A stretch of 62,636 nucleotides of DNA, counting the filler, from Rhabdomonas costata (taxonomy: Eukaryota), in assembly GCA_019059605.1 (NCBI GenBank). It is 18 parts of 18 records of this genome, joined end to end, with 100 filler letters (N's around TTAATTAATTAA, not from the genome) between each part and the next. Parts side by side here need not be neighbours in the genome. Positions count along the whole stretch, not along the records: positions 20,921 to 24,304 come from JAHMHO010000916.1; 17 more parts are not named here. One strand, given 5' to 3'. Positions 1-62,636 of this stretch are shown here, in pieces; positions within the stretch are counted from its first letter, which is position 1; the number at the start of each line of letters is the position of its first letter. The notes beneath the pieces were generated by a model. The model did not search any database and was not told the origin of the DNA. It was given only the letters and a program-made list of their open reading frames with translations. Both the position numbers and the translations under genes were made by a program.

Positions 1-2
1 TC

Positions 3-3000
3 TTCACCAGACCAGCTAGGCGTTCCGGCGAAGGTGCCTCAATTGTTGAGGACGGTGTGGCTCCCATTGTGCCCAGCACTGCGGCTGTGGAGAGGGAGTG
101 CAGGCTTCAGTATGGTTTTCCCTTCGTGAAGGTCTGGGGGCTGTCCAGGCACCGGTACTGCAGCGCAAGTTGGGAGGCCGACGCTCTTCAGTACATAGCA
201 GGACTAAGCTACCGAAGGAGAAACACTGCCAGTCGGGGGCTACATCGAGGCATGACAGACAAGTTTTTTTCGCCCCCGCCTGCCGAGGGACCCTCTGCCC
301 CAGAAGGCAACGGACCTGAGTTTGCTGAGGACCTCCCTCGGGTTCTGGGGGATATGTGGCCCGAAATCTGGGGGGAGGGGGCATACATATTTGTTTGTTC
401 CTGAAAGCTCATATTAATTACTTTCCAAATTAGACAATCACTCAAGAATTACGTTTAGGCTGAAGCGATACCGTACAGATAGTTGTTGTAGAGGTTGGTA
501 AGTGCAGTTGATTGAGGAAGTGGTTCATAGAGTTGATGATGGGCAGAACCCAAGGCAGCATTACGAGCTCTAGATTTCAGCAGAACATCGATCTCTGCGT
601 TTTAAACATGGGGGAGGGGGTTCATTCGCCCCTTTAGTGCCTGAACGATGTAAATGCTTATTAAATTCGCGGATGCGCACATTCGTGCGCACCTGTGCGT
701 TGGGGGAGGCACAGTTTGTTGTGGCCAAAGTTGTAGAGAGGAGAGAAGAGGAAGTAGGACAGCGAACACCCAATCATGCTCCAGCTGTGCCCGTGTGTGT
801 GTCGACAGAGTCTTGGGATTTCAATTCTTGTCTTGAGCAGCACCTTCCCTGCGAACCTGAGATGAGGGCCCCTCCTCTCCAGTACCGACACCTCCTCACG
901 AAGATCTGCTGGTCGCTGAGCAAGAGTACAGGCGGGGGGTAGATAGCGGTGCGCCCCCTGCGCGCCGCAGGAGTCCTGCTCTTGGAGCAGGGCATCGCCA
1001 GCTTCTCCAGATTGGACAGATTGGAAGTGATGCCTCAGACTCGCCTGGTGTCTCCCTTCTGCGAAATCAGGAGACCGCAAAAGACGCTGAAGCGGGGCTG
1101 GACGCTGCCCACGCTCTGAGCGAGGCGGGTTTCCTTGACGACATTGCGGAATCGGAGGAGGAGGAGAACGAGGAAAACGAAGGGGTCGTTTCGGGCACAC
1201 CCTATGGGGACCCATGGCAGAGCACGGCCGAGGCAGAGTTGGGGTCTCGAGCATTGTGCAACTCGAGCCTGCGCGGGGGAGCGTGGATGGACTGCTTCAT
1301 CAACCCCTGGGCCCACAACGAGGGCCAAGGAGTGCTGTGCCGGTACGCTCCTGTGCTTCAGCTTGTGTGAGTCTAGTGTTGGCGTACCCTTTCTCCTGTG
1401 ATACGGAGCTTGGACTTAGTGTTTTGTTCAGATTGACGGAGAGTCACGATATATGCATATTTTTCGCCTGGCGTTGCGTGTTTTGTGATGGCCTTGCCAT
1501 CGGACCGGTGGACTAGTCACCAGTGGTGCATAAATTCCGCCTCTCCGAAGGATTGACGAAAAGCGAAAAGACTCGTACTAAGGGATGTGGGCTTTGGAAG
1601 GGTCTGTTTTTTTTGAGTTGTTATTGAACAATCACCTAAAACTTGGGTACGATCAGAGATCAGGACCAAGGAAGTGTAGTTTTAATCGCTTTCCTGTGCG
1701 AATCTGTTTCGGTTGCTGAGGGCGTTTTCCTCTTTCACTGCGGTGGCTTCAAAAAAATAGTCCTTCCTTGTTTAGGGCGCACAACTTATACTACGACCCG
1801 AGCACCCGGAGGTTCACGCTGCCGTGCAACACCAGGCGCTCTGTGCCGCTGGAGATCCGTGACTTCCCGATGCTGATGTACCGCACAGGCCTGGTATGGG
1901 CACTTTTTACTCCCGTCATGGCACGTTTTAGTATCTGAAGGAAGGGGAAGGGGGACAGTCTGCATTCCAGTGCCCAGGTGTTTCTTTATTTAGGGGTACA
2001 CCTTCCGAGATCTAGTGGCGCTGGACTCTTCGTATACTCCGCCGAAGCGGTGCCTGGCGGTGCCGCGAACTACCTTCGTGGTCACTCGTGATGGCTCGGA
2101 GAATCCGTTCCACGTGATCGCCCACCTCTTCGCGCTGTTCGTGACCCGCCGGTGGGGCGCACGTCGGGAAGGAAGGGATTAAAAGTGTCTTTCTCTTATT
2201 TACATGAATTTGAATTGCAGCTTACCCCGAGGTAAATTGCGGTGTGCGGCCAGCGCACAACTGCTGCCCACACTCTTGCGAAGCCTATTGCCCTCAAAGG
2301 CGGTTGGCGCGTCTGTCCTTCCTTTGGTTTCTTCTTGCAGAGCTCTTCGCTTCCCAGACAGGGACACGAACTGCAGTGTGCTGGCCCTGGACCGCCACTC
2401 ATTGGGGCCGTTTTGGCCGTTGTGGGCTTCATTCTGCTCGGGTAGTCCATCTCCCCTTTTCCCCGTGTGGACGTTTGCCATCACCGTCACGGGCATTCCG
2501 TTCTTCTAGAGCAGCCTTCTTGGATTTTCGAATGAACCCTTGCGGCTTGCGGTGACCCTCTCCATAATAACGGCTGCTCAGCTGCAGTGACCTTTCCACG
2601 CATCACTGACTCACGTCATGTTGGTCTCACGCTTATGGTATGTTTTATTTTAAGGTCCCAACTATCGCATCTCGGATTTCCGCCGGCGCCACGGCAGCGC
2701 CACCGCGACTGGATTCCAGGATGTCGTGTTCGTTGCCGACGCCGGGACCACTCCGTGGTGGAGGGGGGACTGGGCCCCACACGGGTGCCTGCGCTCACCG
2801 CTGTTCCGCTCCTTCGCCCAAAGGTCTGTCCACCGCCCACCTCCTCTTCATCCCGCAAGAGAAACGTGCTCCAGCAGAGTGTGCCAATGTGACCAACCGT
2901 CGAGTGAACCTTTGAGAGGAAGCACTACCGCTGAGCACGGTGTACGTACCTTCCCTGGACCCGTGTCTTATTATAGGGTGACCTCCAGCTGCAGCTTAGC

Positions 3001-3123
3001 GGACAGGTCTACTCCCGAGGGGCCTCGAGTTGCCTTTATTCGCCGGCGGGGGGCTCGGGAGCTGCTGGGCAGCGCGGAGGGATGGTTGGTGGAAGAATGC
3101 AACCGATTGGGAGTGGATTTGAG
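3..3123 (+). CDS. Glycosyltransferase family 61 (EOGT/DUF563-like) protein, spliced, partial at both ends
   Basis: In-frame GT-AG-joined exons 883-1342, 1776-1893, 1994-2151, 2341-2441, 2655-2823 and 2977-3123. They read ...LCRAHNLYYD...FTLPC...FVVTRDGSENPFHVIAHLFALFVTRR...VLALDRHSLGPFWPLWASF...RSPLFRSFAQR...PRVAFIRRRGARELLG. The N-x-FH, D-x-H-x-x-GPF-x-x-LW and R-x-x-x-R motifs resemble GT61. An upstream exon at about 3-380 (CRLQYGFPFVKVW...RYC) is probable, but its junction is unresolved. Confidence 0.6.
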
Positions 3124-3390
3124 GTTTTTGTTCACACACACACTCTCTCTCTCGGCACCGTTCGCTCCAACGGTACCTCTCGCGAGCACCCGTGGCCGAA
3201 CCAGCGCGTGCGCCTGTCAGTCCACAGTGGTCACAACCAAGCAACTAGTCAACCAGGCAACAGCAGCGCGCAATGCGCCGAACACACACTCTCTTTTCTG
3301 GCCACCCAAGCGGCCGCTCCGGTGTTAGAGTCCCCTTATAGCACCAGCTGTACCAGTCACACGGTGGAACAATTCACCAAACACACAAAC

Positions 3391-3490
3391 NNNNNNNNNN
3401 NNNNNNNNNNNNNNNNNNNNNNNNNNNNNNNNNNTTAATTAATTAANNNNNNNNNNNNNNNNNNNNNNNNNNNNNNNNNNNNNNNNNNNN
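3391..3490. other. Artificial contig-joining spacer (first of 17)
   Basis: N44-TTAATTAATTAA-N44, with stops in all six frames. Identical spacers start at 6872, 10357, 13845, 17334, 20821, 24305, 27789, 31270, 34750, 38229, 41709, 45186, 48665, 52145, 55675 and 59160. Confidence 0.99.
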
Positions 3491-3498
3491 GGTGGTGG

Positions 3499-3600
3499 TT
3501 CCAGTTGAATGCATGGTATCAAGACAACAGATTGACAAAAAAGTATACCAAAACTCCATTTTGTCAATCTGTTGTCTTGATACCATGCATTCAACTGGAA
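3499..3600. repeat. Perfect 42-bp inverted repeat at contig start (probable amplification fold-back)
   Basis: 3499-3540 is the reverse complement of 3559-3600, with an 18-nt loop. Confidence 0.9.
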
Positions 3601-4022
3601 GCACCAGCAACTGATCCTCTTCCTCCAACTCAGGAGCAAGAGGCAGCGCTTGAAAACATAGCGCTTGAAAACGAACTTGTAATGCAGATAGGTGCGCCCG
3701 TCAAGTACTTGTCTGTTTACCGCGTTTCACTCCGCTTTCCTCGCAATGCTCATCTTTCGCGATTCGTCGTATTGAGTATCTGACTCCTGCCACTCCTATG
3801 CAGCTTCCGCTGATGCCTCCAACTAATTTGTCACTGCTCAGCAACATCTGAAAACAACCAACTCCATCTGACTAACGACACTTCCACAGCGACACCGGAG
3901 TGATGATGGGAACGATAGGTATCTGATTCACAGAATTGCACGAGACCGGATCAGGAAAAGACGAGCGTGAGGTTGTGCATGAGAGGATGGGAGTGGGGTG
4001 GGGCCGTGGTGAGAGCACGCAC

Positions 4023-4815
4023 TTGCGCAACAGTCACTGGCGGTGCACGTGGAGGAGCTGCACACGGTAGTCGAAACCTTTGCCGTGCAGTCCGCAGGGC
4101 AGGAGAAGCTGCCACAGTAGGCTGCACCCCAAAGGAACAAAATATTGGGCAAAGCCTAATCTCAACTCAGGGATATAGAAGCAGGACCCTTTGAGTGTGA
4201 TAATGGTAGACTCTTTTTCGAGCCCACGCGACACGTCACGTGGGGCCCAAGCTAAGGTAGTTAGTTATTCATGACAAACAAGGGCGCTTCTATCTACCAA
4301 CAACAATCAAGAGCTAAGCCTGCAATGGGAATCGAGCTCGGAATTCGGGAAGCGGCAACAATGCGCGTGAGAACCGTGCTCCTCAACCAGCAGGTTTGCG
4401 CTAGGGACATGTAACTTGCTTTCAACTTCTTTGACGTGATTCAAAGTATCCTTTAGATTCCGTATGATGACTGATGAAAATGCAACTCACGCTCTTAGAC
4501 CGTTTAACGTCGTTACACCGTTTAACTCTCCAATGTATCGGACCATTGATTTTTAATAATAATGGATCTAAAAGAGAATTTACAGCCTTTGCCAACGGAC
4601 CCAGGGTATGCACACACACGTAGGCTATGCATGAGTTGAAGCCCCCCACAATGTCCCAATTTCACGTTCTATATCTAACTTCTGCTGAGACGTCAGCCGA
4701 TGCCAATGGGCTTCGGAACGCTACCTACCCTCGTTTGAGACAAACGGCCGCTCATACTTTGTGCAGAGATAACAGGCAGCAACGCTGCTGCGGACAGACT
4801 CCACACAATCCCCAT
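4023..4815 (-). CDS. Secreted Cys-rich protein, first two exons
   Basis: Exon 4815-4758 encodes MGIVWSLSAAALLPVISAQ (signal-peptide-like, donor gtatga). It joins in phase 1 to exon 4121-4023, TYCGSFSCPADCTAKVSTTVCSSSTCTASDCCA (acceptor tgcag, donor gtgcgt). Confidence 0.55.
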
Positions 4816-7406
4816 GGTACCCGCTGAAGTAAAAAACATTCGTCAATCTAAAAAGCAAGAAAAAAGCACGGAAAAAACGGCGCTGTAGGAAACAAAGAGA
4901 AAGAGACAAAGAGAAACAAAGAGATCTGGAACCGGGAGAAGAGCAACAAAGTTTCGCACACAAGGTGACATCATTGCCAACGTGTAGCTTTCATCGTGAA
5001 AACATGTCAGAAGTGGACAACGTTGTTACAGGGAAAACACAAATTTGCTCAGCTTGAATAGGATCTCTGCTAGTTAAATGTGAGCCAAATTTCGAGTGGG
5101 GATGGTGCTAGGCTGACAAGGCGAAACCTTGTAAATCACCACAGCGAGTTACGAAACACTAATTGACGCCTCACCCTGCCCTCCGTCCGCGTACCTCGCG
5201 CGCAGCAGTCTACCAAAAACAGAAACCCAAAACGGCAAATAAATGGTCCTCAAACGCTGGCCGAAAAACCCAGGCACTGCGCCAGCTCTAATTCTGCAAA
5301 CTCCGCGCTTTCTCTCTTCTGGAACGTTGTAACCCCAGCAGAACGAGCCCTGAATGCTTCACCACTGTATGCAGCCAAAGTCAGGGTCAAAGTCCTGTCC
5401 TAGAAGCGTTGCTCCATTCGTGTTCACTTTTCTCGTGGCAGCTCCCGCCCTCCCTGCCAGCTGGATTAGATTTCCCGTCCCATTGCAATTCGTAAGCAAT
5501 GTGAGCCACGGGACATCAGCAGAGGGACCTCGGTCCAAACTGTAGTGAGCTTTGGAGGGTGGATGACGGAGTAGACAAGAAAGGGAGAGGGTGGGGAGGG
5601 GGTTGTGGGGGTGCCTTCTCTCTCTTCTCTCAGCGGTCTCCCCTGCTTCCCAAGAGTATGTGTGTGCGGGGTCACGAGACACATCTTATAACAACGTGCA
5701 AGGAAAATCCGAGAAGCACGAAAGTGTCTCACTTTCCCGCCTTCCCTTTCTCTCCCAAAGACCTGCGAGGGCATGACCAACAGCCAGGAGAATGAAGAAA
5801 GGGTGAGGGGCAGGGACCTACAGAGGATTTTGGAGGCAGGACAAAAACGAGGTGTAAACGTAGATGCCCAATCTATTGTAAGTGGAATGCCGATACACGA
5901 CCCCACGGTATGAAAAGATTGTCCCAAGGATGAAGGAGAAGTCACTCCACGGCCGGTGCAGGGACAAGGCACCATCTGGAAAATGGGAGTGGGAAAAAGG
6001 CGGCGCACATGGATCCTCTGCGTCCTCACCTTTCAAGTGGAGGTACACAAGGGATGGGGGCGAGAAAAACATGGCACAAAAACGTAGGAGAGAAGATATA
6101 GAAAACCAATATCTGAAAGGGAGCAAGAACACCAGGCCACACAGGGCCTGCCGAAGAGCCAACCGCGTCTCCAGCCAACTCCACAAGCCTCAAAGGGTGA
6201 CCTTTCGGTCCACCTCAACCTTCTGACGGGCTCTCTCCCTCGTGCACTAACCCACACGTATACCTGGCGCAAGCCATTGAAGGTGCGCCACACCACACAC
6301 CACACACACGACATGTGTGTGTGCTGGGAAGGAGCCTCGAGAAACGAAAAGGCACACACGTACCAAGTAGGCCACTATACAGGCCAAACACAAGCACAAA
6401 CATTCACACACCAACTGTACTGTCGAACCTTTTCCACTCACCTTCTTCAAAGTGCCGAGTACATACAAGAGGATGGTCGGGAGGTACGGAGAAGGTAATA
6501 GAAACCAGTCCCTCCAACTGCCGCCACTGATAATGGCCGCAGAAGAATCCGACCGGGAGGAAGTGCATGTCTAGGAAGGGGGCAAGAGAGGAGGAAATAG
6601 AGAGGAGGAGGCACTGTAGTTGCTGCCTGCAAAAAGAGGGGGCCTAGAAGTCATCGGAAAAGATGTCTCCTTGTGGCACGTCTACGCTTCGTCCCGTTCG
6701 CGTCCTCACCTTCCCAAAGGAGGCACGCGCGCAGGAAAAAGAACGCGTGACACTCACCATGTCTGCGCGAACAGCACAACAAAGTGAAAACCGAAAATAG
6801 ATGAGTCTGAGGAAGTCCTCATTCTCGGAACCCATTCCGTGAGAAGTGATGCGCTCGCTGGTGGGTCAAAGNNNNNNNNNNNNNNNNNNNNNNNNNNNNN
6901 NNNNNNNNNNNNNNNTTAATTAATTAANNNNNNNNNNNNNNNNNNNNNNNNNNNNNNNNNNNNNNNNNNNNGTTGTTGTGTCCATTTCTTGGCTGTTTCC
7001 TTGTGCCTGTTGACCTTTCACGAATGCCTCGAATATTTGGGATCCGGCAGTTGAAGGGCACGGAGGACAGTGACAAATTGCCTTGCTTCGTTTATACTCT
7101 CCCTGATCTGGAGCGTCCGGTCTCACCACTGCCATACTTTCGGGACAGAAATCTGGTCGTAGTTGGGTGTAGGAAGAATCAGGGACTGCAGCTCGGGATA
7201 CTTTGACTTCTGCCGCCACAGCGTTTATTTATGGTAACCTCGGACGCCTGGTATTTTATGCGATTCTCCCGATGCGTGCACCCTCTCCCCTCTTCTCCGG
7301 CTGTGCACATAGCCGGAGTAGAGGGGGGGGGGCACAAGCCGGAGTATAACCTTGAATCCGTACTTATGCGCCTTTTTCCGTTGCGGAATGTCTTGCTTGT
7401 GAAAAG

Positions 7407-8833
7407 GACCGTTTTTCTTCTGTGTTTTGGTCGGTGCGGTTTGGAACATTGGTGCTATCTGGAACCTTTGGCTTTGATTCCATGGCGTTTTACTTCTGGA
7501 TGGGGTTCATTCACCGCGGCACCGAGCCCGTCTCCCTGGATCAGACCATGCGGCAGTACGAGGAAATTGAGCGGAAACACCGTCAAGAAGTCCGAGATGC
7601 CACTGACCCCTTCACCCCAGTCCTGCCTGGGGGGCGGTTCTCTCTCGTGGGCACCGACGGGCGTCCTGTGACCTCTGCCTCACTGATGGGGCGATGGCTG
7701 CTGCTGTACTTTGGATTCACACGCTGCCCAGCGGCCTGCACAGCGGAGGTGGCCGGGATGGCAGAGGTTGTGGGTGAGGTGGACCAGCACCTCGGCCAGC
7801 AGAAGGTGGTGCAGCCTGTGTTTATTTCTGTGGACCCAAAACGGGACAGTTGTGCGAGGATAAAGACCTTTATGGAGGAGTATTGTCCGAAGGGCTTGGG
7901 GCTGACCGGGACCCCGGAGCAGGTTGCCGTTTGATTGTCTTTATCCGCGCTTTTGCAGTGTAAAAAAACACGGCCACACATAGTTGAGTAAATCCCGAAT
8001 TCGCCCCCTTCTCGGAGATGAAGAGCGCGAGGTCAAGACGTCATCTTGGCTTGTGTTATAAGTTTCATGGGTACCAGATGTCAGTCCTTCTTGTCCGCAA
8101 GCCATCCAGCATTTCAAAAATTGGTGCGATGGAACTTTGAGCTTTTGAGGCATGGGGACGTATTAACGATTTACTGACCGGCTGTGGTTGTCACCGCATT
8201 GATCTATCTCGAGTGCTTTAATGACTTTCCGTGACCACATTGCAGTCTAATCGGGTGAGCTTACAAAGCTGGATTTTTCTTCCATTCTCATACTCGAACG
8301 TTGGTAGAATGTTTTAGTCGGCTATTGTTTCACAATCTGCACGTTCGACCAATGGCGAGCTTACCAGTAATCTGCAGTGCTTTCTGTGAGGAGTCCAAGT
8401 CGACAAAATTGCTGTGTCACGTTCTCCACGTCTATGCCTGTCTTGTGTGTGCTCGAATTCACACCTGGGGTTTTCTCTCCTGCAGGTCCGAGCGGTTTCG
8501 AAAGGCTTTCGAGTGTACTACTCTAATCCAGACATTCACTTCTCAGAGGTGCTGTTTTTGTTTGCATAGTGCAGGGTGAATAAGTGGGTATGCTTGGTAT
8601 TTGTTCATTTGTTGGTTTGGAACGGCAACCAGTGGGATTTCTATCGCACCATTTTTTCTGTTGTCATGTCGCAGAATGACTACGTCCTTGACCACTCCAA
8701 CTGCAGCTACTTGGTCGATCCGGAGGGCCGATTTGCTGCCGTATACCCGTCAGACTACCCTCACTCCGAAAAAGTGGTTGGGATTGCTCGGCAGATTGAG
8801 CTGTGGAAGCAGAAGGCTGGCGCTCTCCCTTGA
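7407..8833 (+). CDS. SCO1: SCO1/SenC family copper chaperone for cytochrome c oxidase
   Basis: Exons at about 7407-7922, 8486-8548 and 8675-8833, joined GT-AG. Motifs: GGRFSLVGTDG, LLYFGFTRCPAAC (CxxxC), VFISVDPKRD, GLTGTPEQV, FRVYYS, DYVLDHS..YLVDPEG. Stop is TGA at 8831-8833. The true start is uncertain. Confidence 0.92.
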
Positions 8834-9252
8834 GCAGCCCCCGGCAGACTCTCGAGTCTTAGCAGAAAGCCGTGTTGAAGCGTTGTTTCAAGATTCGATT
8901 GGCACTGTGTGAGAAATTCTTTTGATGTTGTCAGTTGTCGAATGCAACTTTGATGAATGTACCGCATTTCCGTTCCTATTTCAAGCACGTTGAGTGTCTC
9001 TCTGTCGGAGGATTGTCTGGTGGTCCCACTTCCCTCGAGACCCGACGACTTCGGGTGACTGGCCTTTCCCCTTTCTGCAATCATTCCCTCCCGTTGGCAT
9101 CTGTCCGAACACGAAGTTTTACCAGCCACCACTCTGGATTGTCAGCCCCTCTTTGCAAAAAAAAAATCCGTCGTATTTCGCCCGTGGTGATGGGTGCCGT
9201 CTCCATTTGTTGCATTGCAGTACTGAACTCCTTCAATGCAGACCTTATTGCT

Positions 9253-10356
9253 ATGTTTAAGCCGTGGGTGTTTCAACGCTCTGCGCGCCGGGGCGTTTCC
9301 GTGGCTCTTCTGGTGCCCAGTGGAGTTGTGCGCAAGGGCTATGCAACGGGAGATGGGCCCAAAAAGCACGACCTCTCGGCGCTGTGGGAGCAGCACTGCA
9401 AATATGAGTTTGACTCCCGCGACGTGGACGCCACCATGGCCACGATGGTGCCAGACTCGTACGTGAATCACATCCCGACGATGACTGGCGGCACTGGTTT
9501 GCACTTGTTGTTTTTGGAAGGACCCGTTGCAGCGTTTCCAGCGTACTAGGTGTGTGTGCGAGTGCACGTTTTCCACAGGTCTGCAAATTTCATTGTGTAA
9601 GATGTTGAACCCCTCATCGGGCATGTATAAATTAGCGCCATAAATTGTCGCTTTGTGTTCACTGCCTTCGCCGCATTTGGAAATACGCATGCACTCCAAC
9701 TCATTTTGCATTCAACTGCGTGCTCTGCCGCGCAGGCCACAATCTTCTGAAACGGTTCTACAAGTACCACTTTATTGGGCAGAATCCCGCGGACACGGAG
9801 CTGAGGCCCGTGAGCCGCACGGTGGGCGAGAACTCTGTGGTGGAGGAGCTGCTGTTCTGCTTCACCCACGACAAGGTATGGGGTTTGGTGTCCATCGGAA
9901 CGGGGTCTACTGCCAGGAGATAAGTGCTTGGTTTCTGTTAGCAGGGTCCCCTTTTATTCTGAACTGCTTGATTCGCCTTTCTCACTGGTTTTTATCAGGG
10001 GTGTGTTGTTGTGTTTAGTACTCTGTGGATATGTGGATTTTTATGTTTGCTTCGTTTTCTTCGGCTCGAGTTCTTGCCGAGTTAGTGGTCATTTGTTGAC
10101 AAAACAGCGTGATGGGCCTCATTTGTGTTCACCGGATACAAAAAACACTGTCTTGTTGCGATCCCCGTTTATGGGACTCTGTCCATGCGGATAGGAGATT
10201 GACTGGATGCTTCCTGGAGTTCCGCCCACGGGGAAGAGGGTGGAGATCCCTCTGGTGGCCGTGGTGCAGTTTCGGGATGGCAAGCTGTACAACGAGCACA
10301 TCTACTGGGACCAGGCCTCTGTTTTGGTGCAGATCGGGAAGCTCGACCCCACCCCC
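9253..10356 (+). CDS. SnoaL-like / ester cyclase (NTF2-fold) protein with possible mitochondrial transit peptide, 3' partial
   Basis: Exons 9253-9496, 9736-9875 and 10195-10356 read LWEQHCKYEFDSRDVDATMATMV...YVNHIPTMTGG...RFYKYHFI...VSRTVG...FTHDKEIDWMLPGVPPTGKRVEIPLVAVVQFRDGKLYNEHIYWDQASVLVQIG. The N-terminus is Arg-rich and lacks acidic residues. Confidence 0.88.
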
Positions 10357-10837
10357 NNNNNNNNNNNNNNNNNNNNNNNNNNNNNNNNNNNNNNNNNNNN
10401 TTAATTAATTAANNNNNNNNNNNNNNNNNNNNNNNNNNNNNNNNNNNNNNNNNNNNTTTTGGGGTTGAGCCATAGTTGATACACCCATAGAACTATCACG
10501 ACGCTTGATAATAAGCGTTCCAAATTTGGCACAAATCGTACATGAATGTGAGAGAATGAAGGCAGTAGGCGCTCTATTAGGTCTTTACCAAAGAAAGGGT
10601 CTCTGTGGTTTGTGGTAAATCAAATCCATGTCAGCGAATGATTATCTGTGCCAAATATGGACCGCTTATTATCAAGCGTCGTGATAGTTCTATGGGTGTA
10701 TCAACTATGGCTCAACTCTAAAAGTGTACCAGAATTCCAACAAAAGATTTGCAGGGGGTTAGAGGGCGATGCACGCGCTGTTTCTTGTCATTCACAGCTG
10801 TGTCTTATAATGGCGAAGGCTAAAAAATGGACAATCG

Positions 10838-10855
10838 TTAGGGTTAGGGTTAGGG
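10838..10855 (+). repeat. Short interstitial telomere-type repeat (TTAGGG)3
   Basis: Three exact TTAGGG units, with partial units on either side. Confidence 0.75.
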
Positions 10856-10953
10856 TTGAGCTGGTTGTCCTCAGGGACTTCAGAAAATGGCACTCTGTGA
10901 AAGATAGAAGGCGAAATGGGCCAGCATCAGCTGCAGAGGTACTCCCTTTCGAT

Positions 10954-11187
10954 TCTCAGTATATCTATGGTTACTGGGGCTCATTCAAGAACTCCATGAG
11001 AGGCATGAAGTCTCTCCGTCGCGAAGACCAGCCCTTTCACTTGGCGGAGTTCGCTTGGAGGCACAATGCAAGCATCCTCAACCCCTCGATGAGCCTTTTC
11101 GAACAGACTTTGACTCCTCTGGGCTTGTACAGTGAGGACAAAACTCTTCTGGACAATCTCTCTTCCCTCTCCCTCAATGACATTTAG
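10954..11187 (+). mobile_element. Merlin/ISXO2 (IS1595-like) DDE transposase C-terminal relic
   Basis: SQYIYGYWGSFKNSMRGMKSLRREDQPFHLAEFAWRHN follows the family pattern T(N/Q)xIExxWxxxK...YLxEFxWRxN. The catalytic E appears to be replaced by Y. Confidence 0.6.
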
Positions 11188-11469
11188 ATCCCAGCGGCTT
11201 TTCCTTCTGTGGTATACTTTTGGAGTTGTGCCCAAGGAATATACATGTGAATTCCGCACTGATTATTCTGGGTCACAAATGTGAATGCATGAGGAAGTTC
11301 TCAGTAGAAGTCATTACGGCGATGTCCAGAATCGCCGAACCGTCAAGGCCCAGTGCACCATCGCAAGTGGGCTTTCAATCCAGTGTAAATAACTTACAAA
11401 GGAAAAGTTCTGTATCACAGATATCAGAGAAATCCGAACTACGAGGTACGGCCGCGGCTTGTGCTGGGG

Positions 11470-13624
11470 TCACCTCCGTCGTCTCCAAACCCGGTACTCG
11501 CCCGTTTGGGCCAAAGGCTGGTGCCCCACCTGCATCGCTCGTACCACGGCGCCTTCGCTGCCGGGTTTCATGTCCTCGTGAAGCTCCGCCACAACAACGT
11601 CAACCTTGTCGAGCCATTTCCGCAGGCTCTGTCCGCTGAACACCTGCAGAGCAATGCCCAACCAATGCAAAGGGGTAGACAGGCACGAGCTGGTGACGGC
11701 TGATACGGTGATATTGCTCAGACGGGTTCGCTCATGCAAAAAGAAGAACAAAACAAGATTGGACAAAGCGACAGGCCATGCATTCAAAAGAGGGGGCAAC
11801 AAGCATCTCTCAGCTGTGGGAACGGACTTCACGGACCACCAGCTACAGAGCGCTCAAATCAGAACAACAAATCACAGCGTCTTTATGTGTAAACTTACCT
11901 AAATAGCCAACCGGAACGATGGGGATGAGCGAGGATGGGGGAGGGGGAATTATTCAAGAGATTCTCGGCTTTTTATAAAGGATAATGGCCAGAGATTGTA
12001 ATCTCTGATCTCAGCTCTTTCTTATACGGACAGAAGGATGAGAGAGCCGAATGCGTGTTGAGCTATGGTCGCATCTACTGACATTCATATTTGGTATTCG
12101 ATAAAATGACAGGTGGTTACATGCACTGGCAGCAACAATGTCCAGAGGTTTGTTCAGCTGATCGGGCAAGAATGCGGAAAACAAACGGGGATATGAGCGG
12201 GAGAGGGAGGGAAAAGTACGACGATGACAATGATTTCGCGAAGTAGTCGGCCGTAGTCAGATGAGGAGTTCTTGTGTGAATAGGCGTTTTCCAAACAGGC
12301 AATCTTCCAAAAAAAAAATACCTCCAGCTCTGCGCCCTCGATGTCGATCTTGGCAAGGTCGAGCCCATCGACCCCATGGGTCTCCAGCAGAGCGTCCACC
12401 GTCATGGCGGGGATGCGAATCACCTCTTGGGAAGCCCTTCTGCGGCCGGTAGAGGGCTGCTGAGCAGAAGGCGGAGTCGAGCCCACCTGAAACTGCCACT
12501 GCTGGTACCCCGGGCGGGAGCCTGGGAAGATCGTCACAGTGTCTACCACCCCCCACAGAGCAGCGTGGACCGGCGTAATAGTAGGAAATGCCGCGGAGTT
12601 CCTGGAGTAGCAACCCACCCCATCCACCTTCCCCAACCAGTTCGGTGAGCCAGAGCGAGGCAATACGGACCATGGCCAATTTGGTGGGCGGTGTGAAGAT
12701 CCGCACATCGGGGAGAAGCTCCCCTTGATGGCACTTCTTTGTTTTCTTTTTGGGGTTGAACTTTTAGGAACTAACCGATCCTTTCAGAATGGCTGAGGTT
12801 GAAAAACGAAAGGCTGCGGAGAGACAGAAATCTGCTCTTGTGATTTCAGTAAGGTCCTGTCTCGCCCGTGAAAAGTGGATTGCCTTATGATATGTGTCTA
12901 TCCCCAAAACAAGGGACGGAACTCTTTGCCAACCCCGCCACTGTGTCTCCAAAATGACAGCACGAAGGGACAAACAACTCTACCGTTACTGCCCCGACGA
13001 GTGGCGGCAGCGGGGGGGGGGGGGGTGTAGACTATCTCACAGTTTCCATGGACTGTCATGAACGGCTTGCTTTCTTCTTTGACAGCTGCATCTGTTTATA
13101 TGCCACTTATTGCCACCTTTCAAAAGTGAATTTTTGACATCCAAACACGAAACATGTGAAACAACTACGCACCGAAGCATTGCGCGAACCATACTGTCCT
13201 ACATTATGTCCCATTTCAGTAAATTTTGTAAAATTTTTATTCTATTTTTGTTTCGCTATGAAGTCCGAAAAGGAAAAATTTCTCAGTTCTCAGGTTAGCA
13301 TCCCCCCAAGCGCCAGAATAAAGGGGGACAGGAAGAAGAGGAAGGACGGCACACCTCTGCAACATCTCAAAGTTCCCCGGGTGGGCCTCCACGCTGAACA
13401 CCCTGGCGTTGGGGAAGTACAGCGCGAACAAAACCGCAGCCAGGCCGATGTTGGCGCCAGCATCCAGGATGTGGTGCACAGTCTCGGGCCTGGGAAAGGC
13501 CTCTAGCACAGCCCTGTACTCGTCCGCAAGGAACAGCTGCTGCAAGACAATCCGGTCGGAGGTCCGGGGTCGTACCCAGACCTCCACGGAGCAGCACGTG
13601 GCGGTCCACACCCCGGCAATCAAC
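11470..13624 (-). CDS. FkbM-family SAM-dependent methyltransferase, spliced, 5' partial
   Basis: Exons 13624-13355, 12601-12322 and 11643-11470, joined GT-AG in frame. Motifs: VRPRTSD, ILDAGANIG, VFSVEAHPGNFEMLQRN, VHAALW, DLAKIDIEGAELEVF, VVAELHE. Confidence 0.9.
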
Positions 13625-13649
13625 CTAACAGCCATAGAAAAACGGAGAA

Positions 13650-13840
13650 GTGGTTGTACTGAAGCCACACCGTATCATAAAAATACCCTACTGGAGTACG
13701 CTTCTCTCAAGCCCCACAGTCTCAGCGATATTCCTTTTTCCTCGAATGCGGGAGGCCGTGATTGCTGACACTGTGGGGCTTGAGAGAAGCGTACTCCAGT
13801 AGGGTATTTTTATGATACGGTGTGGCTTCAGTACAACCAC
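13650..13840. repeat. Perfect 71-bp inverted repeat at contig end (probable amplification fold-back)
   Basis: 13650-13720 is the reverse complement of 13770-13840, and imperfect pairing continues into the loop. Confidence 0.9.
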
Positions 13841-14236
13841 CACCNNNNNNNNNNNNNNNNNNNNNNNNNNNNNNNNNNNNNNNNNNNNTTAATTAATTAA
13901 NNNNNNNNNNNNNNNNNNNNNNNNNNNNNNNNNNNNNNNNNNNNCACTTCGTTCACTTAATGCTTTGGTGTCACTTCCAGTTTTTACAATTTAACCCTTA
14001 TATATCCAACTTGAGGCAATGAGCTTAGGTTGTGCCATCCTCACTGGAAGCCCAAGCCAACATTTTAAAACCAATGGACACTTCAAATCAGGACAGCCGC
14101 GAGTTGGAGGCCGTGTACTGAGATGAAACTTGGAAGCGCAAGAAGCTGTCAAAGCGCAATGATGCCAATTAGTTGATCAAAAACTTGGACCCACCCATCT
14201 GTTCCTCCGAAAGTCCGGGAGAAAAAAGAAAAGTCC

Positions 14237-14541
14237 TTGGACCTGTTTGCGAAGAATCTGCCCCCAGATTTTCCACCATCACGCCACACAGATCACTGCA
14301 TCGAATTGCAGAGATTTTTTCGTCCAGGCACAGTGCATGTATTTGTTTGCTCCGATGAATGATGAGAAACTGCAGCTCAATGACATTATGTACCACCAAT
14401 AAATCAAAAATGCCACCTCTCTCATGGAGCACTTCTGTCGTTTTAACTCGCAGGAAACCTTCCAAAAATCCATGATCTTTGTATTGCAAAACACGCGGAA
14501 GTTTCTGGAGCCCTCATCTACGACATCTTAGTATACTCCAA
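14237..14541 (+). mobile_element. Degenerate Ty3/Gypsy reverse transcriptase relic
   Basis: LDLFAKNLPPDFPPSRHTDHCIEL matches the pre-RT LPPxRxxDHxIxL motif. After frameshifts come FNSQETFQKSMIFVL (like NAPATFQRxM) and IYDILVYS (like YLDDILIYS). Stops and frameshifts are present. Confidence 0.65.
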
Positions 14542-15759
14542 GGCCCTGGGGGACAACCTTGTTACCATACAAAATGCGGCCCCATTCCACCAGATGGTGG
14601 CCACGACCTGCAGCGTTCATCAACTTTCACCCCATTTGCGGCGCAATTTTGGCTGTTAAAAAGTTGGTTTATGGCCAAACCCAGTCATTTTGCCTAGCGC
14701 GCGCAACCCCGAACCCACGACATTATACAGCCCGCCACATTAGTTAGGGTGGCTTTCCAAGACCACTCTTGCCCTCTCCTTATATTCTTTTACTTCCATG
14801 GAGCTGCAAGTAGCTTATCCTTTGATCTCTGCCCATTCAAGGCCAGGTTACTTGCTGTTCATGAGTAACCATGGCTGCTTTCGGCCAGGTTTATTGAAGG
14901 AGGGTGTGGGAGAGACTGGGAACCACGAAACGTAGACACGAGCCGGGCTCGATTTCCGGACACGGCCACGCCAAGGAGAGTAGTCCGTCTTGGCTCCTGG
15001 TTCCATTTGGCCTCCGGTGTGAAGCCCATGCGGAGTTGCCAGGGGCCGTGCGGAGCGGCCCCCGAGGATTTCCGGGCGGAGCGGGGTCAGCGGCCAAGCC
15101 AAGGGAGAGCATGTAATCCAACATTTCCCGGGCGAAAAGTGGGCGGGCGCAAAGATAAGAGACGGCGTCGGTAAGGGACGCCGCCCACAGCACACGCACA
15201 CCATCGCACGCTTTTCTTTCACCCCCCTTCCACCCCACAGTTACCAGGCCATCTCTCCCGCATATTCTCTTTTCTTTTTCTGTGTGTTTTGTCCGCCGTC
15301 ACTTGCGCCCGGTCTTTGGTCGGGCGGTTCCCATCCATGTGGCAACCATATTTGTTTGTTTGTGCTTGTTTGTTTGCATCTTCTTTTCAGTTTATGTGCG
15401 CCCTCTCCCATTGCATTCGTGCTGTTTGTTGTTTTGCCGCATCCCTGCGCCCAGCTATGTGCCATTTCTGCGTCGGGCTTTTATGCTTGCATTCCGTTTT
15501 GCCGCCTTTCTTGTCCTTTTTTCGTGCCCGCGTGTGTTTTTAAGTTGCTCTCGCCTTGGCGCCGGCGCCCACTTCCATTCCTGGTTTTGTTTCCAATGAC
15601 TACGGTTTGCTGCTCATAGCACCCGCCGTCTGGACCCGTCTGGGCTTTAACGGAAGGTAATGAAACACCCAAGGCCGGCAAGGTTGCGCAGGTTTTCGTC
15701 ATGCATCTGATGTGCTAGTGTCGACGCGGTGATCTGAAGCCCTGGTAGCACTGGAATCG

Positions 15760-16320
15760 CAGGTTTCGACCAGCGGGTGTGAGTCCGACGCGGGGGGGGG
15801 GCACAGCCAAGTCTCACCTCGGGGTTGCCGATGTCTGTGAGGCTCCAAGCTCCACCCCAGGCTCCACCCCACAAACTCACCCGTGTATATGGGACAACCC
15901 AACAAAACAATTCCCTCTTTCCAGTCCACCCGTGTGTTGCCCGTCAACAGCCCTTCCGGATCAGGGGCGGGGGAGCCCCAGACCAGAAGTCCGATCCGCT
16001 CGCCCTGTCACATTGCACTCAAGAGCACCCTCCACAGCGGAAAAGTCCCCACACAACACCCCAAATACCATCGTATGCCTTTCAATCCGGAGCTCTCCAG
16101 CAGTGGAACGAGGCTGTGATACCCAAGGAGAAGAGAAGGGGGCCACTGGGATCCCACCTGCTGAACACACAAGGTGACTAGACCCAAAAAGTACCGAAGG
16201 AAGGGTGTAACACAAGCAAGTGTAGTGATGAAAAAGCAGTGTTTGCTGATATCTTCGAAGAGTGCTTGATGACTGCAGAGGTTGAAAGCATTGCGACAGT
16301 CTATTTGCACAATTTCCCTC
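15760..16320 (-). mobile_element. Degenerate CRE-like non-LTR retrotransposon reverse transcriptase relic
   Basis: VQIDCRNAFN, VQQ / frameshift / DPSGPLLFSLGI (like GVQQGDPLGPLLF), IRWYL and GIVLLGCPI (like LGVPIG) occur in the expected order across frameshifts. Confidence 0.65.
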
Positions 16321-16432
16321 CTCACCCTTCTTTTTCGCAGCCCACAGCTGTTTTTGTCTCCTGTTTATGGTTGATCTGCATGTATCGGTCTCGCAAGAGC
16401 TTTCCCATTGCTTTTTTTATACACTTTTTTAG

Positions 16433-16665
16433 GACGCCCGAAATCCCAAAGCTTATCGGATGCTCGTCAGCATGGTTGACACCATTTTGTATGTTGTGGC
16501 AGAAGAGCTCACCTGTGATTTGCGCTTGTCAAAGCTATTTTGTTACTTGCTTGTTTTTGTGTTGTGCACAGCATGGATGTTGCCCAGCCCGACCAGGCTC
16601 GAATTATGGCACTGAGCGCAAAGGCTTACCTCAAGACCGACGGAAACTTTGTCATCTCAATCAAG
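16433..16665 (+). CDS. NOP1: Fibrillarin (rRNA 2'-O-methyltransferase), two internal exons
   Basis: Exons 16433-16488 and 16572-16665 join (GT-AG, phase 2) to give [50 protein letters not shown]. Confidence 0.9.
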
Positions 16666-17930
16666 GTTATCTGGCCATTTGAGATTAATGTCGGGCTTAT
16701 CAACTTCATTCGAGTGGTCAAGCAGGAAGGCTTTCCCTTTCGTAGGGATAGGTTGCGGGATGGCAACTTTGCATTTATTTAGCTGTTGTCGTTATTCGTG
16801 TGATTGACACAAACACACAAACACATACGTCCACGCTTCTACGCTCCCAACACACAGCCAGGGTGTTTAGTTAATCTTTTTTTGCAACTTGTTTCATATT
16901 GTTTTTGGTTGGGGGTTTCCCCCAAAAACGTTGCCATTGACAAGCGGAGACCCTTTTGTGTATTCTTCTTTTTTTAAATTCTTTTGTTCGTGCGTTGAAA
17001 TTAAGACGTGCTGTGGCTAACTTTGGAAGTAACAGGATCGGAGCAGGTCTGGCGAAGAAAACTGTAAATAACGTTGAAAATGCCACTGCCTCCCCCCACC
17101 TTAGCTGAGATGTGAAGCTAATTTCAAGTTTTTGAGTGTGAAATTCGCATACCTTTGTGGGTCGAAACGACCGCTGTTCGCGGGCGATGCAGTTTGTTGG
17201 GAGGTATCCAACTCAAGGGCTTTTGTTATGAATTGTTTCCAACAGTTGTATGAAGTTGGCTGGGAGGCTGGTGTCCGTACCGCGTGCTTATGTCCTATCT
17301 TTATGTGCATCTCATTAATTTCCTTCAGAGCAANNNNNNNNNNNNNNNNNNNNNNNNNNNNNNNNNNNNNNNNNNNNTTAATTAATTAANNNNNNNNNNN
17401 NNNNNNNNNNNNNNNNNNNNNNNNNNNNNNNNNGTGTGGTTTTTGTTTTTCTTTTCTTCACGTGCTTGGCAGGGCCTTTTTCTCTCCTAAGACAAGATTG
17501 TGTCACGCCCTCCATCGCCCTCCACCCGCAGTCGGCCCCTGTACACTCCTCAGTCCTCTGCGTCTGACGGGCAGGGAATTCCTCTCTGCTCGTCTGGTTT
17601 TGTTGTCTCCTGGGGACAGCCAGCTGAGAAGGGGGGTGTTTTGCGTTTGCCGAACTGCCCTCTTACCGTGGGGGTTTCCAACTTTTGGGAATCGTTGGTT
17701 CATTAATGGGTAATATTCGTGGCGGTTTGACGCACCAGACCAAGGAATTTTGACTCTTTCGGTTGTCGTGCATTCAAGTACGCGTTTCGCAGGCAACACT
17801 GAGGTTTTTAGGAGTATGCAGATTGTTTTTGGCAAGTTTTTCAGGCTAGTCTGCTTGTATTCCTTGCAGGAGAATGTGGATGAAAATGCTTACAGTGCGA
17901 TATTGCGACAGTGGGATAGCTCTGAGAAAA

Positions 17931-17932
<2 letters not shown>

Positions 17933-17962
<30 letters not shown>
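17933..17962. repeat. (TGCTGT)n microsatellite
   Basis: About five tandem hexamers. Confidence 0.85.
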
Positions 17963-18289
17963 GGTGTTTACAAGGGCCGAAGAGTGTTGCACCACTTGAC
18001 AGCTGCTGCGTCATTTGAACGCGTTGGGCCTACTCTATCCTGCGGTGCCCCGTGGCGTGTGAGGTGGCGATATAGGAAAGGCTGTGCTTCTGGTTGATAA
18101 TGGGAGGCCTTTGTTCCGGGAGCGTCCACCACCATGGGACAGGGGCTTCAGCGGTGGCAACGGGGATTCTCTTTTACCTGTCTGCTTTCGCAGCTCCTTT
18201 CCTGTGTACCTCCCTCCCGCACGGAAACAAAAAGAGAGATTTAAAAAAAAATAGCCAACCGAAGAACAAAGGATCCAAACGGAGCCCGA

Positions 18290-18414
18290 ATGTCGACCAC
18301 GATTATGCTTTCGGCAGACACCCAGCTGGCGGACAAGCTGGAGGAGACCTTCACCTCGGTCTCTCACACCGAGCAGGGGCAGGTCCCTCGAGGTCGTCTA
18401 GCGGAGCTTGTGAG
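18290..18414 (+). CDS. Possible first exon of an unknown protein (weakly EF-hand-like)
   Basis: ATG-initiated MSTTIMLSADTQLADKLEETFTSVSHTEQGQVPRGRLAELVR, ending at AG|gtaaac, with GC-rich third codon positions. Confidence 0.3.
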
Positions 18415-19204
18415 GTAAACGCGCCCCCTTTTTGTCCTCTGCTCTGCTGCTGATCCCCACTTTTCTCTCTTCCAGTTTGCGGACCAGCGGCATTTCCACA
18501 AAGCATTGCAAGTTGAGTCTTTGAGTGATCACTCTAATACAACTTGTCGATGGAGTCAACGACGGTGGATTCCTCCTTCCTGAGGGGGGGGGGTGGACTG
18601 TAAATGAGATTATATGGCACGCTTCACAAAAAAATTAGAGTTTTAGAAACCCAATGATAAAAACATGGGAAGCGTCAATGCAACGAAGTGGGCAGTGTAA
18701 AAAGGGGTCATCTAAGTTCTTTTTTCATTTGAAATGCTCTCATTTGATGGCCAGTTCTCGCATTTGAAGTGAAGCGGACAATATTCATCAGGACCTCCCC
18801 TTGCTCTGATCCGTAGCCCATTGATCCTCAACGTCACTTGTGCCTGAGATGGCCCGAAAATTAGTTGCGTGGAATTGCGTGGAAAGCCCCGAGTGGCTAG
18901 TGTCCGTTCGTGCCTTGGAAAACAGGGTTCGGTTTAAGGATTGGTCACTCCTTTCGCAGTTGCAAAGCCATCAACAGGGCAACCATAGCACCACCCCACA
19001 GTGTCCCTCCTCTCTTCCTACGGGTGCATGTTTAACGCCGTTGAACTTTTTTCGACTTTGCGGGTTGTTTGAGACAACCTTAGATTAGGGGCTGGTGGTA
19101 CTGCTGCAGCGGATTGATGAGCCTGCGATGTGATATGGGGCAGGTGTCTTGCGGATATCGCTGTGGACATTTTTATTTCATGAACTAATTCTGCTACACG
19201 TCAG

Positions 19205-19980
19205 ATGTTACTTTAGAAAAGTGCTTAGAATTCACCTCCCTACAAATCGCTGCTAAGTAGGAACGTGTTCGCATTTTGGCACTGCCTCGACGAAGTGCAC
19301 GGTTGTGAAATAAAGCGATATTTGACTTTAAACTTTAAACCTATGACCTACATTTTCCATTCCTTAACGACCTTTTCCCCCACCCAAAAGACAAGAACGA
19401 TAGCCCATTGTGTGCACCATCCGAGGTCATCTGAAACCTGTAATTTGAAACCTGGAATTCCGGGTTTCCACGTCCAAAACTAGGCCGAAACCACCCCCAT
19501 ACATCCAAAACCAGGCCAAAAACATTCAAACCATGCACGCATCGCACTCATAAGCAGATCAAAAACAACTCGGGAACAACTCCGATACCTCCAAAACCAG
19601 CTCAAATCTACTCCCCTGCAACACAAAACCAGTCCACAGCTTTCAGGAGGGGGGGCATTGCATTCAGAGTCCAGGAAGGGGGGGAAGCAGAAACCTGGAA
19701 TTCCAGGTTTCAGATTCCAGGTTTCGGATTTGACCAAATGTTACTTTAGATGCTAAGTGCTGAGTACTTTAGATGCTAAGAATTCACCTCCATACAAATC
19801 GCTGCTAAGTAGGAACGTGTTCGCATTTTGGCACTGCCTCGACGAAGTGCACGGTTGTGAAATAAAAATGTCGAGGGCGATATTTGACTTTAAACTTTAA
19901 ACCTATATATTTTCGCTCTTTAATGACCTTTACCCCCACCCAAAAGACAAGAGCGATGGCCCATTGTGTGCACCATCCGA
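19205..19980. repeat. Imperfect direct duplication of about 220-240 bp (19205-19424 and 19738-19980)
   Basis: Both copies run atgttactttag...tacaaatcgctgctaagtaggaacgtgttcgcattttggcactgcctcgacgaagtgcacggttgtgaaataaa...cccattgtgtgcaccatccga, with small indels. Confidence 0.92.
19425..19735. mobile_element. MITE-like element, 311 bp, with roughly 45-bp imperfect terminal inverted repeats
   Basis: The left end is ggtcatctgaaacctgtaatttgaaacctggaattccgggtttc (19425-19468). The reverse complement of the right end (19690-19735) is ggtcaaatccgaaacctggaatctgaaacctggaattccaggtttc. There is no coding capacity. Confidence 0.7.
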
Positions 19981-20957
19981 AGTCATGTGAGTACGCTCAT
20001 CAATTCAGTATGGATATGGGGAAATGGGGGGGAGCTGTGCCACTTTTTTTTGGCCCGAGACATTACTCTATTCGCTGTGCAACGTATCCAGTGGTCATTC
20101 TCCAGATCGGATTGATCTGAAAACCCGATTTTGATCTCAGATCTCAGAGATGGTCCTTCTTGGCCTCCTTTCTTATGCTGAGAAACGACCAATCTTGGGG
20201 TTTTTAAGGGTCTTTTGGGCTTTTCTCCTTTTTCCCAATAAACAAATTACGCATCCAGGGCACTACTGTGAGTCAAAGCTTTGTGGAGGCTGGTAGCATA
20301 TTAAGGGAACTGCCGGGATTCCTTTTGCCGGCACCGGGTGGGCCGGAAAGCTTCTATTTGTTGCTGCTTCCTGAGTCCTTTTTTAGACCTTGCGGGCAGG
20401 GAAGGGCAGCTTTGCCGCATGAAGAGTGTTGACATTTGACAAGAACTGTACGCACTACTCGCCTCTCGACGCGCCAGCAACGATTTTTGTACCTGTTGCA
20501 AAGCACACCACTCATCACGGCTCTCCCAAAACCCAACAAAACAAAACTAATGCATGTTCACTGACACTTATAATTGTTGTGTGTATATCAAATCACGTAC
20601 ACACGGCACTACTATACTAAGCGCATCCCGCCGCCGCCGCCGCAGTCGAGCCGCCGGCTCGTTGTGCAAAGAAGAAGGCAGAAGACCTTAAGGGGGTCAG
20701 AGCGAGATGCAAGTGTCCCTGGGATCCCAATGGAAGAATTGCAGGGAGTTAGGAGGTGATCCCAATAGAAGAGTGGCAAGAGCAGAGGCGGGGTCCGGGG
20801 GGCCTAGCCCAAACCACCCCNNNNNNNNNNNNNNNNNNNNNNNNNNNNNNNNNNNNNNNNNNNNTTAATTAATTAANNNNNNNNNNNNNNNNNNNNNNNN
20901 NNNNNNNNNNNNNNNNNNNNTTGTGTGGGGGCCTCTCCGCGTGTGCTCGAATTTCAG

Positions 20958-23900
20958 GTGGACGAGTTTAAGGAGAAGAACAAGCGCGAGCCAACAGACG
21001 AGGAGCGTCATCGGCTGCGCCAGACGGTGCTGCAGAACGTGCGCGGCACTGTGCAGGTGCTGCGTCCCACCTCACACGTGACCATGGGTCAGAGCGCTCC
21101 CAATGTGAAGATGAATCATGACTATCGAAACTACTAACCTTCTAACGTTTCAGATGAGAGAGAGGGAGAGGGAGAGAGCTCCGTCGCCTTTGCTGGCGTG
21201 TCTCTGGCCCTACGGTGCAGCTCTGCACATGGAGCCTTGCCGTGGGAGAGCTGAACAAGGGAGGACCGCAGTGGAGCTTCGCTGTCGAGCCGAGTGCTCG
21301 GCCGCCTACAATGAGTAGGTGGATATAGACTTACCTTCCCTATCCGACAGCCTGCGCGTCCCCTGGCGCCCTTCCGTTGACCGGAGGAGCTGGATGGGTA
21401 CAGAGCAACTAGGGGAGGGGGCTCTTTTTTGTCTTTACTGGGCTTCACGGTGCTTTGTTGTTTTCCTGTCAGGCGGATATTCTCAAGGAGGACCAAGGCC
21501 AGAACACGTGCATCTTCTCCACCGACTTCGCGCTGAAGATGATGGGAGACATCCAGGCACATTCTATCCGTCCCCTGTCATTCCTTCTTGCTATGCGTCG
21601 GGTTTGGTATTTTACCTATCGACCATCCCCTTCCTGCTCTTTTTTTGGAGGTGGGGGGGCGTCGTGTCCCCCCTAATCGTTTGTCAAACGACATTTTCTT
21701 TTTCACTCTCTTCCACGTTTGTGATGTTTGACGGATTGTTTCGACTTTTCCAGGAATGGTTTATCAAGAACAAGGTCCAGAACTTCTACTCGGTGTCCAT
21801 CTCTGGGTACCACATTGCCGAGGTGTCTTCCATCACGCTCGCCCCGCTCGCCCGCTCGCCCCTTTGTGCACTGTGGGAGCCCCGTACAGTGAAGCTATCG
21901 CTGCCATGAGTCAGTAAGAGATCTGCTTTCGATGTGACATTTTCTTCGGGGGTTCTTTTTGCTTTTTGGTTTTATCTTTTGGTTCCAGTGTTGGCTGCAA
22001 ACCAAGCAAGGATGAGAGGCACATGCCACTTCAGATATGATGAATTTCTCAGGAATGCGAATTTTGACGGCTTGCCTCCATACCGCAAATAGAGCCCAGA
22101 GTAAAAGGCAGCTGGGAGCAGAAGAGAAGCGCGAGCCATCAGATGTCACATTCGGTCGCATTCGTCCTCAAATTTTAGCAAAAAGTGGGAGCCGGAGTGG
22201 TGCGGGGGGTGGGTGCAGGCTGGTGCCAACCCGATCAGCCAGCTGGCGTTCACGCTGGCCAACGGGTTCACCTACGTCGAGGCTTACCTGGCGCGTGGGA
22301 TGAAGATCGACGACTTTGCGCCCAACCTGAGCTTCTTCTTCAGCAGCGGCATGGACCCGGAGTACGCCGTGATGGGCCGCGTGGCGCGCCGGATCTGGGC
22401 GGTGGCCATGCGGGACTTGTATGTCTCCTTTCCCTCATCCTTGATGACATGTCATCCTTTCAGACCTGCAATATGCGCCAAAAAATATGTGGGGGTGTCA
22501 CGCAGTACCGGAGCCGGAAGCGCGGCGGCAGGTTTAGCCTCGGGCTGAGGGTTCCCAGCCACAGAGAGTGTGTTTATTTGTGCTAGGTACGGTGCCAGCC
22601 CTCGGTCACAGGTGCTGAAGTACCATCTGCAGACCTCGGGGCGCTCCCTGCACGCTCAGGAGTTCAACTTCAACGACATCCGCACCACTTTGCAGGCACC
22701 GCCCCCCCTCCCTTTCGCTCCTCATTTACCTATCCTGTCTCTTCTGGAGCAGTGGCCCCAATTCACCACGTGAGTAGCGAACGCTTATTAATGAATGGCG
22801 ATGTGGTGCAAAGGGACCTTTTTATATATAGAAAAAGTAAGTGTTGAATGAGTCGAAAGTGTTTGTATACTATGGTAGAATCTCGCTTCGCGCTCCCTCC
22901 TTGCTCCGTATATTTCTCCTCCCTTCCGTCTGTCGCGTTGAGATTCTGTTTTGAGGAGTGTGCGATTCTGCGTGTGTTGGTTCGGGGAGTGGGGGCTATC
23001 TGATGGCCAAATATTGAATAATAAGATAGCTGTGACACTTAGCTGTGGATCTTAGCTGAGATGTGAGGATCCGCTCCGGAGTCTCTGAGAGATGCCACCC
23101 ATATGTCGAAGTGGAAGTCGATGGTTGAAAAACGGAGATCTACCCGAACGCAAGGTCCCCACCATTTGGCTGCCACCGCTAAGACGTTCAAAACAGATGC
23201 TGTCTTATGGAGCACTCTCTGCCATTCTCTGTCGCTCAGTCGTTTATTCCCACTTCCCTCCAAAAAGCCCCCGCCCCCACTCAGACTGTCCTGCCTTATA
23301 TTTGTGTGTGGGCACGTTCAGGCGCTGATTGGGCTGTACCAGAACTGTAACAGCCTGCACACCAACTCCTACGACGAGGCCATCACCACCCCGACGCAGG
23401 AGTCCGTCCGCCGCGCACTGGCCATCCAGCTGATCATCAACAAGGAGTGGGGGCTGTCGATGAACCAGAACCCTAACCAGGTGTCCCCCCCCCCTCACTC
23501 CTCCCCGATTTTCTTTGTTTCAGTTACCAAAGGAGGGGAACCTCCTCGTGGCGAAAATTGAATTTTGAGACACACACACACAACCTAAGGATAGCTTCGG
23601 CAGCCCTTGCTAGCGGGTCGCCATCTGTGCCCTTCGAACCCCCCTATCCTTGCCTGACAGGGCTCGCACGTGATTGAGGAGCTGACGGACCTGGTGGAGG
23701 AGGCTGTGCTGCGGGAGTTCGAGGCGATCAGCGAGCGCGGCGGAGTGCTAGGGGCGATGGAGCGTGGCTACCAGCGCGGGCGGATCCAGGACGAATCCCT
23801 GTACTACGAGCGCAAGAAGCAGGACGGTGTGTATTTGTTCTTTCTTGAAGTCGTGGGAAAGTTTAGAATTTGGTGCCATTCTTCGTCCACTTGCTTCACC

Positions 23901-24304
23901 AGCTTCACCAAAATCAATCTACTTGCGCTGCGGTGCCCGTGTGGGTGGGCACTGGGTGTGGTTTTGTGGTTACCACGCTCTCCTGAGCAGGTGGCCTGGA
24001 ACTGAGAAGACCTGCTTACCTCGCAGATTTCACTTTGCGGGTCTACCTCCTTGGAATTGCTGAATGCCGTTCCATCCACCGCATCCATTTCTTTCAGCCA
24101 CCATCGACCAGTACCCCCTAGCCAGTGCGATTCGGGCTGGGAAAACCTTGGATGCACCAAACAAGCTATTCTTTTTGCCATCGCCTATTTGATTCTGATC
24201 AACTACCAAGATATGCTCTCAAACCCTGATGAACCTGCGCTGCAGGCTCGCTGCCGATCATTGGAGTGAACACCTTCCTGGGCAGCAGCAGCCTCCCCAC
24301 CACA
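20958..24304 (+). CDS. icmF: IcmF-type adenosylcobalamin-dependent acyl-CoA (isobutyryl-CoA) mutase, C-terminal substrate-binding domain, 8 exons, partial
   Basis: Exons 20958-21056, 21473-21556, 21754-21822, 22219-22418, 22587-22695, 23322-23480, 23661-23826 and 24246 onward splice in frame. They read [23 protein letters not shown]...[41 protein letters not shown]...[11 protein letters not shown]...[15 protein letters not shown]...[12 protein letters not shown]. These are IcmF-type rather than mitochondrial methylmalonyl-CoA mutase (MCM) motifs. Confidence 0.9.
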
Positions 24305-25416
24305 NNNNNNNNNNNNNNNNNNNNNNNNNNNNNNNNNNNNNNNNNNNNTTAATTAATTAANNNNNNNNNNNNNNNNNNNNNNNNNNNNNNNNNNNNNNNN
24401 NNNNGGTTGTTGGGAAGGATAAGCGGTGTTGTGTACTTGGAATGACAAGGTGACAGCAGTTTGCATTTTTTTCCGGGGATATCACTCTCCGCGACTCGGA
24501 GTCTTGAATGTGCGCTACGAATTGGCGACTATTTTTCAGAATTGAAAAAATCCTTGTCGTCGTGGCAATGCCTCACATTTTTGTAGTGCATTCAATTGTT
24601 GTGACATGCTCTGTATGGTGCCTGTATTGTCCAAGAGTTCCCATATCGTTTGGCTTCGTGGGTGATGTTCGCTCCGGAGACTGGTGCATCTGTGCATGGA
24701 AGGCAACCCCGCCGCTGCAGCACAAGTCACCCCGCGTTTGTGACTCTTTCTGGATTGATGGAAATAAGGACGGGTTGAGTGAATGCATTGGTGGATGTCG
24801 GGATGGAAGGCCCGCCCATTGTGGGAAACTGCTGAGGCGTCCCTCTATTGTTTCCTCGGTTTTGCTGGACAGTAGCAGTGGTAGCGGCAGTCTTGTCTTC
24901 AGGACCCCGTTTTTTGTGCAACGCTTAGAATCTCACCCACTGGGGCTGAGGCCGAAGCGCCTCGCGTGTTCTTTGTGACTGTTCAAATGAGTTGTTAGGT
25001 CCCCAGTGAGGTTGGTACTTTTGGGTGCTCTTTTTTCTCTGGTATGTCGCTTCTTTCCTCCGCAAGAACCTTGACTGATTACGAGGCAGGATCCCAAATC
25101 GGACATTATCGCAGTTATTGCTCCATCGATCTATCGGAAGCATTGTACAACCGGTCCCTCAGTACTCGCACAGCCAGCAAAAACTGTGCATACTCACGGG
25201 CGGCTTACGTTCAGACTATTCGTCTAGTTGAAGAGATCATGGTGGATCTGCGCACATTTCATATCTCCTGACCTTGAATGCCTGGCTCGCCCAGAGTCTT
25301 CCACTGTCAGTCTCGCCTGCCTCTTGTGCGAGGGGTCCGTTACCTTCGTGCACTTTTGCTGGGGCTTTCTTGCTGTCTTCTTCCGGTGGCGTCCCTGTTG
25401 GGGTAAACCCGAGCAA

Positions 25417-26918
25417 ATGTTGGCCGCTGTGCGCCACCGCGCTGCCCTCCACCTTTGGCTGGGGAAAGTCCTACGGCACAGCAGCGGCAAGAGCGGCGGC
25501 GGGTGCTGTCACTCCAGCCCCGCGCCCACGGATGTCCCGGCGCCACCCGCTGCGCTGCAGCTTAGAGCCGAGGTCCTTGGTGCTTGCGTTGCCCTTGCCC
25601 GTGTCCACCGAACATACTCCGGTGTTCCCCTCAACAAATCGGCGTCTCTGGACACTCGTCCCTTTGGGCATTGACTGTCACGCCTCCCCCCCCCCTAAAC
25701 AAAAAGAGTGAGGGCGGCGGGAGCGCTTTAGCATTGGCACCAAGCGCTGTGGGACTGAAGATTACTGCCGCCGACAAATGGGTGGAGACGGGATTTGACA
25801 GCGTTGGCAACCTTTGCACCCTTGCATCCCAATCCCCTACCTTGATTAGGGGGTTAGATGGATGGTTGGTTGTCGTGGGTCATTGCGCGCGTTATTAGGT
25901 TAGTTTAAAAAAAAAGGTTGTAAAAGGCTGTGGGCTTCTTGCTGCCTGTGTGCCTACCCCCCCCCCCTCTTGCCAAGGCCATGGTGCGGCACCAAGTCTT
26001 CCGGGGGTTCAAGTGTGGCCACCGCGGGGTCCAGGCCAGGCTGTCCGCCCAGCGCCCCTCAACAGAGCTGCTGAGCACGGTGAGGGTGTTCTACAACGGG
26101 GCCCATCTCACCCCGGCACAGCTGCCCCGCCTGCTCACCGATGTCCCTTTCATCGCCAACGGTGTGTGTGTGCGCGCGAGCGCGCATGTTATCTGAGCGC
26201 ATACTGCTCCCATTCGCGCAATTTGCTTTGCGGTTAGAAACTCTCCACTCTCCTCCTCCAAAGAGCAGCAGTCACCGTAATGGGCCTTTATGTTTCAACG
26301 GGTCACCATTCCCGCCCGAAGTGTAAGCCCCCGGCTTGAATCATCATGTCCCAGTAACTTCCGCTGCACCTGTACCACCCCACTATATCATTCCATTCCA
26401 GCTCGGCTCCATTGCTTGTGCAATATCCCCGACCTTCTGCTCCTCCACAGCTGGGTACGATGCGGGGTGGCGGAATCTTTGCAAACCTACGCATTGCACT
26501 TCTAGCCTCGCAGGTGACTGTATGCCCAGCCCATTGCCTGCCTTCCTATCAGCCCAACTATGCTCCTCAACCAATGGCGTGGGGTCACATGAGGCTCAAA
26601 ATGCCGAGTTCGCTGGTGTCGCTTCCTTTAGATTCGGACCGCTTTGTGGTATCCCAGCGGGGGGTCCCCGTGAGTGACGGCCCCGCAGATCCTGCCATGG
26701 TGAGCCTCCTCAGCCCCGAGGAGCGAAAGCTGGCCCGCCACAAGGCCGTGGCCTCGGTGTGCTCCGTGTTTGCTGTTGGGGGTTACCCCATGGGCACACC
26801 GCTGCGAGATCTCCGCACCCCCGCCGAGGTGGTGGTGGTCTCGGCGTGCCCCCCGCAGTTTGGGGTGCCCAGCCTGGAGTTCGGGGAGATGCTCGCGGAC
26901 AGTGGGGCGCAGAAGGAA
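25417..26918 (+). CDS. Hypothetical protein, spliced, possible transit peptide
   Basis: Candidate exons at about 25417-25572 (MLAAVRHRAALHLWLGKVLRHSS...), 25978-26161 and 26631-26918. They have GT/AG borders and GC-rich third codon positions. No family was recognised. Confidence 0.45.
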
Positions 26919-28439
26919 GGTGCGGGAGTCGTAGTGGGTGGCGGGTGAATATTTCTTTGGTGGGTTCCTCTTTGAGATTTGCGTCAGATGAGTTGATTCT
27001 GCATTTAGTGGGGATTGGGTTGGTCAGTATGCGATTGTGCGTGTGCCGCCTCTAATTCCACCTCTAATTCTCCAAAACCGACATGCCGACCTGTGTCCGA
27101 TGTTGGGGTGCGGGTGCAACTCGGACGTGGGGTGGCTCTGACTCCGCAGTACTGGCGCATCCCTGGCATAGTGGCTCTCTAGCCAATCCTGGAGGATGCA
27201 ATCTCAGGGTCCTGTTTGACGTTCGCCTTCAGGTTGTGGCGCCGCTGCTCCCACAAGCGAAGCCCTCACTCCGATTGGGCTTGGCCTTGTTTTGAAAAGA
27301 GAAACCTACTTCTGGTGTGCCCATGATATCATCGCCATCCTCTCTTTTAAAGAGGCATTCGGACCCTAAGCGAATGTAGGGGGCTTCATCGAAACTGCGG
27401 CGAGGAATTATAACCACTCTTTTCGGCTCAAACCTTCACCCTATTGCTGAATGACCTCAACTTTTGGGGGTCCGATCCTGAGTTGAGGAAACATCCCAAA
27501 GTTGCACCCGTAAACACATGAGTTGGATGCGGTGCCTTTGTTGTGAGGTTCTTGGGGGTGGAGCCACTTTTCTCTGTGCAAATTCTGAAATGATGGTCCT
27601 GGTTTGGACAGCACATCTTGCTGGAGGCTTCCACAAACGAATGTACTGTGGTATTTTTCCTGTGGGGGCGCATTGAGCAAGTTTGGAACCGTGGAGATCT
27701 CTGTTGCTGCAGTGACGTGATGTTTGCTGTAGAAAAATGGAGTCACATGGAGTTATATGGAGTGGGCTTATATTTTTGAACCAAAAACNNNNNNNNNNNN
27801 NNNNNNNNNNNNNNNNNNNNNNNNNNNNNNNNTTAATTAATTAANNNNNNNNNNNNNNNNNNNNNNNNNNNNNNNNNNNNNNNNNNNNGAATGCGTTTAC
27901 TGACTGTTATGTTCGTTTCAAAATTTTCTAAGGGCGAGGGCTGGCAGAATACAGCGGAACAACCACCAGTAGAGTAGAAGAGAATGCGCAGCAGTGATGA
28001 TGGTAATGACAAAATGCCCTCATTAACCCTGGGGAATCCATATTCGGCAGCTGCATTACACCTTCTTCAGTCAGCATTTGCGGGTTCGTGCGTAGATACC
28101 GAAGAGGGAAGGTTGGGCAGAGAGAGCCCTGCTGTCGGGGTGGACGGGGAATCCTCCAGCGTCTGCTGGGGGCGCCTTGGCGGGCTTCGGGAGGTCATCG
28201 CGGTCCACGTGGAGTGACGCCGCAGGGCGTGCCGTCCCGTGGACGGCGCGGAGGAGAAGCTTCCAAATCCCGGAGAGAGCTCCTCTGCAGCGAGGAGATG
28301 TTTGAGGGCTGACCGTGTTGTTAAGGGCCTTCAAAGGGCATTTGAAACGACCGCTGATGCTTAGAAGAGTTTAAAGTTAGGGTAGGTGTCAGAATGGTGT
28401 CCCTCGGGGACAGTACACAGGGAAGACAACAACTCAAAC

Positions 28440-29137
28440 GCGGATGTGCTGTGACAATAATTCACTGGGCCCAATCAAGGCAATGACAATCCTCTATCAG
28501 CCATCAAAGCCAGTGTCCGCACGCATGGCTACAGAACGGAGAACTATGTGGGAACCATCCAAATATGCTAGCAACCTTGCGGACAACCGAAAAATTTTGT
28601 TCAGCATTCACACACATTCTTAGAACTCTGCATGTTCTTCTGGGGAGCCTTGACAAAAACAAAGCGTAGACCTCCTCCCACTTTTTCAACCGAAACGTCT
28701 TGCACGACTAGGAAGCAGCTCACTGGCTTCAAACAGCTTCCTTCCGAATCCTTCGGTGTCCTTCCCAAGAACCTCTACTGAGCTCAAGGTCATCGCACAT
28801 CTACCGCACACCTACACAACAGAGCCCCATCATAATCATACGCGGTGAATGCCCTAATTTTGGTTACTACAGCACAGCCGACCCGGTGCTGTGAAGAAAG
28901 AGCACGCTCGGATATCCGAAGTCGAGCTAAGACGAATAGAGACCTGAAATGGTCTCTCATGATCAGAATTGACTTTTTATTGAAACCAGGTGATAACCTG
29001 CCAGGAATACACTGCTCGGAGTTTTCTCGAGGCTCTCTCTTTGGGAACTTTGGTTTTTTATAGTGGCAGCCCGATATCTTGGCTTGTTTCCTGATCCATT
29101 CCCACTCGTTCTTGTATTCGAGCTTCGGTTCAGCCAA
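28440..29137 (-). mobile_element. Degenerate tyrosine recombinase (DIRS/Ngaro/VIPER- or Crypton-like) relic
   Basis: In order across stops and frameshifts: EYKNEWEW, RDHFRSLFVLARLRISE (box I Arg), GKDTEGFGRE (K-x-D region), LKKWEEVYALFLSR, VVRKVASIFGWFPHS / LRSVA (H-x-x-R). Confidence 0.55.
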
Positions 29138-32100
29138 AGGACGCGCTGCGGCATGCTATGGAGCCCCGGTTTCCGGGGCGCCTTGCTTTGGCACCCCGTC
29201 TCAGCCCGGTTTCCCGCAACAAATTCCTGCAGTTGAATTTGTTGTGTCGAACCCCCCCACCACCACACTTTTTTCGAATAAGAACTGGTTTCCTATTATC
29301 CACATTTATCAAACGTTTTGTGGTCACAGTAATAGTAGTGCGAGAATGATCAAGAGAGTAGAAGTTGTAAACGGGGTCGGCCTTTTTCATAGACAAAATA
29401 TTGTGAAGGATCTCTTTGCAGCCTCACCCTTACTACTCTTTGTTTTTTGTGCGTCCCCGCAGGTTCTCAGTGAGTGAGCTCTGCAAGCGTCTCCCGTAAC
29501 ACTTATTTGGGCATCCCCTGTTTGGTATTTGCCGTTTGAACATGCGAGGTTTCACTGAACAGTGGTGACGCTGTGCCGTGTATTGTTTTTGTTTTCAAAA
29601 AATATTGTGAAGAAAAAACTTGGATGTCTTTGTTAAAACTTGTAAAAAAAAGTTGTGAGAAGCTGGCTGCAGTATATACACTCACACGGATTATTTTCAA
29701 TCCCAATGATTCCTCCAGCGCAACTGCACTTCCGTATCTCAGCCACCTCAAACTGCCACCAGCCCCTTTCCCTCCTTATTTTCTTGCCGCGATTGGGGTG
29801 GGTGGGTAGTCGCTTTGCAGGCGCGGGACACGAGTTCCACTGCTGCGCACGGAAGCACTGGGCCTGAGTCGGAGCTATTTTTCCCAGGAGAGTATCCCCA
29901 ACCCAGGGCGATCTGCCGCAAGCGGGCCTTGGCCTTGGCCACATAAGAGCTCAGCAATAACGGGTTTTGATTGTTCGTGTCTGGTTATATGGCATCAGTC
30001 AGTGAGTCAACATCTGCGGGTGCCTTCGGGACCACCCCACCCGTGACTTGCTGATATTTCTGACTTTTTGCTCCTGCCGTGTGTTTCTGTGGAAGGTAAG
30101 GCCTGTGATGTTGTGGACGCTTTCGTGGAGAGCCTGCTGTAACCAGCGACTGTACAAGCATAAAGCCGCAACCAAGAACGGCCAGAAGTCCTTTTTTTCT
30201 CGCAAACAAAGCCCAGCAGTATTCCGATACTGAGAGGTTTGTGTTTCGAACAGAATTCTTTCAGCCGACAGCAAAGCCGCTTGACCTTCCCGGCGGTCTG
30301 TGGTGCCGTGGTGAGAATTCTCAGTGTAGCCTGACAGTTCGCATTGCTTCCAACCTTTTCCACGTAATCGGGCCCTGAGGTGGTTGACAGTTCCTGTGTC
30401 CGATGATCACAAGGGCGCGCAGATGCGTGGGGACTCAGCAACTGGGAAGGAGGGAGGTGTCTTAAAGAAGTCCAAAAAATGGGGAGCAAGCAAACGGTCG
30501 GCAACTATATAACTTAGAGAGAGTAAGGCAAGGGTTCCCTTCTTTGGGTCCGAGCTCGCAGTGTTTAAGGATCGTTTTGTTGGCAGTGCGTACAGTTTCA
30601 CTGACTAGCTTCAAGGTTTGAAGTGACCACAACCACCCTTACAGCGCACCCCGTCGAGACGCCCTGGCTGAGAGGGACGGCTTCCCCCAAAAACTATAAT
30701 AAAAAATAATCTATGCACGCAGTTCATAATTATAGAATTTTTTTTGATGCATTCCAGGTGCTGGAGATCTAAAATCGATGTAAATGGTAGGCGTTCATAA
30801 CAGACGTACCAGTTTTACTATGGATTTAAGTTTCATTGCCAGATGAGACGAGAATGTTGGGAGCAGGAGGGAAAAAATTGGGTGGCGCGGCAAAGCCTGT
30901 TTTTCTTGTTTGCTACGTATGTTACACAAGTGCTTTGCTGTTTTTTCTTTTGATAAGTTTGCCGCTGAAGTTGGTCCAATTTTTGTTTACCGGTTCTTAA
31001 AAAAGCTTTTTATTTAATTTTGACCATGTTTTTGAGAATTACCATTACTTGTGGGGTCAAAAGTGCTTTCAACCACATTCCTTTTGTTTCAGCTGTGCGG
31101 CCAGCAATACGGTTCTGCTTCCTTGTCGGTCCACCAGCCGCAAGTGTGCCTCTTTGCTGTTACGGTTTGCTGCATGAATCCCACACCAGTGACGGTCTGA
31201 ACATTCTCTCTCTTTTTGCAGTGCTATCAAAAGAAACTGACAGATTGGCGAAATGGAGACCCCCAACACNNNNNNNNNNNNNNNNNNNNNNNNNNNNNNN
31301 NNNNNNNNNNNNNTTAATTAATTAANNNNNNNNNNNNNNNNNNNNNNNNNNNNNNNNNNNNNNNNNNNNTGTGTTGGGTATTGCTGGGAAATCATTTGAC
31401 AAGCAAACACCGCGAGGAAGGGGGGGGGGCGCGTTGGGTATATAACCGCTGGTCGAAAATCCCCGGTTTCGGCTGCTTCGGCCGGAAACCAGAGGAAAGG
31501 CAATGAAACTGAAGACATGATCTTTAACTTGTGTTCCGGTCTTCCGCAGAAAACTTGCATGGGAGCTAGGGAGCGATGCCCGTATCTATCTATCTATCTC
31601 ATAGAAACTTTGGCAGAAGGTTAGGTGGCGATGTGGGCATGTGTTTTCGATATTGTTCAAGACGTCTCGGGCAGGACAAGTGCTGTGATGAGATAATGGT
31701 GTCCAGTAGCGGGTTTCAGTCGAGGGTATGACACCGATCCGCACGAGCGCCGCATTCCTTAGAATCCCCATCTACTCCCCTGGAGATCCCCGGGAGGGAA
31801 CATTTCCTATGTCTCGGTAACCAGCACTGCAAATATTAATTACCACCGCCCCCCCTCTCAACTAGAGTTGGACTAACGAGCAATGTTTTTGCTCGAAAGC
31901 TGTGAACCACAAACCTGGCACCACAGGTGCATTCAAAGCGCGCATTACAACAACAGATGGACCAAGCAATGAAACTAAATCTCTGTGGAAAAATATCCAG
32001 TATTTCGGACAGCTCTGCCGGCCTTCATTTCAGTGCGTTCCGCACCCCCCTCCCCGCATATCATGCACACCACCCTTCAGCTTCAGCCTGCTCCTTTTGC

Positions 32101-32150
32101 AAGCGGGTGGGTGGGTGGATGGGAGTAGGGGGTAGAGTTGAGCATCTTAC

Positions 32151-34219
32151 CAGGTCTTCACCGATGTTGTACACGGTGACCTTCTTCGGAGATTCTGGCT
32201 CCACCAACTGCGCAGCAAAAGCGATGCGCGTGAATGGCGGGAGAGTATGAGTACAACAAATTGCACGAGTTGCCTACGCAGAAGAGCTCCGAACAGGGAA
32301 ATGCCCAACACCGCAGGAGCTGAGTATCGTGGGCAAATTTTTTATTTTGAGATTTCGCAGAGGCGGGGGTGAGGGAGCAAACCAAAATCCATCCCCATCC
32401 AAGCCAAGCCGAGCCAAGCGAAGAACAAAACAACCGTAATCCAATCCAGTGCAACAGCCCCAGAACTGTAAGGCGAAACACACAGGCAAACACACACACC
32501 TTTCGTGCAGATCCCGTGGAGGCTCCCAGCGACGCACGCCGAGAGCTTGAGCCGCTGTTCGCCGCCGCCAGCTGTTGGGAGAGCTGCTCCACCCGTTCCT
32601 TCAGTCGCACCCGCTCCGACTGCGCAGTGTAACACGAGACTTACACAGAGAAAGAGAGCGGGAAATGTTGAAAAGCGGAGTTGCGGGAGAATTCGGGGGG
32701 GGGGTGACAGCTCAACAGATGGCAGAGTGGCAGCAGGTATCCCCATCCTCCCGATATCCCCCATCCACAAACGCACACTCAACGCACACTTCAAGGGGCA
32801 CTCATCAAAATTCTTAAAGTTAAGTCCTTGTGCATCACACCCCTTCCCCCCCAAATACAAAACCAAAGCTCAGTCCCTGGAAAGAAAGTATTGCAAGCGC
32901 CTTCGTCCACCACATGGCACACCTCGAGCTCCTCGTAGGCCTCCTGGCGCTCATACATCCCATCCAGCAGGGACTGAATCTGGAAGGTTTGGCTGCGGAG
33001 CTGAAAGGTCGTCCCCGTCCCACAAAAACTCACATCACCAACTACCGTCCGCATAGCCCCCATCCATCCACGCCACATCCGTGCAAAAGAAGTTGGGAAT
33101 GCAGCAAAGCAAAAAGTCGAAACAACCTCGCTCTACAACCACCCACTGACCCAGGCATACCGTGCCCTTCATGGCCTCCACCATCTCCGTGGAAGCGGGG
33201 TCAGCCCCAGAGTCGGCAATCCGTATGGCCTTCCGCTTGGGCTTCTTTCCGTCCGTGACGTGCTCCGCCTGCACATTGCCAGACCAGGGAGGGGGGCGTC
33301 CTGGCACCAACGGTGTTATTTCACATAAGGGTCACGTGGGGACAGAGAACACTGGGACAGAAGGTTTAACATGGTTTGGGAGGCAATCGAGATTTGCACA
33401 GCATGATGGTGAATACAAAGTTCCCCGCTGGCGACTCGGCCGCTGAAAAGAAGGGCTGCTGTCCGCCCCTTCCCCACAGCCACTTTTCCCCTTCCGCGAA
33501 GCACACCGAAGCATCGAACATGCTCCCGGTGGCATCGAGAGGCTCTACGTTCATGATGACCACGCTGTCCGTTTGCACCTACACAAGCCCCCCAATACCT
33601 CACACACATCCCGTCACATCATACACAGCCCTTGATAATAAATGGTTTTTTGGAGGGGGGGGACTCGAGATCCTGTAACCTACTCTAAATTCCTTGTTTG
33701 CACTGGCACAAACTCACCCGCACACCCCAACACGTCACACCCCAACCCATGCACACCCGCAAGACTTGCACGCGCAACGTTAACAAAATTAACATAGGAT
33801 GGGCATTGAACCCTCACAAGGATGGTTTTTCTGGGGAACCCCCCCCCCACACGCACAGCCTCCAAATAACCATTCCCTGCATTCGGTAGGTGAAGCCCAG
33901 CAAAAGTTACCGGTACCCGGGGGTGGGGCTTTACACAGCACGACGCCGATATACATATACGGTATGGGACACCAGAAACAACCTTGAAAGACTGCGCACA
34001 GCATACGCAGGGATGCGCAAACATAACCTGATACCTGAATTCAGTTGCAGCGAGGCAGCAAGGCCACCCAGTAAATCACATAAACTAAAAAACTGCACAT
34101 ACACAGCCAACACAGCAACAGGCACCCCTCACCTCGATGGTGCGCATCTCAATCGGCCCCAGCGGGGGCTGCTTCAGGGACTTCATCGACTGCGAGACGA
34201 AGATCTTCGTTTTCCGCCT
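32151..34219 (-). CDS. Hypothetical coiled-coil protein, six short internal exons
   Basis: Phase-0 GT-AG exons read RRKTKIFVSQSMKSLKQPPLGPIEMRTIE | VQTDSVVIMNVEPLDATGSMFDAS | AEHVTDGKKPKRKAIR...AMKGT | IQSLLDGMYERQEAYEELE | SERVRLKERVEQLSQQLAAA...ARK | LVEPESPKKVTVYNIGEDL. Confidence 0.6.
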
Positions 34220-34994
34220 CTGCCAAAACGATATAAAAACATAAGAGAAGAGAGCTGGAAAGCAAAACCACCCAGATTACTGGTGTGCGGGTATGATTCC
34301 CCGCAACACAGCTTTGGAGTTTTTCGTAGGGTGGGAACAAAAAATCCAAAATTCACGCGTTTCGTGAAGTCTCTCACGACTCACGATTCACGACAGCCCT
34401 TCATAAAAGCTCGAAGAGGGGACCTAATCTAGCGGCAGGCATTGATCTCAACCCATATAGTATCCTCTGTGAACTGCGCTGAAAATAACACCTACTTTTT
34501 GCACAAGCCAAGTGGCGGGGCACTCAAGGCGGCAACGGTTCTCGAAAAAAGCGAGCGCCCGTGCTTTTCTCCCTGCCCCCTCCCCCATTTCTGTGCACAC
34601 GAAGCAACGACCTGAGTTGCAGCGCCCTTGTCCTTCTCTTTCTCCTTCTCCGCCTTCTAGGAGACGTAAAAACGAAACAATCCACTGACACACGGAAGCA
34701 GCAACACGCACTAGCCCCATTTTCTGCAAAAGAGAGCAAAACCCGGATGNNNNNNNNNNNNNNNNNNNNNNNNNNNNNNNNNNNNNNNNNNNNTTAATTA
34801 ATTAANNNNNNNNNNNNNNNNNNNNNNNNNNNNNNNNNNNNNNNNNNNNTTTGTTTGGGTTAGGTTTTAAGTGAAACAACCAGCGCGTGTAAACTGACAA
34901 CACAAACTTCCATCTAACATCAAAAAATCGATAAAACCAGAAGCCGCGAAAAGGCACACAAGACACAGACCAGACACGTACAAAAAACACAGAC

Positions 34995-37260
34995 CCGCGA
35001 CGTAGGTGTTCTTATCCAAGCGGCGGTCTGGGTTGGCAAGGATGTAGTCCAGCACCAGAAGGTCACTCAGGGCGGGCAGTGGGCTGTCCGGACCCTGCCC
35101 CCACGCCCCCAGAGGCTGCCTAGGGTCAAACAGCGCACGAGGCGATGGAGCAGAGGAGAGCACCTCCTGCCACCGCGTATTGCCTAAACTGTGGACATCT
35201 GAGATCCACAGCTGCACCGAAACACCGACAGCGGTGCCGTTGCGGCGCGAGAAGTGGGCCCGGGTGGCGGGGTGCTGGAAGACGTCCGCTTGAACCTGTG
35301 GAGAGGTCCGACCCCTCACAATCTCCTTGTCCGCAGCAACCGTTGCACACCAATAAATGGGAGGATCACCTGCCAGACTGCACAATACATTGCTGATGAG
35401 CGTTAAGTACGAGGACATGACAAAGAATGACCTTTTGTCCTCGTGAGCCGAAGGTACAAACGAGCTATGGGTGACACGTTGCTCGGCTTTCAACGAATCA
35501 AACAGCGTGACACATGACTCCCCGTGAATCAATGATGATTGGCAGGAAATTAGCCTGCGAATCACTCGAGGCATCCCAAATATGTCCCCGAAAGGAAAAG
35601 ACTGCGATCAAAAGAATTAAAAAGTGCCTCGTCCAGCCACCACCCTTTCCCACAACGCCCCACAAACCCACTCCACGAAGCTCTTGTCCGCCCCCGCCAA
35701 ACTCTCGGTCAGAATCTTCTCTGGGAACTCCATCCAAGCAGTGGGTGGCACCTGAATGATAAGGCACTGTATGTGTGTATTTTTGTTTGGCTGAACCGTG
35801 AGGATACCGCTAGCAAGCTCAACACGAAAACCCACAAGACTCATAAGCGTCCCGCAACGTGAGCTGCCTCATGGGCATTTGCTGCTGAAAAAAGAAAAGA
35901 ACATTTTACCGTACATGCCCCCCCGTCATAGAACAGTATAGACCTCAGCATAAGCCAAAGAGGTCGTATTGCTCAGCTACAACCAGCGTACATGAGCTTA
36001 CACCCCAGCGTCAATAATGTCCAGCGTTAATAACATCTGGCATACAGAACAGCGGTACAAGGGCAGTTCTCGAAAGAAAAGAGTTAAATATATCAGCAGT
36101 TGAGGGCCACGGGCACCACTCTCCACAAAACACACCAGGCCCATCCTGAGAGTCCGGTCCACGACGAACGCCAGGTACTCGCTGTAGGGCTCGAACGGAA
36201 ACTTGCTCTGCGGCACCTTCACAATGGCGGTGACCCAGGGCGCGCGGTACCTGACTTTGTACTTCACCGTCCGGGCAAAGGCTAGGATGGAGGCCATCGG
36301 CCGCACACTGACGACGTTCCTTTTGTGATTTCAAATAGGAACAGAGAACATCGTGGGGGCCAGCGCTCCAGAGTGCTGATCACGAAAAGCCAGCCAAAAG
36401 CACGACAAAACCTGATTCGAGATAGTAAGCATTTTGGAGTTAGTAGGCATTTTGCTCAACCTTACCTTTCCTTCAAGATCCTTCAAGATCAAGGATCCAT
36501 AAGGACGACCTCCTTTTCTATTTGCAAAAAGAAATATATCCCAAAAATTTTAAGATTTTGCGGACATACCCTTCTGCAGAATGGACCTAACCAATTTTGC
36601 ACAATTCTTTTTTTGTTGCATTTTTCTATTGCGAACATCGTAGAATTCTTCGGCATCGCGCGGATAAGAGTGTGCCTGAACAAGACCTCACATACTTCAG
36701 CGTCACTCCGCAGTTCCACTAAAAATAAATTCCAAGCCTTGCAACCAATCAGGGTGAGATGTCCATCCAGGTGACTCTGGAAGCATCTCAACAGAAGCCT
36801 CGCGTGCTACACCTGTGGCCTCACCACGGTGAACTCTGGCGGATCCAGCTTGAAAGCTTAAGCCCAATAAGTCCGCCCTAATGGGTAAAAACGCCCGGTG
36901 AGGTGATGAATATTACAGGGTAGGGTAATGAGAGATTGGGCTGAAGAGGAGCCTTTCCTGAGGTCCGAGAGGTAAGCCAGGCAGCGCCTCTCCTGAGCTC
37001 GCGAGGTCACCACAATGCTGCTGTTGCAGGCCGAGGCGTTGGTGGGGGCACCACCCCCGCGGCTGCGGGTGGGTCGCAGGGAGAAGGGCAGGGCCCCGAC
37101 CCCAGTTCCAGAGATGGTGCTGGGCCGGGAGAGCCCGGGCATAGCCGGCTCAAGCCCAGAGAGGCTGGCCAGGCCAGCAGACCGACCCAGGGATGCGAGT
37201 GAGAGCTGGTGGGAACTGAAGGGCAGCGGCCGGGGGCAGCCCTCCTTGAGGCATTCATTG
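34995..37260 (-). CDS. Fam20C/Four-jointed-like (secretory pathway) kinase-fold protein, spliced, partial
   Basis: Exons at about 37260-36958, 36319-36136, 35751-35668 and 35295-34995. They read AIVKVPQ...EPYSEYLAFVVDRTLRMGLVPPTAW...VGVSVQLWISDV...LSDLLVLDYILANPDR. The E-x-x-AF-x-x-DR-x-L...VP and D-x-x-x-x-N-x-DR patterns fit the family. Confidence 0.65.
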
Positions 37261-38530
37261 CTCGGAGTCCTGTTATAGCAATCTTTTTTGCGTTTTTTTG
37301 GCTAACATTGAGCCCATGTCAAGGCGTTTTCTGCAGTTCACGGAAGGCTTTCATTTCTTGGGATGTCTTCTTGTGTTTGCCCCCCCCCCCTCACTTTAGT
37401 TATCTCACTGCGCACATCTCTCCTTGTAAAGGAAACACCCCCGTTTCTCCCACTCCCAGGGTTTCGTGCAATTCTGTATCTGTTTCCTGGACCAAGCTTT
37501 TGCGCTAACATTTCGGAGGATCTGGTTTCATTTCTTCCTTGCTTGTGTGTCTCCGCTCAATCAAGACTTTCACTCACATCTCGCGCGCTTTTAACCTGCC
37601 TCCCTTTACGGCACCATATGTAATTTTAACTTGTGATCTTCTATGCAGATAGGATATTCGAGACTTATACAAACCACGCAGTTCCATACTCTACGTTAAA
37701 TTGGCCATGGTCAGGGTTGAAATCAAAGAAAGAGATGGTTCAAAAGACAGCCTTCTAGCCTTCTATGTAGCCTAACATGGACATTCCTGAGCATGTTTCC
37801 TATGCGGTGTGAGGAAGTTCTCCCGGTGTGCGGATAAGCGTTGCTTAACAGGTGCGCAACCGTCGAGCCTGTGCGACAATTCCGTTTTCCAGGATTTCCA
37901 GCTCTTTTTTCCGGCTCCGAAGCCTCTTTTTCGTGAATGCAGGGACATGCATGCACCTCGCCGTGAACGTATTTCCCTTTTTGAACGCATTCACGGAACC
38001 ACAGCCGCACCCTTCAGCTCCCTCCCGCCCCGATATCCTTCTGAGGCCACAGCGCTTCGGTTGAACGCACTCAGCCAGGGCCGAGGCGAGGGATGGGTGG
38101 CCCGCTCCGTAGCTCTTTGGGGAAGGAAGTCCGGCAACAGGCCACCGGGGGCACCCCCCGCCCGTGAGCGAGAGGAGTGGTAGAGCACAACCTGCACCGT
38201 CAGAAAGAGTCCCACACACCACCAAACANNNNNNNNNNNNNNNNNNNNNNNNNNNNNNNNNNNNNNNNNNNNTTAATTAATTAANNNNNNNNNNNNNNNN
38301 NNNNNNNNNNNNNNNNNNNNNNNNNNNNGGGGTTTGTGGTTCCTAGTGCTGACGTCTCGGCAATTCTTTGGGCAATTTGTTTTGGTATCCAAGATAAGGC
38401 TGGTGTGTGGTTTGCAATGCTGTCGTTCTCCATTATTGGAATATGGATTTATCCGAAGACTGCCTTGGTGTTCACTCCGCCCACGGTTTCTGTTGCTCCT
38501 CCACCGTCACCGCTCACCTCCCCACCCCAG

Positions 38531-41421
38531 GAGCGAGTCCCCACGTCGAAGACTTCGACGGGGCCACGGCCGCGAAGTGGGCCAGGACGGCAGGGCTGAC
38601 GGAGCTGGAGTGGCAGCTGAATGAGGCTGGTGTGGGCACATTTAGCCCCCCCTCATGTCATCTTCTTCCTGTCATTCTTTCACATCCCCCGCTCGTGGCA
38701 GTTCCCTGGTGTGTTGCACAAGTAGCTAGAACGATGGCTTTCGGTGCGTGCAACGATCTCTTTCTTCCTTTCTTCCTTTTCGAATTGTTTTCGCTGCACT
38801 GTTGTGGGAAACATCCATGGACTTGGCCCTGGGCTTCGCTCTGGAGGGCATGGCTTATCAGGACCGTTTGGTCCTTGTGCCAGGGTCATGTGGGGGACGC
38901 GGGGAACTCCATTTTACCAGTTCGGTGTAAAATTCACGTTTCAGCCTGGGACACCACATTTGCCGTATGGCGTTTCACCCACAGCGCGCAAGGTCAGCGC
39001 TGCGGCCTCCTTGCCTCCTCCAGCTCAGCTTGAGCAGATGGTGCTTGACCTGCAAGGTGCGCCATCCTTCACCTCGTCCTTACTTGGGTGCCGCCTTGGT
39101 GGGAGAGAGGGGGGTGCGTAGCACTTGGCTTGGACCCTCTCCCTTCGTGTGTGGTTGCGATGAACTCAGCTATGGGGTCTCCTGCCATTGCTCTGCATTT
39201 TGTTGCAGCTGGAGTGCTTCGGTTCAGACTGGATGGCATCAAGATACTTTTGCCCTATCTGGGTCGTAGGGTCGTAGGAATAGGTGTGATGGTGACAAAT
39301 AGCAACAACTGACCCACACATTAATGCAGCGTAAAGTATGTCTCATGGCTACTTTATCAGGATTGAATGTGAGCTCCCTGTCATTGTTTATAGTGGCAAT
39401 GTGTGCACAACGGCGGCTTGCTTTTCAATCTCAGCGGCCCGTTTTGAATTCTGGGGAAATGAAAGGCTCATTTTGTTTCGAACGCAGAGCAGCTCAGTGA
39501 GGAGCAAAGGAAAGCCGCTATGGTTGGGTAGAAGATGCGGCGCTACCAGCGCCTGGACACGCTGGTGCAGGACCTCCTGGACGAGAACCAGCGCGTCACC
39601 ACAGCAATGAGCAACATCCAGAAGGCCAGGCACAGGATCGACGCCACGGTAAAGATGCTCGAGGCTCACACCGCGGAGTCTCGTATGCTTGCCCCTTCCC
39701 TTCCTCGGGTCTCTTGTGAAGATCATCCGCGGGTTGATGGCAACACCCGCTCAATATCTTCCACAGCCCATAGAGCCCAAAGCGTTTTTCGTGAAGGGCC
39801 TAGATTCAACTCAGCGTCGGGGTTTTTGTGCGCGTGTGTCCAATTGATGCCGTTTTTTGTAGCGTCTGTCCCCCCCCCAATGAAAAGAGTCCCGAAACCT
39901 GCTGGTTTGTAAGGGCAAGCTGTGTGCACACGAGGTCGGCCGTCGCCGTGTGGTTTTGTCATTTTAGTTCCTGTTCAATAGATCAGAGGTACCTTGATGA
40001 AGTCAGGGACCAGCTATACTTTGTGGTGGCTTCCCTGCTGCGCAAAGCCGCTTACATGTTCAGTGTTTTCCGCTGTGCAGTTGGGACGGATGTTCGTGGG
40101 GCTGCGGCCGCCGTGGGGCAGCGCGGCGGGGCGTCACAGAAGCCGGCTAGGAGGGACCCTGCCGAGGTGCTTGCGCTTCGGCGGCAGGCCCTGGCGAGCA
40201 TCTCCAATGGCTTCGAGAGTCTCGGCATCGGGGGGATGGATTCTTCTGTTGCCAAGTCCCGTGCCTCCTCCCCCGTCCTCGCCCCACCACCCAACAAGGC
40301 CCTGTGCGGTTCTTCTGCATCTCCTCCTAAAGCGGTTTTGACAGATTCGACAGGAACTGATTGTTTTTGGAGGGCTTGGTCCATGAGGCAGCACCAGAAT
40401 TTCGGTTTCTGGGCTGGGCAGACAGCGTAAAGCGTAATAGCAGTGGTCCCCCCCCCCCATTGTTCTGTTCGTGCCGTTGCTCTGAGTCTGGGGGTTTTCG
40501 ACCGTGGGTTGCCCACGTTTCATCTGAGCACTGGTCGTCCGTAATCTGAGAAAATGAACGGCGTCAATGGGGAACCATAGGGAATTATCCTTGCAAGACA
40601 AAGCGCCGGTGATACTCTGAAATGGATTCTGTCCGCTTTTGTGGCCTTCTTCTCGCAGGTTAGTGGAGGAAGTCCTGCTAACGCGAGCCCTATCCGAGGA
40701 GGACCGTGTGGCCTTTGGCGTGAAACACTGCAAAGGAGTCCTGCTGCACGGCCCCCCGGGAAATGGTTACCCTTTGTTCCCTTTGCCCTGGGGGAGGATT
40801 TTTGTGGGCGATCTCCCCGCAGAGGCTCAGTGCATTCGCAAGAGGAATTCTCTGACACACCTCGGATCACGAGCAGTCGTGTCGACGGGTTTGTGAGCAA
40901 GAGAGTCGTTCTGACTGCCCCCTATACGAGATCACTGTCGAAGTTCTATTTTCAAGGTCCTTTTTGAAAGCACCCCTGCGGTACAGCCATGTGAACTCAT
41001 GTGTATTCATTCTTGTGGATCATGCTTGTCAGGTATCTCTGCTAATTGTGCATATAGAAGCACACCTAACACTCTGGAAGGAGTTCAGTGGGTTTTTTCG
41101 CGCTTCAGGGAAGACTCTGATTGCCCGCTGCGCGGCGCAGCTTTTGCAGTGTCAGAATGTCACTGTGGTCAGCGCCAGTGAGGTCGACTCAAAGTGGTTT
41201 GGAGAGGTTCGCATTGTGTTGTCTTGTGAGGGGTTGCGTGGGGGGAATAGCATTGCTGGGGTGCTGGGGTTGCAGAAGGTTGGCTTCCTTTTCTTTTCTT
41301 TTCTTTTCTTTGCAATGGGCAAAAAATGAGGAAAAAGCTATTCCCAGTGTGATTTGCTTTCTTGAACAGGCAGAAAAGAACGTGAAGAACCTCTTCGCAC
41401 CCGCTGCTGCTGAGTGGAAAA
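38531..41421 (+). CDS. Ankyrin-repeat plus coiled-coil plus NSF/Sec18-like AAA+ ATPase, spliced, partial
   Basis: Exons 38531-38625, 39532-39682, 40081-40255, 40659-40765, 41109-41206 and 41370-41421. The first encodes GASPHVEDFDGATAAKWARTAG (ankyrin-like). Later exons give [33 protein letters not shown] (Walker A) and SKWFGEAEKNVKNLFA. Confidence 0.8.
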
Positions 41422-42011
41422 GTTCTTTTTGGATCGCCCTTCGACCCCCTCCTCTCCTCGCCCTTCCGATTTTTGCGTGTCCCTCGCCAATTTTGCCTGC
41501 CCTGTGCCACATTTCAAGCATTTCCGGGCAGTTTCTCAATCGTGAACTTGCTACGAAAAGCGCGCACGTTTTATTTCAGCCGTGAAACACACACAAACTC
41601 AAGCGCAAAGATGAAAACACACAGAGAGACTACTCGGATCGGATAGTCATTTTTTATACAGCGAGCCCTGCACGACAATGGTGCCTCGTTGTTAAACGAC
41701 AAAACAAANNNNNNNNNNNNNNNNNNNNNNNNNNNNNNNNNNNNNNNNNNNNTTAATTAATTAANNNNNNNNNNNNNNNNNNNNNNNNNNNNNNNNNNNN
41801 NNNNNNNNGGTTTGTTGTTTTCTTTTGACTTCACGCCATAACGCAATCCAGTATAAACTGGACATGCTGGGGCATGGCTGGAGAAGGTCTGTGCTAACAG
41901 ATAAGATAGGGTGGTGATGGTGGTGGTGACTGTTGATCGTTTTTCAGCAATCCATCAGCATGGTCCTGTTTTGCCTTTCTATGGCTTTGCCCTGTGTGTG
42001 TGTGTGTGCAG

Positions 42012-43193
42012 ATTCTCGTCGATAGCACGGTTTACTCGCAAATTCAGTTCACCGTGCAGTGCCGGCTGGCGCTGATCCTGCCGCTGTGGGAGGGCAAGTC
42101 TGAAAAGGCCTACGAGGTTCTTGCTGGCGCCCGCCAAGCCGACGACGAGTGGATGTACGAGCTCACCGAGAAGGTTCGAGCATATAAAGTACTTGGCTTA
42201 GGCTCACCTATCCGGCCACCTGTATAGAGGCAGCCTCATTGAAAGTTGCCACAGATAATTCCAGAAGAAGAGCCCAAAAATTATCGGTGTCCCCGATTGG
42301 TTTCATCGCTCCCTGACCACAGGAAGTTGCTGCGGGGGAGGGGGGCAGGGTGTAAGTGCACAGCCGTAAGAGATAGTTCCGATGTGTTCACTGAGCGAAC
42401 CCCCGCGTTTCCAAACAGGGCTCTGGCCATCACCAAAACGTAGTGTGCACAATGTAGGGAATGTGGTGTTCTCCTCTCAGCCGTTTGCATGTCCCGACTA
42501 AGGAGAACACCCAACATCACCGGTCATTATGGATTTCATGGATTTCATCAGCCAGCAGACGCGCTTCAAGCGTACCTCCTTGTGGTTCCTACAGTTAAAC
42601 TCGCGATTTTACTGACAAGAGAAAGACGCGGCGCTGGGTCACCTATCCGGCATGCTATGGTAAGTTTGGTTCGGTTTCAGGGGGTTAGGTCGCCATACAC
42701 GTGGGGGGAGGGGGAGTTGGCAAAAATTGATCCCACCCTTTCCACACGGTGCTCAATTGAACGAGAAGATTACATGCACCCACGCTCTGGTTTCCCCGTG
42801 CTTTACCAACGCAGCTTTTTAGCGAGTCGCACCGCTCAATTCGTGCATTCTAACGAACGCAATAGTCGTTGAGACCTCTGCAAAGCATCAGAACCGCATC
42901 AAAATAATAAGGAAAATGAGCGAGCCCAGCACGTCAGCTTCGAGCTCGGAGTGCGGGGCTTGCTCTACTCTACGGATCCCGGTCCCAGTGGCTCCTGCAG
43001 CAGTGGCGGCTCCGGTGGCGGAGGTAGCGTGACCCACTTTGAGAATCACCTCGCCACCCACCCCGACGACCGCGCCGCGCTGTGGTACCGCGACAACACC
43101 CGCAAGTGGGCTGCCCTGCGGCACTCCGAGTGGGGTATGACAGCCCCACTGGGTCTGCAGCTGCTCAGCTCGGCCCCTCCTACTGCGACTTAA
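42012..43193 (+). CDS. Class III adenylate/guanylate cyclase-like protein, C-terminal exons
   Basis: Exon 42012-42173 encodes ILVDSTVYSQIQFTVQCRLALILPLWEGKSEKAYEVLAG...DEWMYELTEK, resembling the end of the cyclase domain (ILvs...R...GK...YE). The last exon, about 42912-43193, has a TPR-like tail (FENHLATHPDDRAALWY) and a TAA stop. Confidence 0.5.
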
Positions 43194-45434
43194 ACACACT
43201 GTCACAGACGCTGCTCCATTCCCTTTGGCTCCCTACATTTTCGGATCGCTGTCCCATAGCCTATATGCCTTTTCTTTTCGCTCTGGCAACGGCTCCACGT
43301 GGCAGTGAATCCACACACACTCATCACTTATCCACACACATCCAAGACAGCGGCGAAGGAAGCCGCTCCCAATTCTGCAAACACGCACATACACTTTCAC
43401 ACCAGATTCAGCTCCACCTCAATCACCAATGAGCTGTGCACCTCTCTGAGCAGCAGAGTTTGCTTTTGGTATCTTCTGAACCTCCAGCAGTGCCCAGCTC
43501 AGCCTGCACTTCTTCTTCTCCTCCTGCAGCAGCTGCTGCTTTTTGTTGTTCATCGTCTTCTTCAGCAGTGACTCTTCTCCGGTGCTGGGTTCGTAGAAAG
43601 GGATATCTTGAAACAGCTTGTGTGAATGTCTTCCTGCCCTCCGATTTGTTTCTTTTTCTTGCCTGCCGTAGCTTCTGGGTGGGTTTTCCAGTGCACCACT
43701 TTGCCCTCCGCCTTGTTTCTCTCTTCCATGCATTTTTTAATCGGTCAGTTGCACTCATGGTTTTCCATTTGTAGCCTGGACCTGAAAGGTCTCAAATGCC
43801 TCTCCGTCACTCATCTCATGCACCGGGTGTTTCAGGGGGCTTCTGGAGGAAGATCCATTTCGAGTGATTCTGGGTGGACGGTTGGTAAGCAAGCAAATGA
43901 GAGTATTGCTGAGGCGGAGTGCTATCGATTTGAGGGATTCGCGGCATCGCAGATTCTCAGAGCGTCCTGTTTTTTGCGTGGTGCTAGTCTTTTCCTCGCG
44001 GGTGCGTTGCTTTTTGTATATCTGTGAGTGGGCTTGCTCAAAGCTGCATTACCATTTCGCACCATTACACCATAAATGAGGAAACGATGTTGACACAGTT
44101 TGTACGTTAAGAGTGTGGTGAGAAAATTGAGAGATGTCATTCGTGACCGAAATTCTTGGTGCGATACCGCAGTGGTTGTCCCGCCTTTTCTTTAATTTTC
44201 AGTCCTCCAGTGGGGCGGACGTTTTGGCGGGGAATTTGCTGGCACCATGACGTTGGAGCCCACAGAAGCTCATCGATCTGCCAGTGAGAGCTGGAAGATG
44301 ATGTCTGCGTATGTGGGGCTCGATCCTCCTGGGGCTTGTCCTTGTTGCAGTGTTTGGTCCTGTTTTTTTTGTCATGCTCTTGCTTCCGGCACTGACCCTC
44401 CCCCACCGATCCCCCGCGCACAGCTGGAGCTCCTCTCTCCATGTGTGATACACCGTGATACCGTTTCTCTGGTTTCGGTGCGCGTCAGTCCCTTCTCACC
44501 TTTGAGCGCAAGACTCCACCAGCTTTGTTCTGCTCACAGTGCGTTAACCGGAGGCCGCCCATGCGGAGGTGCGCGCGGTAGGAGCATGATGTGCGCGTGC
44601 GTGCGTGATTGGGTGGGGCGGGGTGGGGTCCCATGGTTCCGCATCAAAGTTCTAGCACGAAAAGGCAAATTAAAGTAGCAAAGAAGCGGCGGGAAACATA
44701 CCAGCGCGAGGTCAGGCCCGCCAACCCCAGCAAGAAAGTTCGAAGCGAATTGCGCAATGAAGCATTGAAGCAGCAGAATAGCAACGGAATGGCATAAAGA
44801 AGACACACGGACACAGACCCAACACAAGGCGACACCACACCCCACACTCCCACCCACGCACTCACACCACAACGCAAAGGGTAAGGCAAGTAGGCACACG
44901 AAAGAGACCAGTTTTCAAGCAGCGATGCCGCACAGAAGTTTAAGGTAATCCCTGCCCATCTGTGCCTGGCTCGTGTTTCTGATGACATTGGCACGCTGGG
45001 CAATTCTTTCCGGCGCCAGCCAAACCGGGCACTTTCCCAGACGCGCCCGGAAAAAAATACGGACTTACATACAACGCCCCAAAAGCACCTCAGCAAATGC
45101 GCCTGCGTCCCGGCACGCGGTTTATCTAATTTCTCGTGTTTCCATTGCCGCGTTCCCTTTTTGAGCGACCGCTGCCCCAACCAACNNNNNNNNNNNNNNN
45201 NNNNNNNNNNNNNNNNNNNNNNNNNNNNNTTAATTAATTAANNNNNNNNNNNNNNNNNNNNNNNNNNNNNNNNNNNNNNNNNNNNTTGTTGTTGTCAGAT
45301 GCGAAGATATAAAACGGCTGTGAGAGACACCCGAAGTGCTTTGGGGACGGGCAAAACGTCAGTTTTCAACATTTCTGTCCCTGATCCTGGATGATGCAGC
45401 GAAAAAGTAACGGAAAAGGGCCACGGGTCTCCAC

Positions 45435-46751
45435 CTGGTAATCAATGTCGATCTTGCCCATCTTGGGCTGAATCTTGTCCTTTGCCTTATGCTTCTGCTT
45501 CTTCAGCTCCTCTCGTTGCAGATAGTTCTCCCGGATCTTCGAGATGCCCGTGTCAGCGATGAACGCTGTACAATCACCACCAGAATGCAGATAAACTTCC
45601 TCAAACAGGACGACTTGAGTTTTTTTTAAACGCAATGAAACGCTGAACGCTAACCGCACCGTGTCGAATTTTTATTTTGCAACAGCGGTGGAAACGAGAA
45701 AGACGGGTACGCGGAAGTCACACCTGGTAGCTCGAAGGGCGGCTTCTCGATGCCGCGCTTGCCCTGCAGATACTTCCGCTTGTGAGACCAGTGCCTGGGT
45801 ACAGGTACGGTGTTGCGGTAAGACTTGAGGTACACCAGAAGCTTGGGGTCCGCGGCGGACGCGTCGTGCACTTCCACCACGTCAGGTCGTGCAACGAGCT
45901 GCTTCAGCTGCGCCACGTCCAGCCTCTTCAGCTTCTTGCGCTGCTTCCGACTCAAGGGCTTCTGCGGAGTGATGGGAAGGAGCACTCCGGCCAAATGAGA
46001 AAAGCAAAGTGCTAGCAGCACTTTTTTCTGAATAATTTCTTTTCACACTGCTTCTTTCTTTTTCTGAATATGCAGGTGTGCGCGTCAGAGAGAAAGAGAA
46101 AGAGAAAGAGAAAGAGAAAGAGAAAGAATGAAGAGACAAGAGAAAGACAAACGCTCAAAACCATGAGAAACGTTACTCGCTTGGCATTCGCGTGTGAACG
46201 TATGGTTTCCGAAATCTTCAGACACGCACTGTTTTCAGTCCTTTCCTCTGCGGAAAGGACATGGAAAATCATTACAGAAAAAGGGCACACATCTCCTTGT
46301 GCACAACTTGCAAAGGAAAACATGCGATGTCCACACGTCCAGACAAGAACATGTGACGCAAAGTACACCTCAGTCAAGGCGTTCTCATCGGGACGCTTAT
46401 CATCTTCATCTACAAGCGCAGCAGAGGCGGGCTCTCGGACCTCTTCCTGGACCTCTTTAGGCTGGAACTTGGCGAAGACATCGCCGAAAACGGCATAGCT
46501 GGGATCGCTCTCATCAATACCTGAGAAGACGCGATCCAGTGAAACGAAACATCAGAGAGCAAATCGTTCGGTTGCTAACCTCTATCCCCCTGCCAAGCAC
46601 AGCCCACCTGACAAAGGGCACACGACATACCATAAGTGATGTATTCAATCTCGAACAGGGGATCTTTTTCCTCAGGTGGTGGCTGCGGTTCCGAATGACT
46701 CTTCTGCTTCTTGTGTCGCTTTCTTGGAGCGGCATTCTTGTTTTTGGAGCC
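45435..46751 (-). CDS. SF3B2: Splicing factor 3B subunit 2 (SAP145/Cus1), partial
   Basis: Exons 46751-46631, 46520-46369, 45961-45724 and 45565-45435 read LKQLVARPDVVEVHD...DPKLLVYLKSYRNTVPVPRHWSHKRKYLQGKRGIEKPPFELPAFIADTGISKIR...QPKMGKIDIDYQ. Confidence 0.95.
46087..46128. repeat. (AGAAAG)n microsatellite in an SF3B2 intron
   Basis: About six tandem hexamers. Confidence 0.85.
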
Positions 46752-48764
46752 CTGAAAAAAAAACAAAAAAGGAGACAAGTTACCAAACAAGTGCCCATGC
46801 AAGGAGGTGTGCCTGGCCTGCAACTATTTTTCTCACGAAATCCCACCCAAAGGGCCGTACTGATATGCGACACTTCCGACACTTGGACAGCAGTGCTAAC
46901 CGTTTGAGAGAATGCGAAGATATAAGCGCACAGGTCGAGTGTGGTGCACCACACAAAGCAGTGATTCAATGAAGGGCCGTGCAAGGATGGACAAGAGGGA
47001 TTTGTGACGCGAGTAACAATTAATTTAGTTAATTTAACCGCTAACCTGCAATTTTGCTTCCTCGGGATTCCGTCATACTCGTTACCGATTTGGGATTGAT
47101 ATCGATATCACTTACTTCGCCTTCGCAAGTCATCCCCCCCTTTTCCATCACCCTCACATTCAAATCAACGTTGTGCTTTGCTAGGCTGCTCCGCTAGGCT
47201 GCCCGTTGTGCGGCGTTTGCAGTTCCGGAGTCGTTCCTGTTTTTTGTACAGAAAAATTAAAAATTCTGTGACTACGGCTGAGTGCGCCGTCACGAATGCA
47301 TTTGTTTCCTCCTTTTGACGGCGCTTGACGACGTGATGGTGTGCCGAACAGTTAGTCCCTCAAAGCTATAAAATTTTCCTAATTGCGTGGTTAAAACTTC
47401 CCAATACCAATTCCATTTCGGGCAGAACAAACGATGCTGCACTTCAGAGCAGTTCGAATTAGGATAAAAAGTGTGACGGGCAAGCATCAAGGAGGGAACC
47501 ATGGAACCTCAAAACAAGTACAGCTTTTAAAATTGAAGCCTGAAATTTTTATTAAACTATTAGTGGAGTTATAAATTTATCTATTCGATTTTCGCCCTGC
47601 GGTTATAAAATACTTCGGCAAAAGCCGCTGTCCCCATTCCGTTGCAAACTCATCGCCAGAGAAAATTGTGCAGGCTTTTGTTTCCTATGCTCTCCATCAC
47701 CACCCACCCCTACGTACCACTCAGAATACCGAATGCAAAAACCAAAGACCCCAACGGATGCAAAAACCCACCCTTAAGGGAGAGGTTTGTTGTCTTCCGC
47801 GATGTTGGAGTGAGGAGGTAATGTTAAGCCAAGCTTTCACCCTCGCTCTGAGGCAGTAGCAGTGGTAACAAGCCCGAAAGCCTTAGACTCACCTTCAGTC
47901 AATGGAAAATGCCGTTGCTGTTTGTAGAGAGAAATACCAGCCGCAAGTGTGGTCGAAAGAGACGGCCAGCCTGACTCATTTTCATATGCATTCGTATTCC
48001 AATGTGAGCCACTCTGGCTGAATTGAGAATTTTGCTTACCAAAAACAATGGTTTTCTTCATGATGAGACGAAGCGTGCTGATGATGTGGTTGCTGGGGAT
48101 GCGCACGCGCGTTTTCGTGCACAGGAAACGTTTGAGTCCACCGTGGGGGCGCTGGGCATTGTCACGGAGGTGATGGCTCAGCAATCAAACCTCATTCCCG
48201 CCCACTCTGACTAAGTGAGTGCACAGCGGGCGAATGAAGCAAGCTATCGAAAACTGGTCTTGCCAGTCATTGCGCGTTGCGAACACGCGCTCATTCTGCG
48301 ATGCCCGGGTTTCCCTGATTTGAGTTTGAAATCATTTGACCGCGTTATTACATTTGTGAAGAGGGCTTATTTGGTCTGTTGAGCCACGGCAACAGCAGGA
48401 CTGTCGTGAAAATCCCTTACATTCCTGGCTCTGCGTCATCACTGTCATGTAACCGGCGCTTCATTGGCTCCTCTTTTGCCCCTAGTTTACTTCGGTGCCC
48501 TACAGCACTGCTTCTCTGTGTGCTTTACTGATTGTGTTCCGCTCTCCTTCTCGGACGATGGCATTTGCATGGGAGGGAGCCACTCCCATTCGCGTGGTGG
48601 ATGGATTTACGTTCGACCTCGGCCCCCAAGTCCTGTCTATCGATGCCTTGGACTTTACCTCTGANNNNNNNNNNNNNNNNNNNNNNNNNNNNNNNNNNNN
48701 NNNNNNNNTTAATTAATTAANNNNNNNNNNNNNNNNNNNNNNNNNNNNNNNNNNNNNNNNNNNN

Positions 48765-50449
48765 GGTGGGGGGTAGTATCGCTCATGCTGAAGGTGCCCG
48801 TGTTGGATTGGGAAGAACATCTTCTTTCCAGTGCCTCTCCCTGTCTGGCTGATCTTCTGCAGTCTGTTGTGAGTCTTTGGTTTTCGGAGCAACCCCCACC
48901 TCTCAACTTCTCTGTTTTTGCAATCTCCCTGGAAGACCAGTTCGTAGGACAGCACATGCAGCAATCCGCACGGGAGCGTGCCTCTGGGCAGCCGCCGCCT
49001 TTCAAGAAGCGTCGAAAGCCCGAACCCTCTGCTTCCGAGGAAGCCTCCGGACCTGGCCGGCATGAAGGTATGCTGTGTTCCTACACCGACGTTGCCGGGG
49101 TTGTGTGGATTTCAATGAGTGGTGGAGGTATTTCTGTGGCAAAAGGATTAGCTCTTTTAAGTTTTGCGGTGGTTTTGCATTGGAGCTGGGTCACTTCGCC
49201 CGTTCTCCTTCTAAAATGTACACAATGCCCTTCAGCCCACATATTTCCGTGGAATCGGAGGTATGCCCTTATCTTGTTGATAAATGGAGAAAAAGCACAA
49301 AAGAACAGTGGTGGAAACAACGCGTTTGGAGCTGTTGTCCAATCCTCCTCCTCCCGCTTTCGATTCCGACACGCGCGAAAGGAAACAATTTCCCGTACTC
49401 CTGCACTGTGGTTCTTTCCATGATGCTGTGAATACTTCTGTGCCAGGCATGTGCTCCTCACTTGTGCGAATTCCTGCTGAGAAACATTTCCAAATAACGT
49501 TGGATTCAACACCACCTTAAAACCATAGTGCGGGTAGAGAAGCGCTTCAAAAGTGAGTCAGGCCTGAGGCCGGGTTGCTGACCGAACTGTGGCCTGCTGC
49601 GGTTGCCTTTCGCTGTCCTGCCTGCAGACAGCGACGATGAGAGGTCGGCAGCCGCGAGGAAGTTTGCGGCGCTGCCCTTTCACGAGCGCGTCTCCGCTGT
49701 GGGCCTGGCATACTCCCAGCCACTGAACGGGGTGGTGACCTTCTCCGTACCGTTCGAGCTGGCACCCAGACTCGCGAAAAAGGTCGCCTCCTTGGACAAC
49801 GTATGTGGGTTTGTGCAAACCGGAAAAGAGATGGGAACGAAGGAAAGCGCATCACTTCCAAAGCCTTCGGCTAAGTCTAAGCCGCTTCTCACGAAACCCA
49901 AGCTAAATCCTATCGCTGCGATAAAGGGCTTCACCTAGGCAACACCCGTTCATGGGACTGTAACGTTTGTTAAATTGCTGTTATTTGCGAGTTTTTATCG
50001 CTGATGGCGCTCCCTTTTTTCTTCTTTTTTCTCGCCCGGCGGGCGCGACCAAAGTCCACCACCACTGAAAAAAAGTTTGGACCCTCGCCTCTCCCGGAAT
50101 TTATCTCAAGCGGAGTTCTTCACTGAAACATATTTGCAGACACACAGGTTTCGTGTTTTAACCGATACATTTGAAAACAAAAGAACGCCCCACAACTGGG
50201 AGCTGGAGGTGGGTGTGGGTGTGGGTGTGGTCTCAGGTCTCTTTTGATGCCACCACGGCCACTGGGAAGGTGGTGCAGGTGCAGGACAGTGTGAAGGCCG
50301 CTCTGAGCCGGATTGCCATGAAGTGCTTCAAGGTTCAGGCCCGGCTGCAGCAGCGGGGCAGTGAACGAAGTGCGAGCAGGACGGATGGGGAGAGCAGTAG
50401 CAGCACAGTGCCCGTTATCCTTTCAAAGGGGCGATCTCCTGACCCCTGA
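48765..50449 (+). CDS. Hypothetical protein, 3' exons, with an NLS-like PPFKKRRK
   Basis: Exons <48785-49067, 49628-49800 and 50237-50449 join in frame via GT-AG and end in TGA. Confidence 0.55.
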
Positions 50450-51091
50450 CGCTGGCTGCCTTCTGGCTACACTGTTTCCCCGCTTGTGAATCTCCGCACC
50501 CGTTGCATGGTTTCTGAAATCAGGTCGTGTTGCAACAGTTGGTGGCCAGAGGGCTGTGTATAACTGCGTTAACGTTTACTACTTGTGGCGGTTGTTGCTA
50601 ACGTCATTCCCAAGCGCTCACGCGGGTTGAGGGATGGCATGGGGTGGGGCGTGAAACTTGCTCTCTGCACTTTTCAAGAATGATGTGCTGCTTAACAGAA
50701 TACTACCACGTCCTAGGTCATTGTGGGAGACAGAAGGAAGAAAAAAGGAAAGACATAAGCGGAGAGAAAAATACAGAGATAAAATATAGAGGTATATGTT
50801 CTTTGCTGGGATGATTAAAACCAAAACGGTGAGCCTGTAAGGACTCTTGGGTACTGGATGTTCACGATGTTGTCGCCGTTGAGAAATACGAAAATGCCTT
50901 TTGTTGGCCTACTCGGCCCCAGTGCCCTCGAAATTGCTCGGTAGCAGAGTGCTCATTCTTTTTTGTGGTTATATGGTGTGGCCGTGGCCTTGCCTGACTG
51001 TTCCATTCAGGCGCATTGCTGTGTTGCCGCCTTCCCGCTGCCATTGTTGTTGCCTTTGAAAATGCCCTGCTCACTCCGGGGTGTTCCGGTC

Positions 51092-52144
51092 ATGGCTGCA
51101 TTGGTGGTTGCTGTGCTGTGGCAAACTCTCCAAGCGAGCCCTCTCCAGAGCCTTACCGTGAGCCTCCAAGGTTTTGCATGCCCTGGTGGGACTCTTTAAT
51201 TCAAAGTCAAGCCGAAAAAAAAGCGCCGGTGGTAATAAATGCAGACCGAAACTATGGGGGGGGGTTGATCGTGTTGAACGACATAACGGGTGCTTTGCAG
51301 GTGAGAGAATTCTGAAGTTGCTCCTTCTGTGGAAAATATATCGTCAACCAACCCAGTGATCGGGCTGTGCTCCAGCCTGAGCGTGGGAACGTTCTTTCGG
51401 CGCTCCACCACCGCTCTGTGCCGCACAGGCTCCTCTGTGGTGGTCACGGGCATGTACAACCTCACCACTGAGGCGGGTTTTGTGGATGATGTCCTGCTTC
51501 GCACCTTCACTGCCAGCGGTGCGGAGGCCCCAATTCTCTCCCCACCAATTGCTCTTTTTCAGGACTTTCTGTTTTGACTTAGGGGACAAGCGTGTTTGTT
51601 TGTTCCCGTTTGTGTATATTTGTGCGATGAAAACCCGGAAAAGGAAATACACACACCCACACACACACACACACGTGGAGAGGGTGATGTGGAGCCTGGG
51701 TGCTCGTAATTTTCTTTCATGGTTTGGAAGCAAAGTGAACTGCTTTTCGTCAGATTGACGTCAACAGGCCACCGGAGGCAGCCGCAGTCGGACGACTTAT
51801 CACGATTCACGTCGTTAAGTGATTAGTGGAAAAAGACAGCTGAAGGGTAAAAGTCCGAAAACCTTCAACTGCTTCTAAGAAGCAGAATGGAAACCGTGAC
51901 CCACCTGCTCTCCCATGGCGGGACACGCCTTTGATCCTCAGGAATACCCTACGTGGTGCTAAGACCCCTCACGGTGTCGCTGCGAAGGGCCCCTCCGACC
52001 GTGTCCTACGCCCTGGCCGCCCCACAGGTTTTCCATTCCGTTCCAAGGGTGAGGCATAGACTTTACGTCCGTAATGGTGGTTTCCGCTCAAGCTTTCTTT
52101 CTCTTGTTTTGCAGGTTCTAGCCCTAGCCCAGAAGGACCAGCAT
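51092..52144 (+). CDS. Hypothetical secreted protein, 5' exons
   Basis: MAALVVAVLWQTLQA is signal-like. Candidate exons at 51092-51170, about 51357-51518, about 51943-52027 and 52115 onward have GT-AG borders. Confidence 0.45.
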
Positions 52145-52330
52145 NNNNNNNNNNNNNNNNNNNNNNNNNNNNNNNNNNNNNNNNNNNNTTAATTAATTAA
52201 NNNNNNNNNNNNNNNNNNNNNNNNNNNNNNNNNNNNNNNNNNNNGTTTTTTGGGACGTATGTCTTGGGCTGTCTTTGTCCCTTGTCTTCCAATGTTCCCA
52301 TGCGACACACTCCCGCTGCACAGTCTGCAG

Positions 52331-55300
52331 GTGCCAACGTCCCGGCCTTCACGGTGTACAAGACGGCCATCACGAACTCCTACAACGGCTATGGGGTGCG
52401 CACGCTGCTATCGATCGGGGGGTGGTCGTACCGGGACGACTTCAGCTTTCTGGCGACGATGACGGCGGGGCAGCTGACGGCGTGGGCTGGGCAGGTGAAG
52501 GCGTGGGTGGACCAGTTTGGGGCGCACGGGATTGACATTGACTACGAGGCGGAAACTGCGGCGCAGTGGCAGAGTGAGCTGGTATTTTCACGTATTCTCT
52601 TGTGTTGTGGATTCTAATTGTGGGTAGATAGGATTCGGGATGTAATGTGGCTGGTTTATACTATGTCGTTTTTGTAATGCTTTAGCCTTCGGAGGGACTC
52701 ATCCTTAATCCCACCACGAATTTCCGGTCCCAGCCACCGTCAACCTCAATCATATTTCATCGTGTGAGCATCTTCGCGACCCTCTGCAACCACGACAAAT
52801 GTGGTGTTATTGATGTCAAAACAATGTAGCGTTATATTTATACAGGTTCTGGATGATCAGCGAGCGGCATCACGGCCCCTCGGTCTTGACTTGTGTGCAC
52901 ATCATTGCAACTCCGCATTCTGCAAAGGTGGGCTTCCCCGCAGAGTACGTCTACGTGTGCTTCCGAGTTGTCTTACCAATTTCTCTTGATGCATTGCTGC
53001 CATAGGTTCAGACTAAGGTCCTGCACTACCTCCGCGTGGCCATGCCCGCGGGCTCCTACATCCTCCTCCTCACCGTGGGAGGCCTCGCGGCGGCGTACGG
53101 CAGCCCCGCCGCGGTGCAGGCCGCGTTAAGCCCCCCGCTGTCGCAGGCCTACCCCAACTCCGGGATCGCGCTTGCAGTGATCCAGGCGCACTGGGGGGAC
53201 CTCGACCGGATTCAGCTGATGACGTACGATGGGGAGCCCAACATGGACCCCCGGGTGTGCATGGGTCTGGCGGTGCAGGCGTTCACGGTAATGGGGAAGA
53301 CGCCCGCGGAGGCCGCGGCGAAGCTTCTGGTGGGAACCGAGCTGGGGGGTCAGTATGGCAGCTGCACTGGCGTCTCCGCGGGGTGGTGCCTGCAGGACGA
53401 CAAGGTACTCCCGCTTGCCGGCGAGGTGGCGCTTAAGGGGTACGGTGGACTCTTCTACTGGTCCAATCTGGACGCAGCGCCCTCGATCGCGATCTACCGC
53501 TCCACTTACCCCATTGTTCACAGCGGAGGTTTTCACCCTGCCTTGTGATTGGGATGTGTGGATGTGAAACAGCATGAGATGCCGATCTTTCGTTGATGCC
53601 GGGGTCAGCATGAGTTACTGGACTCCATGCATTTTTTCATTTGAGGTGATGTAACTGTTGCGCCGATTGTCTTTGAGCCTTGAGCCTTGCCTTTCTTCGC
53701 ATTCGTTGGCTGGTTTGTTTTATGGCAGGATTGTACTTTGCTCACGTTACTCAACAGGTGTGCCCAACCCTTCGGTGTGTGTGCCTCTGTGCGGGGGACG
53801 CAACTGCGGTCCCGATGGGTGCGGTGGGGTATGCGGGACCTGCCCGACGGGACAGCAGTGCACGGCCCAAGGGACGTGCACAGCCCTGTGCACCCGGAGC
53901 TGCACGGGAAAAACCTGTGGTCCTGATGGGTGCGGCGGGGTGTGCGGCACATGCCCCACCGGGCAGCAGTGCAATACCCAAGGGACCTGCGCCACTGTGT
54001 GCACTCCGACCTGCACGGGGAAAACGTGCGGGTCGGACGGGTGCGGCGGGGTTTGCGGAACATGCCCTACCGGACAGCAGTGCACTGCCCAAGGGACGTG
54101 CTCCTCGCAATGCGTTCGAAGCTGCACGGGGAAGACCTGCGGTTCGGACGGGTGCGGCGGGGTATGCGGAACATGCCCTACCGGGCAGCAATGCAATGCC
54201 CAAGGGACGTGCGCCGCTGTGTGTACACCGAGCTGCGCAGGAAAGACCTGCGGGGACAATGGCTGTGGAGGTGAGTGTATGTGTTCTTTTTCTTCCCCAA
54301 AGTGCAATTCTTTAACTTTTGTCAGTGGTATTAGTTAACATATATAAACAGGTGTAGGTAGTTTTAGTACCGGCCAAGAATTAGCCTGCTTCCCTGCTTA
54401 TGGTTTTTATCAAACAAATGAATGTGTGCAAGGTGATCGGGACTTGTTTTATCACTCTCTCCCCTCGTCAAACACAGTCAACCTCTCAAGATTTGTCGCC
54501 GGGTTGGATCGGGAACACCGCAACATTGTATGTAGGATCGTGCGGGAGCTGTGCCTCGGGCCAGAGTTGCGTCTCCGGCAGCTGTGTCGCCACGCCCGTA
54601 CCCCCTCCGCAGCAGCAGGTTTGCGCCGGGGTAAGCTCAGGGCTGGTGCGGGATCCCTCGAACTGCGCAGCCTTCCACACATGCTCTGGGGGCAAGGACC
54701 TCGGCACCACTCAGTGCGGCGCGGGCCTTCTGTTCAACCCTACTGCTCAGATCTGTGACTGGCCTGACAAGGTCTCTTCTCTTACTAACTCTCACGCACA
54801 CACTCTCACTTCATCCCCCTCTCCCTCCTTTTGCTGAGATGTGCGGTACTGACCGCTCAACGGTTGTTGCTGGTTTAATTGTGACAATAATTGTGCAATT
54901 GCAATAGTCTGCCGAGGTTTTCCAACGTTAGTCTCCATTCTTGACATTTATTGGGGTTTTTTAGTTGAGGTTGCTTGGTGCGCAGGTACTCTGTTTTTAT
55001 CCCCGCAGGTAAGCTGTAGTACTCCTCCAGCTTGCACTCGGAACTGCGTCTCGAAGAACTGCGGCAGCGATGGTTGTGGGGGTATGCAGCGTTTCTTGAC
55101 CTGTGTCCGTGTTTTTTCTGTTCTGAGCGAACGATGCTCCATGTAGATGGGATGGTGTTCGGGGGAGAACAGGATGTTGGGATCGCTGGACTACTTGCAA
55201 TCGCACTTTGCGGTTGCAGCTTTGGGGTGAGTGAAGTCTTCTTTGAATGGCGCGCGGCTGACCTTTTCAAACCTATCACCCTCACTCCCACAACAGCGCT

Positions 55301-55614
55301 TGTGAACGAATTGCATGGAAACCTTTGTGTGGGTTTTTGTCAAGACAGGATCGACATAAGCCTTCGCCCTCCCACTGCGTCAAAACACAGCACACGGTGA
55401 AATTATAACCAAGATTGGTGTTTGCTGTGCTGCTTCCCACCTTACCGCATTTTGAAGGAAGACGACCAGCCTCACATGTGCTTGTTATCACTTGGTTTTC
55501 TTCTAGGAAGTTGCGGGACCTGCCCTGCGGGGCAGCAGTGTGACGCGACGAAGGGCCAGTGCACAGCCTCAACTTGCACGCGAAGCTGTTCGGGGAAGAC
55601 CTGTGGCGATGACG
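52331..55614 (+). CDS. GH18 chitinase with tandem 8-Cys repeats and a CBM14 (chitin-binding type 2) domain, spliced, partial
   Basis: Exons 52331-52581, 53006-53528, 53758-54270, 54536-54771, 55009-55081 and 55507-55614. GH18 motifs: LLSIGGW, HGIDIDYE (DxDxE), IQLMTYD, GYGGLFYWS. CBM14-like region: RDPSNCAAFHTC...CGAGLLFNPTAQICDWP. Confidence 0.9.
53778..54270 (+). repeat. Coding tandem repeat, 111 nt / 37 aa, about 4.5 units
   Basis: Unit CxxxCxGKxCGxDGCGGVCGTCPTGQQCxAQGTCxxx, diverged mainly at third codon positions. Confidence 0.92.
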
Positions 55615-55623
55615 GTCAGACCC

Positions 55624-55651
55624 TGTGTGTGTGTGTGTGTGTGTGTGTGTG
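55624..55651. repeat. (TG)n microsatellite
   Basis: About 14 dinucleotide units in an intron. Confidence 0.9.
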
Positions 55652-55783
55652 CACCAATATTGACAGCCATGCTTNNNNNNNNNNNNNNNNNNNNNNNNNN
55701 NNNNNNNNNNNNNNNNNNTTAATTAATTAANNNNNNNNNNNNNNNNNNNNNNNNNNNNNNNNNNNNNNNNNNNNAAAGTCCCT

Positions 55784-55830
55784 GAATTATGTCCTTTTTT
55801 GAATTTTGTCCTTTTTGAATTTTGTCCTTT
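55784..55830. repeat. Three tandem 16-17-bp repeats (gaattttgtccttttt)
   Basis: Units start at 55784, 55801 and 55817. Confidence 0.8.
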
Positions 55831-56128
55831 ATTGGTTTTTGGGCCGTTTTGATTTTGACAGGTCGGCTGGGTAACCGGAGCTTTTTGTTGTCGGCCGGGG
55901 CGCCTCCCCCCGCCGACATTATGTCGCCGTCCCTGAAAAGGGACGTGGACAATAAACCTTTTGGGCCGACGACTTGGGGGATTCTCTACCCTTGCCTTTT
56001 TCCAGCGCCTTTGGTTCGAGCATGTTGACGTTGACATTGGATGGGGACCGCTTGGGACGCGAGCATCATGTGTGTCTGGGGAGGGCTTTCATGCGTGTGT
56101 ACGGTGCGGTGTGTGTGTGGGGGGGTAG

Positions 56129-58908
56129 AGAGTACACAGCGGAGGTCATGTTTGAGACCTTCGGGGTGCGAGGCTTGTACATCGCCTCTTCAGCTGTGCT
56201 AGCTCTAGCCGCCTCCTGGACTTCAAAGAAGTCGAAGGAGAAGGAGTTGGCTGGGACCATGACAGGCATTTCGTCTCCTTCTCTTGCTGCGTTTAGTGTG
56301 TGAATGCCCTGGAAAAGCCTATACTTCCTTGAGTTTTTATTTGTGTGCATGCTAATTGATTTTGGTAACAGCTGACGACTGACGGGCTGATGACACCTCT
56401 GATGGCTTTTGCAGGGATCGTTGTGGATTCTGGAGACGGCAGCACCAGCATCATTCCCGTGGTTTGTGCCTACCTCCCCTTCGTTTCACTTCATGCTGAA
56501 CAATTCTCACCTAGTTAGGTCTGTCGTCACCGACTCAGCTGGATAGGTTTGTTAACCATATCTGCGTTCCTAAAAGGACCTAGACCTGTTAACAGCTGTG
56601 TGAAAGTCTCATTCACTCCTCTTCTCGCAGGCCGAGGGCTATGTTGTCAGCAGTTGCATTCGGCACATCCCCTTGGCAGGACGGGTATCTCTTCGCTGCA
56701 GTTTGCGCCTCCCAGTGGAGCGCGTGCTGCTCTGCCCCCCCATTCTTTCTTCCTTGTCGTTTGACGCGATCCATGCAAACGCTAACCTCGGCTCCCAAGG
56801 TATCTCGCACTGCGCGGAGGATTGCACTGGGAAGTTTGGCACTCCCCGTGCCCGTTATGCTCGTGGCTGGAGTTTCCCCGCGTCATCTATGATGTATATG
56901 GGCTGTGATGAATGCACTTGACTTCGCGATCCATTGAAAAAGAACAAACATTTGCAGGGGATACTAATAGGAAAAGGGCACGAATTCAACAAAATCAGGG
57001 CAGCAATCCACGGCTACGCGTTGACGCGGAATACCTGTTCAGTCAAGTGGAGGTGTGGGGGAAGGTGGGTAATAAAAGAGGGTTAATTCATCGTAATGGA
57101 CCCTACACCCCGGGGGCGTGTGCCCTCAGGACATCACGCACTACATTCAGCAGATGCTGCGCGACCGCGAGGAGCCCGTGCCCCCAGAGGACCTCCAGCA
57201 GGCCGCACAAAAGATCAAGGAGACTCACTGCTACGTCTGCCAGGACATTGCCAAGGTGCCCGAACACGGTCCCTTGTCCAATCTTTCTTAGCTCAGCTGG
57301 TTTAGCTGCATTCCATGGGTTCATGGGTTCGCGTACTGTCGCAGGAGTTTCAGCTGTACGACGCCGACATGAAAAACAACGTCACAATACACTCCGGCAA
57401 GTCGCAGAAAACTCAACAGGTTGTGTCGACGGCAATGGACCATTCTCCCACCTGCTGTTGTTAACCCCAGCACCACCACTGAGTATTTGAGGCTTTCCCA
57501 CTGAGAGTGGCAATTTGTTGAAAGAGAGAGTTAGCTTTGCTTTTCTCGCAAGCGATGCGATTGACATATGGATTGACAACAGTGGGTCTGTGGCTTTGCG
57601 CAGAAGTGGAGTATCTCAGTGGCGTATGAAAAGTTTCTTGGGCCAGAGCTGTTCTTCTCTCCGGAGATCTTCAGCTCGGAGTTCACCACGCCCCTGCCTC
57701 AACTCGTCGACGGTATGCGACTCCACCCACTCGTGCATTTTCATTCACATATTATGAGAAATGCCTGTAGTGATAGGTACGTAGCACAGCACTAGTCCTC
57801 TTGGAATGAGCAGCTATTGACCAGACCAGCTAATCCCACAGTATTCTCACCCAGGGGTCCTGGTATGCTGAGCAGGTTATGCGGAAAACTTAAACTTACT
57901 ATGCAGTCCTGCAACCGTCCAATAAATCTCGCATTCACCGCCGGGAAAATTGCCTTCGAAGGCTTCAGTTTGTGCTCAGATGATCAGAAGGTCTCTGGGT
58001 TGTGTGGATGCTGACGTGCGCTTGCTGCAGTGTCGTTAGGCAGACACGCACAGGCAAACGGATCGGAAATTATTGAACCTCACGCAGCCGAGCTTGATGG
58101 TCAACACCTGCTGTGTCTCCCTTTCCTCTGTCCCGGTCTTTTTCGGAACACAATCGAGAAACAGGGATGGGGGCGGCGGTAAAATCCCCCCTCCCTGCCC
58201 CACTGTGGTTTGGGATATGTGCGACTCAGCGTGCATCCAGAAGTGCCCGATCGATTGCCGGAGAGGGCTCTACCGCAACATCGTCCTCTCCGGGGGTTCC
58301 ACAATGTTCCGCAACTTTGAGAAGAGGTCACCCGTTGCTTTGTTTTCAGTGCAAAGGGACAAGCGAGCTATGGGTGAGTGGGTTTTTGCACGGTTTTGCG
58401 AGTGAATTTGAACCTGGCTTCCGTCCGGTTGCCCCGTGGTTACGGTGGCCTGGAATTCTTCTGTATGATACTCTGTTTGGAAGAGAAATGATCCCTGCCT
58501 GTCTCATTCCCTCCTCGACACTCAATGCATTCGATCCATTCAGGCAGGCACACTCGCCGACCATTTGGGTTGGTCTGGTTTTCTTGCGGCTTCTGGGATG
58601 CCTTTTATTCCTGCTTGATGCGCAGACTCCAGCGCGATGTAAAGCGCCTGATCGACGCTCGGCTGGAGGAAAGCTGGCGGCTGACTGCCAATCGCAACCA
58701 GGTGGGTTCCTTGCTCCTATCTTGTTGCTTTTTTTTGTGCTGAGCTGAGACGTAGTTTGGCGCGACGTTAGCCCCGGCTCCCTGCCACGCCTATTCGAAC
58801 ATTTCCCCCCAACCTTTGTAGCCCAAGGCCGATATGGAGGTCAACGTGATTGCCCCTCCGGTGCAACGCTACGCCGTGTGGTTTGGAGGCAGCTGGCTGG
58901 GCGACACG
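56129..58908 (+). CDS. ARP3: Actin-related protein 3 (Arp2/3 complex), nine internal exons
   Basis: Exons 56129-56265, 56415-56461, 56631-56684, 57130-57255, 57345-57419, 57604-57712, 58230-58326, 58626-58701 and 58822-58908. They read [12 protein letters not shown]...AVLALAASW...[10 protein letters not shown]...[12 protein letters not shown]...[13 protein letters not shown]...[22 protein letters not shown]...[10 protein letters not shown]. Confidence 0.95.
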
Positions 58909-59519
58909 GTGTGCTTTTTGTGAGCTCCTCAATCTCTCATCTCTGATTCTCAGCTTCCGTTCTGAACGTCTCAACATCTGATCACATTTGTAGACCGAAA
59001 AGATGGTAACGCAGCAGATCGCCGAACATTTATGAAGCACTTAACTCATAAAATATGCGTTACATTGCTGTCTCTCTATCTTCACTCGGAAGTCGTTGGG
59101 CAATAGACAGGCAGCAATGGACATATGAAGCTCACTGTGTCTTATGTGCGTTTGTGGCANNNNNNNNNNNNNNNNNNNNNNNNNNNNNNNNNNNNNNNNN
59201 NNNTTAATTAATTAANNNNNNNNNNNNNNNNNNNNNNNNNNNNNNNNNNNNNNNNNNNNTTCGTCCGAGCCAACTTTTTACAGTTCAGTTGACCCGTAGG
59301 ACGGGAGGACGGGTGTTGGAGGGGAGGAACGACCTTTTTTCGCACCCACCGAAAAGAGCGCTATGATAACCCCTTCCTCGATTCATGTACAGGATTGCTG
59401 CACTTCGAATGCGCTTGTGTTTTTGGTTTCCTTATATTCGCTTCTCAGTGTGGGAGAGTGGGCCTGCGTGGCCCCTTCTTCTGGAGCTTCACTGCCCTCC
59501 AGCCTTGAGCCCCTCTCAC

Positions 59520-61051
59520 AGGGCCTTTGCAGTATCTTGAGGCTTGGAGTGGTTCCGAGCTGCAGCTACGACCCTGTCAGCCACCACCTGGCTGCGGCCC
59601 TGCCGTGGACCCCAGGTGTCCCCCTCAGCGGAAACGCCGTTGAGGTGCACAGCCTTGCCCACTCCTCCGATGGCACGGTTTCTCTGCACACCGACGGGGA
59701 GCTTCCGGGCTCCGCCCTGGAACTGGGGGACCCCTCTTCGCCTGGGGAGGTTGTCGTCATCGATGACGGGCCTGCCCTCTCGCCCACTGCTGTGCGAGGC
59801 GTTGAAGGCTATTCAGCCGCTTCCAAGCCGGAAACACATGCAGGGGTATTGAGTGGAATCCCCACCGAGTCCCCACCGAGTGGGCCACCGGGGGTGCGTC
59901 TTCCCAAGGCAGATCCGAGCCCGTCAACGCTTTGGCGGGATCTGACCGAGGATCCCGTGGTTTGCGCGTTCAGCGTATTGGGCGATATGGATGCCGCGGT
60001 TTTGGTCGGTGATGGACAGCACTGGGCCGCGGTGTGAATCTCTTCACGTATCCCGATCGTGGTTAGGCTCACGACTTCCATGGCCACGTAAACTTCTATG
60101 ATGGTCAGCCACAGTGTGACTTCCCAGTTGGGGTAGCAGGTGAGCTGGGCCAAACTAATGGAGACTAATGGAGGACAAACGCTTTCTAGCACATCCCTTT
60201 TTGTGCCGCGATGCGGCTGGAAAGAAAGAGAATGCGAACTTTTAGTTTCAAGTTTTTACAGGGTTTGGCGCTGGGCATTATGCGGACCCCCCCATTTACG
60301 GTGACCTCACAGGGTGACATTCCGTTATCTGGTCTTGCCCATAGCTTGCCGCAGCTGAGCGGAATGGTGGCAGTGAAACCGCTTTAAAATTCCAACACGT
60401 TTCGCATCTTATCTGCGAAAGACGCGTATTAGGAGCTTGTCACTTTTTTCTGTACTCGGCATTGGGGTGTACGTTTTACGATTTCTGAATGCATTTGTGG
60501 CAGCAAATTTTTTCCCCAACGTTGTGGCAAGAAGGCCACTTACAAAGCTTGAGGGGGGTAGGTTAGAGAAGACTCCCCGGCAGTGCCAAGGGTCAGCTTT
60601 TTTTTTTGCAATGCGCAAGAAATGAGCAGGAGAGTCTTGTGTGGAGGTTATGGGGAGGCGGAAGCTATCTCTGGGTGGGAACCTTTTGATACCCTGCTCA
60701 TGATAATGACCGCCGTAACTTGCTTTGCACCCAAAGCTTGTGACGGCTTGTATGCTGACTGCTTTTATGAATTTTGTGTGAATAGGGTTGGGTAGATTTT
60801 GTGGGGGTTGCATGCGTTGATGAAGGTCCCAGATCACCGGCCCATGCTGGCGCTGGCCCAGGCCCACCGGGCGGTGGTTCACGACTGGGAAGCCTCTCGG
60901 ACGCAACGGCTGGGGCTTCCTCTCTCGTGGCAGGGCATGCATTGCGCTGTGACTCACATTGAGCCCTGCAGGCATCCGCTGCAGCCCTCTCACGAGAACT
61001 CCGCAGCGTCCCTTGCCCTGGCCACGACGGCTGGGGTTGCTGTTTACTCCT
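59520..61051 (+). CDS. Hypothetical protein exons (possibly beta-propeller-like)
   Basis: Open GC-rich segments at about 59520-60030 and 60826-61051 with donor-like ends. The family is not recognised and the boundaries are approximate. Confidence 0.3.
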
Positions 61052-61962
61052 GTAAGTGCAGAAATGCGTAAGACCCTTTCTCGTTTATCCCTTGTTTGCT
61101 TGCTTTATGGTTGTTTGCACTTGCTTGCATTGCTTGCATTGTGAGCTCCTTGCCACGTTCTTCTGTAATTGGGAAATCTGAGACACGTTTATCTGCATCG
61201 CGCGGAAAATAGGGTATCTGGATGCTGAAATTGGGGGTCACTCCAGAGGTTGGGCTCAGCCGAGTACTTTTGGTGATCAATTCGGTTGCAAGTAAATTAG
61301 AGTAGCCAGAAAAGCAGCTGAGACCAATGCAAGCGTAACTACATGGTCTGCAAAAAACAAAAGGCCCGGAATTTTGACTGGGAACTGTTCTCACTCTTCA
61401 AAATCCGAACACCCGAGTGCTGTGCATTTTCAGCTGGAATATCAGCCAAGGAGAATGCCTGGGTATGGCACGTGTCGAAATAAGGAAAAGGTGTGTGGGC
61501 GGGGTGTTTACAGCCGTAAAACAATTAGCTGAAGTATGATTGGGCCAGAATGTGTTTCTTTTGCCCCAGATGCAAACTGACGTGCTGAAGGAACGGAAGG
61601 CGAGATGGACAAACTGGAAACTGGAACTTGGAAGTGTGCAAGGTGCCCTCAGCAAGTTTATGTATCCCACTCGAAACTGTGGCGAGTGAGGGAACCAGGA
61701 CGCCTAGAAAACACTGCAGCCTATTTGCCCCGTACACCTCGGGCCGTCTTGCCCACTCATCTTTTCGAAACGCATTGAAGGGTTTCGAAGTCATCCTGGT
61801 CTGGTGATCAATGTGTTTTCTCCTTCCCCGTTTACCGCAGCTTACCGTGGAATCAATCTTTCCTGCCTTTTTGTGCTTTATATCCCCCCCTCTTTCTCTT
61901 CTGCGCTGTTCCTGTGTTTTTTTTAACCACTTTTGTCTTGAGCCTCATTTTCACGTTTTGTG

Positions 61963-62636
61963 ATGCGCCGCACCTTTCCCCTGTGGATATGCTTTGTCCT
62001 GGCCGTGGTTGTCTTCACGGGTGCCTTCGCGGGCAGCCTGTGGACGACCCTGAACCAGGCCGCGGTGTCCTCGGTGGACGAGATCTCCGCCGTTTTCCAA
62101 GCTGCCGTATTGCAAGGCCTAGAGCACCGCCTGCTGGGTGTTCTGGAGGACATGGTCGTCATGCTAAACAGTTGGGTTTCCTTTCCTGGGGTGGAGGGCA
62201 GCTCAAAGCAGGACCTCTTCACGTACACTACTCGCCTCTTGGCCAAAACGCCTGCGATGCTGGGGCTGTACAAGGCCACTCCCGATGGGGAAATTATCGG
62301 AGCAGGTCGCCAATCTGAAAACATTGCAGTCGGCTATCGGCCTCCGTCCGCCATGGGCACGGTGAAGAACTTGACGTACTGGAATTATAATGGCACTGTC
62401 GGCGACGTGTACCTCACTACGCCATATGAATCCCGTGTGCAGCCAGTTTACCGCTATGCCATTGCTGCACAGGGCCCAGTGTTTAGTTACACACTTCAGA
62501 GTGCTATTTCCGGCCCGAAGAACATCTACGTGTCCTCCGCTCTCAACAACTCAAACCATACCCTGGGTGGAGTGTTTGCAATATATTTCCCTTTCTCCGC
62601 ACTCGCCGACTTACTCACTTCAGCGCACCGTGAGCT
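61963..62636 (+). CDS. Membrane receptor with an N-terminal transmembrane helix and a Cache (dCache_1-like) extracellular sensor domain, 3' partial
   Basis: Uninterrupted frame from ATG 61963 to the window end, absent from the ORF track because it has no stop. It reads MRRTFPLWICFVLAVVVFTGAFAGSLW...GLYKATPDGEIIG...PYESRVQPVYRYAIAAQGPVFS...IYVSSALNNSNHTLGGVFAIYFPFSALADLL, resembling YDPRxRPWYxxA...GVxxxDxxLxxL. Confidence 0.65.
   Translation, partial: MRRTFPLWICFVLAVVVFTGAFAGSLWTTLNQAAVSSVDEISAVFQAAVLQGLEHRLLGVLEDMVVMLNSWVSFPGVEGSSKQDLFTYTTRLLAKTPAMLGLYKATPDGEIIGAGRQSENIAVGYRPPSAMGTVKNLTYWNYNGTVGDVYLTTPYESRVQPVYRYAIAAQGPVFSYTLQSAISGPKNIYVSSALNNSNHTLGGVFAIYFPFSALADLLTSAHRE

Follow-up and report, generated by a model that had tools for sequence, protein, structure and literature searches.

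The window analysed in this study, a stretch of 62,636 nucleotides from Rhabdomonas costata, consists of 18 unrelated contigs of approximately 3.38 kb each, separated by N linkers, and is drawn from an assembly of 97 Mb in 104,289 contigs (mean below 1 kb per contig). One entire contig (JAHMHO010000916.1, G000:C916; window 20921-24304) carries a piece of a gene assigned below to IcmF, the fused isobutyryl-CoA mutase of bacteria, and since the piece occupies a whole contig, the window DNA on either side is not its genomic neighbourhood. The exons, with their positions on the IcmF model NF045497, and the introns defined by splicing are as follows.

20958..21056, + strand: exon 1 (33 codons), NF045497 681-713; the last codon is Gln, presumably the equivalent of IcmF Q732
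21057..21472, + strand: intron 1, GT-AG, 416 nt, phase 0
21473..21556, + strand: exon 2, containing an 11-residue motif, NF045497 714-741; codon 21500-21502 is Gln where methylmalonyl-CoA mutases (MCMs) carry Arg, and is taken to be IcmF Q742
21557..21753, + strand: intron 2, GC-AG, 197 nt, phase 0
21754..21822, + strand: exon 3 (SISGYHIAE), NF045497 742-764; Tyr-His at 21808-21813, which we take to be IcmF Y779/H780
21823..22218, + strand: intron 3, GT-AG, 396 nt, phase 0
22219..22418, + strand: exon 4, the most conserved exon, NF045497 765-830 and 4xc6 chain residues 804-869
22419..22586, + strand: intron 4, GT-AG, 168 nt, phase 2
22587..22695, + strand: exon 5, containing an 11-residue motif, NF045497 832-867
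22696..23321, + strand: intron 5, GC-AG, 626 nt, phase 0
23322..23480, + strand: exon 6 (LHTNSYDEA), NF045497 868-920
23481..23660, + strand: intron 6, GT-AG, 180 nt, phase 0, with four in-frame stops
23661..23826, + strand: exon 7, NF045497 921-975
23827..24245, + strand: intron 7, GT-AG, 419 nt, phase 1
24246..24304, + strand: exon 8, truncated by the contig end; its first 12 residues align with bacterial IcmF

Removal of the seven introns (five with GT and two with GC donors, all with AG acceptors) gave a frame of 945 nt and 315 codons without a stop and with a GC3 of 0.88, which reproduces the eight exons and the continuous peptide with its four quoted motifs described in the first-pass annotation. 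Exons 1-7 abut along NF045497 from 681 to 975, position 831 being the codon divided by intron 4, and NF045497 was the best NCBIfam match for all seven exons tested. Therefore, the exon borders are confirmed independently of the splice signals and are not a product of chance. In Euglena, GC-AG introns form a known minority class, with 659 against 11,527 GT-AG introns in the available text of PMC11170887. Approximately 90 C-terminal IcmF residues are absent beyond exon 8, where the contig ends, and the final ~10 nt of this exon may be a contig-end artefact. Across the window, 13 of the 18 contigs start with at least nine G/T in ten bases and 10 of the 18 end with at least nine A/C in ten, which is probably an assembly or library artefact, so that terminal bases are unreliable.

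Several features were observed on other contigs of the window. A fragment of a SnoaL-like domain lies at a contig end (10195-10356, + strand; PF07366, E 4e-6, just below the cut-off), a DUF382 exon, of a domain presumably known from the splicing factor SF3B2, at 45653-46042 (- strand; PF04037, E 2e-24), and a fragment of a chitinase-type glycoside hydrolase of family 18 at 52246-52614 (+ strand; PF00704, E 1e-7). A local duplication at 19229-19920 gives similar translations at 19229-19483 and 19866-20120, and includes a short tandem unit near 19740-19780.

Assignment of the catalytic domain

Comparison with known mutases places the spliced peptide with IcmF. Exon 4 alone matched Cupriavidus IcmF (4xc6) with an E-value of 2e-36, whereas the matches to human MCM and to the two-subunit mutase structure 4r3u were far weaker (6e-10 and 8e-10, respectively), and identities of the peptide to the listed full-length IcmFs from bacteria were 76.5-82.8%. 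Tree reconstruction (50 rows, 312 columns) grouped the peptide with 41 IcmFs at a support of 100/100, and the unfused large-subunit mutases were located outside this clade. Pieces of another mutase found in this genome, on contig C776, grouped with ScpA-type MCMs outside IcmF, although their row fills just 31% of the columns and is subject to a long-branch warning.

The diagnostic residues gave the same assignment. The motif DQ[G/A]Q, present in the window as DQGQ after DILKE, was found in all 41 IcmF rows and in none of the seven other mutases, five of which carry Arg at its last position and none of which has DQxQ; QTSGRSL was likewise found in the window and in 41/41 IcmF rows, compared with 0/7 other mutases. 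The final Gln of DQGQ aligns with 4xc6 chain residue 762, which we take to be Gln742 on the assumption of a 20-residue tag offset. In IcmF, Gln742 replaces the carboxylate-binding Arg of MCM, and Phe, not Tyr, at position 598 is the specificity residue. A search of the Rhabdomonas costata genome for the exon carrying Phe598 gave no candidate. Among 197 full-length proteins carrying the DQxQN motif, a set preselected for lengths above 1000 aa, Phe and the P-loop were each present in 196. Frames longer than 1000 aa were observed at 69 of the 80 named bacterial loci recovered with exon 6; where the 5' end was complete, the P-loop was present in 66 of 69.

The assignment to IcmF rather than MCM, as initially annotated, is thus supported by the model tiling, the exon 4 E-values, the tree and the substitution of Gln for Arg, and the tree that had been proposed against the mutase families placed the peptide in the IcmF clade and the organism's own MCM elsewhere. 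As judged from its sequence, the contig holds the catalytic TIM-barrel portion of an IcmF-clade gene that is distinct from the MCM gene of the genome. It resembles bacterial IcmF (NF045497; Cupriavidus metallidurans 4xc6 and 8ssl) in its barrel sequence and motifs, including what we take to be the equivalents of Gln732, Gln742, Tyr779 and His780. Mitochondrial MMUT (2xij) shares the fold family, the cofactor and probably the compartment; however, MMUT has Arg at the carboxylate site. In MMUT, the B12 domain is C-terminal and the chaperone is separate. The two-subunit mutases IcmAB and HcmAB perform the same radical chemistry on non-carboxylated acyl-CoAs, but 4r3u is distant in sequence.

Remaining pieces, leader and companion enzymes

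The first-pass annotation located the B12-binding and GTPase domains outside this contig. A full-length IcmF query on the same genome recovered IcmF-like exons on four further contigs, each in a single copy.

C31507: B12-binding domain piece, NF045497 2-81, DGHD present
C49013: G-domain piece, NF045497 255-293, the sole family matched
C40048: G-domain piece, NF045497 324-358, the sole family matched
C14003: linker piece, NF045497 449-550, the sole family matched

NF045497 was the best or sole family for the scanned pieces of these contigs, introns flank the exons on all four, and their GC3 was 0.81-0.89. The pieces thus comprise the N-terminal B12 domain, the MeaB-type G-domain and the linker known from IcmF, here on separate contigs, and none of the five contigs with IcmF pieces joins two IcmF domains. 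When all pieces were merged, 615 alignment columns with one overlap covered ~57% of the model, whose whole-protein cut-off is 1500 bits. The remaining ~43% of the protein, to which the Phe/Tyr exon, the P-loop, switch III and also the C-terminus belong, was not recovered, and gaps are to be expected with contigs averaging less than 1 kb. The unlinked pieces, each found once, fit one single-copy gene as far as their sequences go.

The unlinked pieces, together with the lack of a candidate Phe598 exon, could also represent a changed descendant of IcmF, with split genes, decay or another substrate such as isovaleryl- or pivalyl-CoA. The best identities of three G-domain and linker exons (~44-64%) are lower than that of the barrel (82%), and the EukProt protein P0153, described below, has merely 117 aa. 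However, no stop or frameshift was found in the recovered exons, barrel identity remains at approximately 80%, and the linker exons are sensible only in a fused form; moreover, the Gln whose loss reportedly favours pivalyl-CoA is retained, and gaps are expected in such short contigs. We consider a changed descendant unlikely and prefer an intact fused IcmF.

The linker exon gave 27 candidates in the 90% protein collection, none of them significant, whereas all 13 candidates for the G-domain exon were significant (ENA/NCBI proteins, 64-72%); these 13 were considered as a sister group and rejected, as the tree places them elsewhere. An ESM Atlas query with P0129 returned IcmF clusters without useful taxa.

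The B12 exon on C31507 opens with a 38-residue leader containing five Lys/Arg and no Asp/Glu, a length reached by none of 74 full-length bacterial IcmFs, whose leaders have a median of 18 and a maximum of 35 aa. Of 146 screened database fragments, 24 have a leader that starts with Met, spans no fewer than 24 aa and contains two acidic residues at most, some of them probably through miscalled starts, so that such a leader is a weak feature by itself. By its composition, the C31507 leader resembles a mitochondrial presequence and probably directs the protein to the mitochondrion; it is a candidate for the targeting peptide whose search was suggested earlier. A 72% pyrimidine tract lies immediately before the start codon of C31507 (L013:274-323); a trans-splice acceptor at this site was considered and dropped, since no AG lies between the tract and the ATG.

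When the leader exon was compared with 1.84 billion representatives, 1316 matches were obtained, two of which scored far above the others. The first, P0153, is a EukProt record of 117 aa listed under the euglenid Rhabdomonas costata, and corresponds to exons 1 and 2 of C31507, joined across a GT-AG intron of 377 nt, with identity along 108 aa. Like C31507, P0153 matches NF045497 2-81 and contains DGHD, of the DxHxxG type expected of the B12-binding domain. Its id is shaped like Rhabdomonas costata transcript ids and the protein is therefore read as transcript-derived; this id had no match in the six supplements of PMC8219788 that were searched, the predicted mitochondrial proteome table included. 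The second, P0154, from a 684-bp ENA metagenomic contig, is identical to C31507 at 52 of 53 domain residues, has a leader of 35 aa with five K/R and no D/E, and turns Pro/Ser-rich exactly where the C31507 intron starts. From its protein sequence, P0154 may be read as the orthologue of a closely related organism in which this intron is shared. Sources were retrieved for 14 of the best 150 of the 1316 matches, and a EukProt origin was found only for P0153, in a collection whose 50% clustering can hide further EukProt relatives. Another ENA fragment, P0196 (759-bp contig), covers an IcmF N-terminus preceded by a leader of 44 aa with six K/R and no D/E, and could represent either a further targeted copy or a bacterial protein whose start was miscalled. 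The window's own exons had no identical protein among the 120 matches listed, and two intron-junction patterns gave no match each in JGI metagenomes.

A canonical MCM, which groups with MCMs, a stand-alone MMAA and a PduO-type adenosyltransferase are also present in the genome as separate pieces, so that the separate canonical MCM to be looked for was found, with MMAA in addition. A piece of MMSDH was identified as well, and HIBADH-like matches were weak. The MMSDH piece suggests that the ordinary valine route persists.

Host, contamination and origin

The host is a euglenozoan, marked by paraflagellar-rod genes (PF05149; nine matches in the genome, best E 3e-24, and none in 14 control genomes), and the label of P0153 is that of a euglenid. 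A search for the spliced-leader motif, in the form assumed by us, gave one match in this genome, not an SL gene, compared with five in the control, and carries no information on lineage.

The first-pass annotation proposed an old lateral transfer. IcmF is patchily distributed in bacteria: a full IcmF was found in 29 of 401 sampled genomes of one alphaproteobacterial class, and IcmF was found in 26/151, 6/101 and 6/201 genomes of three other phyla. No bacterial relative is close to the merged sequence, the best identity being 71%. In a quick tree, the merged sequence nested among Pseudomonadota (SH-aLRT 91). Pseudomonadota as the donor was dropped, as constrained trees scored higher: the tree constrained with eight alphaproteobacterial rows scored above the free tree with a p-AU of 0.51, and that constrained with five actinomycete-type rows exceeded the free tree by 22 log units with a p-AU of 0.77. 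The higher scores of the constrained trees show that the free search had stopped short of convergence, and since both placements are unrejected, the tree favours no donor. Around the bacterial relatives, a scan of 60 out of 113 frames showed no conserved operon; scattered neighbours included thiolase, 3-hydroxyacyl-CoA dehydrogenase, acyl-CoA ligase and TetR genes.

The same protein could have descended from the alphaproteobacterial ancestor of mitochondria, or have entered early in Euglenozoa, and been lost elsewhere, as the 29 full IcmFs in the alphaproteobacterial class and the unrejected alphaproteobacterial grouping would allow. Against this, the actinomycete-type grouping fits better still, many losses would be required, a single EukProt record and one close relative stand out among the best 150 of the 1316 leader matches (with sources for 14), and no IcmF term occurs in the Euglena and Diplonema supplements, two files being covered in part. 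We regard either history as quite improbable. Lateral transfer is likely, although an alphaproteobacterial origin is unrejected, and it is preferred solely because no trace was found in the other eukaryotes searched; for its proposed age, the gained introns and the ameliorated codons are the only indications.

A bacterial contaminant or a chimeric assembly, which the high identity to bacteria and at least one bacterial-like transcript in the Rhabdomonas costata data (BtuB row, Table S5, PMC8219788) might suggest, is refuted for practical purposes, as the annotation had argued from the introns: removal of seven introns restores exact profile tiling, more introns are present on the four other contigs, the EukProt protein P0153 is spliced and identical across the intron of the N-terminal piece, and the GC3 of the window (0.88) equals that of a paraflagellar-rod exon (0.88), with the MCM and MMAA exons alike. 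A divergent eukaryotic MCM, although of the same Pfam family (PF01642), is refuted by the exon matches to NF045497 and the IcmF clade at 100/100; Gln instead of Arg and the separate canonical MCM and MMAA also speak against it.

Proposed role and significance

The best explanation overall, which we hold with good though not full confidence, is that R. costata has a nuclear, intron-split gene for a fused IcmF taken from a bacterium and provided with a mitochondrial leader. Unlike bacterial IcmF, the euglenid gene would be nuclear, is split by introns and carries a basic leader of 38 aa that exceeds all 74 bacterial leaders. Bacterial-type IcmF chemistry would then occur in the mitochondrial matrix, as a redox-neutral shunt from isobutyryl-CoA, derived from valine or isobutyrate, to n-butyryl-CoA, which could enter beta-oxidation in air or, under low oxygen, serve as the C4 primer of mitochondrial reverse beta-oxidation toward wax esters. 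Conversion of isobutyryl-CoA to propionyl-CoA by the ordinary route yields reducing equivalents; the mutase step yields none, and its product butyryl-CoA is an intermediate of both chain elongation and beta-oxidation. According to the available text of PMC10481361 and PMC9974510, bacterial IcmF converts isobutyryl-CoA into n-butyryl-CoA and back, does the same with pivalyl-CoA and isovaleryl-CoA, and is loaded with adenosylcobalamin via GTP-driven pairing of its G-domains. The portion of PMC8219788 available to us describes MCM and enzymes of wax-ester chain synthesis (reverse beta-oxidation) in the Rhabdomonas costata mitochondrion, and a glyoxylate cycle as absent from it.

The shunting of valine or isobutyrate carbon into the butyryl-CoA pool appears to be the likeliest role, with the case for and against it evenly balanced; the priming of iso-branched lipids may be an alternative. 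The link to valine catabolism in the first-pass annotation remains plausible, but the genome likewise has the MMSDH piece, which belongs to the ordinary route for valine.

Concerning the known distribution of the enzyme, a 2009 survey gives MetH, MCM and class II RNR as the only three eukaryotic B12 enzymes (PMC2667541, in part), and a 2021 survey, in its accessible part, confines isobutyryl-CoA mutase to prokaryotes (PMC8085122). No eukaryotic IcmF was found in the literature searched, which lay mostly outside subscription papers. The terms isobutyryl-CoA mutase and IcmF had no match in the supplements of PMC8219788, PMC7052976, PMC12267456, PMC8611851 and PMC10161547 or in parts of those of PMC7403612 and PMC8227486, and PMC4428469 and PMC11599936 contained nothing relevant to eukaryotic IcmF. 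A precedent for bacterial B12 enzymes in a protist comes from Anaeramoeba, a lineage unrelated to euglenids, in which laterally acquired bacterial B12-dependent enzymes are reported, two of them said to be new to eukaryotes (PMC11550330, available part). These two could bear on priority; they are named only in Supplementary Note 3 of that paper, and "butyr" has no match in its main text.

IcmF chemistry is already known, as are, from the accessible text of PMC11550330, bacterial B12 enzymes in protists; what is new is an IcmF-clade enzyme beyond the domain of life of its description. In its fullest and more tentative form, which may well not hold in all its parts, this finding would represent the first eukaryotic isobutyryl-CoA mutase and a second mitochondrial AdoCbl mutase, passing valine or isobutyrate carbon without NADH into anaerobic wax esters via butyryl-CoA, or in reverse priming iso-branched lipids, in at least two related euglenids and with its own fused chaperone beside MMAA. 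A domesticated IcmF would lengthen the list of eukaryotic B12 enzymes and give the carbon metabolism of euglenid mitochondria a further branch point. If true, fused and stand-alone chaperone systems would operate in one organelle, probably with one shared adenosyltransferase, and would provide a natural test of cofactor sorting.
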